This document shows, piece by piece, positions 1 to 64,000 of a DNA stretch of 64,000 nt. The notes below the pieces were generated by a model, which had not been told where the DNA came from, did not search any database, and saw only the letters and a list, made by a program, of their open reading frames with translations. Each line of letters opens with the position of its first letter. The first letter of the stretch is position 1. Source of the DNA: Magallana gigas (lineage: Eukaryota). The stretch lies in assembly GCF_963853765.1 (NCBI RefSeq), contig NC_088858.1, positions 46,872,001 to 46,936,000 on the forward strand, read 5' to 3'. A program made the translations under genes and the position numbers.

Positions 1-878
1 GACAATGAAAATCGTGAATACCGAGATATTCGATAAAAAGACCATGATTAGAGGGTAAAATAAATACTGTAATTTGTTATTAAGACTTTCGAAACGGGAA
101 GATGGAAGTTTTATCAGCAAAATGGAAAGGAACTGTTGAAATCTATAACATCGTGTTTACTGGTTAATCGTAATGAACGAGACCAGGTGAAGGGAGGCCA
201 AACTCATCCAACTTATTTGTTTTCTAGCAACGTATTTCAAATTGCAAAAGAATTTTGTTATCATGCACATTACTAGTATATCACGATTTGACAAAAACAA
301 CTATTTTCGAAGTAAGTAAAGTCGGGAGATACAGAGCAACATGTTTATCCGGATATCATTTAACTCGATGTATATGTATACACTGTATGAAAATTTTAAC
401 GATCGTGAAACAAATTCACACCACTAAAACTGATTAGATCCGGTATTTCAAAGCAATTTTTGTGGAATATTTTTGTGACTAATTGATATTTTGCAGGTAT
501 TTATAACGCGGAAGTCACGGAAAAAAGCCAAAAACTGTCACCTCTTTCTTTCTAGAAGTTAAACGGATGATATTTTTTTATACTTATATCGATCTCATAT
601 GAACAATCTGAGAGGGATTAAAAGTCAGATGTAAATAAAAAATCTATGGTATTTATGTGAAACAATTGTTGGGAACAATATACATAACAAATATCACCGT
701 GCCCGCATTAATTATTCCTATATGAATTCCATTGCATTGTTTATAATATATATTTACTGTACATGTCATTAAAGGTGGAGGTGAAATTGTCCTTAAAATT
801 GCAGATAATGAATGTGCCCCCGCCTCCCCCCTCCAAAAAAAAAGATTCTGTTGAAGAATTTCCGCTTTAACCTTGTAG

Positions 879-2387
879 ATTTCGTACGATATTTCCTCCA
901 TCATTGAGTGGATGGCTTCCAGTCACTATGGCAGCCTCGCTATGAACGACTTCCGCCGCCAACAGTTTGTACTGGTCAATGGCTCTCTTAAACTCTCTGA
1001 CGTTGACGATTTGGGCTTTGGAGATCCGGTCTGTGAAGTAGATAATGAGTGCACGTTACGTTTTGCGAGCTCCAACTTCACTCAAACGTAAGACATGATG
1101 GCCTGTTTTTTTTTAATTGTATATGCTTAAAACGATTACATCATAGAACGTACTTAACCAATATCTAATCAAAAGATAAAACATAGTAAGATTTACATAA
1201 TCTTATTCTATGTAAGAATACCGGTATGTTGTACCGTATTATTAGTATTATTATTTGAGTCTTTTAAATACTTTTATATTTTCATTTATAAATGATGATC
1301 ATTATTATTTATGGTATATCCATTATTTAAATATTTGCATTCTGTTGTTTATTTTTTTTTTATTCGTTTACGAATGTCTACTGAATTTAGGAAATCGTAA
1401 AATAAATAAAGATTCTGACATTTTAGATTACCCTGTAAAGAAGGGAAGTGTTCGAATTACAACGAGATGAAAAACTTATTTAACGGAGGTCGCCATTTTA
1501 CGACGTTTTTACTCCCCCATGGTGCCCCCGAATCGCTGCGCCCTCTAGTGGATAGAGTTGTGGATGGTTACAGTAATCTCACACTTAATTCTCGACAAAT
1601 ACTTCGTTTGATGAAGAAAATCAAAAGTCTGTATATATCAGGAAAGTACTTAAACAGGCCCATACAGCAGTTCTCTAAAGGTGTGTGACAAAATGATATT
1701 GTACAATTGAAATAATTGTATTGTACATCTTAAATATAAAAAAGAAACAATAAAAACCAACATATCTCCTCTGGATACCCATAAATCACTCATTCAGAAA
1801 AACAACAACAACAAACAAACAGACAAAAATCATCGGTAGCCAGTTTCTAACAGCCGTGTGTTCGATTGTTGTAGATTACCAGTTGTATCCTGCGAGTGAC
1901 CTCCCCGGGAAGTTTGACTACAGGTGTCGCTTGTCGCTGTCCGGATCGGGGTGTACTCGATCAGCCTATGACGTCATGGAGGCCTCCACTATCTGTGATG
2001 CTGACCCCGAGTGTCGTGGTTTTGTTGTATCCAAGCAGACAACGTGGTCAGGTAATGTCGGTTGTTGCATGGTTTTTAAAGATTATAATTAATATTGCAA
2101 AAATATGTCGAAAAGGTCAAATTTATACTCAGTACTATCACCATACGTTTCAAAATTCTAATTCATTTCATCTCCTTTTATAGATTTAAAGCCCTGTTGA
2201 TTTTGTTGTTTATTAATTTATTTTCGTCAAAAGTTAAACAATTGAATTGACCATTTGCGTTAGTAAATAGAAAAGTAAACTTAAAAGAAGATGTCTCTTT
2301 TCAGGTCGCATGCTGGTGCATTTCAAATCCGGTTATGGTCAGCCAGAAAAGAACATCGACACCTCGCTTTACGTTAGAACCACGTGA
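879..2387 (+). CDS. PKDCC: Extracellular tyrosine kinase PKDCC/VLK-like, last four coding exons (5' exons lie upstream of the window)
   Basis: Exons 879-1087, 1427-1680, 1875-2051, 2305-2387 (TGA), all AG/GT and phase-compatible. Translation ISYDISSIIEWMASSHYGSLAMNDFRRQQFVLVNGSLKLSDVDD...LLPHGAPESLRPLVD...ICDADPECRGFVVSKQTTWSGRMLVHFKSG matches recalled PKDCC motifs ([55 protein letters not shown]). Confidence 0.92.
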
Positions 2388-2681
2388 CAAATGCAGTCTT
2401 TACATATACACATGCAATGTTGTACTTCTGGATAGATATTCACTTTGTTCTAGATGATGTTGAGAAAACTTATGAAAGATAAAGACAATATCGGTGTTCG
2501 ATTAAAATGTATAATCTACGAACAAAAACAATTGATACGAGAATTATTGAGACCCTTCGCTAAATGAAGATGGTGCTGACGAAAGATGACGTCATATTAT
2601 TGATTGCCAAATACTGCATTTAATGTGAGGATAATGCCAGTATAAAATACTTCTGCATGCATATCATCTATTTTTCTTTCA

Positions 2682-3057
2682 CATAGGCGTCGGAACCGGG
2701 GGGGGGGGGGGGCTTACTTTTTTGCAAAGTTATACGTAACCATTAGGCACATAGCAGAATAGAGGGTTCAGCCCCCCCCCCCCTTTTTTCGCAGGAAATA
2801 TAATTGTTCCTCAATTTACCTTGAAAGATTGAGAATTTGGAGTGATAGCCCCCCCCCCCCCCCCCCCACCACCACCACGGATTAGGAATTTCATGATTTT
2901 GGAAAAGATATACTTGGTAGGTAAATTTTTTTTATTAGCCTTGTAGGTTTACTCGATTTTTATGATTTTGGGGCTAAGGTTTTTTTCTCAATATTTCTGA
3001 GGATTAGTCTAGCCCCCCCCCCCCCCCCCCACTTTCAATTTGCTTCCGACGCCAGTG
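2682..3057. mobile_element. Non-autonomous DNA element (MITE) with poly-G/C tracts
   Basis: Termini CATAGGCGTCGGAA...TTCCGACGCCAGTG are inverted repeats, flanked by the 5-bp direct repeat TTTCA (2677-2681, 3058-3062). Confidence 0.75.
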
Positions 3058-5141
3058 TTTCATTTTTAATTATTTAACTAAGGTGTATTTTTCAAGTTTG
3101 TTTTGTGTTAAAAACCATCTCTCTTCTCCCCCCCCCCCCTCTCTCATATTCACTATAGTTTTGGAGTGAAAGATCTCCTCACTGATATTGTATAAATGAC
3201 TCCTGTTTTGTAATGGTTTTTATTGTTAAAAGTTATGTGACATATTTTGGTGTGTGTGCAATAGACTTGATTTCAGAGGGTGCTATTTGTACGCAGGGTA
3301 ACGAGTGTCGTCCGAGATTCCGACAAGATTTACAAACCTATCCAGCATTCCATGTTGATCTGTTTATTAAATATGTTGTTTTATGTCATTTATTGTTAAA
3401 TTTTGTCATAATGTGTGCCATATCACTTTAATTTATGGTCCGTGTGTAGTGACTGTGTAGTGGACATCTAATGTCTGAATACCATCACATCTTGATGAAC
3501 TCCAAACACGTTGTAATATAACCACTTATCACACCACGTGGTTTCAACTTTGAAGTTTGGCAGATTTGTTGTCGGGGTTAGAGATGAAACTGGAATGGAT
3601 TCTGCAACCCGTTGATGGCAGAGGGTCTGCCGTCGTTGCGTTGGAAACTTCAAACCATCGATCCTCTTTTTCGGGGATTGATTTCAGTTCGTCAACACAA
3701 TACCAGTAAGCGAAAGTGTGGGGCCAGAGACAAGACTAAACACTTTGAAAGTGTGAACTTAGTACCGACTTTGTGTAAACTGATTTTGTATTTTCCATTT
3801 TTAAATTGTCAATCGTCAAACGATGAGTCATGTTGTTGTACATGTATGTAATAAAGACAATCAAAGCTTATAGAAGGAGTCATTCATAATTAATACCAGT
3901 CATAACCATCCGGACACAGCAATATCGGGGGAAACACATACTCGTAGTCGACTGCTGAAGCTGGAAACGAAATATGATGTCCAATTCCTGGGAGCGTGGT
4001 TTGTGGGTTTACCATCACTTTTAAACACGTTTTTAATTTTGGCATCTATTGTCTTTATCATAAAAGTACATAATGCAATATAGGTATATAAAGTAGGGTG
4101 AGTAGTTACGTATCAACAGCTCTCAATTATATTTAAGGAATCATTCTTTGAAGAAAAGAATTATATATTCAGTAGAAAACCCATTTTAAATCATATAAAA
4201 TGTTTTCTGTATACCTACATATACAAGTTTACATTTAATTCCATGATCGTTGAAAGAAAAGGTCAGGACCTTATATCGGTAATTAATGTCTTCTATGAGA
4301 CTGCAAGCTATCTAGATGCATTGAATTTTTTGTGACTAGTTTAATGGGTTTTCTTCATATACATTGTACCTGTACATGTATCATAAATATGACAGTTAAA
4401 AACTCCTTTTAAAATTTTGTTCAGATACACCTTTTTTACCAATTGAAGTTATACATCTCAGAATTATTTTAAGAGACGTGTAGGCTTCTCCCATTACTTA
4501 AAGATGACCTTAAACCTTGTCCGATATACCGTAAACAAGGCATTAAGATCCTTGAATGAAGGGTTATCAAACCTTGCCATGGGATAAGACAATGGATGCT
4601 GGGACAATGATCTGATTAAATTCAGATCCTGGAAACTCAAGTTTATATGATGAACGAAAACAAACAGGAGCATCTAGGATCTTATTTTAATCAGATTGGC
4701 TGAGACTAGTAACCATTATTATTTAGAAAACAGTGAGTCATTCTGCACTGGTGAAATAATTCTGGAAGATGTCATGTGAACACTTTTTCTTTCTTTAGTT
4801 TTTTTTTTATTATTCAGACATTCAACTTAACAATGTCTGGGTTAAAAACTGGAGCTGTGCTGCCAATAAATACAATGTTATCCTTTGGAAGGAGAGATCA
4901 GAAATTGCATACAGGTACATGTACATCAATCAAATAACATTACTTCTGGCTGCACTGAAACTAGTCTAAAACTCCTCTGTCTCTCTAGTAGAAATCACTG
5001 GGTCAATAAAAGCTTGTGTCCTCATCATCTAAAAGGTACTTTGACTACTGTTAGTCACTTTGCAAACTTAACAGTTCCTCAGTCATCAATGACTCCCATG
5101 TGGATATTACCAGTACTCCCTATACTGGGAATCAGTGGGGT

Positions 5142-8100
5142 TTAGCTGTCATCTTTGACCCACCCAGGGGTGGGTAGTTGTTGGTTGACTTCTGCCTTCC
5201 TATACCTTTGTTGTGCCTGCAACCACCGTTTATTTTTCTTTGCTGTTCCAACGTCATCTAAAGAAGTGGAGCAGGCCTCTACTGAACCTAAGCCTGCTTT
5301 CTGATTCGCTCTAAAGTTCACGGTGACCTAAAACAAGCAAGCATCATGTTTATCGATGATAATAAAATTCAGTCACCTATATATGACAGATAATCATTAG
5401 TTGATCTGGATTACATCTACAGACAATGAATGAAGTTTTCTGAGGGAAAGAAGGAACAAAATGCAACTAATGAGGAACACTGAAATTTCAAAACTTCATT
5501 ATAGAGTAGAATGTCCAAAACTTTGTATTTTTTAATCTTTCAAAAACATGATTAAACAGTTTTTACACAGTTTTAATATTCATTCCCTCCAGTGTCTACT
5601 TACAGGGTCCTGGATGCCTGAGTTATCTTTTCCCAAACTCTCTCCCTCGCTCCAACCCATTTTCTTCAACATTTTGTGTCCAACATTGCCTTGCGTAATT
5701 GGTCTGCAAAATAATGTACCTTATATAAACAAAAAGTATCAAGATAAAGAAAACTGAAATATATCTATTAAAGAAGTAAAATAATAATTGGTCACATCGT
5801 CGGAAACCCACAGTTGATTATGCGTTGTTTCTCTCTCCATCACCCGTGGGTACCTTTAAACTTCGACGCTCGTTTTAATGAACAAATATTTATAAATATC
5901 ATCCCAGCAAATTAGTCATTTTTTTTAAGGGTTGCATTACGGTAGCCTTGCTATCAATACCTCATAAATTGTTCTGCGATCGCCAATTGAATACTGTAAC
6001 GAACGAGCGTTTAAAGAGACTTGTTGAATTGGACCAATCAACTTGCGTGCTTCAATATGAGCATCAAAGTTTAAAGGGACCCACACAAGTGAACAATGCA
6101 TAATCAACTGTGGGTTTCCGACAATGAATTGGTAATAAAATAAACCCAAAATATGCATTAACTCATCATCACTTTTGTCACGACAACCTTTAAACATGAA
6201 TAGATAATATTGTGTTGTCATTTAAGACTAAATAACAAACAGCCAGTAAATATTCTTAATCAGTATTGGATTCATCTTTTGTCGAAAGATCATTATTTCA
6301 AATGCATTTGCATTCCTACTCATTTCATGACCTCACCATCTTCCAAAAACCTTCAAATGTCATGGTTTTCATTACATGTACCGGTACTTAAATTTCTGCT
6401 ATGCTTCATACTTAAATTTCTGCTATGTTTTACCTGTCGTAATTTTCAATGTGCTGCTTTATTTTTACCTGTCGGAAGTTTCAGTGTCCTGCATATTCTT
6501 ACCTATTGTACTTTTCAGTGTGCTGCTGTCTGTTTACCTATTGTACCTTTCTGTACACAGTTGTACCTTTCTGTACACAGTTGTATTTTTGACTGTTGTA
6601 CATTTCAGTGCTTGTACCTGTTAGTGTGTTTTTGGATTTCAACTGTCATACTTTTGAGTGATCTGCTGTTTCCTTACCTGTGTACAGAAGCAGGGGCTTC
6701 ATCCACCTGGTGAGGATTGTCACTCCCTTTGGTTTTCCTGCGTTCGTCAGCCCTGTCTTGATAGTTTGGATTTTTTACTGCACTGTTTTCTTCATAAGCA
6801 GCATTCTTAATTAGAGAAGGTTAATCTTAACACATATACACATGTTTAGTAAATTTTGCAGTTTTAACCTTACAATAACACTTAGATTATTTAAGGAATG
6901 AATTTGGGGCAGTTTACACTTTATAAACCGCGAAGCGGTTTATAAAAAAGCGGAAACTGTTTCAAACCATTTTATATCATATAAAACTAATAAATATTGA
7001 ATTCATTGCTTATAATTTAATTTTTTTTACTCTTCATTGTAGATAAAAACAGTCATTTGACCTTTAAAATGACGTGAAATTGTACAAAATTCAAAAGTAA
7101 CGTCAGGCGTATTGATTCGTTTTTGACGTTAGTCTTACTATGACGTAGGCAACATTCTTTATACGATATAAAATAATTTTTTAGCCAATCAGAAAGCGTG
7201 TTACAACCAGAATTAAATTATTACAAGGTCAGATATTTCAAGAAAGTCTCTCTCTCTCTCTCTCTCTCTTGATGCATCTTTTCTGCTAAATGTCTGCTTC
7301 AATTTTGTTCTACATGTAAATGATAATAACAAAGTAACAGCAATTAGTAGCTCTTAAAATCCCTGTAAATTATATACTTTATAGGTTATTGTAATGCCAA
7401 CTTGATGATTACCTTTAATCCATATTTCTTTTTAATCTGATTTAGTTCCTGTCTTGCTTGCTTTTTCTTATCTTCTTTGGACAAAATAGGAATACCTAAA
7501 TGTAACAATTACAGGTTTATCAGATATTAATGGCCTAGCCAACATTGAAATTCTTTATAAACAAGTTTATACCAGTATCCTGTACCTGGTGTGATTGCAG
7601 ACATGCAGTTTTTATTTTACTCAATTATGTTAACTAAAGACCTACAGTAGGATTTTAAATCTGAAATTTGACTTCACTTTTGCATTCAGACTGTAATTTT
7701 TAGTGAAGACATTTGTATCATGGATTCTGGGACAACACATTAAATCCCAGGCTTATGTTGACCTTCATTTGATGGGTCTAGTCCTGTCAACCCAGTGATA
7801 ACTCACTCTTTGCTTGCTGGGCCTGGAAAGCAGCCTGGATGATGCCCGGTTCACACTGCTCACATGTGTCGTTGCCTGGGTGGATGTGTAAAAGTAGGCG
7901 TGTACACCCCACCTGTACCATGTCCCCATGCTTTACTGGCACTGCAGCACTGCTACACTTGGACTGTAATCATCAAGACAAATGTTATCAGGATATTAGC
8001 ACAGAATATAATGTTACCCTTTTAATTAGATAATAAAGTGATCAAAGTACACAAAATACCACAACACCGGCTTTAAAAACAGAAATTTTCTAAGATTAAT

Positions 8101-11100
8101 TATGTTGGTTGAATCTTTATATCTCCCATCAAATTGTGTAGTTATGAGGTTTTAGAATCAATATTAATATTCACACTATGGCCAATTCCACCAAGTTTAT
8201 AAAGAAGTTCAAATGTGATTACAGTTGAACTTCGATATCTCGAACACTGATATCTCGAATACAATGGATATGTTGAAGTTAATTGTAAGTCCCAACCACT
8301 TATTTTTTTAAGTATTTTACCCTTGATATCTCGAATACTCTGATATCTTGAAGTTTTTAAACAGTTCCATCCAGTTCAAGATAACGAAGTTTGACTGTAT
8401 TTTTAATACATCTATAAATCTTCAAATACATGTATTAATAACACTTTTAGTGACCTTTATCCCATACCTCAGATATTCTATGTTCATTGAGGAATGTCCC
8501 ATTCTGGCTTCCAAAATCCATCAGATTGTACTGGCAGCTGTCAGTATTGTACTGAAACTGAGCATGGACCTGTAAAAATACAGCAAGTATGGCATATACA
8601 TAAAAATTTCAAACCTAAATAAAATCAAAAACATGCTTGATCAATGAACAAAATAATTCCACCTCCTCCCCCCCCCCCCACCTCCACATTTCAGCCTCTT
8701 AAGTCCTTTACTTTTTGTTCAATGTTGCACCAATGAATTTTTCAAGTGTTAATGGAAAATGTCAATTTTGCAAGATCAATTGGAATGATTTTCTATGAAA
8801 ATTCTTCATGAAACCTTGAATAAACTAGATTTTATACAGGCACATGTATACCATCAGAGTGTAAATGAGTACAGCCTGACCTTGCTTATGTTTATATCTG
8901 GTATGATGATGAGGTTCCCTTGGTTCTTCTCCCTTCCTATTGTCCCTCCGTCAACTGTGATGATGAAAAGTGATCCATAATCCAGATGGTCAGAGTCCAT
9001 CACAATGATACGGATACAAGGTGGAAGGTAATGTGGATCTTAATGTAAAAAATTCAAATTGTTATAAGGTTATGTGGATCTACATTTAAATGTAAAGAAT
9101 TCAAATTGTTAAAAGGTTTTGTCAATGTACATGTAAGAATTCATATTGTTGGAATTAAATTTTTTAGCATGGATCTGATTATTTTGAGTTTATGCAAATC
9201 ATCACAAAGTCGCTGCTGATCAAGAAGCTCCATAAAATCAATATCATATACAGGTATTTACTATTTTGATTCTACAAAAATAATTATACATGTATTAACA
9301 AATATAATCTTCAAAATAAAGGAAGTCCCTTAAACACCTTGATCTTCCACTGGCTCCTCCCCTTGAACAATTAGCTCATCCTCCTCTGAACTTTCTTCAC
9401 TCTCGTCTGAGCTGTCTGTCAGCTCGCCAGACTCGAGCTCAGACTCATCTGTACAGAGAGATCTACTGTCTTCCGAGTCCCGAAACTCCGATGTTTTATC
9501 ACTGGTCTGTACAAGATTCAAAGAGAGGCTCTCCACGTTGTCAATGTTGGCGCTCTTCATTGTAAGTTCAGAAGATTTGAGGTATGAATCAACATGAGAA
9601 GAGCTTTTCACAGTGGAATCATTATCATCCATTGATTCATTGAGATCACAAGACATTGACTGTGAGTCCTTTTGATCCAAGATTTCATGACCTTGAATAT
9701 CTTTTCCTAAATCAGAATTACCAACAAGTGTACATCTTGCATCACTATTTTCATGTTTGACTTTGGCCACAAAATCATAATCCACAGCATTTTGAGTGTC
9801 ATCACTAAGATTCCCTCGATAGGTGGTTTCATCCTGTACGTGACAGGTCACAAGATTTTTGTCTCCTGTTTTATCACAGTTTCCACAGACAGGAATCGGT
9901 ACAGAACCTTCAAGGTCCCCTGTCTGATCCTGGGGGTCCTCTTTTTTGACATTTTCACTAGCCGTACTGAGGAAGTCCTGTATAGTAGTATTTTGGAGAC
10001 TATATGTGGAGGTAATGGTTGTTCCACTGGAGTCGGACACAATGACACTGGAGTGAACGCTCATCTCTTCCATCACCACAGAAGAATCCGAGGACGAACA
10101 CAACTCATCACAGCCATACATACTGTACCCTGTCTCAATCATCTCGGGTTCTTGCCCACTGTTCACAGAAGAACAAACCTGATCAAATTTATCAACTCTC
10201 TCTGAACAAGTCCTTCCATTGTCTGAAACCTCACAAGTTCTTAAATCACCCTGCCTCAATTTTTCCTCAAATGCCTTCTTTAATAGTCTTATTTTCTCTC
10301 TTCTCTGTTTCCTGTTTAAACCTTGCAATTCAGATTCATCTATCTGGAATTGACTGTTCAATTTGGCATTTTCATCAAACTCCATTTGAGATACATTCAT
10401 GTCCAAATCCTCTGATGCTGCTACACTTTTCAATTGCTCATCCACCTCAGTGGCTATTTCTCCATCTTCCTCCATATTTAGTTCTCCCTTTTCTGTACAG
10501 TTTTCCTGGTTTTTTGAATTGTTACAATTCAAATTTTGCAAAGAGTCAGACTTTTCCTTACTATCATCAACCTTTAAGACTTTAGTGGTTTTATCCTACA
10601 ATGGAGAAGAAACAAAAATAATGTTGTCTTATAATTACCTGTCACATGAATATTCTTTAAAGCTGCTGTTACAGTGTCTATCCTACTCTCAGCATTAAAG
10701 TCAGCCATATCTTGTAATTGGGCCTGTGTCAAAATAAAGGTGCTTTACCAATAGATCTTTAACAGAACAATCTAATTTTAAAGGGAACATCATATCATGT
10801 TTGAATTGAAATGCACTATGTAAAAAGATGTGTCCATGAGAATTTAGGATAAAAAAGCTGATTTTTTTTTCTTCAAAAAATGTAACAAAATTAAACATTT
10901 AGTATATTTTCTCTATGGTATTTATACTTCTGGGGAATATCTACAATGCACTTCTAGTATTTTACTGCATAATTTTTTCTTATCAAAATTTATAAGTCAA
11001 TCAACATTCTACCTTACATTAACATTTTAGAAGTATCAAAGCTGAAATCTAGAGTCAATAAATGTAATATAATGCTAAACAAGAAATCAAAAACAAGGAT

Positions 11101-12680
11101 CAAGTCTGGACCCTAACCTTTTTAGTCTTATTTTTGCGTTTTTTACTGCTCTTGCTGGGTGTGGTATTCGAGTTTGCAGTGGGTGCAACAGCTAGGTCTC
11201 GGTAATCCTTGAACGAGTTTTGCTCGCACTGTCTGTTAGCCTCAAAGTGGCACGGATATGCTGTCTCTCCCTGAGATTGTTGCAAGTAAGAAGGATCAAC
11301 TTGGGAGTGGAAGATGTAAGTCCTGGAGTAAGAGTCATACGTGTAATAGGTACCTGTATGGGAATCATAATGAAGGGCAGTCTCCTACAGAGTGAAAATG
11401 AAAAAAAATAAATAAACTTATACACACATAATCTTATACATACATCACAGGGCTTCATTCTCAACAATAAACTTTTGACAGACTTACAGAATCATAATAA
11501 TAGCCACTATTTTTGTCGTAATAGAACCCAGATGCCTCGTCGTAAACGTATCCGGTCTCCTGTACAGCTTCCTCCGCGGCCTGCTTGATCTCCTCAACGA
11601 TGCTCAGGTTCTTCTCCGAGACACTATTGTCATTTTCATTCTAAAAGTCATTACAAGTTAAGTCATTTGAGTAGATAGTGTATTTTGGCCTCGTATGAAA
11701 AAAACTTATTGCATAATTTGTTAAAAATGTTTAACCTCATCATCAATTTTTATTGGATTTGTTCTTTCTCCCTTCCAGATTGATTTGTTTTCCATTGGTA
11801 ATGCAGCATCTACAAAATGATGTTCAAGGTTGAGGTTTACTTCTCTGATATAATAATTATTATCAAAGCTTATCAATATTACCTTCAATATTATACTAAT
11901 TAAAGGGGCATGGTCACGATTTCCATCAAATACAGAGGGTTCCACTTAATCTGATAGCGGTTAATAATATAAAAACACCGAACCATTTCTTATATATCCC
12001 TTTATATTTTTTTTCCTGATAATCTGATAGGAAAAAACGTAATTTCCGCTTGTATATTATTTTTTTAATATTTATAATGCTTTAGTGATGCATTTCTAAT
12101 GGTCAACCAAAATTTGAGAGTCAGAAATAGAGTTATAAGCAAAACACAGAGTTAAGCAGTATTCTTTTTTATGTAAACAACGTTCATGCCATGTTTTTGT
12201 ATTTGGTTCAATCAACCAGTAAACGTTCTTTTTCTAGCTCGTTTTTCTTTCTGCCAATTAATTTCACATATAAATAAACAATTCCTAGCGTTTGTCACAT
12301 TCATTTAAGGAATTTTCTTTTCAACGTTAAAATGTCATCATTTTGGTCTTGTTGTCTTACATGACATCGTTTTCAAATTATAAATGTGTACCTTCAGTTT
12401 GTATCCCAACATCAGCCTTCTTTCTGGATTTCTTTCTATAGTTGTGAAGCTCTGAGCTGAGCCAGTCGATCTGTTTCCTCAAATCTTCGTTATAATTATT
12501 AGCTTTTGATAACTGTCGCTGAGACCTCTCCAATTTCTTTTGACATTCGATGTACTCATTTTCAATTTTCTTGCATTGTTGACATCCGTCTGCTTGCAAT
12601 TTATGCAAACTGATCTGTGATTCTTCAGAACTTGCATCTTTTTGAGCATCATACATTGACTTATCCACATTTTTATTCAT
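5142..12680 (-). CDS. AGGF1: Angiogenic factor with G-patch and FHA domains 1 (coiled coil - OCRE - FHA - G-patch), complete, 12 coding exons
   Basis: Exons 12680-12392, 11809-11736, 11640-11488, 11384-11118, 10595-9338, 9038-8881, 8569-8468, 7963-7807, 7495-7413, 6805-6678, 5703-5604, 5327-5142 (TAA), phases consistent. OCRE: AAEEAVQETGYVYDEASGFYYDKNSGYYYDS. FHA: PPCIRIIV...GTIGREK...SKVHAQ...DFGSQNGTFLN...HIHPGNDTCEQCEPG. G-patch: GHKMLKKMGWSEGESLGKDNSGI. C-terminal GWVK as in AGGF1. Confidence 0.94.
6385..6690 (-). repeat. Degenerate ~35-bp tandem repeat made of copies of the adjacent AGGF1 splice donor
   Basis: Plus-strand units such as GTGCTGCTGTCTGTTTACCTATTGTAC resemble the real junction ATCTGCTGTTTCCTTACCTGTGTAC at 6661-6685. 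Confidence 0.5.
6905..7225. mobile_element. Probable non-autonomous DNA element with a terminal hairpin
   Basis: Hairpin TTTATAAACCGC-GAA-GCGGTTTATAAA at 6920-6946 and AGCCAATCAG near the other end; a layout common in mollusc repeats, family not determinable here. Confidence 0.4.
8220..8399. mobile_element. Tc1/mariner-type MITE (TA-flanked)
   Basis: TACAGTTGAACTTCGATATCTCGAA...TTCAAGATAACGAAGTTTGACTGTA terminal inverted repeats. Confidence 0.7.
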
Positions 12681-13556
12681 TTTTTGCGCGAGTTTCAGAT
12701 TATCGTTGATCAGCAATCTCCATTTTCATTTTCCCATCCATATTTGAATTCCGAACCCGATCGATATTTGCGTGAAATAATAAATGTCTCTATAAATTAT
12801 TTTTAAAAAATAATAATAATACGAAAGCTAGTGCAAGTATGAAAAACATAAACTTTTAAAAGTCTTCATGTTTTTCAATAAATTTAAGAAAGGGCAATTT
12901 GGTTTTAGGATTGTCACTGATCATGCTGATGTATAAATATTATCCTTCACATGCATAGCACAATAAAAAATATGCCAACAGGCAATTCAGTTGGTGCAAG
13001 TACATGCATTCTTGATTTACTCATTTATTTTTCCACAAAGACAACAAAAAACTCATTTCCGTTTGTCATTTTAATAAATCCATGATAAACTGATAACATT
13101 TAACAAATCTTGCATGTGACATACAGTTATGATTTAAACCGTGGATTCAATTTATTCACAGTTGTTTTTCAAAGATTATACACATGTATTATATTTTGAA
13201 ACAGCTTGACTGCAACAATAAACTCAAATACCGGTGTCAAGTTTTTGTTATTGTTTTTCTAGTAAGCAGAATACATGAAGAAGAAAATACAACCAACATG
13301 AGAATTCAATTGCCCAAAATGAGATCAAGAATACAAAGAAAATGGCATTTTGCATACATTTCTCAACTATTTGACAAGGCTGTACAGTAATGAAAATTTT
13401 GCCAATTTCTACCTTAACTCACATTCTATGTTGAGAAACAAACATAAATCATCAAAGCTTATTAATGTCCGACTCTGCAATGGAAGTGGTCTATCCAAAA
13501 CAAATCTTTCTTTTTATTATCAAAGTGTGATACATGTGTACCGGGGTATATATTAT

Positions 13557-15771
13557 TCACATGCTGTTGATTTGTTGAAGAATTCCAAGAGTGACATCTC
13601 GCAGTGTCTGGAATAAAGAGAAAGAAAGCAGAATGAAATACATAATCTGATATCATTGAAATAATGATTATTTCTATTAATAATTTTGAATTGATAGTTC
13701 ACACATCAATACAAAGCTGTGCACTGTTCTTATGAAAACTGTAAAAACATATTTTCAATTCTCATAAATTTTTGTGTCCTGTCTTGATTGGGTGGAAAAT
13801 ACCATATAAAATACAGTTGGTAGATAACAGATTTTCTCAACAGGTGCTTGGTTTTACCTGGGGTTTACAGTATTCCTCCAGCCAATTGAAAACACTCCCT
13901 GACAGCTCTGCGAAGTTCGACACCGAAATATTGGCATTAAATGACTGGAACAGGTTATCCATGATGTTCTGAAACTATACAATTAGGTGACATTGTAAAC
14001 CAGAGCTCTCCTAAAGTAAGGATTACTGAATGTTGTCATTAAAAATACTCTTGAAGAGCTAAACTTCAAGAAAATAATTCTTACCACTTGAAATTTCTTC
14101 TCATCTGACACCAAATTTTGTCCATGCATGGGGGTATTCTGGTGAGTTTTTACTATATGTTCATAGTTTCTGAAAAAAATATTAAATCATAAATAATAAC
14201 GTACCTTACAATAGAAAAATATTACTCAATCAGGTGTTATCTTCCTTGTACCCCAACATCCATTTATAATGCAGGAATATTTACGAACATGACAGCTGAG
14301 TGTTCATTGTATTTATTGATTGTTCCAAGAAAACCCAACTGTTCAGACATTTCAAAATCTTTCATTGACCTGTTTCAATATTATGAACATATGATAGACA
14401 AAAGGTTTCATTTCATGCAGTGATTGTACACACACGAACTGTCGTATAAAGAAGTACTCACGCCTTCATGATCTTCAGTGCCATGACTTCCTTTCTCAGG
14501 GAATCCAGTTCTTCTTCCTGTTTCTTCTTCTGAGAGATCAAAAACTGGATGTAATCAATGGCTGAAAGAAAAGGAAATGGGATTTAATTACCCAGCAATA
14601 ATGACAGAGGAATTCAAAGGCTAAAAAATAATAAAATTATTTTCAAGGAATCTGTTCACAGGAAGAAACTCGATTATATCATTGACGATAGGGGAATCTA
14701 GATAAAATCAATGAATGAAAAGTGTTTTTAAAGTAAACAAGAATAAAAATGCAAAAATTATGGTCGTCGTTGATATCCTGCCTTAAAATATAGGTAACTA
14801 GAGGGGATACACTGAGTGGATTTAAGGACAAAGAACGCTTACATCGCTGTAAAACTGTTGCTTTGCTCAGTTTTGTTCCACCAATTTGGTCTGTCTGCTG
14901 ACATGTTGGAACTATGTACTGTAGCTCATCATAACCTTTCTGAAATTGATATGTACAATTCGATCTGTGAAACAATCAAGTTTCAATGAATCCGGATTGC
15001 TGGCAAGTTATAAAGGTATCAAGATTTACTGTGACCTTTGTGCTATACTTTAATCAATTATGAATACATGTGATATAATTTATAGATCCAGTCTACTGTC
15101 ATTTTGGTGAATGGGCATGCATATGAAAGACTGGCTGTGATGCAAAAAAAAGAATAAAATAATAGAACAAATTTTACTCCATGTGTATTTAAAATAATTA
15201 AATAAAAACCGATAAAAATATGCTTAATCAGTTACAGAAGTTACCAGCTACATAAATCCTGTTCAAACTCTAATGTTTGGTTTGCATTAATATTGAAGAA
15301 TTTGGTCTATCATAACTAAAATTTAACCATTGTTTCTCTCACAATTTTGTTTTACCTTAATGGCATCTCTGCGTTTCTGTTCTGCTTGGGTGTGGGCTTC
15401 CCTGCGTCTGTCTTTGTAACTCAAAGTAGGTTTACTGTCACTGTCTTCTTCATCTACATTTTATGATATAACATAAAAATGGAAAACATGTACACCACTA
15501 GAGGGTAAACGGGCTCAGTCAGATTAAGATTTCAGCCTTTATATGCTTACCGGTACATATAAATTTGCAAATTATAAATACTTTTATGAGCTAGTGGATT
15601 CAGCCAAATATGGATATGTTGACATTAATATTAGAGAACGTAAGAACACTGACCCGATCCCTGGGCTGAGGATGCTGAGGAGAAACAGCCTGCTGGGATA
15701 GAACCGGTACTGCTGGTTCTGGAGAAAGAAAACCTGGAGTTGGTTGTTGGGCTTGTATCTTCACCATCCAT
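13557..15771 (-). CDS. MLX: Max-like protein X (bHLH-ZIP plus DCD), 7 coding exons
   Basis: Exons 15771-15654, 15453-15356, 14939-14843, 14561-14462, 14169-14085, 13974-13858, 13607-13557 (TGA). Translation RREAHTQAEQKRRDAIKKGYDELQYIVPTCQQ...KLSKATVLQRSIDYIQFL...LKIMKANYEHIVK...FQNIMDNLFQSFN...LEEYCKPQTLR is diagnostic for MLX. Start codon assigned to the first in-frame ATG; a non-coding exon probably ends near 16211. Confidence 0.95.
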
Positions 15772-16279
15772 CTCTAAACATAAATTGATTGCAAGAAAGA
15801 AATATAAGCAAATTTTTTAACACATGAAAGTTTTAAATTTATCAATTATTTTATCATGCATCCACTATCTATACATATAGTATATTCATAAATCATGTAT
15901 CCCCACATGCATTCAAACAAAATATAAATTAACATGTAGGATATCAAATGGGCCATAGCTTGTCAGCTACATATATAGGCTTATAAAATAAAAAAAGTCA
16001 GCTTCAATTTCAAATAAAACATGAATAATTAGGATTGGTTTTCTTTTTTATTAAATCATGTAACTGTTATCACAATGACCTACATTTCTTTTGACCAATA
16101 CATTACAGTACATGTAACGGCCTATTCATAGCAAATCAAAGAATATAAATCGGAGACAATACGCTACAAACAGTCATGATCTCATATTAAAACAGTTTCC
16201 AAAGGTTTCACCTGTGTCTTATTTGTCAGGACATCATATTTATGTACCACAGTCGGCCTTGTTTACAAAGCTTTGCGAA

Positions 16280-16287
16280 CCGGAAGT
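16280..16287 (+). promoter_or_regulatory. ETS/GABP-type CCGGAAGT motif at the presumed MLX promoter
   Basis: Perfect CCGGAAGT just upstream of the putative MLX 5' UTR exon. Confidence 0.4.
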
Positions 16288-17095
16288 TGATTTTAGAGAT
16301 GTTGCAACAAAGGATCTCTAATTACCCGAAAAACTAAAATGACCTGAATTTTTCTATAAATGCTTAATCCTGAATCAAAGTAGATCAATATATGTGTTCT
16401 TTGTCGTTTTTGTGATGAAATTTGTTTAAAAAAAACGTAACTAAAAATTTGGATAGAAAAAAATTATCAAGTGCCATTATTACATGTATTTGCGATATTA
16501 TTTTTACATATATTTACTGAAAGATTTCTAAAATGCGAGTGGTTTGAAATTGAATACTGTTTTAGAAATTTACCATGTGAGAGGTTGCACCTTAAATTCT
16601 GTAAAATTAATTTTTTTGTGTTCACAGGAAAACTACAAAATTAATTTTTCATGGTAGGTTCCCTTTGATCAGTTATGGATATCGTCGGATTGTTAATCAG
16701 AAGTTGGAATTTGTCTACAGAATTTCCTGTATGCGTATGAAGGTAGTAAAATCGGTAGAGAGTAAAATCTTTTTGTACTTGCAAGAAATCATGATTTGCA
16801 TGTACAAAAGTTAAGAAAAATTCTGAAAATCAAAGATGAAGTAATTTATTATGGAAAACATAAATTTTCCTGTCATAAAACCTTTTTATATGTGTAAATT
16901 ATAATGTTAAAAATTGGTATTCAAGTCAACAAAGATTTACTGGTGGCAATTAAGCACATATATAAAACTTAAACAAAATTGGGGTTATGAGAACTATTTA
17001 TCAGTAGTTAAAAATTTTGATCACAGGAAATCTCTATGTAAATCAGGGACGTATATATATACGTCCCTGTGTTAATTAAGAATTTTTGTCGCGAG

Positions 17096-17750
17096 TTGCA
17101 AATTGAAGTAGGTAGATATACCAACACCCATAGAGAAGACCGATTATGTAATGGATGTAATTCTAACAGTATAGATGATGAAACTCATCTTTTGATTACA
17201 TGTAAAAAAAAAAAAAAAAAATTATAATCACCAAAAATTAGAAACAATTCAGTTAAATTTAAAGCAAATTTCCAAAAAATTTTAGCTTTAGATAATGAAG
17301 CCATTTTTTTGGCTAATCAATTTTAAAGATAAGGAAATTCTTAATTTTGAGGGCAAATTTATAAATCACGACATGCTATAGTAGTCATACACTTTTTATA
17401 AATTGTACCTTTTAATGAAATGGTGTAATTTGCTGGAATATTAACAATGTCATTTACTATAATTGTTATACTTTAATAAATACCATACTCTTCTATCTAT
17501 TCAGTGGCATATCTTTCTCTTGTAATTGTAACAATTTCATACATATCTGTTCTGGGCTCTGAATTAGAAATAATTAAATGTTCTGTTTTCTTCTGTATTA
17601 ATTATTATTTTTCGTGCGGTCTTGTACATACACAGTTCATATTTCTGCAAATTATGGATTACGCCCCTATTTTGTTATTATTGTGCTACCAGGGACCGCC
17701 TCGATACAAAAACAGGTGTCTGTGGTAAATTGATAGAAAATTAAAATTAA
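17096..17750 (+). mobile_element. 5'-truncated LINE remnant (ORF2 C-terminal Cys/His motif plus 3' UTR)
   Basis: 17096-17203 reads LQIEVGRYTNTHREDRLCNGCNSNSIDDETHLLITC, the typical L-x-I-E-x-GRY...R-x-C-x2-C...DE-x-H-x-L-x2-C tail of non-LTR retrotransposon ORF2; followed by a T-rich tail. The 3' end is approximate. Confidence 0.75.
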
Positions 17751-18338
17751 ACGAACCAACGGCGTTAGACACTGTACTTATATAGGAATTCATCACCTAA
17801 AAATATCAGATTTAATCTTTATCTTTTCTTTAATATTGTGATGTTGATTATTTTTCTCGTCTACAGTCGATAAACCTAATATAATTTATCAGATGTGAAA
17901 CTATGTTAACATTATCTTGGATTTTCTGTACTAAATGTTAGCAATCAGCTTAGAAATATATTGAAAAATCTAATACAGAAGTGATGGGTAGTTTGATGAC
18001 CACCCAGCCTCCTTCAGCTAGTGGTATATTAGTATGCGACGCTCCGATCACATTGAACAGATTTCAATGCGGTTTTTTAAAAATCGTCTTATCTTTTGGA
18101 TCGTATTTTTTCCCCAGATTTTATTACACATTTTTCTTTCTCTCTGAAAAATGGGATAAAGATGGATGTATCAAGAAAAAAAATGAATTTGTTTGCTTAC
18201 TGAACTAAAATTTCGATCCGTTGAAAAGAATAATGATTATTAAAACTAAATAACAGTAACGTGGTCGCGCAGAATGGAGGCTGGTCTGTTGGTTTAGATC
18301 GAATAAAACAATTGACATATACTTTAAAAACTCAGAAT

Positions 18339-20820
18339 TTAATGTGTATCATCTTCAAACATCTTGTTATTGGCAGTTATTGTTTCATTTTTAATGAGTG
18401 ATTTCTCGTCGTTGACGTCATATTCAACAGAACACATGAATGCCTTTGTTATTCCGTGGTTGTTTATATTGTATTCTTTTGCTGAGCCGGGTGTTTCTAT
18501 ATCCAATGCGTCTCTTGAGTTCAATGAAGGGTCTTCTTTGTAAAAATTAAACGGAGAGAGGATGAACGACTGGACATTTCCTGCTGTCTGAGAAACCGGA
18601 AGTGATTCCATTGATGGAACCGAGTAAGTCCTGAGAGTTACCCAGGCAACCAAATCCTACGAAAAGCAAAAATAAATATATGTATTTAATAAATATATCC
18701 TTATAATTTTTGCGTTGATACGTGATCTTTGTCAAATTCATTAATTAAGAAACGCTGACAAATGGATTTAATATACTCACTTCATCTATAATATTCTCAT
18801 TATCATCAATGTAGTTTTGAAAACTAACTACTGGCTTCTGTGAATCCCACATGGAATATATGGAGCTGCTACGGGTTTCTGTTGGTTTGTTTTTGGTCAC
18901 TGCCAGAGAATAACGGGACCAGGTTATAGAGGGTTCGTTCCCCAACCCCGGGGCCAACAACTGCCGTGCCCCAGTACCGATTAGTTGAACAAGATAGGCA
19001 CTGGGTTCCTTATACTGAGTCTTTACCTTGTCATTGTGAAATAAATAGTAGCTCTCTGAGGTATTTTGTATTGTTCCTTCCTGTTCGGTCACTCGGAGGT
19101 TTCTCCTTATTTTTAACTGGTGGAAAATGTCGTCATCAGTTTCAGACCAGTCACTGGTATATACACTATGAGGCTCAATATCAATGCTCTCAAAACGATT
19201 GTCTTTGCCGTTTATGTCTAGATCTACTTTAAAATGAAAAGAAAATTGTCGCACTGGTGCTATAAAATTTTCCCGTAACCGAAACCCGTAACGCAGCTCC
19301 TGAGGCATATGGAATGTTCCCATTGGAAACCCTGTAAAAGAGGCCCTAGTTTCTAATGCTCCATTTAATCGGAACACAAAATCTATGATGAATTCGTTAC
19401 TACGTAACGAGAGTATAGACCGTAACGTTAATGAAATATCAGAGAGTCCAGAGAACGACTTATCTGATGATTGTCGTCGAAGAGGAAAACCAGAATCATG
19501 CTCGAACACACAGAAGGCTCTAGGAGTAATGGCAGTGTTAGTCGTACCTTCTTGTAAGGTAGTGACAGGTATGAAGGTGGCATGAACAGGACAGTCTACT
19601 GAAGGTATCAAAGACTTTGCATTCTTACCAAGTAACATGCCACTAAAAACCATATTGGAATAACGCAACCATGGCTGATGCCCGGAGGCAGAAGCTGCTA
19701 TTTCTTGAAGACTGAGTTCGTACACAATACGCTTGTTTCTGTGCCTCACATCCAGTAACTGTGGTCCGGTTGTTGCCGACATCCGGAAGTGGAAGTCCCA
19801 CTCCATATACTGAATTCTTCCCTGGTTGACAGAGTATCTATGGCCATCAGGTTCTACCATCTTTGGACTGCGCAGTCTCAACAACGGTTGAGGAACCTCG
19901 TTAAAAGGAAACATTTTCGGATCTACTGGGAAAGGCACAGGAGTAAGGATAACATTTCCGGAAAGATATGCCTCTAATAGTTCTTCGGGAGTACGATACT
20001 CCTGTCCCATAAACCTCAGCCGCTCTATCTGATACTTTCTTGGATCAGGTCCTTCTAGATTAAACAAAATGAAGAAGTCAACAGGGTTGAGCACCGGAAA
20101 TTCTACCTTGTAATGAGCCCAGTACCACACCAGTCGCTCGTTTCTACCTGATACTACAGGAGACACGGGCGTGTAATAGTCCAATGTCAAACACTGGGAA
20201 TCACAGTGAAAAAAGCTGGCCTCGAAAGTCTCTTCGAGCACGAATTTCAGAGAAAAATCAACTTGCTTCATTAATTTTCGAACGCCTCGGTTCTCAATGG
20301 ACGACATTGGTCTGAATCTGTAAGGCGCGGACGCAATAAGGCGGTGATATTCTATATTATTCAGTGGGCCCACAGCATACTCCTCCACTACAGGTGGCGA
20401 TTTGTCGCCACGGAATAACACCACACGGACCTCCCTGGGCGGCTCAGGGCTATCTAAAGAGTCAAGAAACTCCAAAGCAGACGTTTTGTTGGGCAGTAAT
20501 AGCTCTATGTTATACAAATAGCAGAAATTCGAGGCGAACCTTTTCTTCGTAAAATTAAATGTTTTGTCGGAATATAAATAATGCCCCACAGCTCGTGTCT
20601 CGTTTTCCGTCAGATCCCGGAATAAACTGCGACCCGGAGCGCCCAGAATGTGGCGTTCTGTGTCTATTTCTCGATGGCAGACGGCGCACTTAGGACGACG
20701 GACAATTTCGTAATAAATGATCATAACAGCAAACCCTACAATGAAAATAACAAGGAACACCAGCAGTAAGAGAGCATAGCCCCTCCACTGCCGGGCCGAA
20801 TCACGGTATTCCTCACCCAT
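18339..20820 (-). CDS. Copper amine oxidase (AOC1/AOC3-type) homologue, type II membrane protein, predicted catalytically dead
   Basis: Large exon ~20832-18781 joined (IDE|DLVAWVT) to terminal exon 18656-18339; possible extra phase-2 upstream exon ~21038-20992. N-terminal TM ALLLLVFLVIFIVGFAVMII. CAO motifs: YLYSIELLLPNK-like YLYNIELLLPNK, IVYELSLQE, DCPVHATF, AFCVFEHD, HFKVDLDING, WSRYSLAVTK, SSSIY, DLVAWVT, LSPFNFYKEDPS. Confidence 0.9.
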
Positions 20821-21176
20821 TCCATGCACTCTGTACAGCAAGCATTAGTTGCTGCCGCGAGATCTTACATATTTTTCTTGCATGAAAATTGAAGAGAACT
20901 GATTTTGGAAATGCCAGATTTCACGGAGCTATATTTTGTTTCTGAAACTAATTGACGAGATAAACTTTTATTTGATTTAGCTTCGTACCGTCGGTTCCAC
21001 ACTGCTTCTCTGTTAGACCATGGCGCGGCAGGAAACTGAAAATCAGATTTTCACGCTTTTTTACAAAACGACGGAAGTTTGAACGTGATAGATACACATG
21101 GAAGAGATAATACCGGGTCCTGCCCTTATTTTCCACCTAGCTTAAAATTAACCTTTGGATATACCGGTATTTCATC

Positions 21177-21179
<3 letters not shown>

Positions 21180-21224
<45 letters not shown>
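21180..21224. repeat. (GA)n microsatellite
   Basis: Pure GA run seen directly. Confidence 0.95.
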
Positions 21225-21226
<2 letters not shown>

Positions 21227-23401
21227 TTTTCATTTGTAATTTAAAGCGTATATTAAACGCAAAAGGTCTTTAATATTTATATAGAGTGATATTTTTTTAT
21301 TTCAGTTGTAGAAAAAAATTCATACACAAAAAAAGAAATCTCTAAAATTAATCAGTTAAAAGAGGCAAAATTCCAATTTAAACAGACCTAAAATCACGTT
21401 TCGGCACAGCTTTTGAGACTGGGTTAATTTCAGATGGAAACTATATCTTGATTGGCATACGAAGAAACCCGATCTCACATTGATATGAAATAGCTGGAAA
21501 TGCCGATATTCATTTAATGTATGTCATGGCTGGGGTTTTTCGCTCTCTGTAACTTAACCTTGTCTTATACATGTATGGGTTTTTTTATCTAAAAGATATG
21601 ATGTTTTATAAAAAGAATGAAATACATTGACCAAATTACTCTGGAGTGTGGTAAAATTAGGATAACTAGAATACATGGTTTCCCATTTACCTATAAATGA
21701 TATACATGTACATACAGAAGATATTAACAAATCGAACGGTAATCAATGGGTTTTTTTCAGTTCAATAATTTAAACAAAAATAATGATAAGAATTTGTAAA
21801 CTGTCTGTTCTCAGAATTTTAAAGTGCAAAGCATTCACGTACACAAATACTCAAGCACATGTTTCATCGCAATGGCCCCAGCTGCACTAGCTTGAGTAGC
21901 TTCACGTTTTTTGAAGAATTTGGAACGATTCATGCACGCATTGTAGGCCTACAACGTTAAAAATCGTGCTGCCTTTGTATTTTAATATACTATAAAGGAT
22001 GCGACGGACTAGTTCGTATAGATGGTTTCTTTGCGTTGATCAACCTCTTCACTCCTTTTGTTTTACTTTGTTAAAGTTTTATAGATTTTCTTTGTGTTCG
22101 TACAACACTGTTCAGGTCTTCATTCCTATCAATAAATAACCAAAGACAACATTTTCCCCCATTTTTGCCTTTTCTTCATTATCCTGAAATAAGTGAGACA
22201 CATACTAAATGCAGTAGGCAAAAAATGAAAATATCTTTTTAAAGAAACTGTAACGGTACTACATTGTACACTGTAACAATTATATGTGGTGCTCTGAAAT
22301 GCCAGCGACTTTTGCAGCGCTACGAATAAACATGTACGATGTATATGGACGTAAAAGAAATCACCCAAATTTTATTCAAGGGTTATTCTGTTATTTTCTG
22401 CAACTTGAGAGTATTTTGAGGTTCTCGATCTGTGGTTGAAAATAAAAAAAAAAACAAACAATGAGGTTGGACTTTTTATCTCTTTTAATATAATTGTATT
22501 CTACGTATCTATGGTATACAATAAAAAAGAAAAGTACAGCGAATTTATACAATATGTAACAACACAGTGAAACGTTGTGTTATAAATTACAGAGGATAAT
22601 GTTAAAACTTCGGTGAGGATTACTTTGTTTATTGCATGGAAAGGAAGGAGTAACAATGTAATGTAATGTGAGAAGCGGCTGATTGAGAGTAAAGCACTTG
22701 CAACAATGCAAACATCGTAAATTAATAGTTATATACAATAACATGTACTATAATTATCTTTATCATGATTGCCAGTAATCAAACACATCAATAGCTATAT
22801 ATAACGGACAGTTTATGCAGCACAGAAACGTTAAAATTTGGACCGGAAATGACGCTACAAAGCGATATTAGGCAGTTCCGGAAAATCTGCTTGGTTCCTG
22901 TGCTACATAAATCTGGCTTTTGGCAACATTTTTTTTCATACCAACTTTGTCATTTATAACAATAAACACAAAAACTACGACACATAAATATATATCATAA
23001 TCCGGACACCAAAAGGCGACCTTATTCTAAAAAAATAGAGGTATATGAATTTTATAGTTGCATACAGAAAGAGAATTGTCACAGAAAACTATAAAAGCAA
23101 ATTTATTTTTAGCATATTGCGTCACTAATGTTCAATGAACAAGGTCGATCGATCCTCTTAATATGACTTTGATGGCTTTGTTAGTTATAGCACTACCACT
23201 TCGCATGCAGGAGCTTTCTCCGATCATGATTCTATTTTCTGCCTTTACCAAACCAAACGAAAAAGGCACTAGAGCGAAAATGCAGTAGGAATTCCCCCAT
23301 ATTCTGTACCAACATTAAATCCGACCATAACATACTACAAAAACATAATATCACAGATCTGTATATGGAAAAATGGAATAAATTCTAATTTCTTGTGCAG
23401 A

Positions 23402-26400
23402 TTATGCAGCGGTCATCTGCATTCGGTTTGGTGACTGAAAGCCATTTAGCGACTGGACACTCTCGAAGACGGGCTGGTACAATTTATGGCCTCGCTGATC
23501 AGTTGAGACAAACTGGAATTGTGTCTGACCTTTTTCGATTCCTAGAACTGGGCATACCTCTACGTGTTTTGGTGTAAAGTCTGTGCGGTACATGGTACCA
23601 TCCTCAAACTTGGAGCCGCTCTGGAAAGCTGTGTTATCGGGTCTAAAGCTTCTGTTTGGCTGTAATTCGTGGGGAATGTAATGAGCCTTCTGTGTAGAAA
23701 GGCCCTCAAATGGCGCCGTGTTTGGATGGTATTCGTCTCGCATCATGGGCTTGTTTTTGTTCATTTCCCATTTCTTGTAATCATTGGCGTAACTGGTACT
23801 ACCGTCAAATGGAGCGTTACGGGCTTTATTGGCGGACGACGGGCGGTGAGCGACCACTCGATCCAATGGCAGCTCTCTGTAAGTCGAATTATGCGTGGTG
23901 GTCATTTCCATGGTACCGTCAGGCTTTTTGTACTGCTCATGCGCATGTACATAGGGGCGTTCCATTGGCCATCTTCGATAGTCGTTCCTGTTGGTAGTTA
24001 CGTCCTCTAACGGTTTCCCGGATGAGAACGCTTGGTTATCAGGCTTGAAACTTCTAGTAATCTCTCCGGGGTTGCCCTTGAAATCTCGTTTGAATGTGGT
24101 CATGTCCTCAAATGGTGCTCCTGGCCCTTTGTACTGCTCTTTGGGATGGACGTATTTTGGCTCCAGAGTGTGTTTGATGTAAGCATCCCTGTAGCCAGTC
24201 CTGTCGTTGAAGGGTGAGTCGGACATCTGGGCCGCCTGTGGGGGCTTAATCATACCGCGTCTTCGGGCATCGTGCTTAATAAAATCGTGGTGCATGGTGC
24301 TCTCCCCCTCAAACCTGTTGGTGGGCGGCTGCCAGGCGTCCTGGGAGACATAGGGACCCACGCGGCCCGACATGTCCCACTTCCGGTAGTCGGCTGTAAA
24401 GATCAAAACAAGGACTTATAAAAAGAAACAACATCAGTGTTGATTGCGAAAATGTCATACAAACAGTATAAAATTACAAAAACTGGTTAAACTTTATAAA
24501 TTATAATAATGATTTTTTTTTTATAGATGCGACACAAACGAATGATTTTTTGGTGGTACCATTTGGTATTGAAAAGTTATCAAACATTGGTAAGGATCTA
24601 ACATCATTATAAAAAGAAGAAAAAGACGAAAACGTTAAACTGTAAACAAGTGGCCTTACGGTAATTTTGGGATACGTTAAGTGAAATAACTGGTGGCTAA
24701 TTACTTTTATAGGTGGGCTCTCCCTCAAATCTGCCCTGAGCCAGACGCTGACCATCATGTTTAATAGCTCTCGCAGGTGCCTGGTATTTTTCTGAAGTAA
24801 ACCAAAAAAGATAATTATTAATCTACAAAGGTGCACGCCATCTCCACATTTTATGAATAAAGTGTTAGTAGGTTGAAGCCAAGTGAACCTCAATGATACC
24901 TTTTGAATACTATCAATATTATCATAAGTGGCCTTAAAAACTTACAAGACTCACCAACAATAAAAGCAGTGAATCTTAAGGGTCCTTCCAAAAACAAAAA
25001 TACACAGTATATACTAGTACATATACTACAATATTTCCGCCTGTCTCAAAGTTCAATCTAAAACTACTACAATATTAGAACCATTTTAACAAGACCTTGG
25101 ACTTTCGGTTGGACGTAGCAATCTATCTCTTGCGTCAAAAACAAGTTAAAAATGATATGGTTTCAAGCGAAATATACACCGATTGCGTAGTCTTAGCTCA
25201 ATAGCCAGACAAATCTTGTTGATTTCAAAGAGCAATGGCTGAGTGGCCAGCAATGAAACAGACAGGCCTACGTTACATCGCCGTTTGATACATCTACCCA
25301 AAGTCCAAGCTCTTGTTAAAATGGTTCTTCATGTGATATTCTAGGTCCTTCCAAACACACTACAATATTACCGAGGATATTTAAGGTCCTCCAAAAGAAT
25401 ACGACAATATACTGTTTATATTTAAGGTTCTTTATAATACTACAATATTACCGAGGATATATAATGTCTTCCAAAAGATTACAATATTAGAGCATATTTA
25501 AAAGTCCTTCCAAAGACTACTAAAATAAAACCGAGGATTTTATCTTAATTATTCTAAGTTTTCTCCAAATTCTCATGAGATTGCAATCTTGCTAACTTGA
25601 ACAAAATATACTTCTATGGTAAAAGAAATTATTCTCTAGTCGGAACTTAAAATTCCAAGGGCAATTTACTTTGTAAATAATGAATAGTCTAATGAGTCCT
25701 TTTTTTATTTATATACTTAATGCTCCAAATAATTAGAGTTAAGCTTAGATTAAACTAGCTGTTCTAAATATCTTAAGACTTATAAAGACTGTGCTATTTA
25801 ACTTTAAAATCAGTTCAATGTGTATTCGTAAACATTCAACCCAACCATGACAATCAGGTAACGGGGTGATATGGGGAGTACACGTGGGCTAAGGTTACCT
25901 ATTGTTACCTATATACCCTATCCCGAGGATTAGCCCAATTCATGTACATCGTGGCTGTACACTCTGAGATTGATTTAATGATTTAAGCCTCAATACTTAA
26001 TCCGAAATAAAAACACTGAAGGGGATTTGTCCAAGAGATTACGGACAAGCGGTATACGTGACGATTGGTAACACCTATGGAGGGTAATAAAGTGAACTAA
26101 CTTTTACATGTATACACAACAGCCACCGGGAATTACTTATTATACATATATATTTCCCATTGGATTCTCGATCGCATAAATAGTAATGTCAGCTTGAATC
26201 AATAGAAAATACTAGCAGTACAGAAAGACGTAACTGGGAATACAATTATATAAATCATAAATAATCATAGCCAAGTACTTGAATGAGGCAGTCCAGAAGG
26301 ACTGTCGTTATGTTGAAGCCCCGTGAGTATTCCGTAACCGACCGACTAAATGTAAAGGGAGGAGGGATTACCGTTCTATGCATAACACGACCCACGGAGG

Positions 26401-29400
26401 AATCCCTTACCGAGTGCTTATGTAGATAAATAAACCTAACAATGTTTATTGAAAATTTATAACTAAGATATTGGGGAGCTTTCAAGATAAGATGTCGCAC
26501 AAAACGAAGATCTCCAGTGTAAATTGATATATGACTTAGGGTCTAGAGTATTGATTGGGATTTTTTATTGCTATGTACCTTTGCCTAGCAACGGGACGCT
26601 ACATCTGTTGTTGATATTGATATATGGACTTAATGGAGCACTGCCTTCCCGATATCGGCATAAATACTTAAATTTTGCATTACAATTATGTTTGAGTTCA
26701 GATTTTGGTTTCTGAAATGATCAATCCTTAACATTGTCTCTTCTCATAAAAAGGGGCGTTGGTAATAATTTGAAAGGAGCAGTTTTATTGATTTACCGCA
26801 GGAAGTCTCTAAAAATCAGTATCCAAATCATATATATATGCTGTCTTTTAGCTGCCGAACGATTGATTTTATTGGCAATTACGTAAAGTTTAAATATTTT
26901 TTTAACTGCCATACTAAAAAACAAAGTTCAATTACCCGTGAACTCCTTCTTGTAAGACGTCATCCCCTCCATCTCACCCTCGGGTCTCCTGTACTGGTCA
27001 GGAACCCTCACAAACGGTTTCTCCAGGGGGTGCTTGATGAAATCTTGCCTAAAAAAATATACATAGTTATGTATATATTTTTTTTTTCATCACGATTAGC
27101 CAAGGATTTCTTTCTTATTCACTGTCTCAATCTCACTCTTACACACAAGGTTTACAAAAGGTTCACATGAGAACAAAAAATTAATCAAAATAATGATAAA
27201 CGTTCAAATCTTACTACTTGTATTAGTTCATACACTTTGATTGATCACAAAAAAGAGAAATAATATCATTTATGGGATTTTTTTAAAAAATTTGTTCATT
27301 TCTTTTTATCTTCTAAAGTTCTAGAGGGTCCTTACATCTTATCGTCTAACTGAGAGAAATGATATTGTGGGTCTAGGTCAAAAAATCCGCTCTTACATCG
27401 ATAAAGTTTGTTGGTGCAACAGCCTCTATGCTTATTGGCTTCGTCAACGTTTTTTTTTTCTCGCATGCTTCAAACACATGAAATAATGGTTTTTACACAA
27501 AAATCAATTAATCACGGGTCGTTGCGTTTTGATGTCCGGAATATGCCAATTGTGTTTTTTTTAAGGATATATACACACAATATTGGATAATAAAAATATA
27601 TACACAAGTTTAACAACAACCGTGACAACACAAGAAAAAAATCCATTGAGCAAAGTCAGGTGCTAGTCGACAACGCCGTATAAACAGAACAACCGAATAA
27701 CAGTTTATATCACAATGTTAGTATCAACTTGGGGGAAATTAGTTTTTTGATTAGCCAATTCAAAATTTTAAAATCCGGTACTCTGGTAGCCCGGATTTCC
27801 GCGATGTAGCTCTCGGTGATATTCTTCAGCTTTGGTTCTTTGACGAGCTGGCATGGTATCAATTTTGAATCCATCATCAAAGGACTTGCTAGAATTGCCC
27901 TGCAGGGGTCGACTTTTACCATAAGCAGGTTTTCCAAATAAAACATCAAGATCGTTTGCGGATTTTCCAAAAGGCGTTTCCCATGGTGCAAGGACCTTTG
28001 AGGGCCCGTTGTCTTCTAAATGGATATTTTTCTCTTTCAGCGCGGGGTCTTTTCTAAAGATGTCGTTTGGGTCCTTCTTGAACGTCTGCTGAACCTGATT
28101 AATATCCGGTGTTTCCCATGGAGCCTTTGTTTTAGTGTTACGGGATCCAAGTTTGACGACATTTTCTTTGTCCTTTCTGAAAAGATCGTCATGATTTTTC
28201 CCTCGGGTTCTGGAATCTGCAGATTTATCCCACGGCCACCTTGACTGTGGCAATGCGGATTTCTGCGGAGATGCTGACATATCCCATCTACTCTCATCGT
28301 GTACGGAAGATCTGAAGCTCTCTGCGCTTGACAAGTTAGACGAACGGTCCGGTCTCATTGCAGATTGGGGAGACGATGCTTTTTTAACCTTAAACCCTTT
28401 ATTGGTTTCTAGATCCAGAACAAGCCAGTATGGTTCGTCGCTCTCGTTATTTCTTCTTTGTGTGTCCTCTGTAGAATTGAGCCTTGACTTCTGGTTCCCG
28501 GAATTTTGTCTGCTCTGTCGTCTGCTAATGCTTTCATTTTCAAGCCTGGTCATGAAGTCATCTTCTACCCTTGGTGAATAGAAGTCGCCAATCACACCCT
28601 GAGAAACTTCCCTCTTTGTGAGATTCTTTATGGACACTTTCTCTTCATGCTTATTGTAGAAATCACCTATTTTCCTCTCTGAAGCTTCTCTTTGCTTGCA
28701 TTCGCCAAGTTTGTTCTTTGGTTTTCTTCCAATCTGATGAAGTCCATCTATGGACTGTGCTTTTTGCGGCATATTGCTACCTTTAGAAGAAGCTATATAC
28801 ATCCTTGTGTCCCCTTTGTCCAACCTCTTAGCCAGAGTACCTTCCCAGTATTTGTTTGCATCCCTTTGGGTGTTTCCAACTTTCCCTCCTCCCATTGAAC
28901 TTTCCTTTCTCTGTTCCCATTCCGACGTCCACTGAGCATTTGCATCTCTCTCTTTTTCTTTAGTTATGCCTGCTGGATTCCTTGGAGAAATTTGTTTCTG
29001 TTTTCCGTTAGGTTTTTTGCGATTTTGTTGTTTACTGTCATTATCTCCTTTGCTCACTTTCTCTGGTTGTTGGGTTGACTTAGGAACTGCCTCCTCTTCA
29101 ATTTTCATTGATTTTACAGATTTACCGTCACCTGCATCTTTATCCATAAAACTCTGAACTGTGAGTTCCTTCTTCACTGAATCGGGACCCTTGGCTTCTT
29201 GTCCACTTGTTGATGCGTTCTTGTTTCTGAAATATCCATCCCTACCACTAGCCAAGTCTGCCTTCCAATCTTCCCCAGCTTTATTGTTGCTTTGTTTCTC
29301 TCCCTCTAAACTCGCCATCTCTGTGGTATTCTTTTCTTCAGTTAAACGTTTCTTGCTAGGTATCCAAAGGTTCTTACATTCAGTGCACGGCCCTCAATCT

Positions 29401-32400
29401 CCGCTACCCTCTGATGTCTGTCAGAGTCGTCAAGTTTCCTCAGGTAAATGTAGCAATGGCTGCGGTTAATTGATGGGGGAATGGATGGGTGGTCAAAGAA
29501 GGCCAATCACGGATCTTCACTTACATGCTGAATAATTGATGCTGGGTTATAAGGGTGATCTGATGTTGTGAATTTGCCCACGATCATTGTAAACAGAAAG
29601 GAAACCAGCAAAAACCTTTAGACAGCCAGATTAGAAACAGGCGATGGGATAGAAAAGATGGATAATATTGCATTAATTTGGGTTTTTAAAAAAAATCCTT
29701 TTAATTGCGTCAGTTACCAGATAGGATTAATGAACAGAAATATAATTCAAAATTCCTTAAAAGATTTTTAAAAAAAAATTCAAATACCCACAGTACATAA
29801 TTAGAGACTCTGGGGGTGAAACACACAAAAAGACGGGAACTGATGATTTGTTTTTTGATTGCTAATAAATATGAACCAAGTTTGTTCTTTTGATTTTTTG
29901 GAAGAATTGGACACTCCACAGAATGGTTTCTGGGCACCTAGTGTTTACTTAAAAAGAAAACTTAAAAGATCTTACTAAGTAAACTCAATCATACAGGAGA
30001 GAATAGATTTGATCCCCTTCAAAGTGGCCCAGCATTAATATCTATAATTGACACCTGGGAATACACCCCATATTTACCTGCATAATAAATGGATTGTTGA
30101 TCTACCTTGATCCTTGTTGTCATAGATGATGTTAGGCATTGTCATAGAAACTTGGACACAAATGCAATATTAATGTGAAATATCCCAGTCTGCTACTTAA
30201 TCCTAATTAATTGGCATTTTAATTGACTTCCTAGACAATGTTTGTCTGATAACAAATCAGTTGAATAAAATGCTACTTATATGTTTATTATTGTTTGTAT
30301 ACGGAATCTTCAGTATAAATTGTATGAATTTTCTATTTTTGCTCAAAACAAATAAGTTCAATATGGTATTGTTTTTTTTTCTTGAAAATCCTCCCTTCCA
30401 TGCATAAATTATTCATTTACTGCTATTAACATTCAAACAGTACCTAGGGAATGCAAACAAATGGTGTATGCTTTTTGATAATAAAACAATGAAATTCTCC
30501 ATGCACAAGCCCTACATGCAAAATAGTACAAGTTTCCACATTCTTTATAGTAGTAAAACATCAATGACAGAAACAAAACAAGCTTGGTCTACATTTATAA
30601 TATAATATATATATAGGCGTGCCAGAATGTGCATTTGAATACGGTGAAAAAGTAAACATTCTCTGATTTAAAACCTAAATCCATAAAGCATAATAACAGT
30701 CAAACACTTTAGAGATCGAGTAAAGCAATCAAAACACTTCTCAGCGAATGCATTGATTCTGACAACGCAATGCATGTATTGCTGGTATAGCCATGACCTT
30801 TTGCTTGGATTAAAAAGCAACACATACCGTAATTTTGATAAAAGGCTTTAGTCATAACCATCTCTCTCTCTCTCTCTTTCTATTTATATAAAAGGTATTG
30901 AAATTGCCTTAACAAGTATTTTATCACTGAAGTTTTTTGGTATTCATATAACTGATTTAAACTTAAATATGATGTGTTAAAGTGGTAAATTATCAAAATA
31001 AAAAAATATATATATAGGATAGAGGAAACGAAACTATATTTTTGACCTTGACACTGTTTGAGGTCATATAGTCTCACCTTTGAGTGGTTTTGTCCTCAAA
31101 CTGCCCCCCTCTGAGGGCCTCTGCGGAGGGCTTGAAGGGCTCTCTCATCTGGAGGGGGTGCTGCTTGAACTCGTTGTTGTATTCTGTGAGGGTACATGGC
31201 TGATCTCCCTTGTTTATTACGTTTGTGGGGCGGTGAGGGCATCTGTGCCGTCTGTCAAAAGAATAAAGGGTTAACAGTTAAGAGTAAGGTTTAGGTAGCA
31301 AACAAAGAACACAAAAAGATATATTGAATACTATAAGGAACTCATTCACCATACAAAAGTGTTAAAAGTTGTACAACTGCATGAATGATTAAGCCAGAAG
31401 GTCGCCTATTCCACCAAGGTTATACAAATTTGAGATGTTTTTATACATTGGTACAAACTTATAGTAAATGTGAAAAATTGACATTAACTATACCAATAGA
31501 CTTCTTTGTAAGAGGTCATAACATATATAAGGATTAATTCTTACAATTGAATTCACTACGGTAAATGAATTATTTCAAGAAATCATTTATTTTCACCATT
31601 CATGAGAGCATAATTAAATTCAAACTCTTTAAATTCATGACTAAGGGTAACAATTGTGATCATCAAACTCCAACAGATTTATCATGCAGGGATGTAGATA
31701 TCAGGGGGAATGAAAGTGATGTAATGTCTCCAACAGATGTAATATTTACCAAAAAGAACTGTATTATAATAAAACTAGGATTTGTTGGTACATGCATGTA
31801 CATGCTTACTTTGGGTGAATTAATGGCTATGAAAATTAAATCAGAATGAACTTTGGTGATCATGGAAAATTTAGAGTGATCAGATTGAATATTTCAAATT
31901 TGGGGAAAATGTGAATAAACAATGTAATGACCAATTGTTTTACTCACTTTGGGTTTGTAGGTCTGAAGTATATAAAGTAAGCACATATAATCTTTGATAT
32001 ATTGCTGGAAACAACATTTTGTGTATTCATATTTGTATTTTTTGCATCACAAAAGGGTCCTCCACACCTTTGGAAAAAGTTTTTCAAATAATTAAGACAG
32101 AATTTCTATATTCCTTACAGATATTAATTTTAAGTGGGTGTTCAAATTGAAAATGACCAAAAAAGTTCAATTTTGGGGGAAAATCAACTTTTTAATAATT
32201 TATCACAATTCATAAAAGCAAAAGCAGCTCCAGTAGTATTTATCGATAAACTACCGGTAATGACCTGCAGGTCTGTAGACTGAAGCAAGCCGATTTATTG
32301 CGCTATACAGATATTATAGGCACCAAAGATTGATTAAAACTCCCATGTTGTGATGTAATGTTGTAAAAAGTAAAGCTTTAAGTCATGGGGGTGTCAAGGA

Positions 32401-35400
32401 CCCTTAAGTTTACTGTTAAAAAGCCACGCCTAGTGGTTAAGCTGTACCAATATCTTTATATATAATTTTATTTTGATTGTACAAATGAGCTAGGCAGGAC
32501 AATAAGCTGGAGCACAGACTTTTATCAGGAAACTCCAACATCCGAGATATCATCTGCTGCTGCAAATTAAAAACCTATCAATGTGCAAATATACGCTCAT
32601 GTTAATCAATTTGTCTCTTTAAAAAATGCTACTAGAATCTATTATTTTTCAATTTCAGAAGAAATAACTTAAGTTTAATTTCAAAGTTATCAGTTATTAT
32701 GATTTATTTACCTGTCAAAGTAGCCACTTTTGTTTATTACATATATACCCATTTATTACATATATACCCATTTATTACATATATACCCATTTTAGCACTG
32801 TGTGCCTTTTTTTGAATTATAACAGTACAGTTGCACAGGCATGTATATGGCCACAATCAAAGGAAGGTTTATGGATTAGAATAAAAAAGTAGAGTCATTG
32901 CAATCATCGGTACAGTATAGGCTAAGAATTGTACTAATATATGTATGTCTGGTTTTGTTTAGACTGGTATCACCTGGAATTTGAGTCCCCCCCCCCACCC
33001 CCCCCCCCCCCCCCCCCCACAGAATTTTTTTTTTTAAAAATGCCCTTTAAACAAAGTACATTGAAATTTCTTCTTTTCTAAGGACATGTTTTTGGACATA
33101 CCGTAATATTTTTGTTTTTGAAAGTTTTATGTACATGTGTTTATTGTAATAGACTTAGATTAGGATGATGTGAAGAATTGGTAACATAAAAATCTGATCA
33201 TCTTGATATGAATGAATTGGAATGATTTTGGCATTCAGTTTGAGGATTAAAGAAGATTCCAGTCAGCATTATAAACCCCCAGAGTGCCGGAGTATAGACA
33301 CAAAAGATTTGATTGGGTTTGAAATCCAAGGTCACTAGAGACAATCAAGTCTGTGCAGTAATGACAAGCTGGAGATAAATGATCTCGTTAATTAATCAGA
33401 GCAAATAATTAATTATGGATATGATACTGTGGTTTCATTAATTTTCGTGGGTACCAATTTTCGTGGAATTTCTGAAAACCACAGTTTCAAGGATACGTAA
33501 ATTCGTGGCCAATGATCCTATCAATACAAAATGTTAGTTGAAATTGAACTTCAATGAACATTTAATTTCGTGGATCAACTTAGGAACGAAATCCACGAAA
33601 ATTAGTATTCAACGAATATTGATGAAACCACAGTAGTCTAATTCATTGTATCTGGTACCTGAATGAATATAGAATCTATGTTTGATGGTTGACCCTTCTT
33701 GATGAAATGGGGGATGACATTTAGCTATTTATTGATGTATTGACCCATAATTCTAAGACAAAATTTTAACTTATAGATGATCCTACTAAGACATGAACAA
33801 ATCACTTTTTGTCAATCAACTCTTGCTCTATAGCTACCATGAGAGGTAATCTCAAACTTCATAGGCAATAATGCAACTAATTTTTTTTTGGTATAGACTT
33901 ACAGAAAGCAAACTTTGTAATTGGGAGAGGGTATGTATGTATATACAGGAGCAAGGCTTTGTCTGTTGCCCAACTCTTTTGACTATCAATATATATTATG
34001 TTTCAATTAAATTGAATGAAATTAGAATGTAAACTTGCAAAGAGATAGAGGCATGCTGTAGCAATTTCAGAGAATGCAGGATAAATGAGATTAGAACAGT
34101 TGTCTGCTTTATTGAAGGATATAGCTGACATCTGGAGTCGATCCATACCACTGCCTAATGAATAAACCTTCATAAGTTGTATATAAAAGCTCAAAGCAAA
34201 CAGGTTATATAATTAAAGTACATAAGTATATTACCTCGACCTGATTTGAGTTCCACCATTGGATATATTACAAAGTAGGATATAGATGAATTGATTCGTT
34301 AGTTAATCTTATTCATATCTTGATTAACATGATTATCTTCAATAACTAGTAAATATAAAAATTATGTAAATCTGTAATTTAAGGTACATGCTTTATTCTT
34401 TTTTTATATGCCCTCTTGCTCAGGGCAAGTCAGTGTGGATTTTAAAGAGTTTAGGTACATCTTTTATTGACTATTTTATATCTAAAATATTTTAAATCTT
34501 ACAGCAGGATATGTATATTCACATTAGTGATCAAACATATAATGGTCTCTGGGTGACATTAAAACATTTAGGAATTCATTCCTTGCTAGTACTGGTTTTT
34601 TAATAATGTGATAGAAATGAAATTGGCCTCCCTTGCAAAGAAAAGCAAATACGGTGAGAGAGAAAAGAACAATTCAATTTCATTGAAATACGGACCAGAT
34701 CTTAGATCATTTAAACTTCTCAGACAAAGATGTGAGTTTTCAAATACATATTCATAGCTATGAAAATAGCGTCCTTACATTTGCTGCATTTTGTAAGGTA
34801 CAGAATTCGTTTGTTTGTTCCAGTGAATGGAAGTTTAGGTTATAAACCTCATTTACAATTAATCCATGGCGACTACACTGATGCAAGGATTTGAGATCAT
34901 GATGAAAGGCTGTCAAAATGCGTAAACAGTCTCAGAAAAAAGTCTTCTTAATTAGGCCTAGCATACATCATAGATACGTCACTACTTACCAAATCATACT
35001 GACTAAAGGTTTTTAAAAAAAGGCCTCATCTTGATTCAGAGATAATCTTTGTATAAACACTACAGAGTTGTTCCCCTTTGAAAAGCAGCAGACAAGAGAT
35101 TTAAATACATATAAGGATGATTTTAAGTAGATACTATAGAATGGCTGTACTTAAACTATTACGGACCATCAAATGGACAATAAAGATTTCAACTCACATG
35201 GATTTTGTCACTCGTTAAACATAAATCTCATTCTTCTCCATGTAATATGCGAGAGTAATATTGAACTTTTTCAAAAATTATCTACATTCATTGATTTGAA
35301 TAAAATAGAATACCAGTACTCAATAATAGTAGCTTAAATATTATTTATCATAATAGAGTATATATAGTTTAAACGATAGGGCATTTACCCAAGTATTTTT

Positions 35401-36631
35401 AACTTTGTGTCTTAGTTAAGATGATCATTATCCCATGTATTTTTTTTAATGTTGTGACAATTAAGTGCTTTGATATATCAAATACAGTATATACTCGGCA
35501 CTTAGTAAGCATCATTTAATGATAGGATCATACATAGGAAATGAGTATTTAGTTTTAAAAAACTTAGGTGTGTATACCGGTAAATTATAATTAGAAGGAG
35601 TGGCACTGTGATAATAATTAAAATAGATGACTAAAGTGATGATGTTGTTAATAATTTTTGAATACCATGATTCAGAGTGCAATGAATTTATTTTTAATAT
35701 TTAAAAATATAAGAATGTACTGTATACAGGAAACTACAGTATTAAACTTAACAACATATGTCAAGTAAATTTATAACTATTTAGTAGCTTTAGTACGACT
35801 AAAGCAAAAGTATCTTGATATCAACTTTTCCCTTCAAATTTTTAGATTTCTCAAATTTTCAGTGATTGTATTGATTTCCCTTCAACGATTCAATGTATGA
35901 AAAAATCTAATGAGTTCAAGAACCGATAATCAAAGTCCCCCTCCCCTTTTAGGAAGTTATGAGGGTAGTTCTCCATTAAATACCCCCCTCCCCCCCTACA
36001 CTTTGTTGTTCTAAGGTAAGTTTTATTGTTTGTCAACTAATTAGCAGCAAGTATATATTATACAAACAACTGTTTAATTAATTATTCTACAAAACAAGAG
36101 TACATGCACAACATTTAGGAAGTAGACCTTAGATGTTGATTGAATAAACCATATGTATGAACATTATTTATTTACGCATTTGTAAAACTGTATATACTAT
36201 GTGAAACAATGAATGGAAATATGGGACCAGTACATTTTTATTATACAATTTTATCAATAAAGTTTGTACACGTTTACACTGAAATATGATTAAAACAATG
36301 TCCCTATTCACCATGCACATTAAATAATCATGCACGTCATCCATGGGAAAAGGAGTTTACAGCAGCTACTTTTCTTAATTAAGGTAATTATCACTACGGT
36401 ATATAGGACTCGTTAATTATTGATATAACAGGACAGGCCAAATTGCAAAAAACTGTACTTAGCACTTTCCATGACAATCTGTACACAATATACCTTATGC
36501 TACACACAAGTGCAAGATCATACTTGATAAACTGTCAATTAGTTAAAGTAACTTTTATTATAGATTTACTTCGATTGTTTATTCCTAAACACTTACCCAC
36601 AAGTACAGATTTCACAAATACACTTCTTCAT
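23402..36631 (-). CDS. SAXO1: Stabilizer of axonemal microtubules (SAXO/FAM154 family), 5 coding exons
   Basis: Exons 36631-36597 (MKKCICEICTCG), 31251-31078 (RHRCPHRPT...TEYNNEF...KTTQR), 27048-26936, 24791-24705, 24393-23402 (TAA), phases consistent. The N-terminal CICEICTCGRHRCPH is the SAXO signature. Mn-type motifs (TTFKRDF, TTNRNDY, TSYANDY, TMYRTDF) recur about every 34 aa. Likely co-orthologue of SAXO1/2. Confidence 0.9.
25078..25328. mobile_element. MITE inserted in a degenerate ~38-bp minisatellite (SAXO intron)
   Basis: TIRs GAACCATTTTAACAAGACCTTGGACTTT...AAAGTCCAAGCTCTTGTTAAAATGGTTC; flanks (24980-25540) carry repeats of TACAATATTACCGAGGATATTTAAGGTCCTTCCAAA. No clear TSD. Confidence 0.65.
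27768..29318 (-). CDS. Uncharacterised 516-aa K/S/D/E-rich ORF inside SAXO intron 2 (nested gene or alternative terminal exon)
   Basis: Uninterrupted 1.55-kb ATG-to-TAA ORF, richer in GC than the flanking intron, with no transposon motifs. Upstream GGCCAATCAC box at 29501-29510 and a phase-2-compatible AG at 29357-29356. Confidence 0.62.
   Translation of the reverse strand: MASLEGEKQSNNKAGEDWKADLASGRDGYFRNKNASTSGQEAKGPDSVKKELTVQSFMDKDAGDGKSVKSMKIEEEAVPKSTQQPEKVSKGDNDSKQQNRKKPNGKQKQISPRNPAGITKEKERDANAQWTSEWEQRKESSMGGGKVGNTQRDANKYWEGTLAKRLDKGDTRMYIASSKGSNMPQKAQSIDGLHQIGRKPKNKLGECKQREASERKIGDFYNKHEEKVSIKNLTKREVSQGVIGDFYSPRVEDDFMTRLENESISRRQSRQNSGNQKSRLNSTEDTQRRNNESDEPYWLVLDLETNKGFKVKKASSPQSAMRPDRSSNLSSAESFRSSVHDESRWDMSASPQKSALPQSRWPWDKSADSRTRGKNHDDLFRKDKENVVKLGSRNTKTKAPWETPDINQVQQTFKKDPNDIFRKDPALKEKNIHLEDNGPSKVLAPWETPFGKSANDLDVLFGKPAYGKSRPLQGNSSKSFDDGFKIDTMPARQRTKAEEYHRELHRGNPGYQSTGF
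29501..29510 (+). promoter_or_regulatory. NF-Y-type CCAAT box upstream of the nested ORF
   Basis: GGCCAATCAC about 185 bp upstream of the ORF ATG. Confidence 0.3.
33425..33635. mobile_element. TA-flanked MITE, family copy 1
   Basis: TIRs TACTGTGGTTTCATTAATTTTCGT...ACGAATATTGATGAAACCACAGTA; near-identical to 52479-52688. Confidence 0.85.
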
Positions 36632-36680
36632 CTTCACTGATTTCTTATCTCCGAGTTATTTTCACGCCTTTTCTTTAAAC

Positions 36681-36697
36681 CAGGGAGTTTGGTTACA
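36681..36697. promoter_or_regulatory. Possible imperfect RFX X-box upstream of SAXO
   Basis: GGTTACATGGACATAAC about 50 bp upstream of the ATG; spacing departs from the canonical 14-bp X-box. Confidence 0.2.
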
Positions 36698-39476
36698 TGG
36701 ACATAACAGGCGTTGTCAAGCACACCAAGCACCTGTTTACAATATGGTGGATAGTGACCGGTGAACCTTAACCGAAGGGGTGTCAGGTTAGAAATTTCGG
36801 GACATGATATAAATCATGATCGGACAATGAATATTGGAGTTCTTTAGATGGCTGTGACTGAAAATTTGTGTCAATTAAATGCAAGGACTTAGAATTGATT
36901 TCATGAACAGGCAATCAAAGTATTTACAATCAACCGTGAAAATGGAATCGTCTGATTTATCTGCATGTAAGCGAGATAACTTTAAATTTATTTTCTGAAT
37001 TAAAAGTTGAGGTAAAAAAATATAGAAAGAAAAAAACTACCAGAATTGAACCATTCAAACTTACATGCATAGTTAAATGATCGAAAATGGTCCCTATGCT
37101 ATGCAGAGTGAGACACACAATTATCCCTTGGACCCCTCCCTTTAGACACATTTTCTGGTCCTCCACATGTAGGCTACATATAAGGCTAAAATGAAAAATC
37201 CAGACGCCTTTCGTTAAAAATTTCTTTTAATTGTATAATAATTTCCTCTAAGCACTACATGCATGTATAGTATAGTAATTATTATAGTAGAGGAAATTAT
37301 CATTGTATAAAAAGAAACATAATATTCATAACGTCATCTGTGGTAGATGGTATATGAAATCCAGGAGCAAGTCTGCTGTACAGCCTAACTTACACATTAA
37401 TTGCAATGTGCATGTATAGTATTTTTTATTATTCTTCATAGGCCTATATCAAATACCAAATTCTGTAAGTCCTATTCATCATGCAACCTGATTAGAGTGA
37501 TTTCACCATGCATCGGACAACCTTGGATTTTTTTTTTCTGATCATTCGGCGAATGTTGGTTCGAATATAAGAGGAGCTTGTTTTAAAAGTTACAGGTTTC
37601 CGCCTTGCCTTAATCCCTGAAAATTTTTTGTTTAAAACATAGAAAATAAAGCAAAATTAATACAGTAACCATGGATTGGATAATATTCACCAAGCATCGA
37701 ACAGGCATAAGAGCAGAGATCCATTGAAAATAAAATTTTCTTAGTTCCATGCAAAATTTCAAAGTTTCGCAAATATGATTTTTTTTAGATTTGTGTTAAT
37801 GTTTATTCTTGAATTTACAGTCAGGAATTCAGACCAGCTATAGTGCTTCTGTTTAAAGGGGTATTCATCAGTGAAAGTTTCTTTTATCGTGCCAGGTGGA
37901 GAAGTGTTTTCTTCAATTTTATTTTAGAATTTATTTCAGTAGGCCTATGCACATGGAATATGCACCTCGCATGTTAATTATCATTTTTAGAAATCGTTCA
38001 TTAAAAACTACCCGATTTATGATTAATTTGTATCCGATCCACCGTAAAATGAGTAGAGCGAAAATGATCTTGAAATAAATTGCAAGATAAACAAAGACAA
38101 ATTTTAATGAAAATTGTCTCAAAACTTATTCCTTTTTTATTATTTTGGGTAAATGGTACCTTTTCACTAATTCATATTCAAATGCTCTTCATCCAAATTA
38201 TGCTTAATTTTGAACAAACTCTTCGTAAAAGTTAGTTTAGTTTAAAACATAATTACTGAATAAATTCAATTGGATTGAACAACAGGCATGGCCAATGTAT
38301 ATATCCTCTCCTTGTATAATAGGTCTGACATGTTATAAATTTTCGCTATATTATATAGGATAATATACATGGGGGTGGGGAGCGTAGTACACAAAACTTC
38401 TAATATAATGTTAATCTTGCTAGCATCTGTTATTTATAATACTAGTATGCTCCAAAAGAATACTTTCGAGAAAAGGTGGGTGCTACAATCTTGATGAAAC
38501 AGACAAAGATGTATTGTTTTAGATTTTGTCGTTAAATATAGCGCGTTCCACAATTTATTGTTACTAAAAAAACATGTATTCTACCTCAATTATACTATAT
38601 ATGATTTGTAGTTTGTGAAAAAAAACCTAGTTCATGATTGTTGATTATACGTTCAGTATGTTAACAATTCATCAATAAAACCGACAATTAGGCCTGCTCA
38701 TGTCTAACTATAGAGATGATTAGCCTAGTAATCGTGTAGATCTGTACTCGGTTACGTTAATATAGAAACTTAATACAGAATTGTTGATGATTTTTTTTTT
38801 GTAAACAAGCTTAAATTTTGGCAGACTGTGGCATAGAGTTAACTTCATTCACAAACCGGGATTTGTATGGGAATTCAAAATATGTTGCGCGCAACAATGA
38901 TAAGGAGTCAGTACCACTGTGTGTGAAAATGAACAGGTACGATTGAACCCGAAACCCCACAATACCCGGTTCACAGTAAAATATACCCCGAACTATTTCA
39001 GCCCCAATACAGAGTAAAAGTGTTAGAATTGTGAATGCCAGGTTGTAAAGAGGATGAGTGATCCCCCCTTACCAAAGAAAAATATAAAATAAGTTTAGTA
39101 AAAAAAGGAAGAGGGATTATCAACCGTGTCCCGGTGCTGGTTTAATAGAAATATTTCCAATTTGATTAAATTTTTTTATTTATTAATTATCCGAATTATC
39201 CGATTAGATTCAAACTGCTATAGGCCTGTAACAACCTAGCTATGTAAGCTAGTGCAGTGGTCACTATCAAAACTAAAAAAAAACTGCCATGTTTTTTTTT
39301 AGTTTTTAAATGTTTCAGTTTTTATTCGAAGACTTCAGTTACAAGATAGAAAATCTACTAACACATTCACTGGTACGTTCAAACTATTGATCTAGAAGCT
39401 GCAGGCAGGTGCGTGTTTAAGAGTCTGACATCATCATGATTATTTCGTGCAGTCCGTGATTTTTCTTAGGTCGCTG

Positions 39477-39660
39477 TAGGTTCGACCAATCGATAAACAG
39501 GGCGTGTAGATTTCACTCCTGTCAGTTTTGTGCAAGTTTTATAGTCGCCATAGGTTTCAACCAATCGATAAACGAAGCGTGTAATTTTCAGTCCTTTCAG
39601 TTTTCTTTGAGTTTCAGTCACTGTACATGTATAGGTTTCGACCAATCGATTAATGGTAGA
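39477..39660 (+). repeat. Three ~75-80 bp tandem units, each with a CCAAT
   Basis: TAGGTTTCGACCAATCGAT recurs with CCAAT at 39486, 39561 and 39642. Confidence 0.7.
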
Positions 39661-39903
39661 TTTCAGAGCTGCGAACACTGGTGAACTAAAAATAAGTTTC
39701 CGTAAGAAATACTGCAGTAGAGGGAATTAAACTCGGTAGATGTAAATATATGACTTAAAGATCCTAACACTAATTTTTGGAATACTGACATTCACACAGT
39801 TATTATACACGCTCGATTGTGCGTGCCAAACGGAACTTGAACTGCACTAGTGGTACAGTAATTTTATTTAAAAAAAACCCTTTTTATTTATTTCTTTTTA
39901 CAG

Positions 39904-40095
39904 ATTCGCCAGTTACAGAGTTACATTTAAATGATACCATTTCGTTTTTGGACGCTGTTTCAGTGAAGAGCACTATATAGTTCTCTGGGTTGAAAGATCC
40001 AGATACAAATTGCTTTGAGGCCGAATCAATAGAATGTTTTGGTTCGCGACGGCATATCAACTGGCAGTTGGAACACTAAATCATGAATAATTAAG
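39904..40095 (+). other. Putative 5' UTR exon of the Roco-like gene
   Basis: Strong pyrimidine tract plus CAG at 39903 and AAG|GTAATG at 40095; the ATG-containing exon starts after an acceptor at ~42269. Confidence 0.35.
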
Positions 40096-40270
40096 GTAAT
40101 GTAGATCTACATACGTTTGCATGTGTTAAGTATGAGACTGTCATTCTAAACTATTCTCTTTAAAAGCTGTTAGGAAAAATGGCAGAAATCTGAACTATTA
40201 ACGCACGTTACATGTACTGATGTAGATAGAATGTTCTATCGTTAAAATGACAGATGCCCTACGGACCCGG

Positions 40271-40350
40271 CAGTCTGACTAAAGCCAGCCCCCACTAATT
40301 CACTACAACGAAGTGAATTATAATAGTAGGGGCTGGCTTTAGTCAGACTG
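40271..40350. mobile_element. 80-bp miniature inverted-repeat element with a 10-bp TSD
   Basis: Perfect 22-bp TIRs CAGTCTGACTAAAGCCAGCCCC; direct repeat ACGGACCCGG at 40261-40270 and 40351-40360. Confidence 0.9.
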
Positions 40351-40526
40351 ACGGACCCGGTTTAACGATACTGTGACCGTAGATTATTCTTTGCACTGAT
40401 GTAACCTAACGTTAACTGAGGCTTGTGTAAAATATGACATCAAAGACTGTCAAGCATATGCCTTTAATAGAACGTTATGTGAACATGTATCATGCATGGT
40501 TTTGAAAAGTATAAGATTAGTTACTT

Positions 40527-40794
40527 AGGCCTAAAATAAAAAATTGTGTGTTTAGGGTAACACTGATGAAAAAAGTAGGTTAGGTAGGTAGGGATTTTTT
40601 TTATTTTATCATTTTTTTTTCTGCATGAATTAATCCTTGGAATGTTTGTTTCTGCCATATTTAAAAACGGATTTTTAATAGAAATATTAAAAGTTCACAA
40701 TTGGATAAAAACAGACATCTAAAAATGGTAGGATAGGGGCATTTTTGTAGGTTAGGTCGGGTTACCCTTAACACACAACTTTTTTTTTAGGCCT
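40527..40794. mobile_element. MITE with AGGCCT termini (TTAA-type / Kolobok-like)
   Basis: TIRs AGGCCTAAAATAAAAAATTGTGTGTTTAGGGTAAC...GTTACCCTTAACACACAACTTTTTTTTTAGGCCT. Confidence 0.7.
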
Positions 40795-42305
40795 TAAAAG
40801 ATTTGCATCAGCTTATTATTATTAAAATTATTATTTAAAACAGATCAGCTGTAGGCTATATGATATGTCTTTTAATTGTAAATACTATTTTTCTAATCTT
40901 TATCTTCACTTAAATGTAATAATATTACTATTTCCTTTTCACTCTATTGAGGTTTTCTCTCCTCCACTTTTCTTTATCTTTTTAACTAGCAGCACCTTTT
41001 TAACTAGCAGCACACATTACTCAGAGTACCAGCTCAGAACTGAGGGCGCGAGTACGTAGTACGGAGCGATATATGAACATTTATAGATATCAAAAGGCAT
41101 GCACTTATTAGCTTTACTGGTATGGTACCAATATAGGGCCTTAAACTACGGCCCTGGAAGTTTGCGGCATAAAAAATAAATAGGAATTTTACCTAAGTTA
41201 CATTATACATATATATTATATGGCTTTGAGGGCTTTAAACAATAAAATGCATTCTGTGGTGATTGATGTGGGATATGAAGGTGGCGACATTGCAGAAAAA
41301 ATACATGTAACCTGCGTTAGATTTATATATCATATTATACTTGTAACAATAAAGAACATCATGTGATAAATGATCATTGTCAACAAATCGCTTCATGTCT
41401 ATATTATACTTGTCTTATATAAACTCTCTTGTTAATAATTCGTGCCAGCTGTAAGTATACCAAGTTGAAATCATCCTTTGAGGTTTGAGTTGAACGATGT
41501 ATGCCGAACTCAACATCATTATAGCTGATGATTAATGTAAAGGGGTGTGTTATAGCAATCAAATATTGCCAAAGAGGGCTGGTGTGTACGGTAATAAATT
41601 TTATTACACACCTTTTGGGTTTATTACACTTGGGTTGGCAAATTTTTGGTTTATATCGCACATGGCGGAAAAAGGAATATTTTCTTAAATACAATTAACA
41701 AAATTATCACATTTGTGACATAAAGAGAAAACTTGTTCAAAACTGTTATATATCTGAAACAAAGGGTAGCTGGTGTTTCATTACAATGGAAATTTGAGTT
41801 ATCTCCCTGTAGCTGCATACCTCACGTTAATTAAATAAATGTAGTAAACAAGCATTGTTTATATAAAGCGTTAAACTTTCTCTGTGGGGTTTAAATTTTT
41901 GACCAGAAATTCTCTACAAGATTATTCAGTAAGCAGCTGCAGAAACTATAATTTTATAAGCAAAGGTATTGCAAATTTGCTTTAATTAAAAATATTTGCA
42001 AAATAAGAAATCCAATTTTAGTTTCATGATAGGACTCTGCTACAACAGAGTTTTAGTACATATATTTCATTCAACAACATAGGAAAAAATCCTGATTTAA
42101 TTCATTACAAACTAATTAAAAGCAAAATGGGAGATATCTTATAAATTTGTTTCAAACTTAATTAGGATGTACAGGTATATAAACACATGTAGCTTTGTAA
42201 TTTCTGTTTCATGTCTCTATTGGTTCTCAGTACATGTACCTGATAAACAATTTTTTTTTCTCTTTCAGATTCCACTAATATAATAAAGCAAAGAAATTTT
42301 AAGAA

Positions 42306-45300
42306 ATGAAGAAGGGTAAAGGTAAAAAGAAGTCAGGGGGACCACCCCCTCCCCCGCCTCCTCCCATGATGGAGAGCAACATGGCCAGCAATAGCAATTT
42401 TGAGCAAGACTTAAACGTAATGGAAGCTCCCAGGGCAAAGAAAGTGGGCTTCAAAAATGTACAGGTATATTTAAGGAATAAGGAATCCTTCTTTGAGTAT
42501 TATAAGGTGATAATTTCGGTTGAGGCGTGGTCAAATCTAATAAAGCCTGAAGGGCTTTATGTTAGCATTCATTATAAACATATTCACTATAACCGTGTTT
42601 TACTGTAATTTGTTAGTTCGAGGAAAGAGAAGAGAAACAATCAGCTCCTCCACTACCCCCGCCCCCACCGCTTATGCAGCCCCAAGCTAGCAGCGCGCCA
42701 CCAAAGATTTCCTCAGAGGACCTCATCCTAGGCATGAAAAGACTGAAGAACATCAACCAAAGGATATCCCATAGTAAACCTTTTTAGATATACTAGTAGT
42801 CAACCAGATAAGAATATATATTATTCGTACAATTTTGATATACTGTGGAAGCACATTTTTTCATTGGATTAAAATTTTGTTTTTCTTACACCAAATAAAA
42901 TTTTGTAAACAGTTAATTTTGTCATATCGTAATCTCTAAAATTCATCATGTATCAACTTTGTACTCATTAAAATTTCATCATGGTTTTGATTTCTTTGAC
43001 TTATGCCACCTATATAGTGTACAGTGGTTATGGAAATAAATGGAAGAATTAATGCTTGACTGTTTCTTTTGATACATGTATCATCAATGTTTTATCACTT
43101 TTATTAATGATGTTTTTATTTTTACAGTTACAATATCTCGTGCAGAAATTTATGATAAATTCAAGGAGACTGATTTTATTCCCTTAGACTTCACATTAGT
43201 AAGTCAATTCACAAGAGCTAGGCAAGAGCATTTTTTAATGAGTCTTAAACGAGAACTACAGAAATGAAAAAAAGGTTCTAACACATCATGCTTAGTATAA
43301 TGCCATACTTCAGTAATTTAGTAGAAATAATATCATTTTATGGGGATTGACTTGCTTTAAATTTCAAAATTCTTATTCTCAAGATGCTTCTTTGATGAAT
43401 ATTTTTATGTAAATCTCTTTTAAAGTGCTTGCTGTAATCTAGTCCTTAATTAATTAAGCTTTATTTCAGACTGCTTTGTGGAAAGAAAGCCTTGGAAGCC
43501 AAAGCAGGATCTCGCACCTGAATCTGAGTGGGGTGGAGCAGCTGACAGACATGTTCTTTGCCGTGGCTGAATCACGAAATATCAAGCTACCTCATATGAC
43601 AAGTATCAACCTGAATGGTAAGAAAATTTTTGTCAGTTTTGAATTATGGTAGTCTATTCAAGAAATAAATGTTATATTGCTTTCCCATATAAATTATTCA
43701 ACAAATTTATTGTGTATGCATATCCTTAAAAATATTCCGAAATAGTAGCTATGCACCTGTAAGAAAAATAAACTGAAGAAAATTTAAATGTTTTAATAAC
43801 TTTGAATAATTTAGGTTGCAGCAACATAACTGACTTTAGTGTACTGCTGATTGCAAAGAACTTCCAGCAGGTCTCTGGAGTAAGTAATCCCTACAAGTCT
43901 TATAGAAATTGATCCCAACATGTCCCGTAAAAAAGTATCTCCAACAAGTCTCAAAGAAAGCATGGTATAATCCTAACAACTCTAATAGAAAATTTTCAAG
44001 AAGTCGTAAAATTGATCCCAACAAGTCCCAAAAGCAAGAAACTCCAACTAGTCCCATATATAAGTAATCCCAACAAGTCACAAATATTTTTTCCCAACAA
44101 GTCTCATTTAAGGATTCCCAGCGAGTCCCATAGAAAGGATTCCCACCAAGGCCCAAGTTCAATAAAGATTAACCTATTAAAGTCCCATGAAAATATTCAC
44201 AGCAATTTCCATAAAAAGGTATCCCAACAAGTCTTAAATAAAGCAATCTAGATTAGTCGCAATGAAAGAATATTCTTTCAACAAGTCCATTTCTCTCAAG
44301 GTATAACCAAAGCACACTATTTTAGAGACCAATTCAACCAAGTCTTCTCATTAAATGCATGTAGATCCCAACACGTTGTAGAAAGCAATTCATCCATTCA
44401 AGCCATCTCCGTGAAAATCCCAACTTAGCAATCCAACCATACAAGTGACGAAGAACTTTATCGATGAAAATTATGCATTAAAAATTTACTTACATAGTAC
44501 TTGATGAAAAAGAATGTTTTGACAGAATAAGTTTATGATTATCCCAGAAAACACATTACACACATAATTGATTATTATACTCCCATGGAATTGGAAACAT
44601 CACAATTTATACTTTTTGAGAAATCGAGAAAATCAAACACTGTGGAATTAAAATGACTTTCAGTATCTCTAGCATTGGCTTGATTATTAAATGCGTTGCT
44701 TTTTCTTAGATTACAATGAAGGGCTGTACAGAAATTACAGAGCGCTCCATCCATTACATCACTGATGGTAGCTTGAACCTACAAGATTGCCAGATGACAT
44801 CCTCCAAAGTCAGAGCCATTCCGCTCAAAATTGGTATGATGACAGCCTATAGATCTTAGTACTTGTCTCTGAAATTCTTCTAAACATGTTCACTTGGTTT
44901 ATTCCTTCAACGTCTACTTGACAAAACAAAAAACTCGCGTAAAATAAGGAATTACAGTAATTGTAATAGGCGCTTTTTACCTTACATTTCATGTACCCGT
45001 ACTTATTTTTAAATGAGATTAGAAAAAAGTTGTTATGAAAGAATCATATTTGATTTATTATATTTCCAGAGAAGTCCTTAGGTCTGTTCAACTTCAAATC
45101 ATGCCCCCTGATCTCTCCATCGACAGAAATGTACAGCACATCTCCCAACACTTTCATGCAGAAGTTCTCAGGCACACAAAGTAAGTTAGATGTGTAGTCA
45201 GGATTTCAATCATTTGACCAATTCAAAATTCAATATCTTCAATGTAAGGAATTTGACACCACATCTGCCAGATAAAAAAGGCACCACATCTAAGAAGATG

Positions 45301-46080
45301 ATCTTTAAAAGATTTAAGATAGGATTAAAGATACTGTGGAATCATTGAAATTCATGGGGGCCAATTTTTATGGATTACTTAAATTTTACAGGTTCGTAGG
45401 GATGTAATTTCGTGTATTTCATTACACCTAAAAAGGGAGATATGACTTTATAACCCAAATTTATTAATTCATGGAGGATGAAAATTTGTGGATGAGAGGT
45501 ACCCACGAAGTCCACTAAAATTGAGCCACCATGAAATATAATGATTCCCAAGTATTAAGTCATAGTCAAGTAACTTGGTTTTTTGAGGTTCAGGTTAAAT
45601 ATTGAGCAGTGGATTGATAAGCAGTGGTAAAGTGTTTTGTTTTATTTAAGTGGACAAAGAGGGGACTGCAATGCTGTATTTGGACAACTACAAAGTGGTC
45701 ATTTTGAATGAGTCAGGAAAACCCAGCATAGGGGAGAGAATCACGAGCAGTGCGAGTCCAGGGAAGGGCATGAAGACTTGGCTGGAATGGAAACCGAAAG
45801 AAGATGTCTCTGTCACTGTCAATCTGATCGAGATTTCGGAGCTGGTAGGTTTCCTTGTTTTACTCAAGTGTGTGTTTCGCAGAGAGTACACAAGAATGGG
45901 TAGACATGCTGAAAAGAAGAATTTTTTAAAATAAAAAATGGGATTTTTTTAAAGGATGACATTGAGTTAATTCCTTAATAAAATGGGTGGAGATACATGT
46001 AATACTGATGAGAAGATTTTACAAAGCAATAGTTCTGATGTGTGAAAAATAGGGTGAATTTTAGCTCACCTGAGCTAAAA

Positions 46081-46113
<33 letters not shown>

Positions 46114-46469
46114 CTTGTCTATCATCGTTGGCATTGTCATTGTAAACTTTTCACTTTTTCCTTTTTTTCTCCAGAACCACTGGGCAGATTTCAACCAAAC
46201 GTAGCACAAAGAAAATTTGTTGGTATTCTTCAAAAATCCTCTTCTATTAGGCCAGAAAAGCTCAAATTTGAAAATGATGGTCCCTGGGGGTAGGAAGGGG
46301 CGGGGGGGAGGGGGGGGGGAGAATTTTTACATAGGAACATATAGAGAAAATCTTTAAATATGTTCTGGGAAATTTTTCAGTCCAAAAAGCAGTAACTTAT
46401 GTGAATTTCGGGTTGTGCAGATTAAAGTTTGATCAAACCATGATTCCCTAGAAAAAAGTGGGGCCATAA

Positions 46470-46507
<38 letters not shown>

Positions 46508-47688
46508 GGGGGGTTATGTAGGAATAGAGAAAAATCTTTTTACAGGTACAACAACAAAAGGGACTTGGTATTTACCATAAGTTTGTGAATAAGATTCGGC
46601 AATTTTTAAATTTTTTTGAGCAAGATCTACTGTACTCAGTTGTCAAGATATTTTGATTTTGACACTGTAATGCTAATTTGATCAGAGTTAAGGCTATTGT
46701 TGCTCAGGTGAGCGATGTGGCCCCTGGGCCTCTTGTTAAAAAAAAGGCATCGATGCAATATCCATATAAGTTCATTCAAGATAAAGTAGAATCATATGAT
46801 TCAAAACATATTAAACACAGCAAGAATAAATGTATATAAGTACCCATGGTACAAACCTATTCAGGTAAATCCTTGTTCATGTTGAGTTTTAGCATTAGCC
46901 TTATTGTTATTTGCATGTACATGTAACACATGCTCTTTTATTGTTGCAGAGTTTTGAAGGATTAGTGTTAAGCAATGGAGGTGTTGTTATTATCCCATTC
47001 TCTGATAAGACACCTTCATACATCCAGAAAATGGCAAACACAATCCTGTCGGTTCTCAGCAAGGTATGGAACAGAAATATCATATGTACCATCATTATTT
47101 GAAGCCTCCAATTTCTGTTTATTTCATTAACTTCTTGAGATAAGGCCCATGAACAGCTAGAAAGCTAGCTCTACTGCTAAAGCAGACACTTTATATCTTG
47201 GCCGTCTTTTTGTAAGTGTGGTATTTTTCTACGTTCTTGCAACATTTTTAAAATGCTACTTGTTTTTCAAATATTCATATTTTAAATGCACCTTTCTATG
47301 GTTTTACCGGTAACTTTTTTTATGGATAATGAATTTGATTGAAATACTCCCGTTGGCAAATATAGAATTCTTGGTAGTTGTTTTTACTTTAAATTATTCT
47401 GTAATGAAAGTGATTTAAAGTGTACATGAAACATGTACATCATATTAATGTATATCCACTTACTTACTCTTAAATGCACCCTTGTATTCATGTGTTGATG
47501 TTTTTTTAGTATCCTGAAACAGGATTCATGATTTGTAATCCTGAGTACGATTCTTCCTCTGCCTCCCAACACAAATTGAAGGACATCATACACAAGGTCA
47601 AGGATGTTTTAACTGATGCCATGGAGAACCTTGTCAAAGAACAGGAAAAAGAGTGAGTAAAAATGACCCTGATTCTCTAACCCCATCT

Positions 47689-47757
<69 letters not shown>

Positions 47758-50700
47758 CTCCATTCACCCTATCATTGAGACAAAGGGTGATAAGACAAAA
47801 GTATAAAGTAGTTTTATCAAACCCACCCATCCCAGATATAGATATTACACTGCTATCGGTCTAGAAAAGTGCAAAAAATGGAGTAGCATTTAATACAAGT
47901 TTATCTTTCCTCTTTTATAGAATCAAAGACAAATGGAGACTGAATGAGTTTAGATTTCACGACCAGTTGGTATTCACAGCAGGAAAGAAACTTGTTCATT
48001 ATCTGAAAAAAATAATAGCTAGGGAACCCAAGTCCAAGGACTCACCGGAACTTCTCGCTTCCCTGATACTGGTCAGTGATTTATGCCAAAACATTTTGCA
48101 AATCACAAAATTTTTATCAATTTTTTTTTCATATACCAGTATGTATCTTCAGTCTGTAATTAGGGCCCCGCAAGGATTTGCGGGTGCCCTATAGTAATCA
48201 CTCTGTCCGTCCGTCCTTCTGTCCGTCCGTCCGTCTGTCACTCTTCCGTCCACAAATTTCCTGTTTTTTTCTAATAACTTTTTTTATGGTTGCCCAATCA
48301 AGTTCAAATTTGGTATGGTAGTTCAGTAGGCAGAAATACATATTTTGATGCTAAGTTTGGTTCTCTATGTCTTCTGGTTTGGAGCTGGGGTGGTGGGGTA
48401 GATTCCTAACTATGCATAAGAAGAATGGGCAAAGAGAGATAACTGCTGAGAATGAATGGGCAAAGAGAGATAACTGCTGAGAATGTTACCATTGTATACA
48501 TGGAAGGCTGTGCAATATTTGTCCTTTGGGATTAATTAACCTTCCACAGGAAGAAAATCCTAAGCTTTATCTTTATCTGTCACATTGAGATTAATTACTG
48601 CACTGCCTGTGTCTGCAAATGAACTTTGTTTTGAAGTTAAGGTCAATTTTGAATGATGTGTAGTATTGTGTACATTCTTTGAAATATGGATTTGAAATAT
48701 AATATTCATATTTTTTTTGGTTAAAATACCGTACACAATGATTTATGATAGTTTTATTAAATAGAGGCAAAGCCTAGGTATCATTGCATTGGTATCAATT
48801 CTTTGTTTTTTTAACAAATTTTATTTCATCCCATGTTAACCCACTTTATCCCGTGGATATGACTCATTGGATATTTTTTTGATATTCCACAGTTGTGACT
48901 TTACAATGGGATTTGCCTAGGCATAATGAAGTAAAAATAATGTAGAGTTTTATAAACGGTGTAAACATTGATTGCGGTGTATAAAATATGGGATAAATAG
49001 AATCTCATGATTTGTAGTATAATATGATTTTTATCCAACTTGTATGTTTTATCCCCTCACTAAGGCTCAAGAAAAAAACACTTTAATTGTTGGATGAAAA
49101 TCATATCCAACTACAAATCACGAGATCCTATATATTCCAGTTCTTTACATCTTCTGTCGGGCATTTATTTTTCATCATTGTTAATATAAAGAGGATGGAA
49201 TTCAAAGTTTTTTTCACTTCTCTATATTAATTGTCATAGCGGGGCCCTTCCTGACTGGTCAGTTTTCTAGTTGTCTATTAACTTGGCTTTATATATGGCA
49301 TAGTGTCTTACAGACTGTTTCCTAACCTGTCTTTGATAGGACAAGGAGAAGAACTGTTGCAATGATTTCCTTTAGCCTTTTGTTTTATAGGACAATAAAG
49401 AGCAGCATTGTCCAATGACCTCTATTTGGTAGGACAAAGAGGAACAGTGTTTTAGTGATTGTCTATTGATTTCTGTTTTGTTAGACGAAGAGGAGTAGTG
49501 TTTCAGTGATCGTTTTTATTGGACAAGAGGGGCAGAGTTATAATGATTGTCTTTTTACCTGTTTTGTAGGACAACGAGGAGCAATGTTTTATCTATTTGT
49601 ATGTCACTCTTTGTCTATTTACCTCTGTTTTGTAGAAAAGAGGGAAGCAATGTTTCAGTGATTGTCTATGAGCTCTGATCTGTAGGAAAACAGTGAGAAG
49701 CAATGTTTCTGTGATTGTCTATGAGCTCTGATCTGTAGGAAAACAGTGAGAAGCAATGTTTCTGTGATTGTCTATTGACCTCTGCTTTGTAGGAGGACAG
49801 TGAGGAGCAATGTTTTAGTGATTGTCTTTTGACCTTTGTTTTGTAGGACAGAGGGAAGCAATTTTTTAGTGATTATCTATTGACATCTGCTTTGTAGGAG
49901 GACAGTGAGGAACAATGTTTTAGTGATTGTCTATTGACCTCTGTTTTAGGAACAGTGAGAAGCAATGCTTTCATGGTTGTCTATTGACCTCTGTTTTGTA
50001 GAACAATGAGGAACAATGTTTTTGTGATTATCTATTTACCTCTGTTTTGTAGGAGGACTGTGAGGAGCAATGTTTTAGTAATTGTGCATTGATCTCTGTT
50101 TTGGAGCAGTGAGGAGTAATGTTTTAGTAATTGTGCATTTATCTCTGTTTTGGAACAGTGAGGAGCAATGTTTAAGTGACATTCTATTGATCTCTGTTTT
50201 GTAGGAGGACCGTGAGGAGCAATGTTTTAGTGATTGTGTATTGACCTCTGTTTTGTAGAACAATGAGGAGCAATGTTTTAGTAATTGTCTTTCGATGTAT
50301 GTTTACTGAATGTCTGTTGACCTCTGTTTTGTAGGACAAAGAGAAGCAGTGTTTTAGTAAATTGTTTCTGACGTATGTTTACTGATTGTCTGTTTTGTAG
50401 GACAAAGAGGAGCAATGTTTTAGTGCCATCAGTAATGTGATTCAGGCTGTTCAGGACCACTATCCTTGGCATGTGTTTCATTATTTTGCTCCTGTGAAGA
50501 AACTCTTTCAAACACCTTTATTGACTAAGCAGAAACAGCTGGACATTTTCAAAGGAAACTTTGGCTACCTGAAGACTCTGATCACAACTTTGGAAACACC
50601 AACTCTCTCCAACCTGAACATGAAGGATCCCTACAAAGAAATGATTCAAGTCCTTGGTCTTAGATTTGAGAGGGTGAGTCTGTACAGAGCTTATGTTGTA

Positions 50701-53700
50701 GTTTCGAAGAATTCAAAATATTATATTGAAAAATTATAAAACCAATTTTAGGAACATATTGATGATAAAATCCTTACTTTTTTTGAATTACTGTAGATTC
50801 CTTAATATTTTACACAAATACTTAATTCTGCAATTTAACAGTTTTGCATTGTATCGTGAGAATATGAAATTGCAAATACCAAATTTTTATCATAGTTTAA
50901 TTTATGAATATCTAGAGTATGAGAAAGATTGTTGTAGACTGGGATTAGAATTTAAGATATTTATTTGTATACAGTACTAATATCAAAGGTATTCCCTGTA
51001 ACGCCTCATTCACAATGCATTAATTTGGTATCAAATGAAAAAAAATTTGGTCACAATCACATATGATATCATTTTTTTTGTCAGGGAATGAGCGTTTTCT
51101 TTCCGGACATTAGTGGGAACCCCTGTATGGCAAGTTTCTCTGAACTTGAATATCTTCTCACCGGGATGATGGAGAACCCCCCAGATAAGAAGGGATTTAT
51201 CAAGGGATTAGGGATTTCTGTTCCTTGTTACAGAAGGGATGATATAAAAGTGATATTTGGACAGAGTATGAAGGTATCTATGGAAATATCTCAACAAACT
51301 GTAATTCAGATTAACACATCAATGTGTCTTGTTAAATTTAATAACAAGAAAATTTTTTTTCTTGATCTGTGTATTTATATAGATTTTATTTGATTGGACA
51401 TAAGTTCTGAAAAATTATGTCAATGGAAAACCATCTATTTCATTTGCATAGACATTATACTTTATAGCAAAAGCTTTTTTTATTTTAAAGTATATATGCA
51501 GCATATTAATATGATTAATGCATATTTTTTATATTGTTTGATCCTTGTTTTCCAAACAACAAGACAGATTTGATCCACAAATCCTGCATGCAAAATTGCT
51601 GATATTTTCTTTTTCAGACAAAGGTTACATTTAAAGGAATTCAGCTATCTGAAAGGGTAATTATATTAATACATATATTTTTGGATCAACAATTAAAAGG
51701 TAGATCCTTGCTTTTATTGTAGATGAGATCCAGAAAATTAGAAGGTGGAGATCAACTGGAGCAGGTACAATTTTTACTCCTAGTTTAAGTTGCAGGGCAT
51801 CAATTCTCAAGAGCATGCAAATTTGTGTATTTTACCCCAATGTTGATTTATGTAGTCATGTATGCAGTCATGTTCACTGTAGATCACCAGATTTTTTTTG
51901 GGGGGGGGCGCAACATTCATGGATTTTGTTGGTACCAGGTATCACTTACAAAGTAACATTACAATGAATACCTGTATATACTGTTATACAGGTCAACATA
52001 TTGTTTACGGCTACTTGGATAAAATGTTCAGTAATTGGTTTTCTATACCTCTGCCAAAGCATGGGGTTAGAAAACGTTTTCTATACCCCTGCCAAAGCAT
52101 GGGGTTAGAAAATTCGCATCTCAGAAGATGAAAATCACAATCCATTATTTATTAAGTGAGATCCTACATTTACTCTATGATAAAAAATTATTCATTGGAA
52201 TCTATTTGTAGGTGGACTTATTCATTGAAATTCTGGAGAGTGCAGGCTGTCTGCTCAAGTTCCCATGTGACCTGAGGGGCCCAGGATTCGAGGACAGCAT
52301 AGCTTATGTTCTCTTCACAGACATTCCCTCCCACCCCCCTGTACCTCTGGTATGTAATAAAAAACTCAAAGTCAGAAAAGTTTCTTGTCTTACAAACTGT
52401 ATTATTCTAGAACTATCCTGAAGTGAAATCATCATAGTTAACTCTCTACTAAAGTGGCTTGATTAATTAAGTCTTTAATACTGTGGTTTCATCAATATTC
52501 AAGGGTATCAATTTTCGTGGATAAAGTGAAAATCACAGTTTCAAGGATACGTAAATTCGTGGCTGATGATCCTATCAATACAAAATGTTAGTGGAGACTG
52601 CACTTCAATGAACATTAAATTTCATGGACCAACCTTACAACGAAATCCACGAAAATTGATATTCAACGAATATTGATGAAACCACAATGTCTGAGCACCA
52701 ACACATGAGATGACCCTTTTCTATGGCAAACATGAACTTGTAATGATTTACAGCACATTACAGAATATCTGTACTCTAAACCATCTTTTATTTGCGAGTG
52801 AACAAATTTCCCGATGTTCGCGAGAGCCTCATTGTTGTTAATATTTCTCGCCAATAACCAGCCCTTGTCAAATGGTTCTGTCAACCACACAGCTCTGGAC
52901 TTATTTGTGAAAATTAGTTGTTGCGAGCCAGTTTATTTCCAGTAAACTGCGTAAATATCGTCGCAAATAAAAGTTGGTTTACAGTACCAGTAAAGTTTTC
53001 AATAGCTTGTTGGATTGCTCAATAGGGTACTGTAGATTCCAAATTAATCATGAGAAATTAATATTTGTGTAAATTCACGGAAAAATTTACCTTTCAAAAT
53101 TTAAAATCACCCTTTTGTTTTTCAGACAGGTGTAAACTAAGTAAACCTTAGAAAAAAAAAGGCATTTGCGTTATAATATTTTTGTAATTATATGCAAAAC
53201 CGAATTGCGGAATTAAGTACTTGCTTAAAATAAGGCATCTACAGTATAGAATTTGGTCTGCCAAGTATCATATTAGGTCTAAATCTAGGTCTTTATAAAG
53301 TTTTTTTGCTGTGATTTTACAGGAAAATTACTGGCCTGAGCAGCTGCCAAAGAGACAATTACAGGCTCAGAAGTTTTACCGCTTTGCTGCTTTACCGCCA
53401 GACTTCATGAGTACTCTACTTGGGTAGGTTAACATAAAACTCTAAAAAGGGGTTCATACATGTAATTTGATTTAAACTTGAGTTCCATAGCTATTTAAAT
53501 ATTTGAAACACAAGAGTCTTGTCAAATGCCTCTTGAAATAAAAACAAAGATGTAGGAGTGATTGTTTGTGAAAACGAAGTTGTATGGTTAATGAGATATT
53601 TTAGAACATAAATTGATCCTTGCATCAGGATTATATAGTTGTTATTTGATGGTTCTTTTAGTGAGTTCTCCAACCTTCTCCAATTTACCCTGCTTTGGAA

Positions 53701-64000: not shown

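What the first reader, a model, noticed from the sequence alone, without database searches (positions are those of the whole stretch)
18339..20820. Intact copper amine oxidase homologue that has lost every catalytic residue (membrane pseudoenzyme)
Seen: an ~800-codon frame with no stops, a type II TM anchor and strongly conserved CAO scaffold motifs. Established: CAOs need the TPQ-precursor Tyr in T-x-x-N-Y-D/E, an Asp base (Y-x-D) and three Cu-binding His (H-x-H plus the His after DLVAWV). Here the NYD position reads S-N-E (LRSILSLRSNEFIIDF, codon 19398-19396), the Asp is Asn (RYSN, 19656-19654), H-x-H reads R-Q-F (PVRQFSFHFKVD, 19251-19243) and the third His is Ser (DLVAWVTLRTYSVP, 18623-18621). 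Five independent active-site losses with the fold retained suggest selection for a non-enzymatic role. Inference: a surface amine-binding, adhesion or decoy receptor, or a regulatory partner of an active paralogue (vertebrate AOC3/VAP-1 already has an adhesion role).
Basis: partly seen in the sequence, partly recalled or inferred. Interest (0 to 1): 0.85.

Follow-up and report, generated by a model that had tools for sequence, protein, structure and literature searches.

The report
Catalytically dead oyster copper amine oxidase
This oyster gene encodes a membrane-anchored protein with the full copper amine oxidase fold but none of the residues needed for catalysis; it is expressed, correctly spliced and conserved across oysters, scallops, mussels and ark shells, so it is an old "dead enzyme" kept for an unknown non-catalytic job.

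Summary
The frame is not continuous. It is two exons (20820..18781 and 18656..18342, minus strand) split by a 124-nt GT-AG intron, and RNA contigs from two studies show that intron removed.

The spliced 785-aa protein is a full-length copper amine oxidase (CAO) homologue with an N-terminal membrane anchor. It lacks the Asp base (F), the TPQ tyrosine (N), all three Cu histidines (R, F, S) and the TPQ-stabilising Tyr (A). Nine paralogues in the same genome keep all of these.

It is not a pseudogene. Intact, syntenic orthologues with the same intron exist in four oyster genera. dN/dS is 0.22-0.24 against a congener (dS 0.15) and 0.08-0.20 between genera.

It belongs to a 100/100-supported clade covering ark shells, scallops, mussels, pearl oysters and true oysters. 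Every member lacks the Asp base, and the other catalytic residues are lost to different degrees: the mussel copy keeps Tyr and 3 His, and oysters keep nothing.

The fold (model of the orthologue) and the homodimer (model only) look retained. The function is unknown; my best guess is a non-catalytic binding role at the cell surface. I found no paper describing this. Interest is moderate.

The parts
20821..20872 (-). 5' UTR (minimum extent seen in RNA)
   Evidence: The RNA contig of run X1 begins at 20872 and runs through the ATG. An out-of-frame ATG at 20825-20823 sits 5 nt upstream of the start codon.
18781..20820 (-). Exon 1 coding part, 680 codons, from ATG 20820
   Evidence: The ORF has no stops. 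phmmer aligns residues 65-679 to human DAO 3hi7. Pfam finds PF02727 and PF01179.
20710..20781 (-). N-terminal hydrophobic membrane anchor (residues about 14-37)
   Evidence: This is the only segment with a Kyte-Doolittle 19-residue mean above 1.6 (maximum 3.45). It is conserved in the orthologues and in most molluscan CAOs. It is predicted as a long helix (residues 3-40) in the orthologue model.
19687..19689 (-). A378, at the position of the conserved TPQ-stabilising Tyr
   Evidence: This column is 98% Y in 44 canonical molluscan CAOs. In the dead clade it is H, A, T or S.
19645..19647 (-). F392, at the position of the catalytic Asp base
   Evidence: It aligns with D of K-Y-L-D in 3hi7 and with D of D-Y-V-D-S in canonical molluscan CAOs, where the column is 98% D.
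19393..19401 (-). S474-N475-E476 in place of N-Y-D (N475 occupies the TPQ tyrosine position)
   Evidence: Shown. The same residues are present in congeneric alleles.
19243..19251 (-). R524-Q525-F526 in place of the Cu-binding H-x-H
   Evidence: Shown. The triplet is invariant in four oyster genera.
19216..19224 (-). D533-L534-D535 of K-V-D-L-D, a retained scaffold motif
   Evidence: D533 and D535 are invariant in the dead clade and across 40 molluscan CAOs. Their role as ligands of a structural Ca2+ site in animal CAOs comes from my own knowledge and was not tested here.
18657..18780 (-). Intron, 124 nt, GT..AG, phase 0
   Evidence: The sequence shows the splice signals. RNA contigs of runs X1 and X3 skip exactly these 124 nt, read as CT..AC on the + strand. 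The same intron position is found in Saccostrea, C. virginica, O. edulis and a congener.
18342..18656 (-). Exon 2 coding part, 105 codons, followed by stop 18341-18339
   Evidence: It aligns from D-L-V-A-W-V to human DAO residues 644-696, E 2e-10. Pfam PF01179 positions 365-407 match.
18621..18623 (-). S692, at the position of the third Cu-binding His
   Evidence: T-Y-S-V-P-S aligns with F-L-H-I-P-H of human DAO. The column is 100% H in canonical molluscan CAOs.
18432..18434 (-). C755, conserved C-terminal cysteine
   Evidence: It is conserved in the four oyster orthologues. The equivalent C766 of P0003 is at least 90% conserved in 40 molluscan CAOs. Its role as an inter-subunit disulfide is inferred from vertebrate CAOs (own knowledge).
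23405..24373 (-). Upstream neighbour: large exon of a SAXO1-2 gene (synteny marker, not part of the gene)
   Evidence: Pfam PF05217, E 5e-36. It is 92% identical to the C. virginica neighbour. A SAXO1-2 gene lies upstream of the orthologue in Saccostrea, C. virginica, O. edulis and Mytilus edulis.

Best explanation
The gene encodes a 785-aa pseudoenzyme derived from a copper amine oxidase (CAO).

Shown:
- It has two exons, and the mRNA is made and correctly spliced.
- The protein keeps the N-terminal membrane anchor, the D2/D3/D4 domain scaffold, both intrachain cysteine pairs, the C-terminal cysteine and the K-V-D-L-D / D-L-V-A-W-V scaffold motifs.
- Every residue that canonical CAO chemistry needs is replaced: the Asp base, the TPQ tyrosine and its N-Y-D context, three Cu histidines and the TPQ-stabilising Tyr.
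- Nine paralogues in the same genome keep these residues.
- The gene is the oyster member of one orthologous clade found in ark shells, scallops, mussels, pearl oysters and true oysters. The Asp base is missing in all of them. The remaining catalytic residues are lost to different degrees.
- Purifying selection still acts on the gene.

Inferred:
- Without His ligands it cannot hold Cu. Without Cu and the Tyr it cannot make TPQ. It therefore does not oxidise amines or make H2O2.
- It sits in the membrane as a type II, probably disulfide-linked, homodimer with the CAO-like ectodomain outside the cell.
- It works by binding rather than turnover, as a cell-surface binding or adhesion protein. It may use the former substrate funnel or the clade-specific conserved residues, most of which lie in the D2/D3 domains.

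The ligand and the physiological role are unknown.
For: Gene model and expression: the sequence shows the splice signals. RNA contigs from two studies join 18781|18656, and polyA reads lie in the orientation expected for a minus-strand RNA.

Homology and register: PDB phmmer gives E 3.5e-81 to human DAO, with the residue-by-residue alignment shown. Pfam agrees. Multiple alignments give the same register.

Paralogues: all nine other CAO genes in G000 have D, N-Y-D/S, H-x-H and H.

Selection:
- Intact orthologues with the same intron exist in Saccostrea, C. virginica and O. edulis. pN is 0.17-0.21 against pS 0.61-0.74, and omega is 0.08-0.20.
- A congener at dS 0.15-0.16 gives dN 0.036 and omega 0.22-0.24, with p = 7e-15 against neutrality and identical dead residues.

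Orthology: SAXO1-2 lies upstream in four oyster genera and in Mytilus.

Clade: it has 100/100 support in a careful ML tree of 37 rows and 100 in quick trees of 53 and 62 rows. The catalytic patterns (Asp, N, Y, His, His, His) are:
- Mytilus: YNYHHH
- Tegillarca: MQHFQH
- Scallops: YNQSHH
- Oysters: FSNRFS / YGNRFK

Relaxation is concentrated at active-site columns 378, 392, 474, 475, 477, 524, 526, 692 and 698, while 76 scaffold columns stay at least 90% conserved in both groups.

Fold: the AF2 model of the 65%-identical Saccostrea orthologue has pLDDT 84.9 and TM 0.81/0.90 to 3hi7.

Dimer: the model of the D4 domain x2 scores 0.85 against a best control of 0.00. The mark was reached by 21 of 30 solved homodimers and 0 of 23 monomers, run agreement was at least 80% and pLDDT at least 78. 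The pass may come from memory of solved CAO dimers. Predicted interface positions are slightly more conserved within the clade (0.68 vs 0.63, p = 0.011).

Biochemical premise: there are three strictly conserved His and an Asp base. Of 12 substitutions of the Asp in E. coli CAO only Glu kept activity, with kcat down 6.4e4-fold (PMC3382800).
Against: - No biochemical data exist; inactivity is inferred from sequence.
- Omega of 0.22 and 70% identity to C. virginica show that this protein evolves 4-5 times faster than its SAXO neighbour (92% identity, omega 0.03), so constraint is only moderate.
- The charge distribution around the hydrophobic segment does not by itself dictate the type II orientation. 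That orientation is inferred from AOC3 and from the conserved cysteines and 5 N-x-S/T sequons.
- The structure and dimer models are of the Saccostrea orthologue, not the window's own protein, and the dimer pass may reflect memory of solved CAO dimers.
- The expression level seen is low, and the tissue is unknown because run labels are coded.
- Nothing here identifies a ligand, so the 'binding/adhesion' step is a guess by analogy with VAP-1.
Confidence: 0.8

Rival explanations
1. It is an enzyme with new chemistry. The CAO scaffold was kept because a different set of residues, or a different cofactor, now catalyses another reaction.
For: Sequence around the former active site is very well conserved among oysters: G-L-S-D-I-S-L-T-L-R, R-E-N-F-I-A-P-x-R-Q-F-S-F-H-F-K-V-D-L-D and E476. 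Some residues are invariant in the clade but not in canonical CAOs (W384, H236, H159-R160, D557).
Against: Across the clade the former catalytic positions are not fixed to any new residue set. Position 524 is R/E/H/S/F, 526 is F/N/Y/H/E/Q, 475 is N/C/S/Y/Q/H and 392 is F/Y/H/Q/M. That pattern looks like relaxation rather than a new conserved catalytic constellation. Many of the conserved stretches coincide with the predicted dimer interface. There is no new Pfam domain or cofactor motif.
Confidence: 0.07
2. It is a non-catalytic partner or regulator of an active CAO paralogue. It forms heterodimers, or competes for substrate or partners, and so anchors or modulates an active subunit.
For: CAOs are obligate dimers, and the dimer interface appears retained. 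Nine apparently competent paralogues exist in the same genome. Heterodimers of vertebrate AOC2/AOC3 have been reported (own knowledge, not checked here).
Against: The closest paralogue in the genome is only 33-35% identical. The homodimer is confidently modelled, and the conserved C-terminal Cys fits a symmetric disulfide. No co-expression or interaction data were obtainable. A heterodimer model was not run, because unrelated-protein controls cannot discriminate between paralogues.
Confidence: 0.08
3. It is a shell-matrix or extracellular-matrix structural component, shed from the membrane, related to the 'copper amine oxidase' found in bivalve shell proteomes.
For: A CAO is listed among prismatic-layer shell matrix proteins of Pinctada and is expressed in the mantle edge (PMC4660305). 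A C. gigas CAO gene (CGI_10026457 / EKC31553) is listed as its homologue (PMC5379566).
Against: The Pinctada margaritifera shell protein H2A0M3 is only 37% identical to the oyster orthologue. That is the level of canonical paralogues (38% to canonical Pinctada P0299), not of the dead-clade Pinctada protein P0090 (48%). I could not map CGI_10026457 to this gene. The membrane anchor is conserved.
Confidence: 0.05
4. It is a decaying gene: a young or slowly dying pseudogene that merely happens to be still open and transcribed.
For: All catalytic residues are lost. It evolves faster than its neighbour. Within the species, 10 nonsynonymous against 5 synonymous differences separate the window allele from the common allele. 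The RefSeq model of the C. virginica orthologue is flagged LOW QUALITY PROTEIN.
Against: Open, intron-conserving orthologues exist in at least 8 species of 4 pteriomorph orders, despite synonymous divergence at or near saturation between oyster genera. Omega is 0.22 at unsaturated dS, p = 7e-15. The within-species ratio is not significantly different from omega 0.23 (p = 0.12). An independent C. virginica contig is intact. The mRNA is spliced.
Confidence: 0.02

Closest known systems
Human diamine oxidase AOC1 (PDB 3hi7) and canonical animal copper amine oxidases
   Same: The full-length domain architecture (N2/N3 plus the catalytic D4 domain) is the same. Sequence match is E 3.5e-81 at about 31% identity, and the orthologue model superposes at TM 0.81/0.90, rmsd 2.8 A. 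The two intrachain Cys pairs align, and the dimer is predicted.
   Different: The Asp base, TPQ Tyr, three Cu His and TPQ-stabilising Tyr are all replaced. It has an N-terminal membrane anchor instead of AOC1's signal peptide.
Vertebrate AOC3 / VAP-1 (type II membrane CAO with an adhesion role)
   Same: It has a short N-terminal tail, a single membrane anchor and a large CAO ectodomain. Sequence match is E about 5e-67 and TM 0.78-0.79. VAP-1 shows that a CAO ectodomain can serve in cell adhesion (PMC3382800).
   Different: VAP-1 is an active oxidase whose adhesion function involves its catalytic site acting on counter-receptor amines. This protein has no catalytic site. It is not an orthologue of AOC3: molluscan CAOs form their own clade, and the anchor is general to molluscan and cnidarian CAOs.
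The nine other CAO paralogues of the same oyster genome (L005-L013)
   Same: They belong to the same family and have the same one-large-exon layout. Several carry the same intron before D-L-V-A-W-V.
   Different: They are 28-35% identical to this protein, and all keep D, N-Y-D/S, H-x-H and the third H. They fall in other clades.
Orthologues in other pteriomorph bivalves (Mytilus edulis P0233, Tegillarca P0230, scallops P0006-8, Pinctada P0090)
   Same: They form one 100/100 clade. All lack the Asp base. The anchor is shared, along with the D-S-A-R-R-W-R and Y-Y-E motifs that flank it. Synteny with SAXO is shared with Mytilus.
   Different: They are intermediate states. Mytilus keeps the Tyr and all three His, scallops keep two His, and ark shells keep one His (with the Tyr still present in the unnamed relative P0005). 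Only oysters have lost everything.
Plant CuAO clade I (zeta)
   Same: [quoted passage not shown] That makes it a possible precedent for a CAO lineage with a non-canonical site.
   Different: It is a different kingdom and an independent event. I did not check which residues are actually lost there. No loss of the Cu ligands is claimed in that paper.

Membership tests
Copper amine oxidase superfamily (Pfam PF01179/PF02727; homology) | Significant match to the catalytic-domain and N2-domain profiles over their full length | tested here: met
   PF01179 matches at E 6.5e-65 (profile 1-363 in exon 1 and 365-407 in exon 2). PF02727 matches at E 2.9e-08. PDB phmmer gives E 3.5e-81.
Copper amine oxidase superfamily (Pfam PF01179/PF02727; homology) | CAO three-dimensional fold | tested here: met
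   The AF2 model of the 65%-identical orthologue P0003 has pLDDT 84.9 and TM 0.81/0.90 to 3hi7. The window's own spliced protein was not modelled, because it has no reference.
Active copper amine oxidase (EC 1.4.3.21/22) | TPQ precursor Tyr in the N-Y-D/E consensus | tested here: not met
   The window reads S474-N475-E476.
Active copper amine oxidase (EC 1.4.3.21/22) | Three Cu-binding histidines (H-x-H plus the His after D-L-V-A-W-V) | tested here: not met
   The positions are R524, F526 and S692.
Active copper amine oxidase (EC 1.4.3.21/22) | Catalytic Asp base | tested here: not met
   F392 occupies the position. In E. coli CAO only Glu is tolerated here, with a 6.4e4-fold loss of kcat (PMC3382800).
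Active copper amine oxidase (EC 1.4.3.21/22) | Conserved Tyr that stabilises TPQ (HPAO-1 Tyr305 equivalent) | tested here: not met
   A378 occupies the position; the column is 98% Y in canonical molluscan CAOs. Equating this column with HPAO-1 Tyr305 rests on my reading of the motif, not on a structure superposition.
Active copper amine oxidase (EC 1.4.3.21/22) | Amine oxidation with H2O2 release; bound Cu and quinone | not testable with these tools
   This needs recombinant protein.
Active copper amine oxidase (EC 1.4.3.21/22) | Homodimer through the D4 domain | tested here: inconclusive
   The model of P0003 residues 320-770 x2 scores 0.85 against a best control of 0.00. The mark was reached by 21 of 30 solved homodimers and 0 of 23 monomers. 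The pass may come from memory of solved CAO dimers.
Pseudoenzyme (catalytically dead homologue maintained by selection) | Catalytic residues lost while the fold is kept | tested here: met
Pseudoenzyme (catalytically dead homologue maintained by selection) | Expressed and under purifying selection, with conserved orthologues | tested here: met
   Spliced RNA is seen. Omega is 0.22-0.24 with p = 7e-15 and 0.08-0.20 between genera. The clade spans four pteriomorph orders. No protein-level evidence is available.
VAP-1/AOC3-like membrane adhesion CAO | Type II membrane anchor with an extracellular CAO domain | tested here: inconclusive
   A strong single N-terminal hydrophobic segment is present and is modelled as a helix. 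The orientation is inferred from conserved Cys pairs and sequons and was not predicted with a topology tool.
VAP-1/AOC3-like membrane adhesion CAO | Binds a counter-receptor on another cell (Siglec-9/10 for VAP-1) | not testable with these tools
   No partner is known. Orthology to AOC3 is not supported, because molluscan CAOs form their own clade.

The most novel reading that the evidence does not exclude
A dead-enzyme lineage of the copper amine oxidase family, predating the radiation of pteriomorph bivalves, has been kept as a single-copy, membrane-anchored surface protein. Its active site decayed in an ordered way: first the catalytic base, then the copper ligands, then the TPQ tyrosine. 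Living species preserve the intermediate stages. The mussel copy has Tyr and 3 His but no base, so it might still make TPQ without turnover. Scallops have 2 His, and oysters have none. The protein would act as a non-catalytic receptor or adhesion molecule, for example a 'substrate trap' for amines or protein lysines, with new constraints on the D2/D3 domains.
Probability: 0.2. Interest if true: 0.7.

Novelty: new variant of a known kind. Interest (0 to 1): 0.5.

Why it matters
Copper amine oxidases are textbook cofactor-generating enzymes. I found no paper that describes a conserved catalytically dead lineage of this family in animals: there were 0 papers with 'copper amine oxidase' plus 'pseudoenzyme', and the 4 papers with 'pseudoenzyme' plus 'amine oxidase' were on unrelated topics, judged from titles and abstracts.

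Databases call all these proteins 'putative amine oxidase [copper-containing]', so enzyme counts and pathway inferences for oysters, scallops and mussels overstate CAO capacity by one gene each.

The clade offers a natural series of partly dismantled active sites. That is useful for asking which residues are needed for TPQ biogenesis and which for turnover. It also gives an invertebrate test case for the idea, raised by VAP-1, that the CAO ectodomain can serve as a binding module independent of catalysis.

In practical terms this is a well-defined, single-copy, expressed target for knock-down in commercially important bivalves. The function is unknown, which limits the immediate impact.

Tried and rejected
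1. Pseudogene reading. Rejected by intact orthologues, the conserved intron, omega well below 1 and spliced RNA.

2. Excess of nonsynonymous differences within the species. There are 11 N: 5 S against RNA contigs and 10: 5 against allele L017. Most public alleles share the same 8-9 replacements relative to the window allele, so this is one haplotype difference. The ratio is not significantly different from omega 0.23 (p = 0.12). I dropped it as evidence of relaxation.

3. Shell-matrix lead. The Pinctada shell CAO H2A0M3 is 37% identical, which is the level of canonical paralogues. The lead is not supported but not excluded. I could not map C. gigas CGI_10026457/EKC31553 to this gene: no sequence was available in the papers or their supplements.

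4. A second homology search with the clade alignment found no new members. A search with P0011 did find new ones.

5. Tissue or stage of expression. Run and sample names are coded and the single read-laying run was used, so this is not determined.

6. Heterodimer modelling with an active paralogue was not run. Unrelated-protein controls cannot discriminate between CAO paralogues, so a pass would be uninformative.

7. Long-branch attraction as the cause of the clade. This is unlikely: the careful tree gives 100/100 support, the internal order broadly groups members by bivalve order, and synteny with SAXO links oysters and mussels independently.

8. Earlier notes of the scan held only the same finding and neighbours.
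Full report
**What is in the sequence**

On the minus strand an ATG at 20820 opens a frame that runs 680 codons to 18781. There a GTGAGT follows, and the frame soon hits a stop. After a pyrimidine-rich tract ending in AG at 18657, a second frame runs from 18656 for 105 codons to a TAA at 18341-18339. The two ORFs are in different frames, and the 124 nt between them contain stops.

The splice is real. Exon 1 aligns to human diamine oxidase (3hi7) up to chain residue 642/643, and exon 2 starts at residue 644. RNA-derived contigs from two different studies (X1, on record as RNA; X3, probably RNA) join 18781 to 18656. They skip exactly 124 nt with CT..AC on the plus strand, which is GT..AG on the gene's strand. 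A few polyA RNA reads lie in the orientation expected for a minus-strand transcript. The spliced product is 785 aa with no stop.

**Family and register**

Pfam finds the CAO catalytic domain (E 6.5e-65, continued in exon 2) and the N2 domain. The best solved relatives are human AOC1 (E 3.5e-81), bovine and human AOC3-type enzymes (E about 1e-67 to 1e-71), then fungal and bacterial CAOs.

The residue-by-residue alignment to 3hi7 gives these replacements:
- N-Y-D-Y becomes S-N-E-F, so the TPQ tyrosine is N475.
- H-T-H becomes R-Q-F (R524, F526).
- F-L-H-I-P-H becomes T-Y-S-V-P-S (S692).

The same columns are recovered in MAFFT alignments with 44, about 110 and 61 homologues.

The catalytic Asp is different. 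K-Y-L-D-V-G of human DAO and D-Y-V-D-S of canonical molluscan CAOs align with N-M-V-F-S-G, so the Asp position is F392 (19647-19645).

One further active-site residue is gone. The Tyr in the column that is 98% Y in canonical molluscan CAOs is A378. I read this as the TPQ-stabilising Tyr mentioned in PMC3382800.

The premise that these residues are indispensable is standard. There are three strictly conserved His and an Asp base, and of twelve substitutions of the Asp in E. coli CAO only Glu retained activity, at 6.4e4-fold lower kcat (PMC3382800).

**What is retained**

- A single very hydrophobic segment (residues about 14-37) follows a short charged N-terminus. The same layout is found in the orthologues and in most molluscan and cnidarian CAOs, active or not.
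- The two intrachain Cys pairs of human DAO align with C206/C210 and C410/C437.
- A C-terminal Cys (C755) is conserved in oysters and in at least 90% of 40 molluscan CAOs.
- K-V-D-L-D and D-L-V-A-W-V are invariant.
- There are five N-x-S/T sequons.

An AlphaFold2 model of the 65%-identical, full-length Saccostrea orthologue has mean pLDDT 84.9 and pTM 0.84. It superposes on human DAO at TM 0.81/0.90 and rmsd 2.8 A. I used the orthologue because the window's spliced protein has no single reference.

A homodimer model of its D4 domain scored 0.85 against a best control of 0.00. The mark was reached by 21 of 30 solved homodimers and by 0 of 23 monomers. The runs agreed in at least 80% of contacts, and pLDDT was at least 78. 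Because CAO dimers are solved, the pass may come from memory. Predicted interface positions are slightly more conserved in the clade than other D4 positions (0.68 vs 0.63, p = 0.011).

**Not a pseudogene**

The window's genome (564 Mb; the window lies on contig C6) has nine other CAO genes. All of them carry D, N-Y-D/S, H-x-H and the third H, so the loss is specific to this gene.

Orthologues were fetched from Saccostrea cucullata, Crassostrea virginica and Ostrea edulis. All are intact, all have the intron at the same codon boundary, all carry a SAXO1-2 gene upstream, and all show the dead residues. The window has the same SAXO exon at 24373..23405.

Between genera, synonymous sites are at or near saturation (pS 0.61-0.74) while pN is 0.17-0.21. 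Omega estimates are 0.08-0.14 (NG86) and 0.14-0.20 (ML).

A cleaner test came from contigs of a congeneric species that are 92% identical in protein. There dS is 0.15-0.16, dN is 0.036 and omega is 0.22-0.24. With 66 nonsynonymous against 72 synonymous differences, p = 7e-15 against neutrality, and the residues at the former active site are identical.

Constraint is real but moderate. The neighbouring SAXO exon has omega 0.03 and 92% identity to C. virginica, against 70% for this protein.

**The clade**

Searches found relatives with degenerate sites in scallops, an ark shell, Mytilus, Pinctada and several unnamed assemblies.

In ML trees these form one clade together with the oysters. Support is SH-aLRT 100 in two quick trees and 100/100 in a careful tree of 37 rows. 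The stem is long (about 0.5), and the internal order groups members by bivalve order: Arcida, Pectinida, Mytilida, then pearl oysters plus true oysters. The canonical paralogues of the same species sit elsewhere.

Mytilus edulis also has SAXO1-2 upstream of its copy. This supports orthology independently of the tree.

All 15 members lack the Asp base, which is replaced by M, H, Y, Q or F. The other catalytic residues differ by lineage, as shown in this table (order: Asp, N, Y, His, His, His).

| Lineage | Pattern |
|---|---|
| Mytilus | YNYHHH |
| Unnamed relative of Mytilus | YNYHYH |
| Ark shell | MQHFQH |
| Scallops | YNQSHH |
| P0010/P0011 | HNSEN- |
| Oysters | YGNRFK / FSNRFS |

So the base was lost before the pteriomorph orders diverged. 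By my own knowledge of bivalve history that is an early Palaeozoic event, which I did not test here. The rest of the site then decayed independently in each lineage, and the window's protein is the end state, with 0 of 6 residues kept.

Columns that are at least 90% conserved in 44 canonical CAOs but degenerate in the clade are almost all active-site columns (378, 392, 474, 475, 477, 524, 526, 692, 698). Meanwhile 76 columns remain conserved in both groups.

The clade also has its own invariant residues that canonical CAOs lack: Y37, H159, R160, F203, F204, H236, W384, D557, F716 and S724. Many of these lie in the D2/D3 domains.

**How unusual it is**

Among about 110 cluster representatives (50% identity) closest to the clade profile, about 80% keep D-N-Y-H-H-H. 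About 20 show some degeneration, including independent cases in gastropods such as Lottia, Patella, Biomphalaria and Bulinus. Dead CAO homologues are therefore not unique to this gene. This one belongs to the oldest and best-supported group that I saw, and it is the most complete loss.

In the searchable literature I found no description of a CAO pseudoenzyme in animals. A 2025 survey says only that a plant CuAO clade has lost the T/S-x-x-N-Y-D motif, and it treats molluscan CAOs as one clade without comment on the active sites (PMC12058724).

**How it most likely works**

Shown: it is a transcribed, spliced, selectively maintained, membrane-anchored CAO-fold protein that lacks every canonical catalytic residue.

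Inferred:
- It holds no Cu, makes no TPQ and has no oxidase activity.
- It is a type II, disulfide-linked homodimer at the cell surface.
- It acts by binding.

Which ligand it binds is unknown. By analogy with VAP-1/AOC3, a CAO ectodomain can take part in cell adhesion (PMC3382800), and I consider a binding or adhesion role the most likely.

The alternatives are a partner of active paralogues, a matrix component, or a new enzymatic chemistry. I hold each at 5-8%. The shell-matrix idea was checked indirectly and not supported: the Pinctada shell CAO H2A0M3 is only 37% identical to the oyster orthologue, which is the level of canonical paralogues.

**Verdict**

The core interpretation, a pseudoenzyme under selection, is supported. 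The specific function is open. I rate it a new variant of a known kind: a pseudoenzyme lineage of the CAO family, annotated in databases as a putative oxidase. Interest is moderate.

Noticed in passing
window 20823-20825 (minus strand): An out-of-frame ATG lies 5 nt upstream of the start codon. It has a weaker context (T at -3) than the main ATG (G at -3, G at +4). It would open a short overlapping uORF, and the RNA contig includes it.
   Followed up: no
window 21171-21233: A (CT)n/(GA)n dinucleotide microsatellite of about 55 nt lies about 350 nt upstream of the start codon. Read laying skipped it as a repeat.
   Followed up: no
window 23405-24373 (minus strand): This is a large exon of a SAXO1-2 (stabilizer of axonemal microtubules) gene: Pfam E 5e-36, 92% identical to C. 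virginica, omega 0.03. The SAXO-CAO-like gene pair is conserved in four oyster genera and in Mytilus edulis, where SAXO genes flank the CAO-like gene on both sides (L019).
   Followed up: partly
window 27771-29318 (minus) and 9333-10541 (minus): Two long ORFs (516 aa and 403 aa) have no Pfam match at E 0.001.
   Followed up: partly
P0059 (C. virginica XP_022307944.1) vs L002:6010-8459: The RefSeq model of the C. virginica orthologue is flagged 'LOW QUALITY PROTEIN', but an independent ENA contig carries an intact two-exon gene. The flag may therefore reflect an assembly error in the reference rather than a broken gene.
   Followed up: partly
L018:10001-23767 (Argopecten irradians): The scallop member of the dead clade lies tail-to-tail with another CAO gene (831 aa) about 5 kb away. 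No SAXO gene lies within 10 kb.
   Followed up: no
P0025 (Lottia), P0277 (Patella caerulea), P0287 (Biomphalaria pfeifferi), P0295 (Bulinus truncatus), and unnamed P0107, P0109, P0122, P0174, P0190: Other CAO homologues outside this clade also have degenerate catalytic sets (for example HNHQQN, HNNNRH, VNDHQH, LSFWGH). This suggests repeated, independent origins of dead CAOs in gastropods and other invertebrates.
   Followed up: partly
window 20404-20412 (residues 137-139, R-G-D): An R-G-D tripeptide in F-R-G-D-K is nearly invariant in molluscan CAOs, dead and active alike. In the orthologue model it sits at the end of a beta-strand just before a turn. Its conservation in active paralogues suggests a structural role rather than an integrin motif.
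   Followed up: no
alleles P0001, P0046-P0057 vs window: Most public alleles of this species share the same 8-9 replacements relative to the window's allele (F22L, S190T, V222A, K238N, N400H, A430V, R473H, T561N). The assembled haplotype is therefore the minority form at this locus.
   Followed up: partly
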